64,000 nucleotides of DNA, taken from positions 1 to 64,000 of the forward strand of contig JYFJ02000699.1 of the NCBI GenBank assembly GCA_000934665.2. Direction: 5' to 3'. Below the pieces are notes generated by a model that saw nothing but the letters and a program-made list of their open reading frames with translations, was not told the origin of the DNA and made no database searches. Positions 1 to 64,000 of the stretch are shown here, piece after piece (positions within the stretch are counted from its first letter, which is position 1; each line of letters begins with the position of its first letter). This DNA comes from Catajapyx aquilonaris (Eukaryota). A program made the translations under genes and the position numbers.

Positions 1-2721
1 TTCAAGGTGACTACGTCGAAAAGTCTTAATAAAATTTTGACCATCAAACATGTCTTTCAACATCAGGCTCAGAACTTATTGGACGGCCCTCGTATATAAA
101 AAGAGAGAGAACCTGGCCGTTAATTCAGTGTCCTTTTGTCGGGGTCCCCCGCCGAATCTGAACTGTATTGAAAACTTTGTCAATAAAACCTGGACGACCG
201 ACCATAAAACCAGTTTAATGCACATGTTCTTGTATCTCCAACTGTAAAAGCTCCTGTCGTTCGCTGGGGGGGGGGGTTCACACACAAAAAAAGCGAACTT
301 TTTTTAAACCAGGTTTCAATGACACAATTGGCGTTACGAGAATGATGTAAAACGGTTTGCGGTTACACTTCCAATTTTACACCTGTCTACACCTCGCATA
401 CGTCTCAACCCAACTTTGACATGTGGAACTAAACCCAGGCTGAACATCCCGAATTTTCCGGAGGGGGGGGGGGGGGGGCTAATTCCTGTTCCCTTGTTTT
501 TCCGGGGGGGACACTCTATTTATATTTTCTACTCTCCCTGCAAATTGTTTATCCTCGCTTTGTTGTTCCTATGCTGCGACCCAATCCGAATGGCAGAGAG
601 TGTCAGCACAAAATGGGAGAGGGTCTATCTTTCTAGACACACACTACTGTAACTCGAATATCTACGGATCTCATTTTCTTAATGACCTGACTCGCTAGGA
701 AATGCTGAAAAAAGTGTGCCTCTCAGCAGTTTTCAAGTTGGACCTGCTGAGCTTTAATTAAGATATGGTTTATATACCCTCTCTCTCTCCCCCTCCTCCT
801 CACCCATTCTCGCTAATTACTCTTACTGAATCCTATAATATGCAAATAAAACTCTATAGTTATGCAGATGGGCGGGTTTATCTGACTTGTAAGTAACGGA
901 TTTTTCGTTAATTGACATAATTACACATAATTGACATCGAGTAATCTCGCGAGAAAAATGCAGATTTGAAAATTTCGCTCACGTGCTATGTGAAATGTAA
1001 TTTATATGTATACGGATTTTGATGCGGGGGGGAAATTAAGCTCCTCTATTTTGCAACATTTGCCCACTAATAATATGCAGTTGTAGTCTGGTCCCGATGG
1101 TTAATGTTGGATGGGATAATGACATTAATCCGTAGTTAGTACACAGTGTGTCGCGAATTTTAATTGGCGTTTGATTCCAAAGCGGGAGTTGGGTTGTACT
1201 AAACAGAGAAATTATTCCTCTTGGAAAATTATGCGGCTACAAATTAATCACAGGTGCTATTCTCTGAAGTGACGTACTCATCACGGGCCGTTAATTTATT
1301 TATTTACCATGATATGCCACAAATTTATGCCGACCAATTTAGAGCCACTGTTGAGCTAAAATCACTGATCAATTTTTTTTTTGCCAGTGGATAGATTGCC
1401 CTTAATAATTCCAGGATAATTTGCCCTTTCATGTTGATTGCAATGGATCCGTGGAATGTATTCACAAAGTAAACTAGTGGCCTCTCATTTCCTTTTCTAT
1501 TCAGAATGTAATACCGGTATACATACCATAATATCTCTCTCGGTGCGAGCAATGACTCGGTGAAGTCTAGTCTTTCGATTGAATGTCAAGAGTCTTCGGC
1601 CCATCAAAAATTCCTTCAGCGTTTACAAGGATGGCGGTGAAGTAAAGACGAAAAAAAAAATGAAGTTTCTTTCCTGGGTGTGCTCTCTTCTCCCGCAGAT
1701 TTGACCTTGTCACTTTTTATTTTGAATTGATGAAAAATTGTCCGTTATTAAGACTGTCACGTCCCTCGCTCCGGCTCCCGAAAGGGAATGAAAAATGTCA
1801 CCTGCGAGTGACAATGAACTCGCTCGGAAACTCCTTCGCCAAAGGATTAGAAGGGCCTTGCGGAATTCCAAATCCTGCTGGCAGAAAAAGAGACGCCGAA
1901 GGAATAAGAGGAGGGGGGGGGGGAGTTTGGGGAGACAGAAGAAGTGGGGGGGAGGGAGACAGATTAAACTCCCCCCCCCCTCCTTCCCCCATCTTTTAAA
2001 AAAAATTCGGTAAGATAAAACTTTTTTTTCTGTCTCTTTCCGACCAAAAACTTGATTATGCACCCTCGCCAACATGATGACGGGTCAGATAAAACAATAA
2101 AGATACGGAATCAACGTCAGTGCGAAAAGAGGGGGCTGTAATTTCCAGTAATTTCTTCAGCTCCACAAATCCTTCCCTGCATGCGAATGACCAGACTTTT
2201 TTTTTGTTGTTGGAAGGGGAGAGTGTTGGAGAACTTGAGTTCGTCAGGAAAGAAGAGGAAGAAGAGGAGGGGAAAAAAGGGTAATGAAGAGAAAAATCCA
2301 GATCACGTAAACATTTGCGCTAATGACTTGAACGATCACGTGCTTTCAGATTGTAATAAAATTATACGACACGTTTAGGCGCTGGGCATTTGCTCAATAC
2401 TTTTTTTTTTGAGGCGAAGTGTGGGTCGGAATACTTGGTTCAAATATCAATTATGCTTCCATTCACTGCAATTTAAAAAAAAAATTGACACAATGCATCA
2501 CACGCTAAAAATATCTGCCCGCAGTCTGATTTCGCAACACAATGACAGCCAAATTGTGCAGTCATTCCGCCCAATCCGATACAACAAAATTGACACAAAA
2601 AGTTTTTAACCACCCCCCCAATCATCTCCTTTAATCCAACCCACATTGCTGCACTCCCCAAAACAACATGGGTGCAAAATGAACACAAAAACTGAATTTG
2701 ATTTTCCCTCCCATCAGTTGT

Positions 2722-2728
2722 TCTCTCT

Positions 2729-2791
<63 letters not shown>
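2722..2791. repeat. (CT)n microsatellite
   Basis: Direct reading. Confidence 0.95.
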
Positions 2792-2794
<3 letters not shown>

Positions 2795-3194
2795 GCATCA
2801 TTTTCCCCAATCACAGATGACAATAGTTGGCGATCATGGCAGCACGGCCCACCGATCAATGTTGGCCCAACAACGCATGAAGCCAATGCACAAGCCTGAT
2901 TATGAGAATTCATAAACGGAGGGTGGAATGCAATTGTGGGCAGCCGGAGCTTCCACAAAGGCCCGCAAGCAAGCTCATTCCGCTCTGATTGATCAGTACA
3001 CATAATTAAGCGCCGCCAGTTGGCGCAATATCTCAAGGAAAGTCAGACGTGACTCACTCCCTATGGGTATATACCACCACAATGAACTTTGCATTTAAAT
3101 TAGTCGCACGTTTCGGTGCTATACAAGGCGAATCAGCGCATATGTTGCATAATAATGCAACGTATTTATTTTTTTAAAAAATATTGGCATTATT

Positions 3195-3295
3195 ACATTT
3201 CAAGTTTCAGTCCTCTCAGAGATGTGGAAGTGGGTTAGGTAGCCCAGACAAACATACAGATATGTACAAACTTTCATGTTTATATAAGTATGAAT
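3195..3295 (-). mobile_element. Helitron-family fragment
   Basis: Shared core GAAGTGGGTTAGGTAGCCCAGACAAACATAC. Confidence 0.5.
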
Positions 3296-6200
3296 ATAAA
3301 ATTAATATAGCGCCACGCCCAATTTTCGCAGGCGATTTCTCCCTAGATCCTAATGAAGGAATTTTGCATGGTGAGGTGTGCTTTATTAGAGCAATGTCAC
3401 GATGGCTTGAGGTGAAATTAATTCCGGCTGCGTCATCTGAACGTGATCGATTGCTCTTTCACCCAGCGCCTAGTTTGCCCATCAATCGTTTAGCACAACT
3501 TAGATGTAATTAAATCGGATTGATTGGAACTATTTATGGTCGGCGGCAATCACGAACAAACCTGCCAACGTCCTATGCTGTCCACGGTTTTAATTTGGGG
3601 GCTGGCCTCCCCAAAAAACCGGGACTCAATTGCTTCCCAACATAAAATGCGTTCAGGCGAGCATATATTTTGCACACTTTTTTTTTTGCTGCAACATAGC
3701 CTGCAGCCGTTTTCGACGCCGCACAAATCACGGAATTATCAGCCCATTATTAATAACAATAACCAATGGGCGATAGTAAAACCCAAATTGCGTGCCATCT
3801 CATGGAGCGTCACTGCATTTGCGCCGCGCCCAGAGTGTCAACCCCAGTGATATTGGCTGTCAGTGAAAACAAGTCAATCGTAACAGCTGTCAATTATATC
3901 GGCTGATCATTTTTAACTGAAATTTCCAGCCCATAACGAGTTGGCTATAGCAATCAGCCTCTATTTATAAAGGACAAAACTTTCCTTCCAGTTTTCATCT
4001 TACGATTCAGCTTCCATTCCGGAAGAGAACTCTCCGCCAGTTGTATACAAACCCTATATGCTTCTGCAGATGTACAGTGCAGAACACACACACAAAAAAA
4101 TTTGATATATAAAAAAAGAAAAGTAGTAATGCATTCGGCCTGTTTCTGGCATATCTCAACTCGTTCGTTTCAGCTCACAAGTGGGTCGGTCAAGCGTTTC
4201 CAAGACGCTTCGCCAGAAACTGAAGCAAACTTTTCAAGCTACAGAAAAAGGAAAGTCGCGCACAATTCCCGGATAGAAAGAGAAAAAGGCTGCTTCGAAA
4301 GAGTGTACATTTGGACGAGCAAACATATCGACACTTGCACGAACACGTCTTGTGTAAACCACATGCATTTTTTATCCAGGGCTTTCAATCACGCTTCTGC
4401 AGATGTTCAAAAAATAGCAGACATCTTCCACCTTTTTTTTTTTTTTTGGTGTCGAGGCATAGAGAAATGTAGGTGACGTTTGACCTGTGAGGTCACGTTT
4501 GCAATCGCGAGCGGCACCTGCACGCAATTCTGAAAAAGTGTCGTGTGCTATGCCTCGACTTCAAGAGACGTTGGCCCAGGACTCCTTTCGAAAAAATCAA
4601 GGGGAGTTCCGGATCAGCATTCTCGACTTTTTTTCCTCTCTCTCTCTCTCCGGGAATAAAAACCGTATCTGACTGCCAAAATCACGCTCTGTTGCCTCCG
4701 AGTCCTCCAGCTGTCCCTCTTGCATGGCCATCATTCACGCAGACTCTTTGGGAAAATCGACAAAGAGAGGCTCTTTTTCCGGAACCTTCCCTTCCGCCAA
4801 TGCGACACCTACTTACGACCACACATTTTCCAGAAATAACCTCGCTTGTTTCGTCGACAATTAAATGCGAATGTCAATTACTGTAATAAGGATCTGTCAG
4901 TGTGTCGCTTCTAATTAGACGCGCGTTTTAAATATTTGAGTAGGCCATTTATCAAAATCAGGTTGTCTCATGGTGTCTCAAGTGTGTTAATTTGTGGTTA
5001 CAATTCATATGTCCAATATATGTAAAATTTTAGCAATTCGTATGGGCTAGATCACCTGGGATGTGACAAGCTTCAGAAAATCATGTTTTCTGAAAGTTTC
5101 GTACTGAAGAGTTGATATTGACCCACTCATTTTGACTATTTCAGATTCTTTTCCAACGTGTAACAATATCCGTTTACTTTTATTCCTGCAATGTAATCTC
5201 CTCTTTTTTTAAAAAAATCCGAACAATTCGTCCCACGTTAGCATCGCCTTTTGAGTTCAATTTCCTGTACATGGCCTGCCTTCAAGTGACATGCACGGCC
5301 CTTTACATGCTTCGTGTCTGTCTCTAGTGTCCCCGCCTTGTAAGAGCCAACGTTATAGCCTCTTTTTTGGGGGGCGACGATAGTGTGTTGCTGTACTAGC
5401 CCTATAAAAACTGGCATGGGCCAGCTTCCGTCCAATGGAAAAGGGGGGGACTCTCGCCCGGTGGCCCCTAATGGATTGTTTTCCTAGTCATAATAGTCAC
5501 GTCCTCCGGTAATGAATCACGTAAGGAGAGGCCTCGTTTTATCCGGGCAACCTTTCTATTTTCGTCTCCATTGATTCAAAGCATTCCGCTGAAGCCATTA
5601 GAGAGCTTGAAGAGAACTCTGACCCAGTTTATTCCAAAACCTAACTTTAAACGCGTGACTAAATCACACGTTCTTGAATATCACCATACAGTGATGCCAG
5701 ATGTCCACAAATTTCTATGATTACCAGCTTCTCCATAAAGTAGCATAGCATCAGCATGACCTTCAGCAGTAGTACAAATGGGCCTGATTTTTTTTGGATC
5801 TTTCCGTCACGTTTTGCCACAGGCCTGTAGGTGGTGGTGGCACGTCCACCCACCCACCGAAAAAAAAGAGGACCCAGGGACACTAAAATTGTATCGGATG
5901 TGCAGGTCACGCCCGACAGGAGTCCCGCATCATGGTCCCTCCCATTCCAGGATTGATCTCCCAAAGGAGGCCGAGACTCCATGTGCATCATGCTGGTGGT
6001 CCAAGGGAAAGGGGGAGGAGAGGATGTGATGTGATGGGGGCGGAGGAGGAGGAGGGGGAAGACAACTCCTTACAGTATCACCAGGACGTGACTCTAGACG
6101 AATTTACACAGACCACGGAATTTGCAGGGAAGGCCCTTGATTTGTGGAGGGTCACACAACTTTCGGGAGTTTGACTGAACAGCGGTCAAAAGACACAAGG

Positions 6201-6761
6201 ACCTCAGACGACACGCTACGGTGATTTTCCCCACTCTAAGTACTCTAAGGCAAAAGGTACATAGTCTTACGACTAGCTCTAACATGGCTGCATGGCTCAT
6301 ACTTTTTTTGAAAAAAAAAAAAAAAATGCCCACATCCCGAGACTCCAAATAAAATGTCAACACTTGTAATCCTCAACCTCTCTATATGAAACCTCTCCTC
6401 AGCTTTTAATGAGAGCACATACTTATTGCGAGTGTGTATGAAACTCCAAACCCTGTGAAGGTGAAAGGGAAGCCCCTTATGATGTAGTTTCCCTTTCCAC
6501 TAATGATGCCAACCAGCACGTGTTGGCAAAATGAGTCCCCCCCCCCTCCTTCCAATAAGTGGCATTCGGCAGACCTCCCTTTAAAATCAGCGCCCTTAAT
6601 GCCATCCCAATTAACGCAACTCGTAATGATGGCAACTCTAGCTATATACCAATCCCAACATTTTATTTATTTATATGAATATTAAACCTTGGCTTATTAT
6701 GGAATTAGCAGAGGCATAGAATGGGTACAAACTAACTAACTTTGCCTTTTATACACGCAGA

Positions 6762-6960
6762 CTAGCAGGGCGATTGATACACCAAACATCTATAAAAACA
6801 AAAAATTTAAAATTTTGCTATTTCGACTTAAAAAATTGCAGTTTTCGGACTTTTTCCTGAATAAACGGCAGGTTTTAGTACTCTCAGTACTCTGAAAGTG
6901 GGTTAGGTAGCCGTGACACACATAAACACCAACAAACTTTCCAGTTTATATCATGTAAGA
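6762..6960 (-). mobile_element. Non-autonomous Helitron, same family as 15755-16026
   Basis: Minus strand starts A|TCTTACATG, has the core GGCTACCTAACCCACTTTCAGAGTACTGAGAG, ends CTAG|T. Confidence 0.7.
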
Positions 6961-7864
6961 TTATCAGAGATCAGAGTTGCTCTCTTTACATATCAATCCT
7001 AGAAGAAGAAAAAAACTCTTAGGACACCCAGTAGATAAAATGTGGTCAGTCAACCCAGACTATGAATCTCATTTTTTTTTTTTTTTTTTTGCAACTTCAT
7101 CCCTTGATCCCTGGCGAGGCATCCATGTTGAATTTAATGACAGTCCGACATGGGAGGTTTGCCGTACCTCTCTCCAAATGACCTCATCCCGAGGGGTTAT
7201 TATGCGCCTCCAGTCACTATCCCACCTCTCGTAAACTCCCTGGAAAAGAGAGGTCCCTGGCAAAGATATGTAGATCATATACCAACCCGCAACGTCGTCT
7301 AGAAACTGGTATCGCTTTTTGCAAGAACTATAATCAGCATGGGGAGGCTGACCCCCTTGGTTTATGACGTGATGAGTGTGGCTGCGGAATTGTTAATAAG
7401 TGAAGGGGTAGGGAGGGGAGGGGGGATGTGGTCGTTACTCTCCGGGGGACAATATTTATTAAATGAAAATTACGGTTCCGGTTAGGTATTAAACGTTATC
7501 GCCAATTACTGCCTATTGAGGCTGACGTTTATACAGTGGGTAGTTGGGAGGCAGGTGAATTCGGGCGCCGCACTTTAATGATAGTTGAGGTGGATTCTAA
7601 CGCGGTTAGTTGCCACGTCCATCGCAATTACTTATACATATGTGAGGATCAGCTCTGCGGGTTAGGGGCCGGGAAACCGCACAGGGCATGTATGTATAAT
7701 GGCCGTTTGTTGCTGATGAACCCAAAGCGTTCCTGGCATTCAACAGCGCATTATTCACTGAATTACAATTAATGCTCGATCATGCCCGGGAAAACACCCG
7801 CGTCACATAAACTTTGATTAGTCCACGCATGCATCGGCAGGAGGGCCATCTTGACAGGGGTGGC

Positions 7865-9017
7865 CAGACGGCGCGGCGACTGTAAACTTGCTATTAATAA
7901 CCGCTACTTTGAAATAGTGGCTACTAGTGTCCGGGCCAAAAATTACGGCGATTTAAAAATAACTGTTATGCCATTTAGGATGTATATTTTTTCATGCATT
8001 GCAGAAAATCCACTGCTATTTTTTTTACACACCGACATAATAGCAGTTGCTCAATATTTGTCCCACCCCTTAATGTCAACCCCGACCCGACCCAAGCCAG
8101 GGGTGACTAGACCCTGACTTTTATCCCGCTATTCGTAACCGCTACTTAAAAATCACCGTTACTAGCAGCAGGGTCAAAAATAACGGCGATATAAAAATAA
8201 CGGTTATGCCGTTTCGAAAATGTATTTATCTTTTCTGATGCATTGCAGCAAAGTTCACTGATATTTTTCACACACCTACATAGTAGCTAGTAACAGTTAC
8301 CCAATATTTTTTGTCCCACCCCTTAGTGTTAACCCCGGCCCGAACCGACCCAGACGGCGAATTTTAACCCGCTATCAGTAACCGCTACTTTGAAATAGAG
8401 GCGACCACTAGAGAGGCCAAAAGTTACGGCGATTTTAAAATAACTGTTATTCCGATTTTTGTGTACATTCCATTGCAGCAAAGTTCACTGCTACTTTTCA
8501 CGCCCGTATATAGAGTAGCAGTTGTACAATATTTGTCCCACCCGTTAGTGTTCAACCCCGGCCCGACCCGACCCAGACGGCGAATTTTAACCCGCTATCA
8601 GCAACCGCTACTTTGAAATAGCAGCTACTACTAGTGAGGCCAAAAGTAACGGTGATTTTAAAATAACTGTTACAACGATTTTTAATACATTGCATTGCAG
8701 CAAAGTTCACTGCTATTTTTCACGCCCATACAGAGTAGCAGTTGTCCAATATTTGTCCCACCCGTTAGTGTTCAACCCCGGCCCGACCCGACCCAGACGG
8801 CGAATTTTAACCCGCCATTAGTCACTGCTACTTTGAAATAGCGGCGACTACTAGTGGGGCCAAAAGTAACGGTGATTTCAAAATAACTGTTATCCCGATT
8901 TTTTAATACATTGCATTGCAGCAAAGTTCACTGCTTATTTTTCACGCCCATATAGAGTAGCAGTTGCCCAATATTTGTCCCACCCCTTAGTGTCAACCCC
9001 GCCCCGACCCAAGCCCG
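7865..9017. repeat. Tandem array, 5 copies of a 220-243-bp unit
   Basis: CCGCTACTT anchor at 7901, 8139, 8382, 8605 and (as CTGCTACTT) 8825. Confidence 0.9.
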
Positions 9018-10225
9018 TAACATTTTTACACCGCGCGTGTGTGACCTCCTGTGGGAGCTGCATTCCCTTTAATTAATGGACGATTAGCCCTTTGGGAAGC
9101 GGTCAGGGCCGGGCCATTCGTCAGATGTAGTGGGACAGCCAGGTGACCCTAAATCTCCGGGGCCTGTCAAAAGGAGTGCACGTTCATTGCATGCGAGGGT
9201 ATCACTTTTCAATAAAGGCATCGAGGCGGGGGCCCTCCCCAAAAAAGGGGCCTCCGAAAAAAAAAAAAAAACCCTTCCCAAAAAGGGAGCATTTGCATGC
9301 AGCTCGGAACACACCCTGAGTAAAACATGCCTCCCATTTTGCGGGGAGGGGGAGGGGGGGTTAGAACGTTAAGAGTCGAGAGAGGAGGGGGAAGGAGGGG
9401 GACAAATAAATTTTTAAAGAAATTTCATTATTTCCTCCCCATTTTCCTCCCTCCCCATGGCCAGCAAGCGGAACAGTTTGGCATAGTAAGCAGGGCCTTA
9501 TCCATATATATACCTAGCTTATCTCAAGATTGGGATAAAAATGGCGCTACCTCATCACTCCTGGTATCTGAGCGATTTCGCGCGATTTCGCACCATCTGC
9601 TGCGTCAAAAAAAAACAAAAATTCACGAATATTTTTTCAATCGGTACTTTTTTTTCGCATTATTTGCGAAATTGGATCAGGACATAAAATTTACCTGGAT
9701 GGCCCAAAATTGCGCTTCATTACAAGGACCCCAAGCGTTGCGGTGCGGTGAAGTCGGATTTATTACGCCATTACAGAACTGGAAGGCATTTAACGCTTAC
9801 TGAGAAGCCTGGAATTTTCTGCTACTGTAAATGCGGCGCGTTTTCCAAAGTCCGTAAATCTGGAGATGGGGGGGAGGAAGGGGGGTGTTAAGGGTAGAGG
9901 GTTTGCGCCTCAAGATTACTGATGATCTCCGGAAATTTCAGCACTTGCGCAGACAGCTAGTCATAAATCTAAGGGAATGTCATTAATTTTCGTCGGTAAA
10001 AAAAAGGTAAATATTTTTGTCATCTCCAGAGTGCTGGAACGTAAATAACTACTTTGCAGAGATTGACTTCAGATGGAGCGCATACTAATGCCAAGCATAA
10101 AATATTTCTAAATTTAATTTTTGCACATAATTTGCTTATTTCTGCAAAAAACTCATATCGGCTGACCGAATTTGGCAGGGGTATAGGAGCATGCTGTACC
10201 AACCTACCCCATCACGACCTAAATT

Positions 10226-10310
10226 TACACCCCTGTCTTCAGCGGACACACCCCTATCTTCAGCGGATACACCCCTGTCTTCAGCGGATACCCACCTATC
10301 TTTCAGCAGA
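10226..10310. repeat. 21-bp tandem repeat, about 4 copies
   Basis: ACACCCCTRTCTTCAGCGGAY recurs. Confidence 0.75.
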
Positions 10311-13300
10311 TACAAAAGTAGGTAAAAGTGCGGCGGGTCTCCCGAAGTGAAAGCGTAGCCTTTTTTTGAAACACTATAGCTTATTGTTGCAAACGTTGTT
10401 CACGGCTCCTAAAAGCTTTGTCGTTTATTACCCCAAAAAAGTGCATCAGTGGCTGATTATATCTAATTACAGGACAAACTGAGCAATTAATGCGCCATCG
10501 CGGTCAACGTAACAAGTTTCGCTCAGATGCACTGCAACTAACATTATTCAAGGTTTCTCGTCCAGGTCGGGGCGATTCAATTTTGCAAACCTCCCTCCCT
10601 CTAGTTTAACGCGATTTTAGGCGTCCAACACTCTCCGGATTATATTATTAAAAGCAAAGTACGTGTGGAAATGACCTTGAGGGTATCCTGAACGGTCCGC
10701 TAACCAATTTGGGGGCTCGGGTTGTCACGCCATGGTGGCCGCATGCATTCCAGGGGCAAGGCCCGTGGCAAGCCAACAATAAAGCAATAACACTCCGCAG
10801 TGCGTCTGACCATACCATCAGGCGACACGGAAAATTATTCGCCTCTGGTTGTAAGGCAATCTCCAACCTTAATTGCATTACAAGTCCACAATGGATTTAC
10901 CACCACCACCACCACCCCCAAACAGCTAACCAGGAATGATCCGCCGGAGCAAATAAGAAGAAGAGAAGGAGGCCAAAAATCTTCTCTCTCTCTCTCTCTC
11001 GAGATTGTCCGGAAGAGCACAATCAATCAGCTGGGATGTCACTTCTTGCTTAATTATGTAGACTTTGCCCGCGATTTGCATACTTTCCGCGGCGACAACG
11101 TAATGACGGTGTTGAGACGAGATTTAATGCAAACGCGATGAGCATAACGAATTGGATGATTAGCACTCTTCTTCGCCTGCGAGGCTGTTGGCGACGTTAT
11201 AATTTTTTTGAAAATCGTAAAACACATGATTTAAGCTCGCAGTAATTAACTACGTGTGCTGCAAGTATAGGTCATTTTTTTGTTAAGAAAATTGAGCACA
11301 AAGTTTTTGCAAATTTATTTTCCACACTATATGTCCAAAGAATGTCTAAAATGTATGAAAGAAAAAAGTTTAAAATTATTTGGAAAAATATTGTTAGGGA
11401 CAAAAACGTATGGCACAGTAAATGTAAAACGTTAGAAGTAAAAGTTACGTTCATTTCGAAGGATCCTGAAGTGGCAAAACAGGTTTCATGGCCCCCATTT
11501 TCTTCTCCTGGAAAATTAGCCACAGCTAGCCCATTATGGCCCACCATTTTGTTCAATGTCCTGGAAAAGAACTATTGTCTCATTAACAGACATTACAGGG
11601 TGGTCCAGTTCCACAGGGGGGGACTGTTATGTACTGTTTACTTCTATAATAATCAGAGAGAAGCAACAATCGTAAGCAACAATTATTAGGCTCACTCTCA
11701 GAATTTACTTCTCTTAATATTATTATTTGCTATAATTGTTTTAATATAAGCTAGAAAGTTCCGCAAATTGTCGTCAACTTGTGTAACAACCAGAAGCAGT
11801 ATACTGTACTCCCCCCCTTTTTTATAACGGGCCTCGAAATCTGCTGAAAATTCTCATCATGACACCTTCAACAGTCTCCAGACATTTGTATCGCGCGCAT
11901 TTAGAGCCCAGAAAAGAGGAGCCGTAAAAGGTCTTTGGCGCCACAACAGAAAGAGGAAGAAAGCTGTAAAAGATTGCAGAAAATTTACCGCCTCCGGCTT
12001 AAATGGGCACCTCCTCGTGCCAGGGCCATTTGAAGGAAAAGAGGGGGGGGGGGGCTTGGTTTTTGCCCAAAAGCTTCCTGCTTCCTACCCCAAAGATACG
12101 ACTAATGGAGGCAAAGCATAACTGTCCAGCACTGATAAAAGAGATTGGCCGATGTGGGGATGGGAGGGGAGGAACAATTTTTTCTCCGGAAATGACTCCA
12201 TAGTTGCTCAGAAAACTTTAGATATACGTTGGCGCTTCCCGTCTCCCATTAATTAGCTCGCAAAAACTTCTAAACTCCGAGTAAAAATTGCATTGTACTG
12301 TCCCTCCTAATTATTTGTGGAGAAAATCACCATTGTTATTAAGTGGATATCCGGTCAGAAGTTTTTTTGGGGCTGGTCCTCATTTTTTGGGGGGGCCTTA
12401 TATTTCCCCAAAGCCTGAAGGTGGGGTTTGGCTAGAAAGGAAATGAATAACCGAAACCCCTTGGAATAATAGAAGCCAGGCAAAAGGGGAGGGAGATCTC
12501 TACTCCCATTATTGGAAGCCCCGCGGGCGCAGCATAAACTTGTCCCATTATTCGCCGCCTCAATGCAATATACTATACACTCCTATAGGCCTCACCTCTG
12601 CTTGCTCTCTGGTTTTGGGAGGGGCCAAAGTTTAAACCAGTCGATCAGGAAGCGAAGGCATTTTGCTCTTGCAGATTAGTTTTCCCACGGGCGATCTCTG
12701 CTAACAGTGCAGATGGATGCAAAGGGTTTTTCGGAGCAAACAGAGGTTACAACAATACGTTAAGCTTAGGGCCTCCGACTGACTGTCCAGGTAGTACCAC
12801 ATCCCACACATACATGGCACGCTACTGATCGTCTCAGGGTCGTACTGTATATAATATACATGAATCTAGCAGCTTCTTCGATGTTTATATGTATCAAAAT
12901 GGCATTATGCAAACATGAGCCTTCAGTAGGTCAAAATATGCTGGATAATTTATTGCGGCTAATATTAAGCGGCGGCTATCAAAATTATGCAGATGCAATT
13001 ACATGTGAGCGAAGTTTGCTTAACACACAGCATTTCATGCAAAATTATTGCGTAAGGTAATGTTTTGTACATTATTCAGTAAACGCCTTTTTTTTGAACG
13101 CAATTTTTATGCAAGGCAAAAATGTCCACAGTAATAATTTCCATTGCCCGTAAAAGTACACTATGACATGAACATACTGACCACACATCAGTTCCATCCT
13201 TCTCGCAAAATGTTATGTCAAAACGAGAATGTTAGCCCAAGTATTTGAACCTAATGCACTGAAGAAGTTCGTCAGAATAATTATGAATTTATGGTGAGAA

Positions 13301-14505
13301 TGGACAGTTGCGATAATCATAACTCGTAAGACCACCCCAAATTACCCTCACATCAAGATCTAATTCATTCTGCCTACTTACCCCCCAAAAACGCTAACAA
13401 GTCCATTTAAACGCCACGTCTCATCCGTGTGTACCCACATACCCGCACACAAAAAAATCCGGTAATAATAATAATAATGATATAAAAAAAAACCCAGATG
13501 CATTCAGCAACGAGAAAAGGATCAGACAAAAAGCTCCACCGTAGAAACGTGTGATGGATGGAGAAAATGGCGTAAAAGTGTCAGGCCTCATTCTCCTTTT
13601 AATAAATAATATTTCCGCATAATAGAGCTACTTATGGAACACGGTGGGGGAGGGAAGGGGGGGAATGGAGAAATGGAGGCAAAAGAAAACTGAAGGGGGC
13701 TCACCATATACTCCCCCGACTGTGCAGAAGAGACGATGGAATTACAGACCCCGCTGCGAGAACCGACGACAAAGATTGATATCTTCTTTGTAAAAATACG
13801 CGCCTAATACACGCTCTAACAAACTTTTTTTTCCCCCTCCATCTTCTTCTTCTTCTTTCCCATAGCCCTAATCCCATCCTCCTTTTCCTTTACTCCATCT
13901 TCCGCGACCATTCCCATTACCGAGAGTATCATTGTGTCATTGTGTGCGGTGAAACTCGGCGAATTTATTTTGGCACGGGTTGAGCGCTTTAAAAAAAAAG
14001 AGGATCATGCAGGTAATTAATTGGTAAATAGGATGAAGTATTTTTGGGCTGGCAAAAATATTGGGGGACCAACATTTTGTTTAAATCAATTTTTGATAGG
14101 GCATCAGCAGTTCACATGTCGAGAGTCACTACTCGGCTAATTTGGCAACGGTACTTTTGGGATATTTAATGACGCGTAATTGCTTTTTCAGCGGTATGGC
14201 TATATTTTTAATTTGCAAAAATATTGCATGCATGCAACAGAAAATATGGATTTAACACTCGTTGGCATTCAAGTGTCACATACCTAAAAACACAATGTAT
14301 GAATGGTTATTTAACATAATATTGCTCAAAGGGAACTTCCGGATGGCATATAGTCTACACCAATAGTACCACATTTCTGTTATAAATATTACGGCCCAAT
14401 AGATAGACCTATAAATATTTGAAAAAAAATACGCAATTCATTCCCTATTAAAGAATAACTCAATCACGATATCCTCATAATCAGGTAAGTGAACCCTGAT
14501 CATTT

Positions 14506-14530
14506 TGATGATGATGATGATGCTGATGAT

Positions 14531-14592
<62 letters not shown>
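14506..14592. repeat. Compound (GAT)n(TAG)n microsatellite
   Basis: Direct reading. Confidence 0.95.
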
Positions 14593-15634
14593 AGAAAATA
14601 AAAATTGGGATCATAATAATTTTTGGCAGCAATACTGTAGGACTATAGTCCCTACACTGTTTAATTAGTTAACATACAGTACTTTTGCAAAATATTGTAA
14701 ATAATATAATGGAAAATTGGCTTTTCAGCGTCATATTTTTAATTTATAAACGTATAATTTTAATAACCTCAATATTTACATGAATGTAAATAACTGCAGC
14801 CACTGCCCACCAGCGGGTGGTCCTGCTAACTGCAAACAACGCCAATATTTTATTAGCCCACCTGATCCCATTTAAAATGATTTATAAATCCGGCCCGATT
14901 CCGCAATAGTAAATAACAATAATTGCGATATATTTTATCACAACTATTCCTCTCGATATATTCGAATTATCCCCAACCCAACTCCCCCTCCCCCCTTCCA
15001 TGGAAATTCAATTACGTGACAAATTGCAGCCTCATTGTTAATGCATTATTGCGCCGCTGCGTCCCCCGGCCAACATTGGTCCGCACTAAAGAAATTTCCA
15101 TTACTCCCATTCTCTCTAAAAAGTATATCCCTCGCTGCATGAGACACAAGGGACATTGTCACTAGTGCTTGGCCTGAGCCAAGATTGCGGCGAGTGCGGG
15201 GGATCACCCACCGCCTGCCTGGCCTCTACAGCATCCCAACCCTCCGGATCCTCTCTTTTCTCCGGATTTGGACGAGGAGCATTGGGGCTGGGGATTTCCC
15301 CACAAATTTATGCCCGGATTCCAGTCCCCGCAAACCCCCCCGTTGGGACGTAGTAATTCTGTCCCGGCCGACCCCCCCCAAGTGCATATATACCCTGCGA
15401 CATCACAGGGAAAAGGGAAAGAGCCTCGTCAGATTTTTCCTGTCCACTACATCCACCTTGGGGAAATCCGGGGACGGCCGTGAATCTCCTCAAAAAGACT
15501 CAACGGACCCGGGACAGGTTTATTAGCAAGGAAAAGCAATCCGGTGGAATCCGTACAACATACTGCTGAGGTCAGGTCATCATGTCTAGGGAACAATCAG
15601 ACAATTTTTCAAAATAATGTCCAGCCTGATATCT

Positions 15635-15754
15635 TACGAGTCGCCTGCCTGACCGCCAATTTCCTTTACCGCCAAAACAGGTCAGAATTTTTGGCGGTAA
15701 AGGAAAATGTGTGTTGGCGGTAAAGGAAATTGGCGGTCCGGGAGGCGGTCCATA
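15635..15754. mobile_element. Small MITE, TA-flanked (Tc1/mariner-like)
   Basis: Inverted GACCGCCAATTTCCTTTACCGCCAA and TTGGCGGTAAAGGAAATTGGCGGTC. Confidence 0.55.
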
Positions 15755-16026
15755 TCTTACATGTATAAATCAGAAAGTTTGTTGGTATATGAGCATGTCC
15801 GGGCTACCTAACCCACTTTCAGAGTACTGAGAGTTCTGAAACTTGGCACATTGACGTCTTACGTGCCGATAATTCAGGGAAATGTCCGAAAACTTCACTT
15901 TTGTGTGTCTATAAATACCCAAATTTAGAATTTAAAAAAAATTATGTTTGGGGGTCTCATCTTCGGAAATTGTAACACAAATTTCTTTTACTTATCAATC
16001 AGTGCGACGGACGGGTCCCCTACTAG
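15755..16026 (+). mobile_element. Non-autonomous Helitron, both termini present
   Basis: A|TCTTAC 5' end; family core GGCTACCTAACCCACTT; subterminal GC-rich segment then CTAG|T; no TSD. Confidence 0.7.
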
Positions 16027-16171
16027 TCGTATTTAGAATTGGCTATAGGCGTGACATTGTCTCTACACGTTGTGACTCATGACCTAGGTGTATGTAGTTA
16101 CCATAGATTTTATCATTTTTTTTCATTCAATAATGACAGGTTCAGCACGCTATAGCACTTCGCACTTCAAC

Positions 16172-16533
16172 CAGGAAGCATATACTACATAAGAGGCGCA
16201 AACATTCGATTTCCGCGTCTCTCTGTTTGGGGCATTACCAAGGCTGGCGGCCATTTTGAAGTGTGGGCAACGCCAACGAGGTATAAATAGGGTACAGGCA
16301 AAAATAGGGTCCGCCATCTTTGATTCGCGCGTGTTCTTGCCGTGTAGTTGCCATGGCCGCCAAAACCATGAAAAATGGCGGACCCTATTTTTGCCTGTAC
16401 CCTATTTATACCTCGTTGCCGTTCCCCACACTTCAAAATGGCCGCCAGCCTTGGCAACGGCCCCAAACAGAGAGACGCGAACATCAAAGGCGCCGACAGA
16501 AGTTTGCGCCTTTTATGTAGTATATGCTTCCTG
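16172..16533. mobile_element. Foldback MITE, P/Galileo-like, copy 1
   Basis: Near-palindromic; termini CAGGAAGC...GCTTCCTG; 7-bp TSD CTTCAAC at 16165-16171 and 16534-16540. Confidence 0.85.
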
Positions 16534-16688
16534 CTTCAACGGTTTTAGCGCCCTAGTGAGCTTTGTCCGCGCGGTGACTCATCACCAACGTGCATGTGGT
16601 ACTACTTTCCTCCTGAGAGGGCAATAGTGTGCAGAGAGGGAGCATGTGCGCCATCTGGGAGTCCAAGTGAGGGGCGTGAGCCAGGCAG

Positions 16689-16722
16689 TGTTGCCAAATT
16701 TTGGCAACGGATTCACTACTAG
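16689..16722 (+). mobile_element. Helitron 3' terminus related to the 36569 element
   Basis: Hairpin GTTGCCAAATTTTGGCAAC followed by CTAG|T. Confidence 0.55.
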
Positions 16723-19035
16723 TTTATGTATGCTTTTTTTAAAAATCTTTATTAACCAAACAGTTAGTGCAAACTGTTTTATGAGCCTTTAGCATTATTC
16801 ACCCAATATTTTGTTTCCATCCCTCGAATCCACCTTTTTTTTGATTTAGATCGCGTGTGGCCCATGGGCAAGGCATCGCTCTTTTCCTATTAATCATACT
16901 TGGAAGCGTAATAACGCCTGCAACTCACCCTTCTTACCCCTACTTGGAGCCGGGCTTAATCTCAATGATTAGAGGGCCTGAATGTCACGAGTCAATTACA
17001 TCTCAGGGAGCCAAAAAAGAGACTTGGAAAGCTCCTCTATATACTGGAGGGGGAGAGCTCTATAACCTTAATGAATCATTACACCTGCAATCAGGAAGCG
17101 GTTCGGGAAAAGACTGTCAGATACTTTGAATTAATCAAACGGCCACGCGATTACCAGTTAGCGATGGGTGCAATATCGGTTCGATAAAGGTGCTGGGAAC
17201 TTACTTTTAGCCTTTTAAAATCTTCCACTTATTATTGGCCTTTCCACTTATTCTTCCAACACCCAAGCCATGAAACCACCACTGGGGGGAAAAAAAAAAA
17301 TCCAGCGACATCATCTCAAGAGCATTAATGGATGGAAGTTGTGGAGTCAATGGGGAGAAACCTGGCTACTGCCATTTGGACGGGAGGGAAAAAAAAGAGA
17401 CGAAGGACAATGCCTGGGGAGTGCAGAAAAGGTTTTCTTGGCAACGGAAACCCTCCCCCACCATTTTTGTATTCGGGCACACCCGATAAAAGCACAGGAC
17501 CCCTGAAAAGTTAGCCAGGATTCCAAGAGCTTATTGGGAACCTCAACTTCTTGACGAAAGTGAAACAAATGGAGACCATTATGAATGCCGTCGTGTAGAA
17601 GATGGAAGCATCCATCAACTCTCTAAGACTTGAGAGAGAGAGAGAGTGGTGCAATATGCTGGTTTTCTTTTGGAAGCAGACCTCCTCTCACCACCTTTTA
17701 AGATCGGCAAGGCTTGCCAACATCAACCTTTCTAGGCACTAAATAAAATTTGTGCCCCATCGTCTGAGGGAAAAGGGTTCGAAAATATGAGGCAGGAAGC
17801 CATTGGACGACGTGGTTAGAGGGGGAGGAAAAAGGAGGCTATTCTGGAAAGGAGGACAATGGCCAAGGATGGTAACGAATCGGAGGAGAAAATCTGGCGA
17901 AATTTTCGAGACATTCTCTGAAAGTCTAGGTGAGGACATAATATGACATACAATAAAATTTAAGCGCAATAATAATTACTTAATAGGTCCAGATGTGCCT
18001 CTGACAACCCCAGGCCACAGGTGGACCCCCCCCCCCCCCCACTTTGCATAAAATAGTCACCTGGCTTAATTATATCCAGAAGGTTTTGTGACAAGCTGGT
18101 CTTGCGATAATGCGACACCTTCAGAGGGGGAAGAGAAATAATAAGGCGGTAATGAAATAAGAATTAGAGGTGTGAAAGGCATAAATACTTGATGTCGCTT
18201 TTTTTTTTTTAGCTTGACAGCTTTTGCACGTGGAGGAGTTACGACTTTTTAACCATTTTTACCACATTTAGAAGGAGGGCAGGTGTTTGGTTCGCACGCG
18301 ATTTAATTCCGCAGAGCGTTAGGTGCGTTTTTTAGCGACTCCCTGGCGGATTTGGCGACTCCGCAATTTGTTATCAAGAAGAATGTTATCTGCTTGTCTT
18401 TTCCTACCACGTATGCTTGGGTGGAGGGTTAGAAAAAAAATATAAGATTTATCACTGGTTGGGTAGATTCATCGTCATGACTTAATGATAATCTGCAAAG
18501 TGCTGGGAACATCTTTGTGCTCGAACCGATCCGACGGCGTAAAACGCAGATTCATACGCGCTTTTAAGCCCTGATAGTACACATCACTCATTGCTATAGG
18601 GGAGGAAGGGATGTGGCCATTAATAACTTTTGCAGAATTTGACGAAAATGCAGACGGATTTTCTTCAATTTCCTGCGGCTCGGTTCTGTTTTCGTGGGGG
18701 CTCCCCCCCGATGTTTTTTTTGAGGGGCCAGCTCTTTGCCTTTCCATCAGTAGGGTGTCAGCTTGAACGCGAATGAAATATGGCGGACGATATGAGGCGT
18801 GATAAAAACTGATGTATGGAACAGTTATTGACTGCATGACATGACAGCTCAGCTCCAATGATAGAATCGGGCTGTTTTCGGCAAGTTTGTTTCAGACACA
18901 CCTTTTAAAAAATCAACTGATTTTGGCGAGTAATAATACCTAACCTTCAGAGACCGGCAAACCGATAGATCGGCTTTGTGAATGTTCTATTTTTATAAAA
19001 GTCATCGCGCGGACAAAGTCCTACAGACTGTTTTG

Positions 19036-19256
19036 GGGATCTCGGACTTTTCGCCCCCGCCGTTTCGCCCCCGGACTTTTAGCCCCCGGAATATTGGCCC
19101 CCGCGACCCCCGCCGTTGCCAGGCTACACACAAGGCCAGGTCACTTCTCTAGAAATGCCCAGCCGAATGCTTCAAAGTGGAATATGTCACGGGGGCCAAT
19201 ATGCCGGGGGCTAAAAGTCCGGGGGCGAAACGACGGGGGCGAAAAGTCCGGATCCC
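19036..19256. mobile_element. MITE with about 65-bp TIRs (Mutator-like)
   Basis: GGGATC..CGGACTTTTCGCCCCCG inverted to CGGGGGCGAAAAGTCCGGATCCC; imperfect flanking repeat GTTTTGG. Confidence 0.7.
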
Positions 19257-22200
19257 GTTTTGGGGGTCATACAGAATTTACTAAAAAGCTTTTAAAATCT
19301 CACTAAAGGTTTGCAAGCATCGTTAATACCATTTCCCTCGCATACATAGTTGGCGCTCTCTTCACAATCTCTCCGGACAAACCAGATCGGGGAATAACCG
19401 CACGTGCTCAACATTAGCAGCTGAGATTCCTGGTTGGTCCAAGCCTCACCCTATCCCATAAACCATCCTGTCCAGCTAGAAGTACTGCCCGTGAAGAAGC
19501 CTTGTGTCCCCCAACGGGATATATACACACACAGCTAGCTCTCCAGGCATCGCAGACATTTCCTCCTCCCCAGCATTGCAGGTTGCTCTCCAACAGTCCC
19601 AACTGGCCATCAATGGTCCACCAGAGCTCGGCCAACTGGAAAAGGATCTATGTCTGTGGTGGAGGGTTGGGCCGCGTACGCCTGCAGGATTTGTGGACGG
19701 GACGGGGGTGGGCTTCCCTCTGAATCATTTATAATCCGGTGGGCATTAACTGTGTGCAAGGGGTGGCCACCCTCTACCTATACACCCTCCCAACCCACCC
19801 ACCTACACACACCCAAATCATTCACGCGTTTGTTGCCCTCAGGATGGACTCGTCACTTTTAATCACGGATTACAAACATTTTACAGGTGGGAGGTGATTA
19901 AGCGGACTCCCAGGATTAGGTCCATCCGAATTATTTATTCCTGATGCTGGGGGGTGGTGGACTTGTGCAGTAAAACTGTTTCCAACTTGTTCAAATAGAA
20001 TTAGCGGTCCGGTTGGACGCAACACGCGGTATAATTGCATAGAGTTAATATTACATGCGATAGAATTCGAGGGAGCAGGATTTACTATAGTATTTATGTA
20101 GGATTGGGAGAGTGGTTGGTGACATCTAGTTGGACAAAACGTACGATATAAGGTGTTGCATGTATGCATAGAGCAAATATTAATTAATATTTTTACTAAA
20201 AATTCATGCACAGCCTTATCAAACAAATTTATCCCAACATCGCAGCAGGCCCGAGCTTTATCAGGCAAATGAGTATAACTGCATTTTGTAAGTACCCAGC
20301 ATTGAGGCTTTTTAGCACTATAAATTGGATCGACTGTGCAAAAAGAGAAGCGTGATTTTAAACTAGTATTTCGCTAATTTACATATACAGTTCTAATATC
20401 TACGTAAATAGCAATTTCACAAAATTGAAGTACCCCCCCTACTGTACAGCTTGCGTGTAATTAACATGCACTCGTCGCCTGTCAACATGTACTGTAGCAC
20501 ATCTAGCTATGCACTAAGCCACCAATTTATATTTTTAAAATATGCAAAAATTGCCTATACTGAAACGGAATATTCAATTGGATCACTATACACGATCGTA
20601 AACGTACATAGATGTAATCGTACATAGACTAAATGAAACAGGTTCAGGAAGAAAAGTTGTCCTAAATATTCCAAATGACAAATCTCACAGTTGACATTTT
20701 CCCTGTGGCCTAAATTTTTATAGACATATGATAGGCGGAAGCAGCCCATAATTATGTCTCCATACTTCTCCGAAAAATTTCATTTTCCTGCATAAAGCCA
20801 TCGGATCAGCTCCTATTTTTCAATCAACTGAAGACTTACAAAACTCTAACTCCGAGGGATCATTCCCTCAGTCATCCAGAGCACGACCGAATTGAAGGCA
20901 ATACGTTTTGTTTTCCTAAAAAAAAAAAAGTGAAAAAAATAGTAGAGAGAGCCCGGTTTCAACAGAGCGCACGTAATTACTCCATCAATTATTACCACCC
21001 AACACAAGTTGGCATCACTTGAATTTCAAGTCAGCAACATCCCACAACTCACAGGGATATCCCCCGGAAACAAAACGGCCCCGGAAATAAATACCGACCA
21101 GCCAGACCGGACAACCAAACAAAATCCTGCCAGATCCGCTAAACTGAATCATTATTCTCACGTTCAGCAGTGAGGAATGCCCGTCTCGTTTTTCACTTTC
21201 ATTCGATTCCACAACATGTTGCAATTACCACATGTCAGACCCCCTGGAAAAACATATAACCCGGACTGAAAAAAAACAACGATACAAATGTTGGGAGGGG
21301 GAAAAAAAAAGATTTACAAGAGGTCAGTTGCTGGCTCGCAAATTCAACAGATTTCCGAATTTTTGGCCAATAGGAAACGGCTCCCAAGATCTATTCAAGC
21401 AGATTTGCACAGACACGTAAATTTCACCAATCGGTCAGATTTGCGAACTAAACCCCCACAAATACATTGGCAAAAAAAAAAATCGCAACTGCAATGCCGG
21501 AAAAGGGGTTCAATCTGACAAGAACTAGCACGATTGTTGCACTTTTTCGAGCTTGAATTTGGCGAAAAAAAGAGTGAGGGAATTAGCAACGATATATGGG
21601 AATGGTTGTGATTTTGAGACTTATCTCGAGGCAGATGCTCCATGGAATCAAAATAGCTAATTCGACGCTTAATTAACTCTGAAGTGTGTTTTTTTTCTCT
21701 AAAATTTTGGTTTCAGTCCGATTTTGAATCGCACATGTTTGGTAGCCTACTCATCATATGCGTACTTCGCCACAAAAGTTGTTTTGAATTCGCAAACTAA
21801 CCCTGCACCACTTGTGTACCTTTTCAACTTTGACATGAGAGCTCTAATTGGTTCCAAACAACTCCAGAAAAAAAATAGACGCACATGCCAATTCCCTATC
21901 ATCTTCCATTAGGCTTTTCACGCCCAAAAAAAAAAGTTTGCGTCTCTCTCTCTCTCTCAAAAAAAATCCTGAGTGGAGTTCCATGTCGACACAAACGTCG
22001 CTTCAAGTTGAGACGCTCTGGGCTCAAGAAAAAAAAATCAAGTACATATTGTCACATAGAGTTTGACAAATAAAAATAATTCATCGTCGCCTGAAGCGTG
22101 TTTTCCTTACCATGGCTAATTAAGGGGCGACACGTGGCCATTAAACGAGTACAAGTACGCCTATTAGCGAGGGACATACTTCTAAAACAAATATGACATG

Positions 22201-22838
22201 CAACCGCTTTGATTTTTGGATGGGGGGGGGGGGGGGGGNNNNAAAGGGCCACTCGAAAATTTTAATATGATGTGCAGGATGTCATCCCCCAGCCCGGTGT
22301 GGTGTGTGCATGTGATTTATTCTGCTTCATAGTGTGTCCATGTCAATTAATGTGGACATGGTAATGGGGGTGTCAGTACTCCTGGGGTCATAATTGGCCG
22401 GTGGTACAGTCGGCGAGTAACGAATGGATGAGCACAATTATTTCATGGTTCCCAGCACTGCAAGTCAAATCGCTGGCCTGGAGTCTGATGAGGATTTAGG
22501 GCGGGCTAATTGATAGACATCCGCATTGACACGGGGCTTTATTGATCCTCCACCCACCCACCCACCCCAAACACTTCTGTTCAATTTGATCGGGAATCCG
22601 ATTCCTCATGGGTGTACACCAGTCTAGACGAATGACATCACGTCCAGTCGCCTCACGCCAGTTCTGACGCCTTGGCTGGCATTCTTAGCAAAAAAGCCGT
22701 AACTGCATGCGAGATAAGAGGAAAACAAGATTTGCAAATCAAGGGAGCGTGATTCTAGTAGACTTTTTCTTGTTGACATGAAAATTCTAATTAGACAATA
22801 ATGATATGGAAAGTTGTCAGTCTCATTCATAGTTTCAG

Positions 22839-23204
22839 CAGGGAGCATATACTACATAAGAGGCGCAAACATTCGATTTCCGCGTCTCTCTGTTTGGGGC
22901 ATTACCAAGGCTGGCGGCCATTTTGAAGTGTGGGCAACGCCAACGAGGTATAAATAGGGTACAGGCAAAAATAGGGTCCGCCATCTTTGATTCGCGCGTG
23001 TTCTTGCCGTGTAGTTGCCATGGCCGCCAAAACCATGAAAAATGGCGGACCCTATTTTTGCCTGTACCCTATTTATACCTCGTTGCCGTTGCCCACACTT
23101 CAAAATGGCCGCCAGCTTTGGCAACGGCCCCAAACAGAGAGACGCGGACATCAAAGGCGCCGACAGAATTTTGCGCCTCTTATGTAGTATAATTATGCTC
23201 CCTG
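22839..23204. mobile_element. Foldback MITE, P/Galileo-like, copy 2
   Basis: Near-identical to copy 1; termini CAGGGAGC...GCTCCCTG; 7-bp TSD GTTTCAG at 22832-22838 and 23205-23211. Confidence 0.85.
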
Positions 23205-25184
23205 GTTTCAGTGAAACTATTAACTAATTAGCAGATCTATTAGTAATAATTATTAAGATGAAACTGTTGATTAGTTATGAGCTATTTATTTTATTTTATT
23301 TATTTTATTTTGTCTTTATTTTATTTACCCCGTGGTAGAGCAGTGCTCTTTTGGGGGGACACCACCACCCTATACAAGAGAAAATTATATGCGCTTAGCG
23401 ACATTAGGAAGAAAAATTACGGACACTATAAATTATTAGCTATTAAATTATATGAGCAAAGTAAATTATCTGTTAACACCTAAATTAGGTGGAAAATAGG
23501 TGAAAATGGATCAAGTCTCTGAACCGCTTCTGACACAAAACCATGGGGTTTGTAATGAGGTAATGAGAAGTTGTGGCTTGCAGCATTGTAACTGCGGCTC
23601 AACGCCAACAACTGATATAAACCGTCGCCCCCCCTATTTTCTGCCAGTGGTCGAGTTCGGTTTAACGCTTCAGCTTTTACAACAGTTTGCGAAAAAAAAA
23701 AAAGGCGAGAGAGAGAGGATTGTTGGTGCAACCGACTAACTGACCAGATCTAGTGTTTGCTCGTTTTGTTGCTCACTCGGGACTCCCTTGGCTTTTGCGG
23801 AAACATACTTTTTTGCGCAGAAAAATGGCGAAAATGTGCTTTTAATGACCTGTAGCAGTGTTTTGCAAAATTTCGGCTAATTTTGCAAAGATCAAATCCT
23901 ACGGAATGCTACAGCGTAATATTTGACGCCAATTAACAGCTGGTCAGGAGCATAAGAATGGAGTGATTTTTTTTTTTTTGGGGGGGGGGGGCTGGAACCC
24001 TCCATTGTTTCTATATCCAGGCCCCTTTATTTTCGCAAAATTGCCGGAAATTCGCTGGGAAATAAAGCCTGGAAAATGCGATGAATGCTACTGGGTCCGG
24101 AGTGCATTATCCGGGTCTATTCTGGACCGTTGCATAGAAGTCGCTGGAATGTTGCACGCAATATGTCATATCCGGTTGCACATTTTAAACAGTCAGTTAA
24201 GAGATAACGGATTGGTCAGAGCCCATAAATTAAAATATGAAAACAATAAATAAATTACTGTAAATGCTGTAACTAAAGCGACTTGGGCGCACAACAGATG
24301 GCGTTTACGCAGCGAGCGCATTTTTTTTTTCACTGCGCGCGCAATCTCAGGTATGTTTGAGGGTCGTTCGAAGTACGAGGTTCCACTGTATCTGGGTTAA
24401 TGTCTGACAGATATCGTGCGTGACTTCCAGTCCTCCAATCTCCACGCTGTCACACGCTGACCTAAAATGTGTGACATGTGTGACAATACCTTAATCCATC
24501 AGCCATTTCGTCGACAATTCAAGCATTTGTCTTATTTTAACAATCCAAACAATCCACCTGATTACAGGTGGAGAAGAAGGAAAAAAAAAACTCGTGCAGT
24601 AGAACCGACAGGTACGATTTTATACCCTGACCCGGACATGCAAACTATTCCATCTGGTAATTAAAACACCCCCCATACCCCACAAACACTTGGCGGTGTT
24701 TACTCCCCCTCGGTTTATTAGTTCCTCCACATGGCGTGACCCCAACCAGCACCATATACACACTCGTACAGGGTATGCCATAATAAGTTGCAGGACGAAC
24801 TTACAGGTGAAAGGAACTTGGCTCGTTATGAAACACCCTGTACCCTTACGTGTTAGCATCAATCAAAAGTCAGGCCACACGTATGACCATAGCCAGATAA
24901 GAAAATTGATCCAGGCTCTCTTCCACGCCCTTCCTTTTACCTCACAAAGCCATCAGACCGCGAGCAAAGAGGGAGAGAGAAAAAGGCTGTCTAATTGGCC
25001 ACGTTTTGCAGCACAGTAACCCTCCATACGAAATAATTATCGGTAATATCCGGTCGTAAAATCATTCGCAACTTTAGCCCTTTACGTCAGGTATACATTT
25101 CTTTTTAAAAAAACACCCAAACTTATTTAATTCTCGCCAAATACGACGATTTCAGCAAATTCGTCTGACACGGTTCTCAAGGTA

Positions 25185-25375
25185 GATATTTTAAAAAACT
25201 AAATTTTGGGTATTTAAAAATTTTAAAAAGTGCAAGTTTTCGGACTTTTTCTTCAACCAGTGGCACATAGCCATCGGTGTTCCAAATTCCAATACTCTCA
25301 GAGGTATAGAAGTGGGTTAGGTAGCCCAGACAAACATACATACTGTACAAACTTTCACGTTTATAAGTATAGAGA
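25185..25375 (-). mobile_element. Helitron-family 5' fragment
   Basis: A|TCTCTATAC start and shared core AAGTGGGTTAGGTAGCCCAGAC (+ strand reading). Confidence 0.6.
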
Positions 25376-28300
25376 TTGTCAGTCTCAATTATTATCGTTG
25401 GCAAGTAACCAAATTAAAATAATTCTCAGGCATGCAGACTTGACCTGGGAGGATAGATTGGACCCGGAAAACCAGTAGTGGTCGGTTACCGGAAGTTGAC
25501 CATGAGACCTATTAAGGGTCCGCTGAATCCGAATCCGAAAACAGTTTGTCGCTATTTCTTGCTGCTTAAGCCCTGATACCTGTCCACAGACAGACGGACT
25601 AACAGTCGTTCTATACGACTTTCTGTTGTTGTTTTTTTTTCGATGAGAAAATGTCTACAAATCAAGTTCAGAGCAGTGTGATGGGGTGTTACATGTTTGG
25701 GGCGTACACAGTTACACACTTTATCAGAAAAGCAGGTCATAAAGCACTGTACAGCACACAGTTGTTGGTTTATGGCTCCGGTTAAGTGGGGGGAGCCTGT
25801 ACCACGCTATGCAAGCAACTGGGAGGAAATTTTCGCATACTTCCGATTCCAATCGTAAAATTTGCGTGCGAAAAGGCCATGAGTCACCCTGCTGTTTTGT
25901 GCGTGGGTTAAGGACAGACGCCCTCAAAAAAAAAGAAAGAAAGTTTGGAGACAAAACTTCTTGGCTGGGAGAGAGGCTTATCCGTTATCCATCATTACGT
26001 GTATATACCAGCAGGTTTTAATCAAGCCGGAAATGAGCCAAGGGGAGTAGGGGGCTTTTCCTCCAAAGTTTCAATATCGCCCAGCTTTCGTGAAGACGTC
26101 AAACACGCACTTTTGGCACAGTCAAACAGGCCAAGTCTTAGCCGAAATGTGTCTACACTTACTTGCATCGTTGTAGTCCTGTGTCCATACCAGAATGGCC
26201 GCAATGCACTTCACCAGTCATGCACAATGAATCCTGAGTAAACTTGAACTCTGCAATGAGTCACCTGTAATCTAAAGATGAGAAAGTCATTTTTGCCAAT
26301 TAGTGATTTAATAGAAGTCAAAGGAGTAGGGGTGTAAACCAGATGGGGTCAGGTTCAAATAATAAAGTGAAAGGTTTTCACCCGTTTTCACAATGGACAA
26401 AAAATCCTTTTTTTATTTTTGCAGTCTACCCAATCCAAATGTCTCGTTATCAGTGACCCCATCATCTGTGCAAAAATACCCTCAACTTGTGTCCACAAAG
26501 TGGGGATTTGGGTCATTCCTACATCCTACTTCCTCTATTTGCCAGTGTTTTCTGCTAATCGGTGCCACTCATCAAAAACCGCCAAGCCCATCCGTATCAA
26601 TTTATTCAAAGCTTTAAGTTGTTGACGTAGCCAGTTATACGAGTTGGCCTACACCCATTCGCTACAGTTAAGTTGTGGACTTTTTATTGGGTTGACGAAT
26701 CTACATGACACTCCTCTCAACCGAATGTCTAACGTGGGAACATCTAGTCAATGTTTATGGAGTTGTTCTTTAAGGGTAAGGCATTTAAAGGCCCACTCAT
26801 TTTCTCCAAATCATAAACTGCATAAGTCGGACACACATGTATGCATATAACATTATGTAAGACGGCAGCCATCTTTTAATGTTTATGCGAGTCAAATTAT
26901 TAACGATGTTTAAAAGTGCACTTAATGCATTTATGATTCAAAAAACTCTACGACTTCTTGGGGTCTCATGCAAATGATGGATTGTGAATGAATCTACAGT
27001 ACTCTATGGAGCCTATGAGTCTATGGACTTGGACAAAAACATGACCGATATTTTCAACAAGACACCAAATAATGTGTTAGATAATGAATAGCTATAATCG
27101 AAAAAATGGCTAGGTGTTCAGTCTTGTAGAATTGAGCTCTGGGACAAGGGAAAAAGGTAACGCAAATACTGTTCAGAAAGTGTGTACGGAATGAATGAGG
27201 GTGTGAATCTATTAAATTAATGTTCCAGAGCGTGTGTGAGGAGTTTGGAAAAAACTTTCAGTACGTAGCCTATTTTTTTTCTCAGTTTGTTTCTTTAGGA
27301 CACAAGTATCAATATTTTTGGAATGCAGTGTCAAACTATTCAAAAATGTTTCACAGTATCGCCAGCGAGCCCAAAATATAAAGAATAATATTGATATACA
27401 TTTCCAGGCCACAAAAATAGCCTCTCGTAAACAATCGACCAACATTCAACGTCACATAATTTATACTCCTAATAAATTCTCCAAATTAAACAGAAAAACG
27501 TAACAAAGCGTCACAAAATTATGACACGCTATGGTTGCATCAAATAATTCCAATGCAATTTGCGTACTTCAATCGACAGCATTCACACCCAAATCGGACA
27601 ATTAGATCTCCAACGTTAACCGAGTGTAAAATAAATATGCAATAAATAACAGTCACTGTCGGAGTTATCCTGTCTCCACTTATCATACGGCTAATGTTCC
27701 AAAATAGTCAAGAAAAATGCCCAAGTGCTCTAATTGTATTTATTTAATTGTATTTTCTTTCCCTTCCTCTAATTGACTTGTATCAAATGCAAGAAAATGC
27801 TAAGTGTTGCCAACACTAGAATTTCCTACTGGAAAATAAATGCTTCCCATACAATATATGTCATTATCATTATAATTCACAGTTTTCACACACATATTTT
27901 TGGATTTTAGTGTTTTTTTGGTGTAATGTTTTGGTAAGCCACTTTTTTTTTATATTGACTATGCAACATCTACGACATAGTTATGATCTATTTGCACATC
28001 TATGTCCCATGTGTCTCTTTAACATTTAAAAGGACAATAACGCACCTCTTCGACAAATTGAGCTTTAAAAATTGGGCATGTTTTTTTTTTTCTTTCTGTG
28101 ACATGAAATTAGGAAAAATTGGTCATCTATAAGTTCAGGACAGGTTCAGTGGAAGGAAAATAAATTCATATCACCTTTGACCTCTCGACCTGGGATACCT
28201 TTCAGTTCTCAAATAAATGGACTGCGCCTCTAGAATCACGATTTTTTTCGCCTGATTCTTAGCCCAACTTGTCGAAGGAGTGCTTGAGTCCTTTTAATGT

Positions 28301-29582
28301 ACCACCTTAGTCGTAAATAATACTTTTCGAGAACCTGAGTAATTTTCATTGCCAGCAATAAAAACAATGTCTTTTAAGTATTATTGGAAAACTGGCATTT
28401 GCATTCATAATGATATCTTACGATTAATGTCACATATTTTTTGGGAAAATGTCAGTGCAAGTTGGAATGGAAAAGAGAGTGCGACCCAGCCATTAAAATA
28501 AGCAAGAGTTCACAAAAAACGAGTCTACGTTAAAGCCAACTACTGTGGTCCATTGGGTTTTATAATCACAACATTGAGCACCAAAATAATCATGCTGTTG
28601 AATACGAAGAACTGGTTTCACATGCCAATGACATCTACTGTTGGCTCAACGAATCCGAGGACTTCATCTCACTGGGTCTGTCCATCATGTCATGAATGCG
28701 CATTTTGAGTGTGACATAAATATTGCTTCGGGTCCTCAGATTTCCTTGCACCAGCAGTACATCCAACTGCCTCAAATAAACAATATATTCATTGCACCTC
28801 GCTTCGAAAAATAAATAAATTAACCGGGGGCCAAACACTGGCTGTTAATCCGAAGCCAGCCGCCTTAGATTCCTAAATAAACATGATCACCTAACAAACA
28901 ATGTAACAACGCCAAAGTATCGCCCTTGTAATTACGCAGCTCCAATGATTTTGCCACCTCATTACACGAAACTGGCTGCTACGTAAATGGAAAACCTGTT
29001 AGTACATTTATGCTGGCCTAGTTCGACCACAACATTTGAAGAACAGAATTTCAGTTACACGAACCAATGAAATGCAGACATGGTCACGTATTCATCTCTT
29101 AGCTATATGCAAATCTTTAGTTAACGATCATTACTGGTTAACAAAATGGCCAGGCATATTCCATCATGATGTGACCTGGACTTCTGCTGAAATGACCGTG
29201 TACATATCGAGATGGCTGATCATTAACAACAACAACAACAGAAAAGACCTTCCACCGTAATATTGACATTCCGCCTATCGTCAGACTTGCCTTTTGAGAC
29301 ACGCAGGGAGAAATGAAAAGGAACTAAAGATTGCAACATGGCCACAGTCATACCTTAGAGAGAAATGTAATTCCTAACTACAAAATCCGGGTTCTCACAT
29401 TTTGAGAGTGAAATCTTCCAACGATTGGACAATTGCATTGCTAGGGCATGGAATTTCCTTCTTACCCCAAGTTTTTCCATTGACATTCCTTCACATTAGT
29501 AAAATTGCAATTGCCTAAATACGTCCACATAATTGAAATAAATTAAATATTCCAAAAACGGCCACTACAACACTCCCAATAT

Positions 29583-30013
29583 TTACATGCTAATTAGAGG
29601 CTCACCTCCCCCACAAATGATTCCCCCTCCGCCGACCCCTGCTCCTTCCACCGCCCCACCCCCACCCATCCCGTCCCCTCCTCCTTCTCCGCCGAGACTC
29701 CTCAAGACAGTCTGCATACCCAGCTTCCCTGCCAGGATGGCATGAGACTCCATCCTGTTCCAAATGGTGCCCATGAAGAGTGAGAAAAGTAGCAACAATG
29801 CAACTGCAGAGCGAGCGAGTGTCCAAGCGAGTTGAAGGGTCGTTTGTGGAAGCTCCACGTAGATGGTGGACAGAAGCAGGACCAAGCAGAGAGCCGAGAG
29901 GAGCCAGTAGTTGCGCTTGTCTCGCATGAGAGACGACAAGGCCGATTCGCACACCTGCACACCTTCATTCAGGGTTGCGGTCGTCACGTTATGGTCAGGT
30001 GGCAGACGAGGAG
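29583..30013 (-). CDS. SMPD2: nSMase exon 7 (two transmembrane helices plus Gly-rich tail)
   Basis: Acceptor ttttccAG in matching phase; YWLLSALCLVLLLSTIYV and AVALLLLFSLFMGTIWNRME; stop TAA. Confidence 0.85.
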
Positions 30014-33000
30014 CTGGAAAATAGAAATAAAAACGTTATTACATCAATCTGTGCAGTTCATGAAGAAGACGGTTACAAGTTAAGTACATTCTCTTGAAAG
30101 CTAAGTTTAATTCCCTTCGATGTGTATCGACAATCACACAAAATAATAACAATATTTACGGTTCACTCTTTTCACTAAATGTGAACATTTTTCTGGACAT
30201 TAGCGTACACGAAATCTGGGTCACATTGACCCCTTCGTATGAACAACATTCCACAAAATACAAAAGATGAATTGGCATATATTCATGACAAATAACACAA
30301 TAATCGCATTTGTTCTTGGAATTGTTCATGTCAGAAAACAAAAACAGCTTTATGATCTTTGGTTATTGCTAATACAAATAATGCATGGAGAATGCTTTAA
30401 ATAATAATACTAGATAACAAAGGCGCACTTGCAGAGGCATCAATACGCCGTACACTATTGTTATAAAGCAGCAACCAACAGAGTGGAAAAACATGACCTA
30501 CGACAATCCACATATGTTATGAAAGCTAACAAAATATTTGCCAAGGTATTGTCTGTTTCATTCCATCACATTTTATGGGGCAGTTGGCCATGATAGAAAA
30601 TCATACCCCACATAAAGGGAAGCATCAAAAACAACATTGGATTGTTACAGAAACAATATCACAAAGACCCATGGTCGTGACATTGAGAAATTCTTGGATC
30701 ACGTCAACACCTGAGAGAGAAACTGTATAAAATGAGGGCCAACTCGCATAGAACGTTACACAGCTCCATTGGATTCCGATCAGAGCAGATCGCAACCCAT
30801 ACAGAATGAAGTCCTTCCTGATGATATTTGTTGTAATCGTCTTCTTGGCCCTTGCTGCTGCAGACCGTGGTAAGTAACTACTTCACACACATGCAGAGAC
30901 AACCACAAAGTAACTGTTATCTGAACTGTTCGAGACATTATTTTAAAACATCCTTAATTACAGGTGGTGACTACCGTGACCCAAATGGTGGCTACGAAGA
31001 TCGCAATGGTCAAGGGGATTATGGAAATGGTGGCGACAATGGTGATCGTCAGTAATTGTAACCATCAACAAGCTCTCGCACTTGAAACTAATGAGAGTAA
31101 GAAAGTAAGTATGAAAAGTTTTAAGTCCCTTCAGATCTATTCCACAGTACAGAGCAAAAGTTTCTTATGCAAAGTTAACAAAATAATCTTTACCGTCATG
31201 TTAGAACCAGGATTGCAACTTGCAACAAATGTAGAAAACTATTGAAAACTATTGGACACCCGTCGGCCGTCATTCACTGCTACAACGATGCATCCCCTCA
31301 CATCCCAGGGAAACTATCACTGCGCTGAAATATCACACCGCACATGGTAACTACAATATCCGAACATACAGGCATGGGATTTGGTGTATTACAAGATAAA
31401 TAAATGCACTTGGAATTGGCAAAGAAAACTGCTTTTGTCTATTTGCTGCCTCTCTTGGTCCTTCATTTCTGCTCTTTGGCAGAAATATGCTGCGTAAAGA
31501 AGTCCTTGCCTCTCCTAATTTTTTCTGTTACAATTATTTAACATGCGAAGATTGGAGTTGTCCCACCCCATCCTTTCGAACTTTTGATTTGTAAATTGGC
31601 AAATACGCTCTAAGTTCCGGCAACTGTTTGCAATGAGCTTGTCCTACACTGGTTCTCAATATAAACTACTTTAAACTTTTCAACCAGATGGGTCACTCAT
31701 GACTACTGCAGAGACACAGACTTTTATGGACAACAAAACATTGCTGAAGTTTCCGTATTTTCCTCGAATGATACATAGTATTGTTCAACACAGTTGCTCG
31801 CACAATCTGAAGCAAAGACTGTGACTCTCCCTTGAACTTTTGCCATGTAAAGTCTCAGCCATGATTGTCACATGTCACTGTACCCAAGGCATCTACATTG
31901 GCCATAATTCTAACACTTGTCAATCCACTCCCGTAGCAATGAAGGTATGTAGGCTACTGCTTCCTCAAGATCCGCACTGCAATTGACTAAAATATCGTTG
32001 AGCTTGCTTCATCCACTCCATGGCTGTGGGCTCACTGTGGGTAATTTTGAAATGACCGTTGTACTCCCTGCCAGGATATCAGCAGCTTTTTCACTAAAAT
32101 ATTACTTATTTTTTTCAATACTTCAAATAATTACCACAATTCCACACGATGGAAGATAAAAGAAACCATCACGAAGCAATGAGACAAAGAGCTACTGCAG
32201 TGACTTTGGGAAGAGCTTTGTTCATGGGACACCAAAGAAAGAGACTGCATAAAATGATGGCTCAGTCACACACAACATTACATAGCTCTGTTGGAATCTG
32301 ATCAGAACAGATCACATACACTGTGAAATTCTTCCTAAAGATTTTTGTTGTGGTCGTCTTCTTCGCATTTGCTGCTGCAGAGCGTGGTAAGTACACTGCT
32401 TTTTTGCAGTCTTCAAGCCAAGACAGAAAACATGTGAAATGAATAGAATGGCTTGCACTAATATAGTCCGGTCAATATCATCATCAAGTTGATATATTGG
32501 TCTGATTGACTAGGCTGTGTGTGGGTTTAACGGCGGAGCAGCTGTTGGAAATTATAGGCGAGGAGAACACCGAGCTCTTTCAGGGCCGGTCTATTCGGGA
32601 CCATGTGAAGGTGATAACGAGCAGGATATGCAAAAACGATACCCAGGAAAATTGGACCTTGGAGGTGTCGGCGGGGTTCTACCCAGACCTGATGAAGGAG
32701 GGGTGACTGCAGGTCGACCTCAATGACTACATCGTGGAGGAGATTGTCCGAACCGACAGATGCTTCAGGTGTTGTGCCTATGGTCATGCAGCTCAGGGAC
32801 CCCGCAAATGTCAGCACAAACCGCGATGTGGACGATGCAGGCGGGCATGAGGCCCAGACGTGTCGGTTGACGGAGGTTGGCTGCGTGCCTTGTTGGTGGT
32901 TGGTGATTTCAACGGCCGTTCAGTGTGCTGGAGCGACGTGGAGGAAAACAACATAGGCGTTCGGGTGTTGGAGTGGTCAGGCAGCTGGGACATGGTGCTG

Positions 33001-36000
33001 GTGGATGGTGTAATGGTAATTTGGGGTGATATAGGTGTGGGAATGGGAAGGGGGATGGGGAGAAGGGGTTGAGGATGGGGTGCGTAGGTCAGGTGCCGGA
33101 CCAAGCGGGTTGGGGGCACTTTGGTTACCAGTATAATCAAATAGGTAGGAACTCGATAATAATGTCTTTTAATATGCGAATAGAACAAGCTACAGTCGTG
33201 ACTCAATACTCTGGGCCTAATCGGGACGCCTAATAATGTCTGAAACTCTGAATATGTGACACCCCACTTTCACCTCTACTCACTCTCTCTCTCTCTCACT
33301 CTCTGGTCGTCTCCTGTCTTCAGGCCGTCTCTCTCTGGCCAGCTGTCTCTTCGGCCGGCGGCTTCCTCTTCTTCTGGCCGGTTGCGTCTCCTCTTTTCTC
33401 TGCCGGCTGGCTTTCTTTTATATGCTTCTCTATCTTTCGCCGCCCTTGACCGTCGGTATATGTGGGCATCTTGTCATCCTTTCCTCCACATGTGTTATAT
33501 CTGTCATGTGAGGTTTCTATATTTGCCCTTCTCTTGTGACTTGAGTCCATAACTCCATTAGTCATCCTCATGTGCGTCCTCATATGCTTCCTCGTTACAC
33601 CTCTTTAGGAGGAAGCGCGGTGTCCCTTTTGCACGGGACGCCGTCGCTTACATGATACCCAGGTCATCCTGATGGGGTCGGGGACTGCTCTCCGGACACA
33701 GCACCCACCGCTGCTCCGCCTGGACCTGCCCTCTCAGCTTCTGTGGTCCAACTCATTGGTTTCGACAGCTCCTCATCCTGATTTGCCAAGAGATAGAGAG
33801 AAAGCTTGTGGAGGGTCACCTCCCTTTACGCTTGCATTGTGCCAAATCTGTCCTGGCGGCCTCCTGATTTTGCCCAGAATTCCCCACAAAACGTAGTCAC
33901 ATATATGTAACAACAAGTGATCATTTCACCAATGAACCCACATTGAAATACGCAGAATCCTACAATATTCTCATAGAACGACAGCTCATACCCAAATGAA
34001 AATATGACTGAGACTACCCGTCCAAAATCCCTAGAGCAAGAACAGCAAAATAAAAATAAAACAAAACAAAAATGACAAAATTAAAATAATAATAAAAAAA
34101 CTTAAAAACGCCTTGCATATACGGGCGCTACCCTTGTGATACGACTCCAACGTCAGCTCTGAAATCCAGTGAGTGAGTAGAGGTGAAAGTGGGGTGTCAC
34201 ATATTCAGAGTTTCAGACATTATTAGGCGTCCCGATTAGGCCCAGAGTATTGAGTCACGACTGTAGCTTGTTCTATTCGCATATTAAAAGACATTATTAT
34301 TGAGTTCCTACCTATTTGATTATACTGGTAACCAAAGTGCCCCCAACCCGCTTGGTCCGGCACCTGACCTACGCACCCCATCCTCAACCCCTTCTCCCCA
34401 TCCTCAACCCCTTCTCCCCATCCCCCTTCCCATTCCCACACCTATATCACCCCAAATTACCGTTACAATGGGAAAGTCGCATCGATCTGACCTGGACAAG
34501 GGCATTGCACGTGGCCAATTGGAGGCTGGAGAACGGGCTCCTCCTCAGGGATCACCAGAGGATCTCCTTCGAACTTGCCGACGATGGGGGGCCTCCGCCC
34601 GTTCTGCAGTGGATCACTTCTAGAGCGGACTGGGACAATTTCCGTAATGCACTCGCGGAGTGGACCCGCGACAGGCAACTGGAGAGTGCTGCTCTGGGGG
34701 AGGAGGCAACGGCGTTCCAGGACACTTGTGTGCGACTGGCGGAGGACTACATTCCTCAAGAGACGGTGCAGCCACAAAAGTCGTGGACCTGGACCGCGGA
34801 GCTGAGCTCGAGGAGGAGAGAGGCACAGGCGGCCAGGCAGGTGTGGCAGCATGCTCGGCGGGACGATCCCGAACGGGCTGAGGAGGTGGCCAGGGAGTTC
34901 CAGAGGCTGAGGTGGGCCTACAAACGGGCCATACGGGCTCATAAGCGGGAATCGTGGCAGATACTGCGAGCATCATTTGGAAAGGGATCCCTTCTCACTG
35001 CCTTATAGGATCCTGCGAGGCAACGTTCCCGGCCCAATGAGGGAATCAACTTCGGCGGGGAGAGTCTGGAGCACATGGACCACGCCTGTGTGGAGCGGTT
35101 TCCCCCCGCGGATGACGGCTCCTGGTCTGCAATCGAGGAATGCGGTTGCCTTCTCTTGTCGAGGGGTCCTTGGGGCTCCCATGTCTGCCTGGGCTGGGTG
35201 CAAGCGCACGTCGGCACACTTGGCAACGAGTTTATCTCACCCCACACACCGCACCCCAATATAAAAATAAGTAAATAACATAGGGCAATAAGGTCCTTGC
35301 TCAGACTATGGAGTTTTCACGTCCCTCAGGGTACTTGAGAAATCATCATATACATCTTAATAACTCCACATATCCACAAGGGTCTTACTACTCCAGCTGC
35401 AGCAATCTAATGGAGCTTCTCATGAATTTTGATTGTGGGAGGATTCATGGGAAAACCCTCTAAAACATGGATAGAATGCATCAAAACTCTATTTACATAA
35501 GCATCCTCTGTCCAACCCATGGATCAAACTTGGGACCTCAGATGTGGAAGGCTGAGGTGATAACCAATACACGGCATAATAGTGCAACCTTGACTACTCT
35601 TTTATCATTACGACGATTAATGTCATTAAAACCTTCATTACCTACCAAAAACTTTGCATGCCCTAAAAATGTACATACGACTAAAGTGCGACAGTAAGTG
35701 TAACTAAAAAATGTGGTGTGTAAAGCAGTTGAGGTATTAAATCCTTGGACTTCCGAATGAATATTTTCCAAGGAATATTCACTGCTTGTCAGGTCACCTC
35801 AGCTAAATGATAAAAACAACACTACTTCATATCAAGAGAAATACTTACCTCCTTCGAATTTGCTGATTTTAAACCTGGCCAAGACGGCTTCATGGTCCGA
35901 GTAGCTGAATTCTTTCCCCAGGACGCGGTCTGGAAGTGGCATCGAATATTCCAGCAGGTCCATCTGTTAATTAGAACAAGACGTCATTAATGCCTTGCAC

Positions 36001-39000
36001 AAAAGCATACCAATTAACAAAAACTAGCGATGAAAGCTATAAATTGACTTGTTCTCACAATCGAAAACAACTAGGCTACATATTTGTAACTATTACATCT
36101 GTCCTGAGTGGCATGAAAGTAGTTACTGGTGTTTTCTTGTACCTTGACATTGAGTCCGGTTCGGAACATGATGTAGTCAAGCCTCTTCCCAAGTGGATTC
36201 TTCATCAGGAGATTAGCTGGGGTGTACGTGTTTGTTGCAGTCTCGTTGGTACCTCCATATTCACTTGTAGGCTGATAGGAAAAACAATTCACCATTAGCA
36301 TTTTATAGACGAACCACAACAATAATGCACTTGCTGTTGCCAACATGATGGTCACCTATGGTTCCCCATCAAGTCAGTATTATCATACTCACGTAAGACA
36401 ATACAATGAAGTAATGTGCCCTGAATATACCAAAAAACTTGCTTGCCGAGGGCGTCACTTGGTGCCTAGTGGATTTAACCGATTTCTATAATTTAACGGG
36501 GCAACATTCTGTACGCAGAACTTAAATGGAACAAACAACTCGGCTCATTGTAAACAGTTATTAACATACTAGTGCACCCGTAGCCAAAATTTGGCAAAAC
36601 CAGCAATGAGGAAGACCATGGTAATGAAAAAATGGAATGAGAGGGCTCGCGGAGTGACAACTAGGAAATAGCGTATAGCTGGTCGTCGTAAGACTGGGTT
36701 GAAAAATTGAGTGGCATTGAATGAATGGACATACTGTACACTTCCTGAATGGGACATGAGAAAAGTTTTCATAAAACCTCGCGATATACAACATTGTGTG
36801 TAAACACACTGTTCCTTGTTGAGCAGTAGGAGTAGTGAACACTTTGACCTGACTTGGGTTGCGAGAGCGGGACAGTGCCACATGCAGCTGGCCATGATTG
36901 TGAGAAGACAGGTTCATCCAGGGAAATGCTAACGTGCTGATCTGGCCCTGCGAGTTGTTGATCATCATGGCATAGGCCGGGATGACATTATGCCAATGAA
37001 CATAATTATAAGACTTTTGGATCCGGATCTAGCAGGCTATGATTAAGGCTACCAAACTGCCTCAGCGGGCGCCTATTTTGGCGGCTGGAAGTGGTCTGGC
37101 TCTTTAAAAATATAGAATTTAATGACCTGAGCACGCAAATTAATGGCCAATTAATGACCAGGTAATGGCTTCCTGGGATTAACACTTCGCCAAAAACAAC
37201 CTAAGAAAATGTGTTTTTCTGAAGTATGGTGGTACATCATTCATTAAGCCAGCAGGCTGCAGGACCTGAAAGGTTGGACCAGCCCTTAACCTCTTTTCAG
37301 TCATGCAATAAGCTGTCAAGATTAATTTACACCATGCAACAAAAATCACCTTCGTTTCTGTCCATGGAAGTTTATCGCTATTTCTATGTTCCTTAGGTCA
37401 CTCGCAACTCATAATGACCACTCATTTTGTCTGAAATGGTTTTTTGACCTCGAGGCAGGCAAAAAACGAATTCCCCCGAAATGTAGGAGTCGAATCAAGT
37501 GGGTCTAAATGTTGCCAGACCATCTCAGATTTTGGTGAAAAAAATCACAGCTGTACACAACTATGCCATAACGCTGCATGTCAAGTTTCATCCGTATTGA
37601 TCAATACCATGGTCTTAGAATACTAAGGTCAGGACACTCCCTCTTATTGCATGTTGGGCAGTTTTGCATGAGGTGCTCACTTGAGAGCGCCATGAGACAG
37701 CTTTTCATTGCGCTATTATGTGGCGACCCTACCAGACTACGATGAACTAAGGTAGAAGAGAAGCCGCTACATGCGGGCCCAACATGGCCGCCGGCGACCA
37801 TGTTGGGTCCCCCAATGTAGCACTTCCCTTTTGTACCTATAAAGTTCAGCATAGTCCGGTAGAGTCACCACATAATAGCTCAGTGAAAGGTATCATGGCG
37901 CTCTCAGGTGATCACCTCATGCAAAACGCCCCGGCAAGCGATAAGATAAGATTGTAGGGGAAGTGTCCAGGGGCTGATCAATACCATGGGGAGGAGTAAA
38001 ATCACTACATTTTGGAAAGGGCTGAAAATGAAGCCTTTCTTGGATAATTTTTAATCAGTTAGTGGAAGTGGACAAAACCCTATCAACATATATTATACAG
38101 CATGTAGGATACAGGGCGTTCCAGGTTCGTGGGTCACTTTTTGATAACTGATATTGCCCAATAAAAGATAAGCACGAGGAGAAAGCGCCTATGAAATTAG
38201 TTTTCCTCAAATATGTAACCAGAAAACGGGTGTGGCCAAGGGGTTAGCAACTCCTTGGAACCGGTGTACACCCTGGCCAAGGAACCAGCTTGGAACCAGC
38301 CTGGAACCAGGTGGAGCCAGCCAGGAACCAGGGTGGAACTGGCATGGAACTGGCTTGGAACCAGCCTGGAACCAGGTGAAGCCAGCTTCAAACCAGCTCG
38401 GAACCCGGATGGAACTGGCTTGGAACCAGCCTGGAACCAGGTGGAGCTGGCTTGGAACCAGCCCGGAACCAGGGTGGAACTGGCTTGGAACCAGCCTGGA
38501 ACCAGGTGGAGCTGGCTTGGAACCAGCCCGGAACCAGGGTGGAACTGGCTTGGAACCAGCCTGGAACCGGGTGGAGCCAGCTTAGAACCAGCCCGGAACC
38601 AGGGTGGAACTGGCTTGGAACCAGCCTGGAACCAGGTGGAGCTGGCTTGGAACCAGCCCGGAACCAGGGTGGAACTGGCTTGGAACCAGCCTGGAACCGG
38701 GTGGAGCCGGCTTGGAACCAGCCTGGAACCAGGTGAAGCCAGCTTCAAACCAGCTCGGAACCCGGATGGAACTGGCTTGGAACCAGCCTGGAACCAGGTG
38801 GAGCTGGCTTGGAACCAGCCTGGAACCAGGGTGGAACTGGCTTGGAACCAGCCTGGAACCGGGTGGAGCCAGCTTAGAACCAGCCCGGAACCAGGGTGGA
38901 ACTGGCTTGGAACCAGCCTGGAACCAGGTGGAGCTGGCTTGGAACCAGCCCGGAACCAGGGTGGAACTGGCTTGGAACCAGCCTGGAACCGGGTGGAACT

Positions 39001-42000
39001 GGCTTGGAACCAGCCTGGAAATGGGTGGAGCCGGCTTGGAACCAGCCGGAACCAGCCTGGAACCATCCTGAAACCATCTTGGAACTGGGAACCTACCAGT
39101 TCCAGGATCTGGTGTACACTTTTTTGGGGAGTTGCTAACCCCTTGGGTGTGGCATTTCATTGGCCACTTGCTCAGTCACATGTCCAAGAATTTTGACCCC
39201 AACAATATTAGTGATGTATTAGAATAACAGCAGTCATATTTGGTGACAAGGGTTGCGACCCATGCAAGGTTTAATATGTTCAGTTTGAAGCCTGGTTCAT
39301 GCATGGCTCGTGAGAAAATATTAGAGATGTTTCGTATTAATCGTAGATATACCATTAATTTTCAAGGACCCAAATTCTTGGACATGTGGCATATGGAATG
39401 CCACACATATTATTCTGGTCATACCTTAGAGCAAAACGAATTCCATAGGCGCATCCTGCTCGTCTTCCTCTTTCTTTTGATGATGTTTATTGGAGTTTGA
39501 CCACTTCCACTAACCGAAAATAAATATGCAAAGAAGCCCTTTCCAAATTTTGTCGTTTTTTTTCCCCCTCCCCACTTAATTGTGCAATATGGATGAAACT
39601 GGATATGCAGGGTTATGGTATTATTAGATGTGTACAGCAGTGACTTTCATCACCAAATTCAGAGATGGTATAGGAACATTTCAGTCCACTTGATCGAGGA
39701 ATTTGGATTTTTGACTGCCCTGAATCAAAAACAAATTTCAGGCAAAATGAATGGTCATTATGAGTTACACGTGACCTACGGAACAGAAAAAATATAGAAA
39801 TAGCCATGAATTCCCCTGGACAAATGTCGTGCTATTTAGTTTCAAAAAAATAGACAGGATAGAGGTTATCATTCTTTGCTGTACAACAGAAGTTCACTTC
39901 TCAGAATCTTTAAATTTAATGACTTTAATGACCTCTTCTCAATATTAATGACTTTTAATGACTTGGCAAATAAATAATGACTTTTACGGAAAATAATGAC
40001 CCACTTCCAGCCCTAAGGTAATCAGAATGAGAGATTTGTGTAGTTAGTTATGGGACGTAGATCTTCACTTCAACTTTGGGCCGACAAAATACATCACTGT
40101 ATAGGATAACTATACCTGATAGTGTATTTTGACTGGTTTGTAATATTAATGCCGGTGCTGATTCCCCCCAAAAGGGCCATGCCCTGTTACAGGGTATTTA
40201 ATTAATTAATCAATTAATTAAAAGTGTGCAGATTTCGCCACCTTGATTTTAACTGAATGAAGTGTCGGTACTATCCTTCAATGGGTGTATGTTCCTGGGC
40301 ATAACTCAATTTTGACATATTTGTGGGTTGACCCGTTATTGCATATCACTGTCCAATTATTATCCCCCCTCTTCTTTCGATCACTTCTGTGTGCATTGAC
40401 TGACACCAAGGTCAACATATGTACCAGACACTACACACGGCTTTGCTGCTATTAATTAATTAATAAATAACATATTTCGATAATCTACGTATGTAGGCAT
40501 GCCCATGGCAACAGAATTTTGTTGGTGAAGACCATAGAAATAGGCAGTGCGAAGAACGGGTTCCACTGTTAGTCAAGTATAATATAAAGCCCCTATCCGA
40601 GGAGGAGGAGGAGGAGGAGGAGGAGGAGGAGGAGGATGGAAAAGATTTCACACTTCCCGAGGTTTGTAGAGCACTGGTTGAAGTTCCGTTGGATTCTTTG
40701 CCCCGTAATTAGCAATGCCAAAAATCTTCATAATCGCCAATTTCCCAGCCATTTTGGAGATAGCCAAAAGTCGACTTTTGTAAGTGAGGCCTTGCCCATC
40801 TGCTTGTCATTAAGCTGCCGGAGAACAATAGCACACCCTCTCAGGAGTCCCCTCCACCCACCGCTGACATCTGGATCCACTCTAATCCCACCTCAGTGCC
40901 TTTTTCACCATACTTCAGCAGCTAGGGCGCATTCTCATACTCCACACCTTTAGTGATGACGTCATGGGTTCTGTAAACGGATGCAACCCTGCTCCGACCA
41001 ATTTTTGTGTAAAAAGACTTGCTCTGTTCACATCGGAGAGTGGGGTAAGTGTGGGGTGGCTGGGTGCACCTCTACCGGGCCTGGGAGAGTTACGGAGACT
41101 GAGGAGGACCTGCGCGGGACCCGACCAATTTGCGCTGAAGGCACGTAAGTGGGGCGCAGCCTCGCAAAGCGATTCGATAAATATACAACCACAAGCACTT
41201 CAAAATTGCTTCCAAGATCTGGTTTGATAAGCATGGAATTGCCCACAAATGAAACAGAAAAAAAACTTCCTATTTCCATCTGACATTGTCAGGAACATTT
41301 CATTTAAAGTGGGAAATTCTCAATCATGTCATTAAGTTATTTCCGCCCCCTTAATTTCATCCAACCTTATCAAAATGGCAAAAGGCATCCTCCAAATGTG
41401 CGCCATGCAGGATGAGCTTGTATGCAAGGTCCCCAGGCTCTGTGTTGAGGTCTCCTCCCATGATGACTAGGTCCGCACCATGGGCCGTTAGTCGGACGAA
41501 CTGGCCTAGTTCAAACGCTTGAGTCATGCGATGTGCAAAGTACTCATCATTCTCACGGTCATACTCTGCATGCAACTGTAAACAGGGAAAAAATCAATAT
41601 CGAACCTTCAAACAATTTCTCATGCATATAGGTAACCATTGTAAACAGGTCAAAACCTCACATGTGTGGTGTAGAGGTTGATCCTGAGTCCTCTGTGTCG
41701 AACTCTGCAGAGACCGAACCCTTTCCCTCCGAACCAGTCTCCATGCTGTATCTTGTGGACGTAACCGTTCACAGCCCACTGATGGAAAAACACATCCTTT
41801 ATGGGTGCCTTTGACAGGATGCAGATTCCGGCGCCAAGTACTCCACTGAAACAACGACAATTCATGAGCACAACCCCTGGGTACCACACCGATCAAGTGG
41901 CATACCTGTGGAAGTAATGTGTGTACGGCAGCACCTCCTCCGTCCTCCTCTTGATCCGAATGTAGTCCTCCTGGGCCCAGACTTCCTGCAGGAACACGAA

Positions 42001-42785
42001 ATCGTACTTCCCACTTGACAGCTCATTCGCTATGGCTTCCATGCGGGGGACTCGGTCCTTTGAAAATCCGATTATTCCCCTGAGCAATAAAAATGGGAGG
42101 AATTCATCAATACCAGGAGACAGCATATAAGAGCAAGAAGCTCCACACTGTATGACTTATTCAGAGAAAAAAATAATTTAAAATTAAATTCCGATTTGCC
42201 TTGACAAAAGTACGGAGAGCATTTTTCCATATCAAATGGTACGGCAAATTACGTTTCCATATATAAAAGCAGGATCTGCATATGTGGGTGTTATACTGTA
42301 AGACCGTCCCTACCAAATGCGATTATCATACTAATGAGCTGTACGGCCGACAAGTGGATGCGTATTCAAACTGGAATGTTCAAGGTCGTACTTTGTCTGG
42401 TTTGCAAATTCTTTACATTCAGCACAGGTGGTTAAACCGGCCAAATGTCGAATCAACGAATTACGTCGGTATTAATACCGACGCTGAGGACTTTCCACAG
42501 CTGTATGTAGCTAAATATTAATGAAGGTGTCGTAAATAATTTTGTGCACCTGCTCCCGGATAATTTGTCTGGCCGAAGAAGAGTTTTGTTATTAATTTTT
42601 GGCTGCGTAATGCTCCACACATGTCGTGTAATGATAATAATTACCCCCCATCGCTTCGTACATCCCGGTGCACCAACCCTAGTCATACCTAAGTGTGTAC
42701 CCGACCAGGCCTTACCCCCCATTTGCAAATGACATACGTACCAACAGTTGAGGGTAAGCACTGAGATCTCAGTTTCCATTTTCAT
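29583..42785 (-). CDS. SMPD2: Neutral sphingomyelinase (SMPD2/nSMase1-like), 7 coding exons, 428 aa
   Basis: Exons 42785-42742, 42079-41906, 41845-41662, 41575-41366, 36271-36143, 35963-35849, 30013-29583; all GT-AG, phases consistent, 1287 nt. EEP/nSMase motifs VLTLNCWG, FLQEVW, HGDWFGGKG, TTHLHAEY, GGDLN, KRLDY, YSDHEAV, and two C-terminal hydrophobic helices. Confidence 0.95.
30726..30732 (+). promoter_or_regulatory. TATA box of the nested peptide gene
   Basis: TATAAAA 80 nt before the ATG; homologous position in the paralogue reads CATAAAA. Confidence 0.6.
30806..31055 (+). CDS. Small secreted Gly/Asp/Tyr-rich peptide (51 aa), 2 coding exons, nested antisense in nSMase intron 6
   Basis: Exon 30806-30869 (MKSFLMIFVVIVFLALAAADR, signal-peptide-like) with G|GTAAGT; 94-nt intron; ttacAG|exon 30964-31055 (GGDYRDPNGGYEDRNGQGDYGNGGDNGDRQ*). 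TATAAAA upstream, AATAAA at about 31399. Confidence 0.8.
32160..32392 (+). pseudogene. Probable pseudogene paralogue of the nested peptide gene (promoter plus exon 1)
   Basis: 32323-32386 reads (V)KFFLKIFVVVVFFAFAAAER with G|GTAAGT, same 64-nt length as exon 1 of the intact copy; ATG is GTG, TATA is CATA; upstream region alignable; no exon 2 seen before the LINE remnant. Confidence 0.7.
32500..35280 (+). mobile_element. Degenerate, internally deleted non-LTR retrotransposon (R1-like), split by a DNA element
   Basis: Frameshifted ORF1 knuckles RCFRCCAYGH and CGRC..GHEAQTC; APE endonuclease LVVGDFNGRSVCWS, SRIDLTW, RDHQRISF; linker ADWDNFRNAL and DPFSLPYRILRG; RNase H motif WVQAHVGTLGNE; no RT visible. 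Confidence 0.85.
33009..34467. mobile_element. Non-autonomous long-TIR DNA transposon, Ginger-like
   Basis: Near-identical inverted repeats 33009-33285 and 34171-34467; TGTAA...TTACA termini; 4-bp TSD ATGG at 33005-33008 and 34468-34471. Confidence 0.8.
35849..35963 (-). CDS. SMPD2: nSMase exon 6 (MDLLEYSMPLPDRV...YSDHEAV...)
   Basis: Acceptor taacAG, donor G|GTAAGT; catalytic SDH. Confidence 0.92.
36143..36271 (-). CDS. SMPD2: nSMase exon 5 (PTSEYGG...GKRLDYIMFR...VK)
   Basis: Acceptor cctatcAG, donor AAG|GTAC, 43 codons. Confidence 0.9.
36569..36990 (-). mobile_element. Helitron 3' remnant with RepHel (PIF1-like helicase) C-terminus
   Basis: PAYAMMINNSQGQ, HGQLHVALSR and frameshifted NVVYREVL*; hairpin GCCAAATTTTGGC followed by CTAG|T at 36569. 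Confidence 0.85.
37613..37974. mobile_element. About 360-bp hairpin MITE inserted in the foldback left arm
   Basis: Palindromic around about 37790 (CCCAACATGG...CCATGTTGGG); flanked by direct repeat TGATCAATACCATGG at 37598-37612 and 37975-37989. Confidence 0.75.
38237..39145. mobile_element. Non-autonomous hAT/P-like TIR element with internal satellite
   Basis: 18-bp TIR CAAGGGGTTAGCAACTCC; perfect 8-bp TSD GGTGTGGC at 38229-38236 and 39146-39153. Confidence 0.85.
38281..39090. repeat. Tandem array of 10-11-bp TGGAACCAG-type units with 32/33-bp and 65-bp higher-order periods
   Basis: Recurring GGAACCAGCCTGGAACCAGGTGGAGCTGGCTT and GGAACCAGCCCGGAACCAGGGTGGAACTGGCTT. Confidence 0.95.
40598..40636. 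repeat. (GAG)n microsatellite
   Basis: Direct reading. Confidence 0.95.
41366..41575 (-). CDS. SMPD2: nSMase exon 4 (LHAEYD...GGDLN...FDK)
   Basis: Acceptor tttacAG, donor AAG|GTTGG, 70 codons. Confidence 0.93.
41662..41845 (-). CDS. SMPD2: nSMase exon 3 (GVLGAGICILSK...HGDWFGGKG...LYTTH)
   Basis: Acceptor gtttcAG, donor |GTGAG. Confidence 0.93.
41906..42079 (-). CDS. SMPD2: nSMase exon 2 (GIIGFSKDR...FLQEVW...YTHYFHS)
   Basis: Acceptor ttgctcAG, donor AG|GTATG; metal-binding QE motif. Confidence 0.93.
42742..42785 (-). CDS. SMPD2: nSMase exon 1 (MKMETEISVLTLNCW)
   Basis: ATG at 42785, donor TG|GTACGT, phase 2. Confidence 0.85.
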
Positions 42786-43194
42786 GCTGCTTCTCCTCCT
42801 TTTTTTTCTCTCTCTATCTGCCAAACCCTTCTGCCTGCTCCTGCGTGCGTGTGTGGTCAGTTCAAGGGCGTTCAAGGCGGGCCCCCAAAGAAGACGATGC
42901 CACGAAAGTGCAAAGAGAAGTGAACTGGTGGCGTGTGTGGCCTCGAGGCCTTGTCCCCCCTCCTAATATAATACGCAACGCCTCTAGCAACCGACAGACA
43001 CTGACAGCAACCAAAAAAAAAATGACACACCGCAGGGGGCCAAGAGTCGCGTAGATGCTACTTTTAAGGGATAGCTGTTTTTTTTTCGATTTCGTTGAAA
43101 TGAATCTATGAAGTTCGGGTGTTCGCCGAGAGATGGAAGGAGTGTCTCTATTAGCTCTTTATACCGCAACCGACTACTGTATCTGCACTGTTAA

Positions 43195-43427
43195 CAGAGG
43201 TGGGCACAGCTAACTTTCGATAACAGCTAACTTGCTCAGAAAAACCATGAACATCACCAAATCGTTAATTCTTAACAGCTAGAAAGGTTAGTGGAAACCC
43301 CCCCCCCCCCCCTAATCATTCTAGCTGTTTATCAGTAGCAATTTAGCGCCGCACGTGGTTGACTAACCGAATTAGCTGTTAGCGGAAGTTAGCTGAGCTA
43401 AAAAATCGGTTAGCTTGGCCAGCTCTG
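43195..43427. mobile_element. hAT-like MITE upstream of nSMase
   Basis: CAGAGGTGGGCA...TGGCCAGCTCTG; flanks ACTGTTAA and ACTGTTTA (7/8 match); subterminal GCTAAC/GTTAGC repeats. Confidence 0.65.
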
Positions 43428-43430
43428 ACT

Positions 43431-43433
<3 letters not shown>

Positions 43434-43469
<36 letters not shown>
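43434..43469. repeat. (TA)n microsatellite
   Basis: Direct reading. Confidence 0.95.
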
Positions 43470-43471
<2 letters not shown>

Positions 43472-43670
43472 CCAGCCTGATAAATAACTACAGTTAAATG
43501 CTATTTATACTTGAGGAGTTAACTCCTGGTCACCCGATGCAAATACTCAAGACGCTCATCACTTGTGTGGAATTTTCGTCCCAAATCGCGCTACGGTCCA
43601 AATCGCGACGCGTGTCGCAGTAAGCGATACTGTCACTTTAACGATTGAGTACCCCCTCGTATTATACATA

Positions 43671-43798
43671 CATAGAGACATAGGGTGGAATTTTCGTCCC
43701 ACTGCTAGTTAGTGCTAACTTAGCAGTAACAGTGTTGAAAATGGTACTGCTAAGCAGTAACTAGAAGTGGGACGAAAATTCCACCCTATGTCTCTATG
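43671..43798. mobile_element. Short hairpin MITE
   Basis: Perfect IR CATAGAGACATAGGGTGGAATTTTCGTCCCACT at both ends; no TSD seen. Confidence 0.7.
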
Positions 43799-43825
43799 TG
43801 TATAGTACGGTACGGTACCAAATTC

Positions 43826-43980
43826 AAGGAGTACCAAGGAGTACCTGAGAGTACTACCAAGGAGTACCTTACCTGGGAGTACCAGGGAGTACCAAGGAGT
43901 ACCAAGGAGTACCTAAGAGTACCAAGGAGTACCTAAGAGTACCAAGGAGTACCTACCTAAGGAGTGCCAAAAAGTACCAC
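43826..43980. repeat. 10-bp minisatellite (GGAGTACCAA)n
   Basis: Direct reading. Confidence 0.85.
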
Positions 43981-44194
43981 CCAGGTGTATATACACCGGA
44001 GTACCGAAGTGAAGGCCTACCCATTTGGTATAATATGAAACAGCAACAGCAACAATACCGGCAAATAAATTAATAAATGTTATAGAGTATATACAGTAAG
44101 GCAAAGTTTGTCTGTTTGTTCCATTTCCCTCCCCTACTTCATCCTCCCCTCCTCCTATCTACATCATCCTACTCTACCATGGCAACGTGTCTCC

Positions 44195-44607
44195 CATGAC
44201 AATGATTGGCAGATGCTGATTCGTTGTTTCCATCTGTATATATACTAGGGACTAAGGGACATGATAACTCATTCGTTTTGGGAGGTGGCTTGTGACCTTA
44301 ATTGGCGACCATAATTAATCCCCGCCCACTACCAGTCGACCAATCAGGATTCAATTTCAAAGTAGATGGGCGAGTTTCTAAGAGTTTGTTTACACTAACA
44401 CAATTGGTTACCAAGCCGGGGGGGGGGGGGGGGCNGGCGATATTTCCCCGCCAATCGCTTTAAATTCCATGCAAAAAAACTCAGCAGGGGGCGGGACTAA
44501 TTATGGTTGCCAAGGTCTCAAGACGCCTCCCAAAACGAATGAGTTATCTTGTCCCTATAGTATAGATGGAAACAACTAATCAGCATCTGCCAATAATCAT
44601 TGTCATG
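44195..44607. mobile_element. Foldback MITE
   Basis: About 130-bp inverted arms CATGACAATGATTGGCAGATGCTGATT... and ...AATCAGCATCTGCCAATAATCATTGTCATG. Confidence 0.7.
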
Positions 44608-46191
44608 ATTGCATGCATCATGAACTTGTTATCTTAGCGATTTCCTTATTCATTCGGTGGGGGTATTACAGCTTTCACAACATGCATATAACGACGTGTT
44701 GTTATTGCAGGCGATAAACAAACCCCGCGCGGGCCTATTCGAGAGTTTCATTGCCGTTTATAATAGCTTGAATTCAAATCACCCTCGACAGTTGTTCACT
44801 TAATCCACTAAACCCGTGATAGTGCCACACTAACCTGCTTTAAATATCATGTGACAACTTGTAAACAGCAAAAATACACAAGGTTTCATTCCTGTCTCTA
44901 TATATCTTGGCTCTTTTTCTTCTGATATAGGCTACGTGTATTTTGCAACATATGCAAATATTTCAATTAGCGCAATAAATCCTGCTTCTTGTTTTTAATT
45001 AAGTTAAGTAAGATTAAATGGAGAGGGAGTCGCTCCAATTTTTTTTCTAAATTATAACGGGCTTATCTCCAGATCCGAAATGAGCTTTTATGCTTCATCC
45101 CATTAGCCCAACAATAATTATGAAGGGACGATTCATTTTGCCACCGTCCCCGTTTATCAGCCGCAGAACTTTGCATTTGTCATGCTATGGTTTGGAAGGC
45201 CAACATAAAATACCTTGGCTCATACATATTTTCATTGTAAAAAAAACACTAATCATCAGGTTAAAATTAGGAAGTTATACACCAGTGGTGACTTCACGAA
45301 GGAAATTCACAGGAGTTTACGCAATGCAGACAATTATTTCATTGAAATATACTCATTATTTTATGAACAGCTTGATTGTAAAGCTTCCAGTGTAAAAGAG
45401 CAATCTGGACCGAATCCGTTTTCCCCTTGAATCCCCACTTCCAGTTGAACAGAAGAGCCTCATGTGTCATCGCCACGTCAGGATAAACACTCCAGACCTC
45501 TCTCATAAGCAGCGCATGATCCTCTCTTCTTTTTTCTTCTCTTGTTATCCTTCTCTTCTCCGGCTGATCCCGTGGAATAGCCCCCCCGAACACCGTTGTG
45601 TGTGTATAGTCTAGCGAGTGTGTCGTATCTGCGCCGAAGCACAGCCGCCTATCGATTGGGTAGCGCAAACCCCAGGCTGCAAAAGGGCCTCTATACTAAC
45701 TCCTACATCATAGATCTCTAGGGAACCTTCCCTTACAACATACCCACGACTGCTCTTCCTCCACCTAAAAAAAAAAAAAATTCACATATTTTTTGGAGGG
45801 AAAGCACCTTAAGCACCCAGGCCATCAAAACTTGGGGCGCAAAACTTTCATCCCAGCCTGATAAAGCCGTACTTTCACGCCTTTCTAGCCCAGAAAAAGA
45901 AAGATGGTTTAATTGCTGGGGCTAATGAATCGGAAGAGTGGATTTTTTTTTTTTTTCAGCTGGTGGAATTTTAATGGATGAAATTGCAATCTGAAGTTGC
46001 GCATACGGGGCAATTATGCGGCATGCATATTGTGTATCGTGTGTTTTTGTGACTGACAGCATGCGTGCTAATTGCATTTTCATGCCTCCTGCACTTTTGG
46101 TCATCTGTCCTTTTTTTTGGGTCACAGATTGTACGAACCAAAACATTCCGGACCGATCGGGACACAAATAACGCAAAATTGGCATAGTTTT

Positions 46192-46635
46192 AATTGTATT
46201 TTCAATATTTTAACAGTGTGTTTTTATCGCCTGTAAATGTAACTTGCTTATTTAAAAAAAATCACAAATAGAATCATTTCCTCAGTTCGATATCATGCCG
46301 ATAAAAATGTTGCAGGCAACCTTTAAAAAAAACAAAATTGTTAGAACTTGTTCCGTGCCGTGACCAAATTCGCTTGCGAACCTGACCTTGATCCCAAATT
46401 AATTTTTTTATAACATTAGCAACATTTTATAACTAGTTTCAATTGGTATTTTCAGTATTTTTAATGTGTCGTCTGCACTTATATGAAAAATCACAAATAG
46501 AATAATTTCCTCTGGTTTGATATCATGCCAATAAAAAAAAATGTTGCAGGCAATCTTTTTTAAAAAAATGTTACAACTTGTTCCGTTCCGTGACCAAATC
46601 GCTTGCGAACCTGACCCTGATCCCAAATTAATTTT
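46192..46635. repeat. Diverged tandem duplication, about 245-bp period
   Basis: AAATCACAAATAGAAT...GATATCATGCC...CGCTTGCGAACCTGACC..GATCCCAAATT occurs twice. Confidence 0.8.
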
Positions 46636-48084
46636 ATTTCTGCAAATCTTGCCAAAAATGTTGCAACCCACATTACGTCACATGTTTGCTTCTAGTTAAG
46701 CTACGATTAGGCTAAAATCGGTCGGTTTCTGATGCTGGCTAGACCCAATAAACGGTTCGTTACACCTGGATTAATTAGTCCTGACAGAGGACTAGCAACA
46801 TCTTCCGCACTGCAGGTAACGTGCTGCGGTGAGGTGTAATCTATTAGAGGAGACTGTCCCGATCTCCTCTTTTTTTTTTTAACCTTTCCCCGCAGGCATC
46901 TGTATTCGGCTGGCGCGCTTCTTTGACGTGACCGAATCTACCAAGTTCGTGACTATGAAAAGGAACACTAAAAAAAAAAGGTGGTCGTGTGAGTTAGAAC
47001 ACGAGGGAGTTTCGTTTCCTGGGATTAAGACACTNGGGGGGGAAATCTTGAAGTTTTGCAACGTTTTGCAATGCACCCCCTCAACGACCGGTGAATCTGA
47101 GGCAGTTTATAGGGAGAAGTAGCAATGCGGCACCGTTTTATCTGCAGGCACACGGCAGCCTAGGTTATGTAACAACTGCAATTATCTGCAAAGGTTTGGC
47201 CTCAGGGCTCGAGGGGGATGGTGCAGGCTGGTATTTCACAGCGTCGTTACTATACCCCAGTACTGGTACGTTCAATTGACACCTGACAACTTCAATTACT
47301 AGCCCTGCACGATATTATGATAATGATGAAATACGATCAGACATACCGACCGGTCAATATGACATGTACTGCGCAATGCAAAATTTTAAGCATTTAAAAT
47401 CTGGGTCCCGTGCAGTGTGGATCTTTACAGTGTTACAATGTCAACAGTGTCTGTGGAGTGGAGTTTGTATCGACCTTTTTTTTTTAGCAAGGGAAAAATC
47501 TAGGTTGCACCGAGCTTCCAGTATACTTTTGATTCCCATTCATATTAAAATGAGCTGCGAAGATTACATCAATAATGTGGCGGATCACATATGCCGGGCA
47601 TTGTCGATGAATAAATGGCGTACTTTTAATGCAGTATTGATGCTGTAGAGCCAAGTTTTTGTTTTACCCAGCAACCGGTTTAAGATGGGTTTTATAGGGG
47701 TTTGAACACTAATTAAACTGGCCTTGAAAGTGACAGACAATATTATTACTTCCAACCTCCAGTTCTATACGGTATATCACACGACGTTAAAGTCGGTGCT
47801 ATAAATTTCATACCCACCAATCGGAAGCCCACACTAGCAATTTATAGCTTCCGAGAGAAAGCAACTGCGAAATGACTAACCTGTACCAACATTATGAACC
47901 CTCCTACATTTAGAGGAATTAATACCGAGAATCTATTATCGCAGCCGCAATAATTCACATATCTTGAAGCACGCAGCGAACAAGCTGACAATAGATCCAA
48001 TAAGTCGGTCATTATCAAAACCAGGCTATCTGTTAATTTCTGATGGTTACAGTCATCAATTCGAAGCTAAATTTATGTCACTAA

Positions 48085-48175
48085 TTATATAAAACAAAGT
48101 TTGTCTGTATATGTCCGAGCTACCTAACCCACTTCCTGGATATTGAGAGTGCTGAAACTTGTCACACGGATGCTT
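48085..48175 (+). mobile_element. Helitron-family fragment
   Basis: AAAGTTTGTCTGTATATGTCCGAGCTACCTAACCCACTTC...TGAAACTTG. Confidence 0.5.
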
Positions 48176-51107
48176 TATAAACTTATTTATTCATTCTCAT
48201 GCCAGTCATGCGAAGAACGAGTCCCAGCATACTACTTTCCAGTGTAATACATCTTCACCTCGGGTCGGGCTGTGAAAAGTCTCACTAAATCTGAAATTCT
48301 TGTTTTCTAAAGGATTCGTACGGAAGATAGCCTGGTTTTGATAATGACCTACTCGTCTCGAAGTGTACAATTTAATAATTTTCATGATATTGATTTTTTT
48401 GACATCGTTGTATTGGCTTTATTCATCAGAAGCGTCCATATATCCGGCAACCCCTATGTAACAGACTGTCACAATATTCGTCGCCCCCCCCCCCCCCCNN
48501 NNNNNNNCCCCCCCCATCTTTCCCTCCCTGCAACGTGCCAGCTGAGGAGTTAATGGCCCATCACATGACCTGCCCTAATTGGCATGGGCAAGCAATGTGG
48601 GTCGTCAGCCACGATCCATCTCTTATGCAACACCCCACTTCCTCCTCTTGATCGGTGGTACCTTTGCCTCTCTGCGTATATACATAAATACAAGAGAGAG
48701 AGAAGGGTGGTGGGGGGGGCCATGCAGTAAGGGGCTGGTGGGTCGGCTCCCCCCAAATAGGCCCGACCCAATCCCCGAGCCCGGTTATTGGATTCCTAGT
48801 TGGCGCAGCAGGCGGAAGAGGGTCCCGAGGTTTGCGAGTTGGCCTGGCTTGGAGGGGCGGAACCAGATCCGGAGTTGACCCTGCTCAGGGTAGGTAGGCC
48901 AACTACTGACCCTTCTTCACTCCCGCCAACCAGGAAACGGCTGTGAGCCGTTAGTACAGCTCCAGCCGTTACATTGTGTAGGAAGAGGCCATGCAGTGAG
49001 GTGTGACCCCCNNNNNNNNNCCCCCCCCCCCCCCCCCCAAATTAGTGACCTTTGACCCTCCTGAAATGAGTAGCGTGTGATTTCTCCCAGGTGTGAAACC
49101 ATGATGGAGGAAGAGCAGGGGGCTGTTTGGGAGGCCCCTCCGGCCAAGCTACGCCACTCCAGGTCCACTCCAGGTCCTTTCTACTACCAAGACTGGACCA
49201 AAGAGATGAAAATCAAGATACCCAAAGGTATGCCTTGGGACGATTATCTCATTGGACGTGTAATCACGTGTGGCGTGCCACACGAAAAAGGCTGTGTAAT
49301 CAAGTATTAATTCGTTGCTTCTACACGACCGTATTGATTTCTTGTCCTGATTTTTTTTTTTTTTGGTCTGTGGTACTTGTTTCTTCCAGTTATACGGTGT
49401 TGTTACTCATATGTTGTATTTCAGTGTTTAGAGAGCATGGTTGTGGTGTGGATGTGTAAATGGTGTTTTTAGTGTTCAGTGTCACTTTCACGGTGGGCTT
49501 AAGTCACTATGCTTATTCTGCGAGCACTTCGTCACCATGGACATAATTCAGATAAGTTCTCTGAAACTTTACATTGGACGTTTTAACTTGATGGGATTAG
49601 TTGAGCCATACTAATATTATGAATTATTGTAAGAATTGAACCAATCAGAAGAAGGTCCTGATTAGACAATGAAATCTTGATTTCATGACTTCAATTGAGG
49701 TGAATTTCAGGGATGGAATAAGCTGATTATTTTCAAAGTTGATTTTAGGTATGTCTAAATTATTAGCTGACTATTCAGGTCTTAATATTAATTTCATCTA
49801 GATTAATAGTTCATTGTTTGAAAGTTAGACTTGTGGTGAACTCCTTTATACTTTAATAAATATTACCGTAGTATAAAGGTGTTCACCACAGAAGATACTA
49901 GTATTATGAAGATGCTAATATTAGCAGATAATATATATTCAAACCCTAAAAATTAACAGCAGAAATAATAGCTCACAAAAACATGGTCTTAACTGACTTC
50001 ATCCAGTTTAAAACCCAGTGTTTTGTTATAAAATGTCTCTGAGTTATGTCCCATGAGATATCTCAATATCACATATTTTATATAACGTTGGCTTGCTGCA
50101 ATATTTGGACACTTGCTTGAAACAAATATGGCCATTCAAGCAAAATAGCCTCGTATATCGCTTGCACAATCGGTCTGTACCAGTAAATAAAATAACATTT
50201 CTCCTACTTAATTTACGACTCCCTAAGGAGGAATAAGTACCGGTACAGACCCTACTGCTTCTCCACTTTTTCACTCTTTTTAAAAAAAAGAATCCCGCTG
50301 TATAGCATTTAAATTTTTTTTCTTCCAATCCGGAAAAAGGACAGAACCTTCAAAAATGACATTAACAACTTTCAACAAACGTTACTTTCCATTAAATGCC
50401 CAGCTTGTAAAAGCATTTGTAACGGGTCACTCCATATCGATCCTTATTGGAGGGGGGGAGGGGAGAGTGGAGAGAAAAAAATCCGATGCTCTTCCTCTAT
50501 TTTGGGTTGGTTTCGATCAGGAAGCGGAAGCCACCGGAATGAATATACGGTCCGGTTTTATGAGAACCATTACGTCTGAATTACGTACCGGTATACCACT
50601 CTGAGGAAATGAGGTAGGCGATAGAAGATTGGTTTGCTGTTGGAGAAGAAGAAAAAAAATGGTGGTCCACCCCGCTGTATTAGGTCTCGAGTTAAAATTG
50701 GGATCAAAGATCCAAGAAAAGATCGGAATAGAGAGCTATTGATAGATCAACAGCTACTTCGCCGCCCGAACCACGTGAAGAATTGGGTAAACAAAGAGGG
50801 GAGCCAATCTTTCTCCCAAAATAAACAAACAATGTGAAGTTGACACTCGGGAGCTTTTAGAAGGAGCCAGGTTACCGCTTTAATTTTCTCTCCTCTTCCC
50901 TTTTCTCCAGAGGGAGGGGCGATATTATCAAAGGACTACTTCCGGAAAATGATACTCGTTCTCTATTTGTTCCCGAAGATTTACTTTGCGAGTGACGATG
51001 ACAATGCTGAGCTCGAAACGTTTCAGTGATTCTCTCGGGTGCGATGCCTGTCCGGCCGAGGCGTTAATTGCACTGGCGAGACTCGTTTAGATCAAATTAG
51101 TGAAAGC

Positions 51108-51443
51108 TATATACTTGCCAGAGTGATACTTATTCCATAGGAAATAGCGTGGACGATACTTACAAGAGTGCTACTCGATACTTACAAGAATGATACTCGT
51201 TCCGTAAGAAATAGTGTGGACGATACTTACAAGAATGCTACTCGATACTTACCAGAATGATACTCGTTCCGTAAGAAATAGTGTGGACGATACTTACAAG
51301 AATGCTACTCGATACTTACAAGAATGATACTCGTTCCGGAAGAAATAGTGTGAAGATACAAGAGTGATACTTGCTCCATAAGAAATAGTGTGAAGATACA
51401 AGAGTGATACTTGCTCCATAAGAAATAGTGTGGATGATACTTA
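51108..51443. repeat. Minisatellite with about 22-bp subunits (GATACTTACAAGAATG..) in about 67-bp units
   Basis: Direct reading. Confidence 0.85.
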
Positions 51444-54400
51444 GAGCTGCAGACTTGTTGGGGAATTTCCTTGCGAACCATCGAAAAGATGCAAAATAAA
51501 CAAGTAAATAAATAGATAAATAGATAAAATGCTTGTTCCAGGAAAATATAGTAGGCTCTATCAGGTGTAGGCTACTTCCCTTGGTCAAATATGCTAGCTA
51601 TGTGAATGTTCATTGTGTTATATGACCTATATTTTGCAAGTACAGGGCATTCACTTATGTACTGAAACCACTTATAACAGCTGGATATAACTTGGTGTGG
51701 GCTGTACAGTATATTCCAATATTTATTTTGTTGTCTAGACGGCATATCTATATATAGGGAAAATCGTTAGTCAGCTTTCTGAATTTGGTGTAATCAGCCC
51801 ACATATAATGAGGAGTGTTGCACAAGTCGATACTTGCAAGGGCGATACTAATGACAACTGGCCAAAGCCCTAAGTTGTTAGCCCTAGGGGCTTGGCCACA
51901 GTCTTAACAATCTCTCACTCCATCAGTTTTCGTGGGCAATGTTGTGGCCTGCCACATTTTAATGCAATCAATTAGTCAAATGAGCTCGCCCCAAAATGGG
52001 ATTTGCTGTTATATCCTAACAGGAAAAATATTGCGGTCACCATTTCGGTTCAACCAATGTCAGCCCTTTTATTTTTACACCCGAAGGTGAAACGCATGAC
52101 AACAAAATGAGCTTAACTAACCAATTATTCGGTTGTAGCCAATAACAATTTTTTTTACGCGATGAAGGGCCGGATGTTAGTCGATAGTATGTCACCCAGG
52201 TGACAATAAATTACTCTTTAACAAGCTCGCCAAATTGATCCCGGACAGTCTCGACACGCCATCTCCTCCTTTTTCCAGGCTCATTCATTCTTATTCGATC
52301 TTGAGTCGTGTCGACAGCCAATCCCAACGGCCTCAGAAGCAGGAAGGGGAATCCCCCCCAATTCCCCGCAAAGATATCCACTAGAACCTCCGGAGAGGTT
52401 TACCAAGAAACCCTCCCACTACGGATATTCGATTTCCAAACTTTCCGATTACACCAAACCGCCGATTTCCTAAATCAGACACTCAAGAGATCGGATTTGG
52501 CGAGCCTTAATCTGAGTAATCACATCTACCGCCTTATTACCAGCACTGAAACAAAACAAAAAAATCAACAACAACATAAGGATCACTCTGGGCCTTATTC
52601 TCGATCGATTTGCTTCCGAAATAGTGTCGCATCTTTCGCATTCGAGTCATGGAGCCAGACCCGATGTCGTATATCCGTTAAGGTTATACGGATTTATTAC
52701 GGCGTGATATAAGGGCTCCATAGGGAGGCAGGAATGGTTCAGATGGGTGCTCGGCACTTAATGCGCAATATAGCCATAAGTCGTTATCGGAAAAGGGTTG
52801 AGTGCGAAGTTGTCAGGTGCAGCTGCCAGAATATTCGTCAAAAATATTAATCAGGAGAAAATGCGATATGGCTTTTAATATGCACAGTAGACAGCAGATG
52901 TTGACAGATAACAGCCAGTAATGTGTACATTTGGGTCATATTCAGCTCAGTTTTTCACTTTTTTTTGCTTAAATATTACCTGCAAGGTTTCATTAGTGTT
53001 TGAAGCCGTTGAATTAATGTTTCTGCAGCAGTATAGCTAATTTAATGCAAATCCACATGCTATTAATCAATAACTGAGTGATTATGTCACCTTACAAGGT
53101 GTGGGCGTAGCAAAAATATTAACTGACGCAATCAATTATTATCGATTAATTATTTCTGAACATTTGAACAAACTGATTCCAGATGAATGGAGGAACCTGT
53201 GAGGTTTCAAAATTTGATATTATATTTGGAGTAAAAATAACGATAAAAATATTGTAATATGGTGTTTTGTTTTTAAGAGAAAGTATGACATGCACACATA
53301 TACTGCACATCTGGCATAATATTTAAAAATTACTAATTTTAAAATCGACTCACAGTCAGAACATTTCTTTAAAAGTTCTATTAAATCCGGGCGCAAAATC
53401 CAATTCGTTTTCAGTCACTCGAGCCAACTTTTTTTTTTTTAATGGCGTGCAATTTAGAGAAAAAAACGCGGCTTAAATCCCCGGGTTAATTAAATTCTCT
53501 TGAATCTGAAACGCACAAAAATTAAGCTTGGTAATTAATCCCCCTTCCCTCGACAATGTTGGGGTCCAGTTTCACCCTAGTTCCGAAATTCTGCAATGTG
53601 AAACAACCATTTTTTTATAAACAAAAGAACCTTTTCCCCTTGACCCCATATAGTTTGCTACAATGCAGAGGTCCGCACCTGCAGAGGACACGACCTCAGC
53701 AATGCAGTAAAACTAAAAATCCGCAGTTATGTCGCCAATCCTGCCTATCCTTACATAACGAATTGATATCCACCACACGATGCCAGCTGGAACTATTAAG
53801 ATTTCAGTTACAGTAAACCGGGCTCTGACATCCACATGACTTGGAGTTTTTTTTTTCTAAAGTAAGAATCACTCAAGGATACTGGAAAATTGTGTAATGT
53901 CACATATTGTTATTGTAAAGTCATGCATCATTAATGTCACATAGTGTAAAGAATGTAGAACCTGGCGTCACAATTGTATGAAGTAATTAGAACAAGACAG
54001 TGCACTGAGCGAGCTTAAGTTAGACAACTTCTCTGAAAGTTGGAGTCAAAATAATATTGCTATACGTACATAGGCCGTGCATAACGGGATATTAGCAACA
54101 AAAATAGGCCTGTGACCCTGTTTCAAAACGGGATAACTGTCCTATACCGCAACGGTTATTTTAGGTTCATAACAGTCTGAAACTAACCTGGTACACTCTA
54201 TCAACTTACATTGCAAAATGCAATATACCATTAGCATTAACGTGGCACCAAAGTGGCATCAGATAATTAAACACGTCCAACTCCATTATCTAGTCTATTT
54301 GAAATAGCTCCTTCCAGTTTACAGCGGGGTGACATTTTATTAATTGACCTCTGACACGCGCAGGAAGGTCTACCTGGAACCGCCGTGCATGGCCCCATGC

Positions 54401-54919
54401 AATTACAGGCCTTGAATCGTGTTGCGCGGCCATTTTTTATCGTGGCTGTACCTGGGGTGATGTCCTTTCCTTTGTTTAAAATATTTTCTACCTATTTTTT
54501 TCTTACCCTTTTGCCTGGCAAATGGTCAGAAAAATCAAGACTGGAGACGGCCAACTTGTTCCATCCAGAAGGAATCCAGAATACCGTCACAGTGAGTCTC
54601 CACAATAATCAGCTGAATATATAGCGTCGAATAAAAAAAACAAAAAAACACCCGCGAGAAACCGGATATCTAGACAATTTAACAGCAACAAAAAAAAGAG
54701 AGAAGCGAGCAGAAAAATCCAATTACTTTTAATGGACTTGAGACTTCCCACTGAGCTCTAGTTACAAAAAAAATCTCGGTGTGATTTTTTCCCCCCTCTT
54801 TTTATTTTCTTAGCTGAAAGAAAATGCGTTCACGCGACAACGCACATACACACGCACGCATTCGCCGGATTTTCTTGATGTCTTTGATGTTGTTCTTCCT
54901 TCTATCTTCTATGCGCTTC

Positions 54920-55181
54920 TGCTGGTTCACACGACGTTGTTGGGTCGTTAGGTCGTTGTGGTTGGGATCAACCAATCAGAGCTGGGAATTCTCTGATTGG
55001 TGATTGCGTGGCTCACCAATCAGCGCGTGCCACGTCATTCACGTGTCACGCTGATTGGCGAGCCATTATGTGACCAATAAGAGCATGCCACGTCATATCA
55101 TGCACGTGAACGACCAGTGCTGATTGGTTGATGCCAACCACAACGACCAAACGACCAAACTAGTCTCGTGTGAACCCAGCA
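54920..55181. mobile_element. Palindromic MITE (PIF/Harbinger-like termini)
   Basis: TGCTGGTTCACACGA...TCGTGTGAACCCAGCA with internal CCAATCAG/CTGATTGG symmetry. Confidence 0.65.
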
Positions 55182-56700
55182 TTACACGTTGTACACGACG
55201 TCGTTGTCAAAATTCTTGCATGCAATGCAGTCAGCATGATCTGCACGTATCGGAAAGTAAGGTGATATCAATTGTACACTAAAGTGCGTTGATTTCACCG
55301 GTGCATAACTCATGAAGTACATGTTGCATATTTATGTCGTGGCTTATTTACTTCAGCAGACACTCTTTGCACTTAGCTGCTGCCGATTGTGATGCGGTCA
55401 GTGGACAAAAATAGCAAAAAACTGGAGCTATATTTGCGGTGAGACATGTATCTAAAAATTTTACGCTAGCTGCATTTTCTGGCGGAAAATCTGTAAGCAA
55501 TTCTATTTTTGCACAATTTCTTTTGATTTCATGACTGCCGGGCTAAGGCTGAGTTGCCACACGTGTTCCTCACTCCGATAAAACTTTCAACGCGTTTTAA
55601 CAACCCCAAGCTAAAAATACTTGACCCGTTTTAAGGCCTGACCAAGCCCAAAGTGTTGTAAGGTTTGCATATTTAATATCAGAGCATGTGGTGCTCATAA
55701 ACAAATGGCTGTCTGTAGGGGGGGGGGGGACGTACCAGGGAGCAAAATCCAATTAAATCTGAATGCACCCGAAGTTTACTGCACTATTATGGCATGTGAA
55801 CCAGGCTTAATTACAAGGAGGTACGAACACGCCCACTGTTCTACTTAGTGACACACAAATTTCCTGCAAATTATTCATAACTTAATATCAATAATAAGTC
55901 AATAATCGTAAATAGCCAACAAGCAGACAGACATATAAATAAATAAATGTAAAGAGGTGTACGGTGGGATGCATGCCTCCAAGGATATTATTATACGAGG
56001 GTAGGTCATAAAACCATGCAGCCTCAATGCATTTTTTAAAAAATTATTCATTACACTATGGCTCCCTATAGTTGTGAAAATATCAAACTTTCCCATAGCA
56101 ACAGAGGACTATATATAACGTTGGCGTCACTTCCGCCTACCGCCTGCAAGTGAGAGAACTTGAGCGATTCATTAAGTTGTCACGTGACGCAGCGACCTGA
56201 GAGAGTCTGTCAGATGGCTTGCTTTGATACAGTGTGAATTATATTGCAGAGAGTAGGACCTGTCTAGCAGGAGACAGTGCATAAATTCGGCTTCAATCTG
56301 TAATCGGGACCGCATTATCATGTGCAGGATGGCCTATCAAAGATTTATCTTCCAGTGCAATAGGCCTATTTAAAAAAAATTTAATCCGGATGCGACGTGA
56401 TGTAAAATTCAGTATCAGCCCATCTCACAATCGGCAGTTAGACATGCTTTTCGTAACATGAGTCGTTGAGTGGTTATACAGTTGGTCAACGGCCTTCATG
56501 AGTTACACCTCCTTCGCCGGCCCATCAGGTGCTGTTGTCATCAGCGAGTCTCCTCCGCCTATTTCGAGCCGGGCGCGACAGAATTGGGACAACTTCAGCT
56601 GAACTTGCGGCCTCCACTTTTTTCTTCTTCCTGTTCTTCTGACGTGTTGGTGCGCCTCCTACGTCATCGTTCGTCCGCAACGTAACGGCCATCATGTAAC

Positions 56701-56708
56701 TGACGTCA
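56701..56708. promoter_or_regulatory. Palindromic CRE (TGACGTCA) in the CpG-rich region upstream of the 56951 gene
   Basis: Exact consensus 250 nt upstream of the ATG; function is inferred only. Confidence 0.35.
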
Positions 56709-56950
56709 CCGACATTTTCCCGCCCATTTTTGTTTCGTCTTTGTTTATTTCTGGTTGGAAACGCCGACATCATCATCCGCACGCGTTTCCGAGTTGGGCC
56801 GGGTTTTGGCAGTGATTCAGAGCTTATTTTGCTCTCTCCGGTAGCGGGGGGAGAGCGGGCCTAGGTCCCACTATATGTGTGTGTGTGTGAGTGTGTGCCA
56901 GCACGTTCAGCGGTTCCAGGGATTGAGCAACACCACCACCAGACGCCACA

Positions 56951-57679
56951 ATGAATCTTATGTTTGGTGGCAAATTCCATCGAACAGAGAAGGACTCCAT
57001 GGGATCTGGCGGAAGGAGCGGAGGAGGATTCGGAGGCGGCGGAGGCGGAGGAGGGCATCACCACCACCACCATTCGTCGGCCAGGAGAGGGTACGACACA
57101 GGAGGGTCATCCGGGGGGCTGATGATGGGCCCCGGGGCTGCTCCTGGGATGAGGGGCGGGCAGAGACAGCAGGTGGTCCGATCGCCATTAGACGACCACA
57201 ACCACTACCAGACCCACATCCTGATGGGGCAATGGAAGGGCGGGTACGAGACGGAGCAGGAGGAGGACATGGCCCGGTACTACTCCTCCTACAAGAAGGG
57301 TACGTCCACGGTCATCAAGTGGGGACCTGGAAGACAGGACTCTCAGAAGAGGTCAGGGGGCAGGGGGGACGAGAGGGAGGTCGGAGGAGGAGGTGTGTCC
57401 AGACAGACGAAGCAGGTGAGTTTCAGTGCGGACCAACAACCTCCAGAGGGAAGTGTCGGTGGTGGTGGTGGTGGTATTGGTGGTGGTGGTGGTGGTGGTA
57501 GTGGCGCGACCTCTCCTTCCGGAAGGACAAAGGGCAAACCAGAACCGGCCTCGCCCCCAGGGCCGACCCTGGACTCGCCCACCAAGAAGGAGAGTGAGAA
57601 GGGGATGACCACTCTGACCAAGGACTGCTTCATCATCCCGGTGGCCAGCATCGACCGGTTCCTACCTGCTGGAGTTACG
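56951..57679 (+). CDS. First coding exon (243 codons) of an uncharacterised protein with Gly/His-rich low-complexity N-terminus
   Basis: Long GC-rich ORF with coding-like codon use, ACAATG start, poly-Gly and His6, ending in a globular-looking segment MTTLTKDCFIIPVASIDRFLPAGVT at ACG|GTAAGT; later exons not identified in the window. Confidence 0.8.
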
Positions 57680-60600
57680 GTAAGTCCAATTTCCTGTTCG
57701 TGTCCACTAAATTCTGGGACAGTCATGGGTTTAAAAACCATCTCAGTATAGGCCAATATCAAAACCAGCAGGCTTCAGTACGAATCCTTCAGAAAAAACA
57801 GGAATTATTTCAGATTCTAATGAGTCTTTTCACACACTTGAGACACCATGAGATATATAGCCTGGTTTTTATACTGTCTGTTCATTTTCTTGGCCTTTAG
57901 TACGAGTAATAGGGTAGGTTTTCTCGGGTTTGCTCCCCCTCCCCGCCCAACCCCTGACTCTCCCCGATTGCGAAAAATCTTCACGAAAATAAACAGACCT
58001 GCTAATTTTTTTTTGAAATGTTACAATCGCAGTAACATTATAGGAAGCAGTCGATATCCGACCTGCAAATCGATTTTGTAGGAACCTAATTATAACCGTT
58101 ATCTGCAAAACCGGAAACTTGATACGCCCTCGAGGCTTTTCACTATTAACCGCTAATAATTAGCTTAAAAAATTGGGTTTTCCTCCAGAGAGTATGTGAG
58201 AAAATAAAAGGAAAGCAGGTGGGCTTTGAAAGCCCCCCCGGATCGAACCCTTTAATCCGGACCTGGAGACATGTCCCTGGCTGCATTGTCTCCATTGTGC
58301 TTTCCAGTAAGGGAGCGCAAGGCATTAATTTCAATTTCCTGTCTCGCCCGATTAATAATTCGCGAGAGCCAATTAGTGGCGACTTCCCGCTGCACTTATC
58401 GCGTTTCACCACACGCTACAGCTTCCTGCGAGCGATAAAATTTGAAGGCACGAGTTGGAGGGGGTGGTGGGTTTGGAATGAGATGGTTTTTGTCCAGGCC
58501 ATTCATGTGGGCGGGTTGGATAACTTTTTCCCCCTCCAATCGAACCGAATTGATTGGCAGAGAGGGTTTCCAACAAACCAAAAAAAAAGTGCGGTTGACT
58601 ACGAATCGGCCTCAATTACACCGCATTTTTGACTCGGAGAGAAATTCCTGAAGACACTTTAATGCGGTTGTTATAGCCTGGAATTTGCTTATGAGTATTA
58701 TTCAGGTATTATTCTATAGTTGTCATGCAATGCACGTGGGTGTCACGCTATAGTTTGGGCAAAAAGATGTGATTAAGTGTGAGTACAAGGCGACGTATAC
58801 GCGGTAAAAAGTAGGCCAGGGCGTTATGGACATTTTATTTTTCATGTACTTTTTTGACATTTGCAGTACGATGACCATTCGCACAGTTCGCGTGTATAGA
58901 CTATGTGCGATAATGACATGCGAATTATCTCTAATTATTTTAAAATCGCATGTCATAAATAATAGTAAATTGTCACAGCAGATGACAGGTGATTTTATGA
59001 CATTGCGCCATGGGCCCATGGGCACGGGAAAATCCAGCTTTAAATCATTTAAAAATTCCAACTAACGACAGGCAGGGATGCAGTATTATTGACGTTACAT
59101 GTAATGGAGTACTGAAGGTTGCGTAATATGATACAGCCCGTGAAAGTTAAAAGTACTCGTGAACGCACTTAGGCACGTGACTGATAGCTCAGGCAGACTA
59201 ATCTCTTGTTTTGTCTGAGCCGAAAGCATCATATACACCCGGATGCTATTTCCTGCATAGATAATAATTATTTGTTTGCATTATACTGTATGTGAGTAGT
59301 TATCACTTTATTCACGTGAACCGTACATCGTCAGATAAATTGTGGTAATTGTGGACAAGTTACAGTACTTGGCTGAATTACATTGTACATTCGAGTATGC
59401 TTGTATACATGTAAAGGTACACCGCTTGATAATTCGAGTATAATTGAAATTAATGCCATTTTACAGTACAGTGTTGCTATGACTATTATTTTCATGTCGT
59501 ATTATATGAAGTCATATAATTGTGTGCACTGTTCATTCTACACTCATTATAATTATGGCCACTGGATATATTTTTTACTTAATGCTAACATTTCAAACGC
59601 GTTTCCAATGGTTAATATTCAACCCGTTTATTATTCAACCGCGAATTTTACACCCTCTATAATTTTGATATCGTTTAAAAATCCGGCTATGTTTGTGGTA
59701 AATCTTCGCTGATTCTCCACAAATCTGTACAGCTTACGTGACACACCAAGAACTCTCGAGATTTTCAAGCTTCTCAGTCCGCTGACATTTATAAACGCAG
59801 TGTAGGTTGACAGTGTAAGAACCAAGCACTGAGACTATTAGTCATCGACCACACAAAGCTACAGTACGAGGGCCACGCGTTTGTATTTTCGTCCATCCTT
59901 TGCCATGTGGCCACCATTATTCACCTGTCCCATTAAGCCTTGCAGATACGGGTCGAGAAAAAAAAAACCTATGCAATACCAGCCATAAACAATTCCGTCA
60001 CCTTGTACTACAAGCCAAAGCCTTATCTTTTACGTCAGGCTCAGGAAAACCCCAGGTGTAAATTTCTTATCGCGACGCCCCAATCCGGTGGCGCATTGCT
60101 TTAATAAAACAGGATATTGACTTTTTCGAGCTCGCAGAAAGCAGCGGCCTTCATCAATATTCACACGCATGTGTTCGATTAATCCCCGTGCAAATCTCCC
60201 GGAGATTTCTTTTTTTTTCCTCTCTTCATTTTCTTACAGAGGTGGCCAACTGGCTCGCCAATTTCAATTCCGGCGTCATGTTGTCGTAACTCTCGCGAAA
60301 CTCCGGATCCTATTCTGGGCTTTCACCCACGATCCAGATCCTTTTTTTAGACGACCGAATCCCAATATAAATAACATGGCTTAAGGGCACTGAGCCAAAA
60401 CTTTAAGGAAGCCAAATTAATATTTTTAAAAAAAAACCCACGTGATGATCGATATTTGGTAAATTGAGACATTTTACGAGTGTTGATAGTTAGGGATTAA
60501 TGTGGTCTGATTGGAGGTTCCGTGGTTCAATTAGTAATCCGACCAAAGTTGGGATCCGCATTGACCCAAGCGGAACCCGATGGATAACGAGCGTATGTCA

Positions 60601-62239
60601 ATCAGTTTGCAAACTGCACTTTTTTTTGCAAACAAAAGTTCTCCCCGAATTTTATTCTGCTTGGACGCTACAAAAAGTTTTTTTTTCTCTCTCGGGAGCC
60701 ACCCAACTTATCTCCTTTGTTGCGTTTCTTTCTCTCTATATTTTTTCGTTTTTTGCTTGAGGCAAGTTTCCGCTTGAAATAAACTTGAATGGACGCAATT
60801 GTTTCTTCTTGTCTTGTTTGGCAGCCAGGGACGGGCGGAATTGCAGGCGGATAATGGATTGTATGTTTACTATTGCATTGAGATTGAGAATTGTTGACAG
60901 AATATTTTGGCGACATTGAAGGAATTTCTTCGGATGATGAGTATTTGTTTGATCCAAATATATACACTGTGTTTTATCATGATTTCGACAATATGATCAC
61001 TCGATCATGTTATTGGCATAGAAAAATCACATCCCAGCAGTTATACGGATTAATTTTTTGACAACATTAGCCTGATGCCAATACCTCCACCTATAGCCCA
61101 CTTTAATTTGAATTCCTGACTGTGAACAACATGTTTATACCATCGTGTTGACAATTGCAGGCGACACCCGGATAAAAGAAGCCAAGTCGTTAACGTCATG
61201 CGATGTCTCAATGGCTGTAAAAAGAAGTCAGCAGATTTTCATACCATTCTGCTCCATAAATACGGACAGTGAACTGTACACCGCCAGAATCTCCAGCTCA
61301 AGAGGGGGTGAAGAAGCCCACTGGATTGTTTACCCAAGCAACAAGTTTAAAGAAAAAAAAGCAACCTGTTGCAAAACAATGGGAACTTGGTTGCTTGGGT
61401 GAACAATCCGCTCCTCTTGAGCTGGAAACTGCAGAGGATAATAGAGCTTACCAAATTCTGCGCTAACATTTGGACAACTATAATACAAAAGTTACAAAAT
61501 TGGCAAAATTCCTCGCCTCCATTCAGTTTATAAAGAGCAACTTTTAAATGCCTGCGTTGTAATCCCCTTAATAACGGTAATTCCCTTTTAAATGAGCATT
61601 ATTGATCAGCAACCTAATATTTTGCCTTTTCACTTGCTCCTGAGCAAAAGCAGCCCTTCCCATTTTCCCCTCCTCGTAATTACAGGATTTAAAAAGGGGG
61701 CTACCATGTAACTTCCAGAATTCGCTTGCGCTAAGACTAGCATTTCCTATACGGGCTCAAAACATACCCAAAATTCCATCCGAGATAACACGTCATTCCG
61801 GCTACAAATAGGTGGGATTACGGAGGTGTTGCCATATGTAACCAGCTCTGTATCAAGATCTGCACGGAATCCCATTTTGCCAAGGGTTCATAAATTACGT
61901 CACCCTGAGTTTAGGCTCTCGTTTGACACCCTCACCCCCCGCGTCACGCACAGTCACGCCCCCCGTTCAACCCCCCTAAAATTACATCACATTGCAGTGG
62001 ACCTGCAAACATTCAATTTTCTCCAAAAATATTATTTTGGAAATTTGGTGATCGCTAATACTTTCCCAATATGAATCGACAATCAAGATACTAAAATAAT
62101 ATCACCGTGTATTTTGGGTTGCATCATGCAAGGATAAAAAGCACCCCCAAGTGGCAGAGTTAGCAACTACTGTAGAAGGAGACCCGTTCTTCGCACGGTG
62201 ATTGACAAATAAAAGAAATGTGCCACAATTGTCCCAAAT

Positions 62240-62432
62240 GAGACACCAAACACACAGACACACACAAAAATATAAATTTTGGGTATTTAAACTTAAAAAA
62301 ATTGCAGTTTTCTTGCTTTTCCCTGAATCAGCGGCACTTACAAGTTTCAACACTTCCAGTACTCTGAAAGTGGGCTAGGTAGTCGTTACATACATAAATA
62401 CCAACAAACCTTCTTCTTTATATGATGTAAGA
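62240..62432 (-). mobile_element. Helitron-family 5' fragment
   Basis: A|TCTTACATC start and shared core GTACTCTGAAAGTGGGCTAGGTAG (+ strand reading). Confidence 0.6.
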
Positions 62433-63769
62433 TTCATGTTTATTTTAATCAGTTACTATTAGTGGTTAAATTTGGCCTGCAAGAATGTGTTCGCGAGTAA
62501 AAAATAAATGCCACTGAAAACTAGTTTTTTTGAGAGGGACATCATGCTCCCCCCCTATGTCACGCCCTGTCACACCTTGACATCAACCCCCACCATTTTT
62601 CCCATGGGATACTTTTACATCCAACCGTCCATCACAAACCGGACCATATTTCAGCAAGGTCCCTCGGAGGGTCCATCCGCTCATTTCACACACACTTCCG
62701 CCTGCATTTGACTACATTGTCTGAGCATTCCGTACACGTCAACAACCGCCCCAGTCAGGGGGTTGGTGTATAAACCTCGATTGTTTGCGGCCAGATCAAT
62801 ACCACGGGGGTAGGACAACCCGTTCTCTCAACCACCACTGGATCCTGTCGTTTTGTCACACCGATTGTCTGCGTTCCACTTTCCCTGCTCTTTGTCGCTG
62901 TCACTTGCACAATACAAAGTGGAAAAAAAGCCAGCAAAATGGCACGTCCCCACAAGATGGCTGGAAGCAAAACTTTCTGAGCAAACATTAATTATTAATC
63001 TGGAAGGCTCGTCCTAACGTGACTTTTCAGTTTAATATCTTGCCAGCACGAAAAACAAGCATTCAGTTCCGGAGGCTTCGTTAGCCCAGGTCCATTTTAC
63101 AGTGTGCTAGGCCTAGGTTTGGAAGGGGGAAAAAAAATTGGGGTGGTTTTTCAAGGAGGTGGGTCCAAGGCCGGGATCGATCCGGAGGATTGCTCCTGTG
63201 CAGATCCTCTCGCTTGCAACTCCTCATTGCCCTTAGGCTCCCATAATCGCAAACTTTCATCTACTACCCATAAACTAAACTGGAAATAGGGGCCGAACCC
63301 TAGAAACTTGGGAGGGGGATTAAAATGGCGGAAATTTAGCGCGCGAAAAGCAACAGGACACGACCACACTTCGACATGGCTCCTCGAATCGATGAGAAAA
63401 TTTGCATAACGGGTTTGCTCCAATATGGAGGTACATGTGTTTTGCATAGAAAATGTCCAGAGCGCAAGTGTTAGCCCGCAGTTTTTTTTAGAAGGGGGTG
63501 GGGCTCTTTTTAATTGCGATGCTCCAGAGATTGGTGCACAAAATGATGGAACGAGCATTAAAAGCTTTGGTGCACAAAAGTGAACTTATTAAATCTGTGG
63601 TGCGGGCAGTAATTATGTGGCCATGGGTACAACCCGTGTTAGATGTCACGATAACAACTTCCAAATAAATAGAGCTTGTTTGCACCCGTCAAATTGCAGC
63701 AGTTTTTCAGATCAAAATCCAAATGAGACTATAGCTATAAAACACTAAACAAACATGATAGAATCACTC

Positions 63770-63892
63770 TCTTCATCAAATAGCTGGAATGGTTAGTCAT
63801 TATGTATATTTAAAGTTAAACTATTTAATCGTGTATACATCTCTCATCAAACAGTTGGAATGTTGGGTCATTTTGTATATTTAAATTTAAAT
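63770..63892. repeat. Short tandem duplication, about 71-bp period
   Basis: TCATCAAA.AG.TGGAATG...GTCATT.TGTATATTTAAA occurs twice. Confidence 0.65.
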
Positions 63893-64000
63893 GTTAAAAT
63901 ATGCTGTACGTTCCCAAGGTGTTAACAGGATGATTCTCATGCCCTACATATTGCAGCGTAATTTTCATTTAAGAAGTAATTTAAAAATTCATTTGAATGT

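Follow-up and report, generated by a model that had tools for sequence, protein, structure and literature searches.

Small secreted peptides of arthropods are mostly cationic. The immune-induced peptides of Drosophila (DIM/Bomanin type, PF08194) have very short precursors with the signal peptide in exon 1, are locally duplicated and are restricted in lineage. Tyr-sulfated peptides, among them the arthropod sulfakinins and the plant PSY-type peptides with their pathogen mimics, present Asp-Tyr pairs in an acidic context rich in Gly, Pro and Asn downstream of a signal peptide, and in the Tyr-sulfated hormone families a conserved core is released at dibasic sites or by way of an amidation signal. 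Nesting of genes in introns is common in insect genomes. Diptericin, attacin and gloverin are Cys-free and Gly-rich; the springtail diptericins contain 21–25% Gly, are cationic and have mature parts of 89–102 residues (PMC10051947). The springtail PPII antifreeze proteins are Gly-rich secreted products with a 19-residue signal peptide; they are built of 6–13 helices of 3–4 Gly-X-X repeats, weigh 5.9–17.5 kDa, are disulfide-bonded and bind ice by an Ala-rich face (PMC10235112).

In the window, which is the whole 64-kb stretch of DNA that was analysed, we found an orphan gene of three exons (Table 1). With a probability of roughly 0.7 we consider it genuine, transcribed in its own right and coding for a 51-residue acidic and Gly-rich peptide predicted to be secreted. 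It is an unannotated and lineage-restricted gene of the ordinary secreted-peptide kind, the secretion being predicted.

Table 1. Positions of the peptide gene, its partial copy and the surrounding host intron in the window
Feature	Position	Strand	Description
TATA box	30726–30732	+	TATAAAA; the contig begins 37 nt downstream
Exon 1	30769–30869	+	5′UTR of at least 37 nt (30769–30805) and 64 coding nt (30806–30869); contig piece 30769–30868 (cut +1)
Intron 1	30870–30963	+	94 nt, phase 1; GTAAGT donor at 30870, AG acceptor at 30962–30963; contig joint skips 94 nt (cut +1)
Exon 2	30964–31104	+	Coding 30964–31052, TAA 31053–31055, first 49 nt of the 3′UTR; contig piece 30963–31104
Intron 2	31105–31204	+	100 nt, GTAAGT...AG, within the 3′UTR; contig joint whose shorter side has 142 letters
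Exon 3	31205–31420	+	3′UTR; AATAAA at 31399–31404; contig ends 16 nt past AATAAA
Decayed partial paralogue	32173–32401	+	Promoter, 5′UTR, exon 1 and splice donor only; blastn 73.6% over 235 columns, E 1.7e-34
Host intron	30014–35848	−	5835 nt, the last of the neutral sphingomyelinase gene; from splice sites read, contig join and tblastn

The gene resembles each of these systems in part. With the DIM/Bomanin type it shares the very short precursor, the local duplication and the lineage restriction, and its predicted signal peptide likewise lies in exon 1. The profile PF08194 itself matches leader residues 1–19 only, scoring 11.3 bits where 20.8 is the curated cut-off (E 0.41), and we rejected membership on this score together with an acidic mature part that lacks Cys and the absence of an immune promoter element. 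Like diptericin, attacin and gloverin the peptide is Cys-free and Gly-rich, with 31% Gly against the springtail values given above; judged by the properties given in PMC10051947, a cationic Gly-rich antimicrobial peptide of the diptericin type was rejected, as the peptide has a net charge of −4, 32 residues and no sequence match. A predicted signal peptide of 19 residues, a Gly-rich product predicted to be secreted and a host gene most similar to that of springtails recall the springtail antifreeze proteins, and here too the assignment was rejected: Gly-X-X occurs in just one C-terminal run of four, the mass is 3447 Da, and the mature part has neither Ala nor Cys (properties compared with PMC10235112). 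The Asp-Tyr pairs and their acidic surroundings behind a predicted signal peptide are those of sulfakinins and PSY-type peptides; in contrast to these families, the mature peptide has no dibasic site (no Lys, no Arg-Arg), no amidation signal (no C-terminal Gly followed by basic residues) and none of their further conserved residues. In its genomic setting the gene is like other arthropod genes nested on the opposite strand: it occupies one host intron and brings along a TATA box and a poly(A) signal. Nothing about this arrangement is unusual.

The host gene is, judged from its sequence, a neutral sphingomyelinase (EEP fold, PF03372) of a pancrustacean arthropod. Its matches carry PF03372 without exception (5/5 and 39/39), and all those that are named are neutral sphingomyelinases; the single exons taken alone give no Pfam match. 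When 11 neutral sphingomyelinase proteins were aligned by tblastn, 10 of them gave 4–5 collinear blocks on the minus strand and the remaining one (P0019) gave 3, none past 36122; the summed identity was 46–58%, to hexapod and branchiopod proteins with springtails best. A host contig of the public run X1 (contig 3) stops at 30015 and continues with 30 letters that match 35851–35880 exactly. Besides the peptide gene and its partial copy, the intron defined in this way contains two inverted fragments of retroelements, and the peptide-gene exons (30769–31420) lie entirely inside it without overlapping any host exon. The contig join, the splice sites and the tblastn blocks thus agree with the sequence-only reading, which had placed the gene in an intron of this host on the opposite strand.

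The transcript was found in one run, X1, of one study. A 458-nt contig covers 30769–30868/9, 30963/4–31104 and 31205–31420, bridging both introns on the plus strand with GT..AG ends and 0 differing letters; the joint across intron 1 is carried by this one contig with 100 letters on its shorter side. In X1 the peptide contig has a depth of 355.9 and the host contigs have depths of 2–24, values that cannot rank genes. The peptide gene has a TATA box and an AATAAA of its own, and the exact RNA ends are not fixed by the contigs; the mature RNA is about 458 nt long, begins about 37 nt after the TATA box, has its two canonical introns spliced out and ends just past the AATAAA. The ATG of the peptide frame is at 30806–30808, and the 5′UTR holds no upstream AUG. 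The coding part of exon 1 comprises 21 full codons and encodes the predicted signal peptide and the first mature residues, and the last exon junction follows 49 nt after the stop codon. The TATAAAA, the 64-nt exon, the 94-nt phase-1 intron, the second exon and the AATAAA listed from the sequence beforehand are all where they had been placed, and the junction predicted then, 30869^30964, is joined exactly so in the contig. The two coding exons and intron 1 of that model are therefore confirmed; what it overlooked is the intron in the 3′UTR.

The N-terminus resembles a signal peptide. Position 2 is Lys, the hydrophobic core reaches 9-residue Kyte-Doolittle means of up to 3.66, and hydrophobicity drops sharply at Ala-Ala-Ala/Asp. 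Signal peptides carry small residues at positions −3 and −1 of the cleavage site, and by this rule, together with the hydrophobicity profile and a rule of our own making, the single Ala-Ala-Ala/Asp site fits. The first 19 residues would serve as a signal peptide cleaved after Ala-Ala-Ala, and this cleavage would release a 32-residue acidic and disordered peptide (net −4, pI about 4.1) through the secretory pathway. The predicted mature part consists of 10 Gly, 7 Asp, 1 Glu, 4 Arg, 3 Tyr, 4 Asn, 2 Gln and 1 Pro; 25% of its residues are acidic, its net charge is −4, its pI 4.14 and its mass 3447 Da, and it lacks Cys, Ser, Thr, Lys, His, Ala and any aliphatic residue. A single-sequence AlphaFold2 run, itself weak, gave a mean pLDDT of 55.9, a pTM of 0.12 and no secondary structure, and the mature peptide is probably intrinsically disordered. 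Such a peptide without a fold would most likely work extracellularly and in quantity, by way of its charge and the three Tyr residues, rather than as a structured ligand.

The sequence-only reading had described a signal-peptide-like N-terminus cut after Ala-Ala-Ala and a 51-residue precursor with an acidic, Cys-free mature part of 32 residues; the profile and the −3/−1 rule agree with the former, and the composition is exactly as claimed. Its degenerate internal repeats do not rise above compositional chance: the repeated 3-mers of the mature part were reached in 4949 of 20000 shuffles, and Tandem Repeats Finder reported no repeat in exon 2. It had also pointed to Tyr in an acidic context. 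All three Tyr residues do adjoin Asp or Glu, yet the same is reached in 1568 of 20000 shuffles. The feature that exceeds composition is Asn-Gly, as all 4 Asn residues precede Gly and just 107 of 20000 shuffles reach this.

A partial copy of the gene, not mentioned in the sequence-only reading, lies 1.5 kb downstream. In it GTG replaces the ATG with no other in-frame ATG, and CATAAAA is aligned to TATAAAA. The X1 contigs leave this copy uncovered, which speaks neither for nor against its expression. Beyond the first 7 nt of the intron the similarity is lost, and from about 32500 a retroelement follows; no second exon of the copy was found, nor any similarity to 30884–31420 elsewhere in the 64-kb window. 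The coding part of exon 1 is identical at 52 of 64 positions (81%), the 5′UTR at 26 of 37 and the promoter at 51 of 76 and 31 of 43; the flanks of the coding part are 67–72% identical, and identity falls under 40% beyond the boundaries of the copy. Seven of the 12 coding differences are at third codon positions, an excess that is not significant (P = 0.066). Where residues change, hydrophobic residues stay hydrophobic and Asp becomes Glu. The start-less neighbouring copy shows that a module of promoter and signal exon underwent an old duplication (about 26% divergence), after which one of the copies decayed; with the start codon of the paralogue lost, the family may be decaying.

Two readings would deny the locus a transcribed coding gene. 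According to one, the joined form is DNA, that is, a processed retrocopy, in which case X1 would be a DNA run and the contig would leave transcription unproven. The library type of X1 is not on record, which leaves room for this; however, the host gene is also joined across its 5.8-kb intron in the same run, so that X1 behaves as cDNA, the run amounts to merely 32 million letters in 85611 contigs, and the contig terminates 16 nt past the AATAAA. We regard the retrocopy as extremely improbable. The other accepts the RNA, spliced and polyadenylated within the host intron, and takes it to be non-coding, with a 51-codon frame that is there by chance or is untranslated. The homologue searches came up empty, the frame is short and accompanied by ATG frames of 45 and 49 codons in the same transcript, an intron in the 3′UTR is unusual in a tiny coding gene, and a first-AUG frame of at least 51 codons, the leader disregarded, arises in 1003 of 20000 shuffled transcripts. 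Against this, the frame is opened by the first AUG of the transcript and begins with a textbook hydrophobic leader, the sole signal-peptide-like start (by a crude hydrophobicity rule) among the 2352 ATGs that the two strands of the window contain. Length and leader occur together in just 2 of 20000 shuffled transcripts. The coding part of exon 1 is moreover better conserved between the copies than its flanks, with differences that lean to third positions, and the stop codon stands 49 nt from the last junction. A non-coding RNA is unlikely here.

No relative of the peptide came to light. A 40-residue reference, 10 residues of which are intron-coded, gave no candidate among proteins of 22–70 residues. 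HMMER, run exhaustively against 1.84 billion representatives, returned 3 matches at E ≤ 0.001 and 0 at E ≤ 1e-10; one of the three is a repeat protein from a bacterium and two are translated arrays of repeats, none of them a relative. The protein Atlas gave no usable match, the 357 pattern matches of a 48-residue reference in metagenome contigs were in no case confirmed, and a degenerate exon-1 pattern had 0 matches. In the window, Pfam searches of 20 and then 134 open frames gave two sub-threshold DUF matches only, and Rfam gave 0 matches; comparison with other analysed stretches of DNA turned up nothing similar. Nine peptide motifs were found in no paper by full-text literature search, and a search by topic listed no paper describing such a peptide. 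The empty protein and metagenome searches fit the earlier proposal of a lineage-specific product; this absence is weak evidence, because annotation often misses peptides of about 51 residues.

Several roles can be proposed for the peptide. The sequence-only reading had named an anionic immune peptide, a Ca-binding cuticle or biomineral peptide and a cement, salivary or seminal peptide, and the results weigh neither way on these. Tentatively, it may be an abundant soluble effector of haemolymph or a gland, from a fast-evolving, lineage-restricted family. It is rather doubtful that the peptide is added to cuticle, eggshell, cement or another extracellular matrix as a structural or mineral-associated component, binding Ca2+ through Asp or cross-linked through the three Tyr residues. 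The composition invites the idea, with its Gly and acidic content, each Tyr beside Asp or Glu and no hydrophobic residue, and it recalls Gly/Tyr-rich elastic and cuticular proteins. Yet there is no chitin-binding or other Pfam domain, no Ser for phosphorylation and an acid-flanking of Tyr that shuffles reach, and with just 32 residues and a net charge of −4 the peptide falls short of typical mineral-matrix proteins, which are far more acidic. An infection-induced humoral peptide, by analogy with the small immune-induced molecules of insects, is unlikely. A gene with two coding exons for a very small, predictedly secreted peptide, a TATA promoter, a local duplication and the sub-threshold DIM match in the signal peptide would suit this role; that match is not significant, however, the peptide is anionic and lacks Cys, and the motif search of the window found no exact kB-like site near the promoter or anywhere in 15299–40843, with 9 sites in the window against 10.5 expected by chance. 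It is also improbable that the gene founds a family not seen before, made up of acidic Asn-Gly/Asp-Tyr peptides without Cys in basal hexapods or their crustacean relatives. Such peptides would be activated once secreted, through sulfation of Tyr or spontaneous deamidation of Asn-Gly, and the peptide would act as an extracellular signal or effector; the gene may have arisen from intronic sequence, and the family grown by duplication of the signal exon. A Tyr-sulfated signalling peptide is a long shot.

The peptide gene bears on no long-standing open question. Genes for peptides so small routinely escape annotation, and the protein collections searched contain neither this peptide nor its relatives. 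As the transcript is supported by a contig, the exons are exactly placed and the mass is predicted, the peptide can be sought directly by peptidomics. The intact gene beside its start-less partial copy offers a small case study of how a signal-peptide exon is duplicated and decays. If the peptide is made, it would be an unusual, anionic and hydrophobic-free addition to the mostly cationic small secreted peptides of arthropods.

The peptide gene is real and previously unannotated; it is nested, has no detectable relatives and probably encodes a small secreted peptide. The sequence-only reading had proposed a TATAAAA box, an ATG, a 64-nt exon, a phase-1 intron of 94 nt, a second exon and an AATAAA signal, and we found all of these in place. 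X1, the only sequencing run retrieved, has no recorded library type and was used as Logan contigs. It contained 45% of the sampled words, and four of its contigs fit 29000–32480, each at ≥99%. One of these, 458 nt long, corresponds to 30769–30868 joined to 30963–31104 and 31205–31420, starting 37 nt past the TATA box and ending 16 nt beyond AATAAA. Its first gap (94 nt) has GT..AG ends when the cut is moved one base rightward, so that the contig bridges the predicted 30869^30964 junction. The second gap (100 nt, GT..AG) is an intron in the 3′UTR that the sequence-only reading had missed; the TAA stop lies 49 nt before this last exon junction. Because both gaps have GT..AG ends, the transcript is assigned to the + strand. 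We take X1 as cDNA-like mainly because the host gene, too, is joined across its intron: a contig of that gene breaks off at 30015, and its next 30 letters are identical to 35851–35880. The peptide gene gives a TATA-driven, spliced and polyadenylated + strand RNA, in which the first AUG opens the 51 codons obtained by splicing the two coding exons from the window.

Features of the peptide gene and of the host intron that contains it
Feature	Position	Strand	Basis
Last intron of host nSMase gene	30014–35848	-	splice sites read from sequence
TATA box (TATAAAA)	30726–30732	+	sequence
ATG of 51-codon frame	30806	+	sequence
Coding part of exon 1, 64 bases	30806–30869	+	sequence
Intron 1, 94 nt, phase 1	GTAAGT donor at 30870, AG at 30962–30963	+	sequence and contig
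Exon 2 coding, Gly/Asp/Asn/Arg/Tyr stretch	30964 up to TAA	+	translation
Stop TAA	31053–31055	+	translation
Intron 2, 100 nt, GT..AG, within 3′UTR	31105–31204	+	X1 contig
AATAAA	31399–31404	+	sequence

The host gene is a neutral sphingomyelinase (nSMase), with recognisable pieces in minus-strand open frames from 42.1 kb to 29.7 kb. Protein searches with two of its exons returned 5 proteins from 13 candidates and 39 from 48; PF03372 is present in all proteins matched by both exons, and every named match is a neutral sphingomyelinase or sphingomyelin phosphodiesterase. The best of the named matches belong to springtails (80% over the exon searched), a stick insect, crickets and branchiopods. When 11 nSMase proteins were aligned to the window by tblastn, 10 gave four to five collinear minus-strand blocks and the remaining one, P0019, gave three, with none past 36122; summed identities were 46–58%, highest for springtails and branchiopods. 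These matches place the source among the pancrustaceans, with its own proteins absent from the collection searched. The peptide gene had been placed inside an intron of this gene on the opposite strand, and it indeed lies entirely within the last intron with no overlap of host exons. It is antisense in the sense of nested and would not be expected to form a duplex with the host mRNA once that is mature.

Other features of the region were also recorded. X1 contigs cover 29000–29643, where the host gene extends 3′ of its last coding exon, and a 2828-nt contig that extends outside the examined 29000–32480 stretch suggests a long host 3′UTR. Another host intron holds a minisatellite (38281–39065) in which a 65-nt unit occurs 12 times with 88% matches; on both strands it has several open frames, of at most 325 codons, with only a sub-threshold Pfam match (DUF7372). 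A (GAG)n microsatellite at 40599–40636, perfect over its 12.7 copies, also lies in a host intron. In a GC-rich block at 56845–57751 (52% versus ~43% elsewhere), long frames with many runs of Gly occur on the + strand, without a Pfam match; another gene may have its first exon or CpG-rich start here. Five short stretches (22239–22242, 44435, 47035, 48499–48507 and 49012–49020) hold 24 N letters, which are assembly gaps or masked bases.

A spliced RNA could be non-coding, and the length of the frame is by itself little proof of coding, because ATG-initiated stretches 45 and 49 codons long occur in the remaining frames of the transcript; a first-AUG frame of at least 51 codons arose in 1003 of 20000 transcript shuffles. 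The 21 full codons of exon 1 translate to Lys-2 and a strongly hydrophobic leader ending Ala-Ala-Ala-Asp-Arg, in which cleavage after Ala-Ala-Ala is the sole position meeting the -3/-1 rule. Under a crude rule for a signal-peptide-like start (Lys/Arg within the first five residues and a 12-residue window with mean hydrophobicity ≥2.8), this ATG alone qualified among 2352 on both strands of the window, and only two of 20000 shuffles combined such a start with a frame of that length. We consider a non-coding RNA improbable.

A diverged partial copy bears on the same question. Self-comparison of the window aligned 30650–30883 with 32173–32401 at 73.6% identity over 235 columns. The match runs from the promoter through the 5′UTR and exon 1 to 7 nt into the intron, where it ends abruptly. 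The copy has GTG for the ATG, CATAAAA for TATAAAA and an in-frame stop codon 21 nt upstream of the GTG; its exon contains no further ATG, and the self-comparison gave no second exon for it in the window. We read it as a decayed or truncated duplicate. Identity is 52/64 in coding exon 1, 26/37 in the 5′UTR, and 31/43 and 51/76 in promoter segments. Of the 12 coding differences, 3, 2 and 7 are at codon positions 1, 2 and 3 (P = 0.066), and the residues that differ between the two leaders remain hydrophobic, lending modest support, short of significance, to past selection on the leader as coding sequence. The pair shows a promoter and putative signal-exon module old enough to have diverged by one quarter. 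Downstream, from ~32500, two retroelement fragments stand head to head at 32500–35300 in the same host intron; their arms, 33036–33288 and 34168–34420, make up an inverted repeat of 253 nt with 96% complementarity, and one fragment has a CCHC zinc-knuckle-like frame. The element starts ~100 nt past the end of the copy and may have truncated it.

The predicted mature peptide of 32 residues comprises 10 Gly, 7 Asp, 4 Arg, 4 Asn, 3 Tyr, 2 Gln, 1 Pro and 1 Glu, with a computed net charge of -4, pI of 4.14 and mass of 3447 Da; the residue counts reported earlier were all correct on splicing and recount. The degenerate repeats proposed with them did not hold up: repeated 3-mers and 2-mers were matched by 4949 and 2834 of 20000 shuffles, within expectation for an eight-letter composition, and Tandem Repeats Finder reported no repeat in exon 2. 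Asn is followed by Gly in all four cases (equalled by 107 of 20000 shuffles in a post hoc test), and Asn-Gly is the dipeptide most prone to deamidation. Asp or Glu adjoins all three Tyr, which is not significant (1568 of 20000), and acid-flanked Tyr is the usual context of Golgi sulfation. AlphaFold2 on the 30 exon-2 residues gave a mean pLDDT of 55.9, a pTM of 0.12 and no secondary structure, a single-sequence result weakly compatible with disorder.

Searches for relatives yielded none. The word-indexed protein search gave no candidates among proteins of 22–70 residues, the protein Atlas no usable match, and exhaustive HMMER over 1.84 billion representatives three matches at E ≤0.001, of which we rejected two as translated repeat arrays and the third as a repeat protein from bacteria. 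In metagenome contigs, none of 357 pattern matches to the peptide was confirmed and a degenerate exon-1 pattern matched nothing; nine peptide motifs were absent from the full-text literature searched. We therefore use orphan to mean without a relative in these protein, metagenome and literature collections. Pfam returned nothing for exon 2 and, for the leader, nothing beyond a DIM-family match below threshold (11.3 bits versus a cut-off of 20.8). Membership of that family was rejected, as were a diptericin-type glycine-rich peptide and a springtail polyproline-II antifreeze protein, the latter two judged against PMC10051947 and PMC10235112, respectively; these readings fail because charge, size, repeat number or residues do not agree.

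The leader would direct co-translational entry of the precursor into the ER, where its 19 residues would be removed, and a disordered anionic peptide of 32 residues would be secreted. Because it has no predicted fold and no Cys, Ser, Thr or hydrophobic residue, the peptide would be expected to act outside the cell through its charge and Tyr chemistry. Our tentative first guess is a soluble humoral or gland effector; an additive to a cuticle, eggshell or mineral matrix is a doubtful possibility, and a sulfated signal seems quite unlikely. Exact kB-like sites number nine in the window versus 10.5 expected, with none between 15299 and 40843, and their absence near the promoter makes immune induction slightly less likely. 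The product would work as many small, lineage-restricted peptides secreted by arthropods do, and the gene in the manner of ordinary nested genes; the predicted peptide is well suited to a test by peptidomics.
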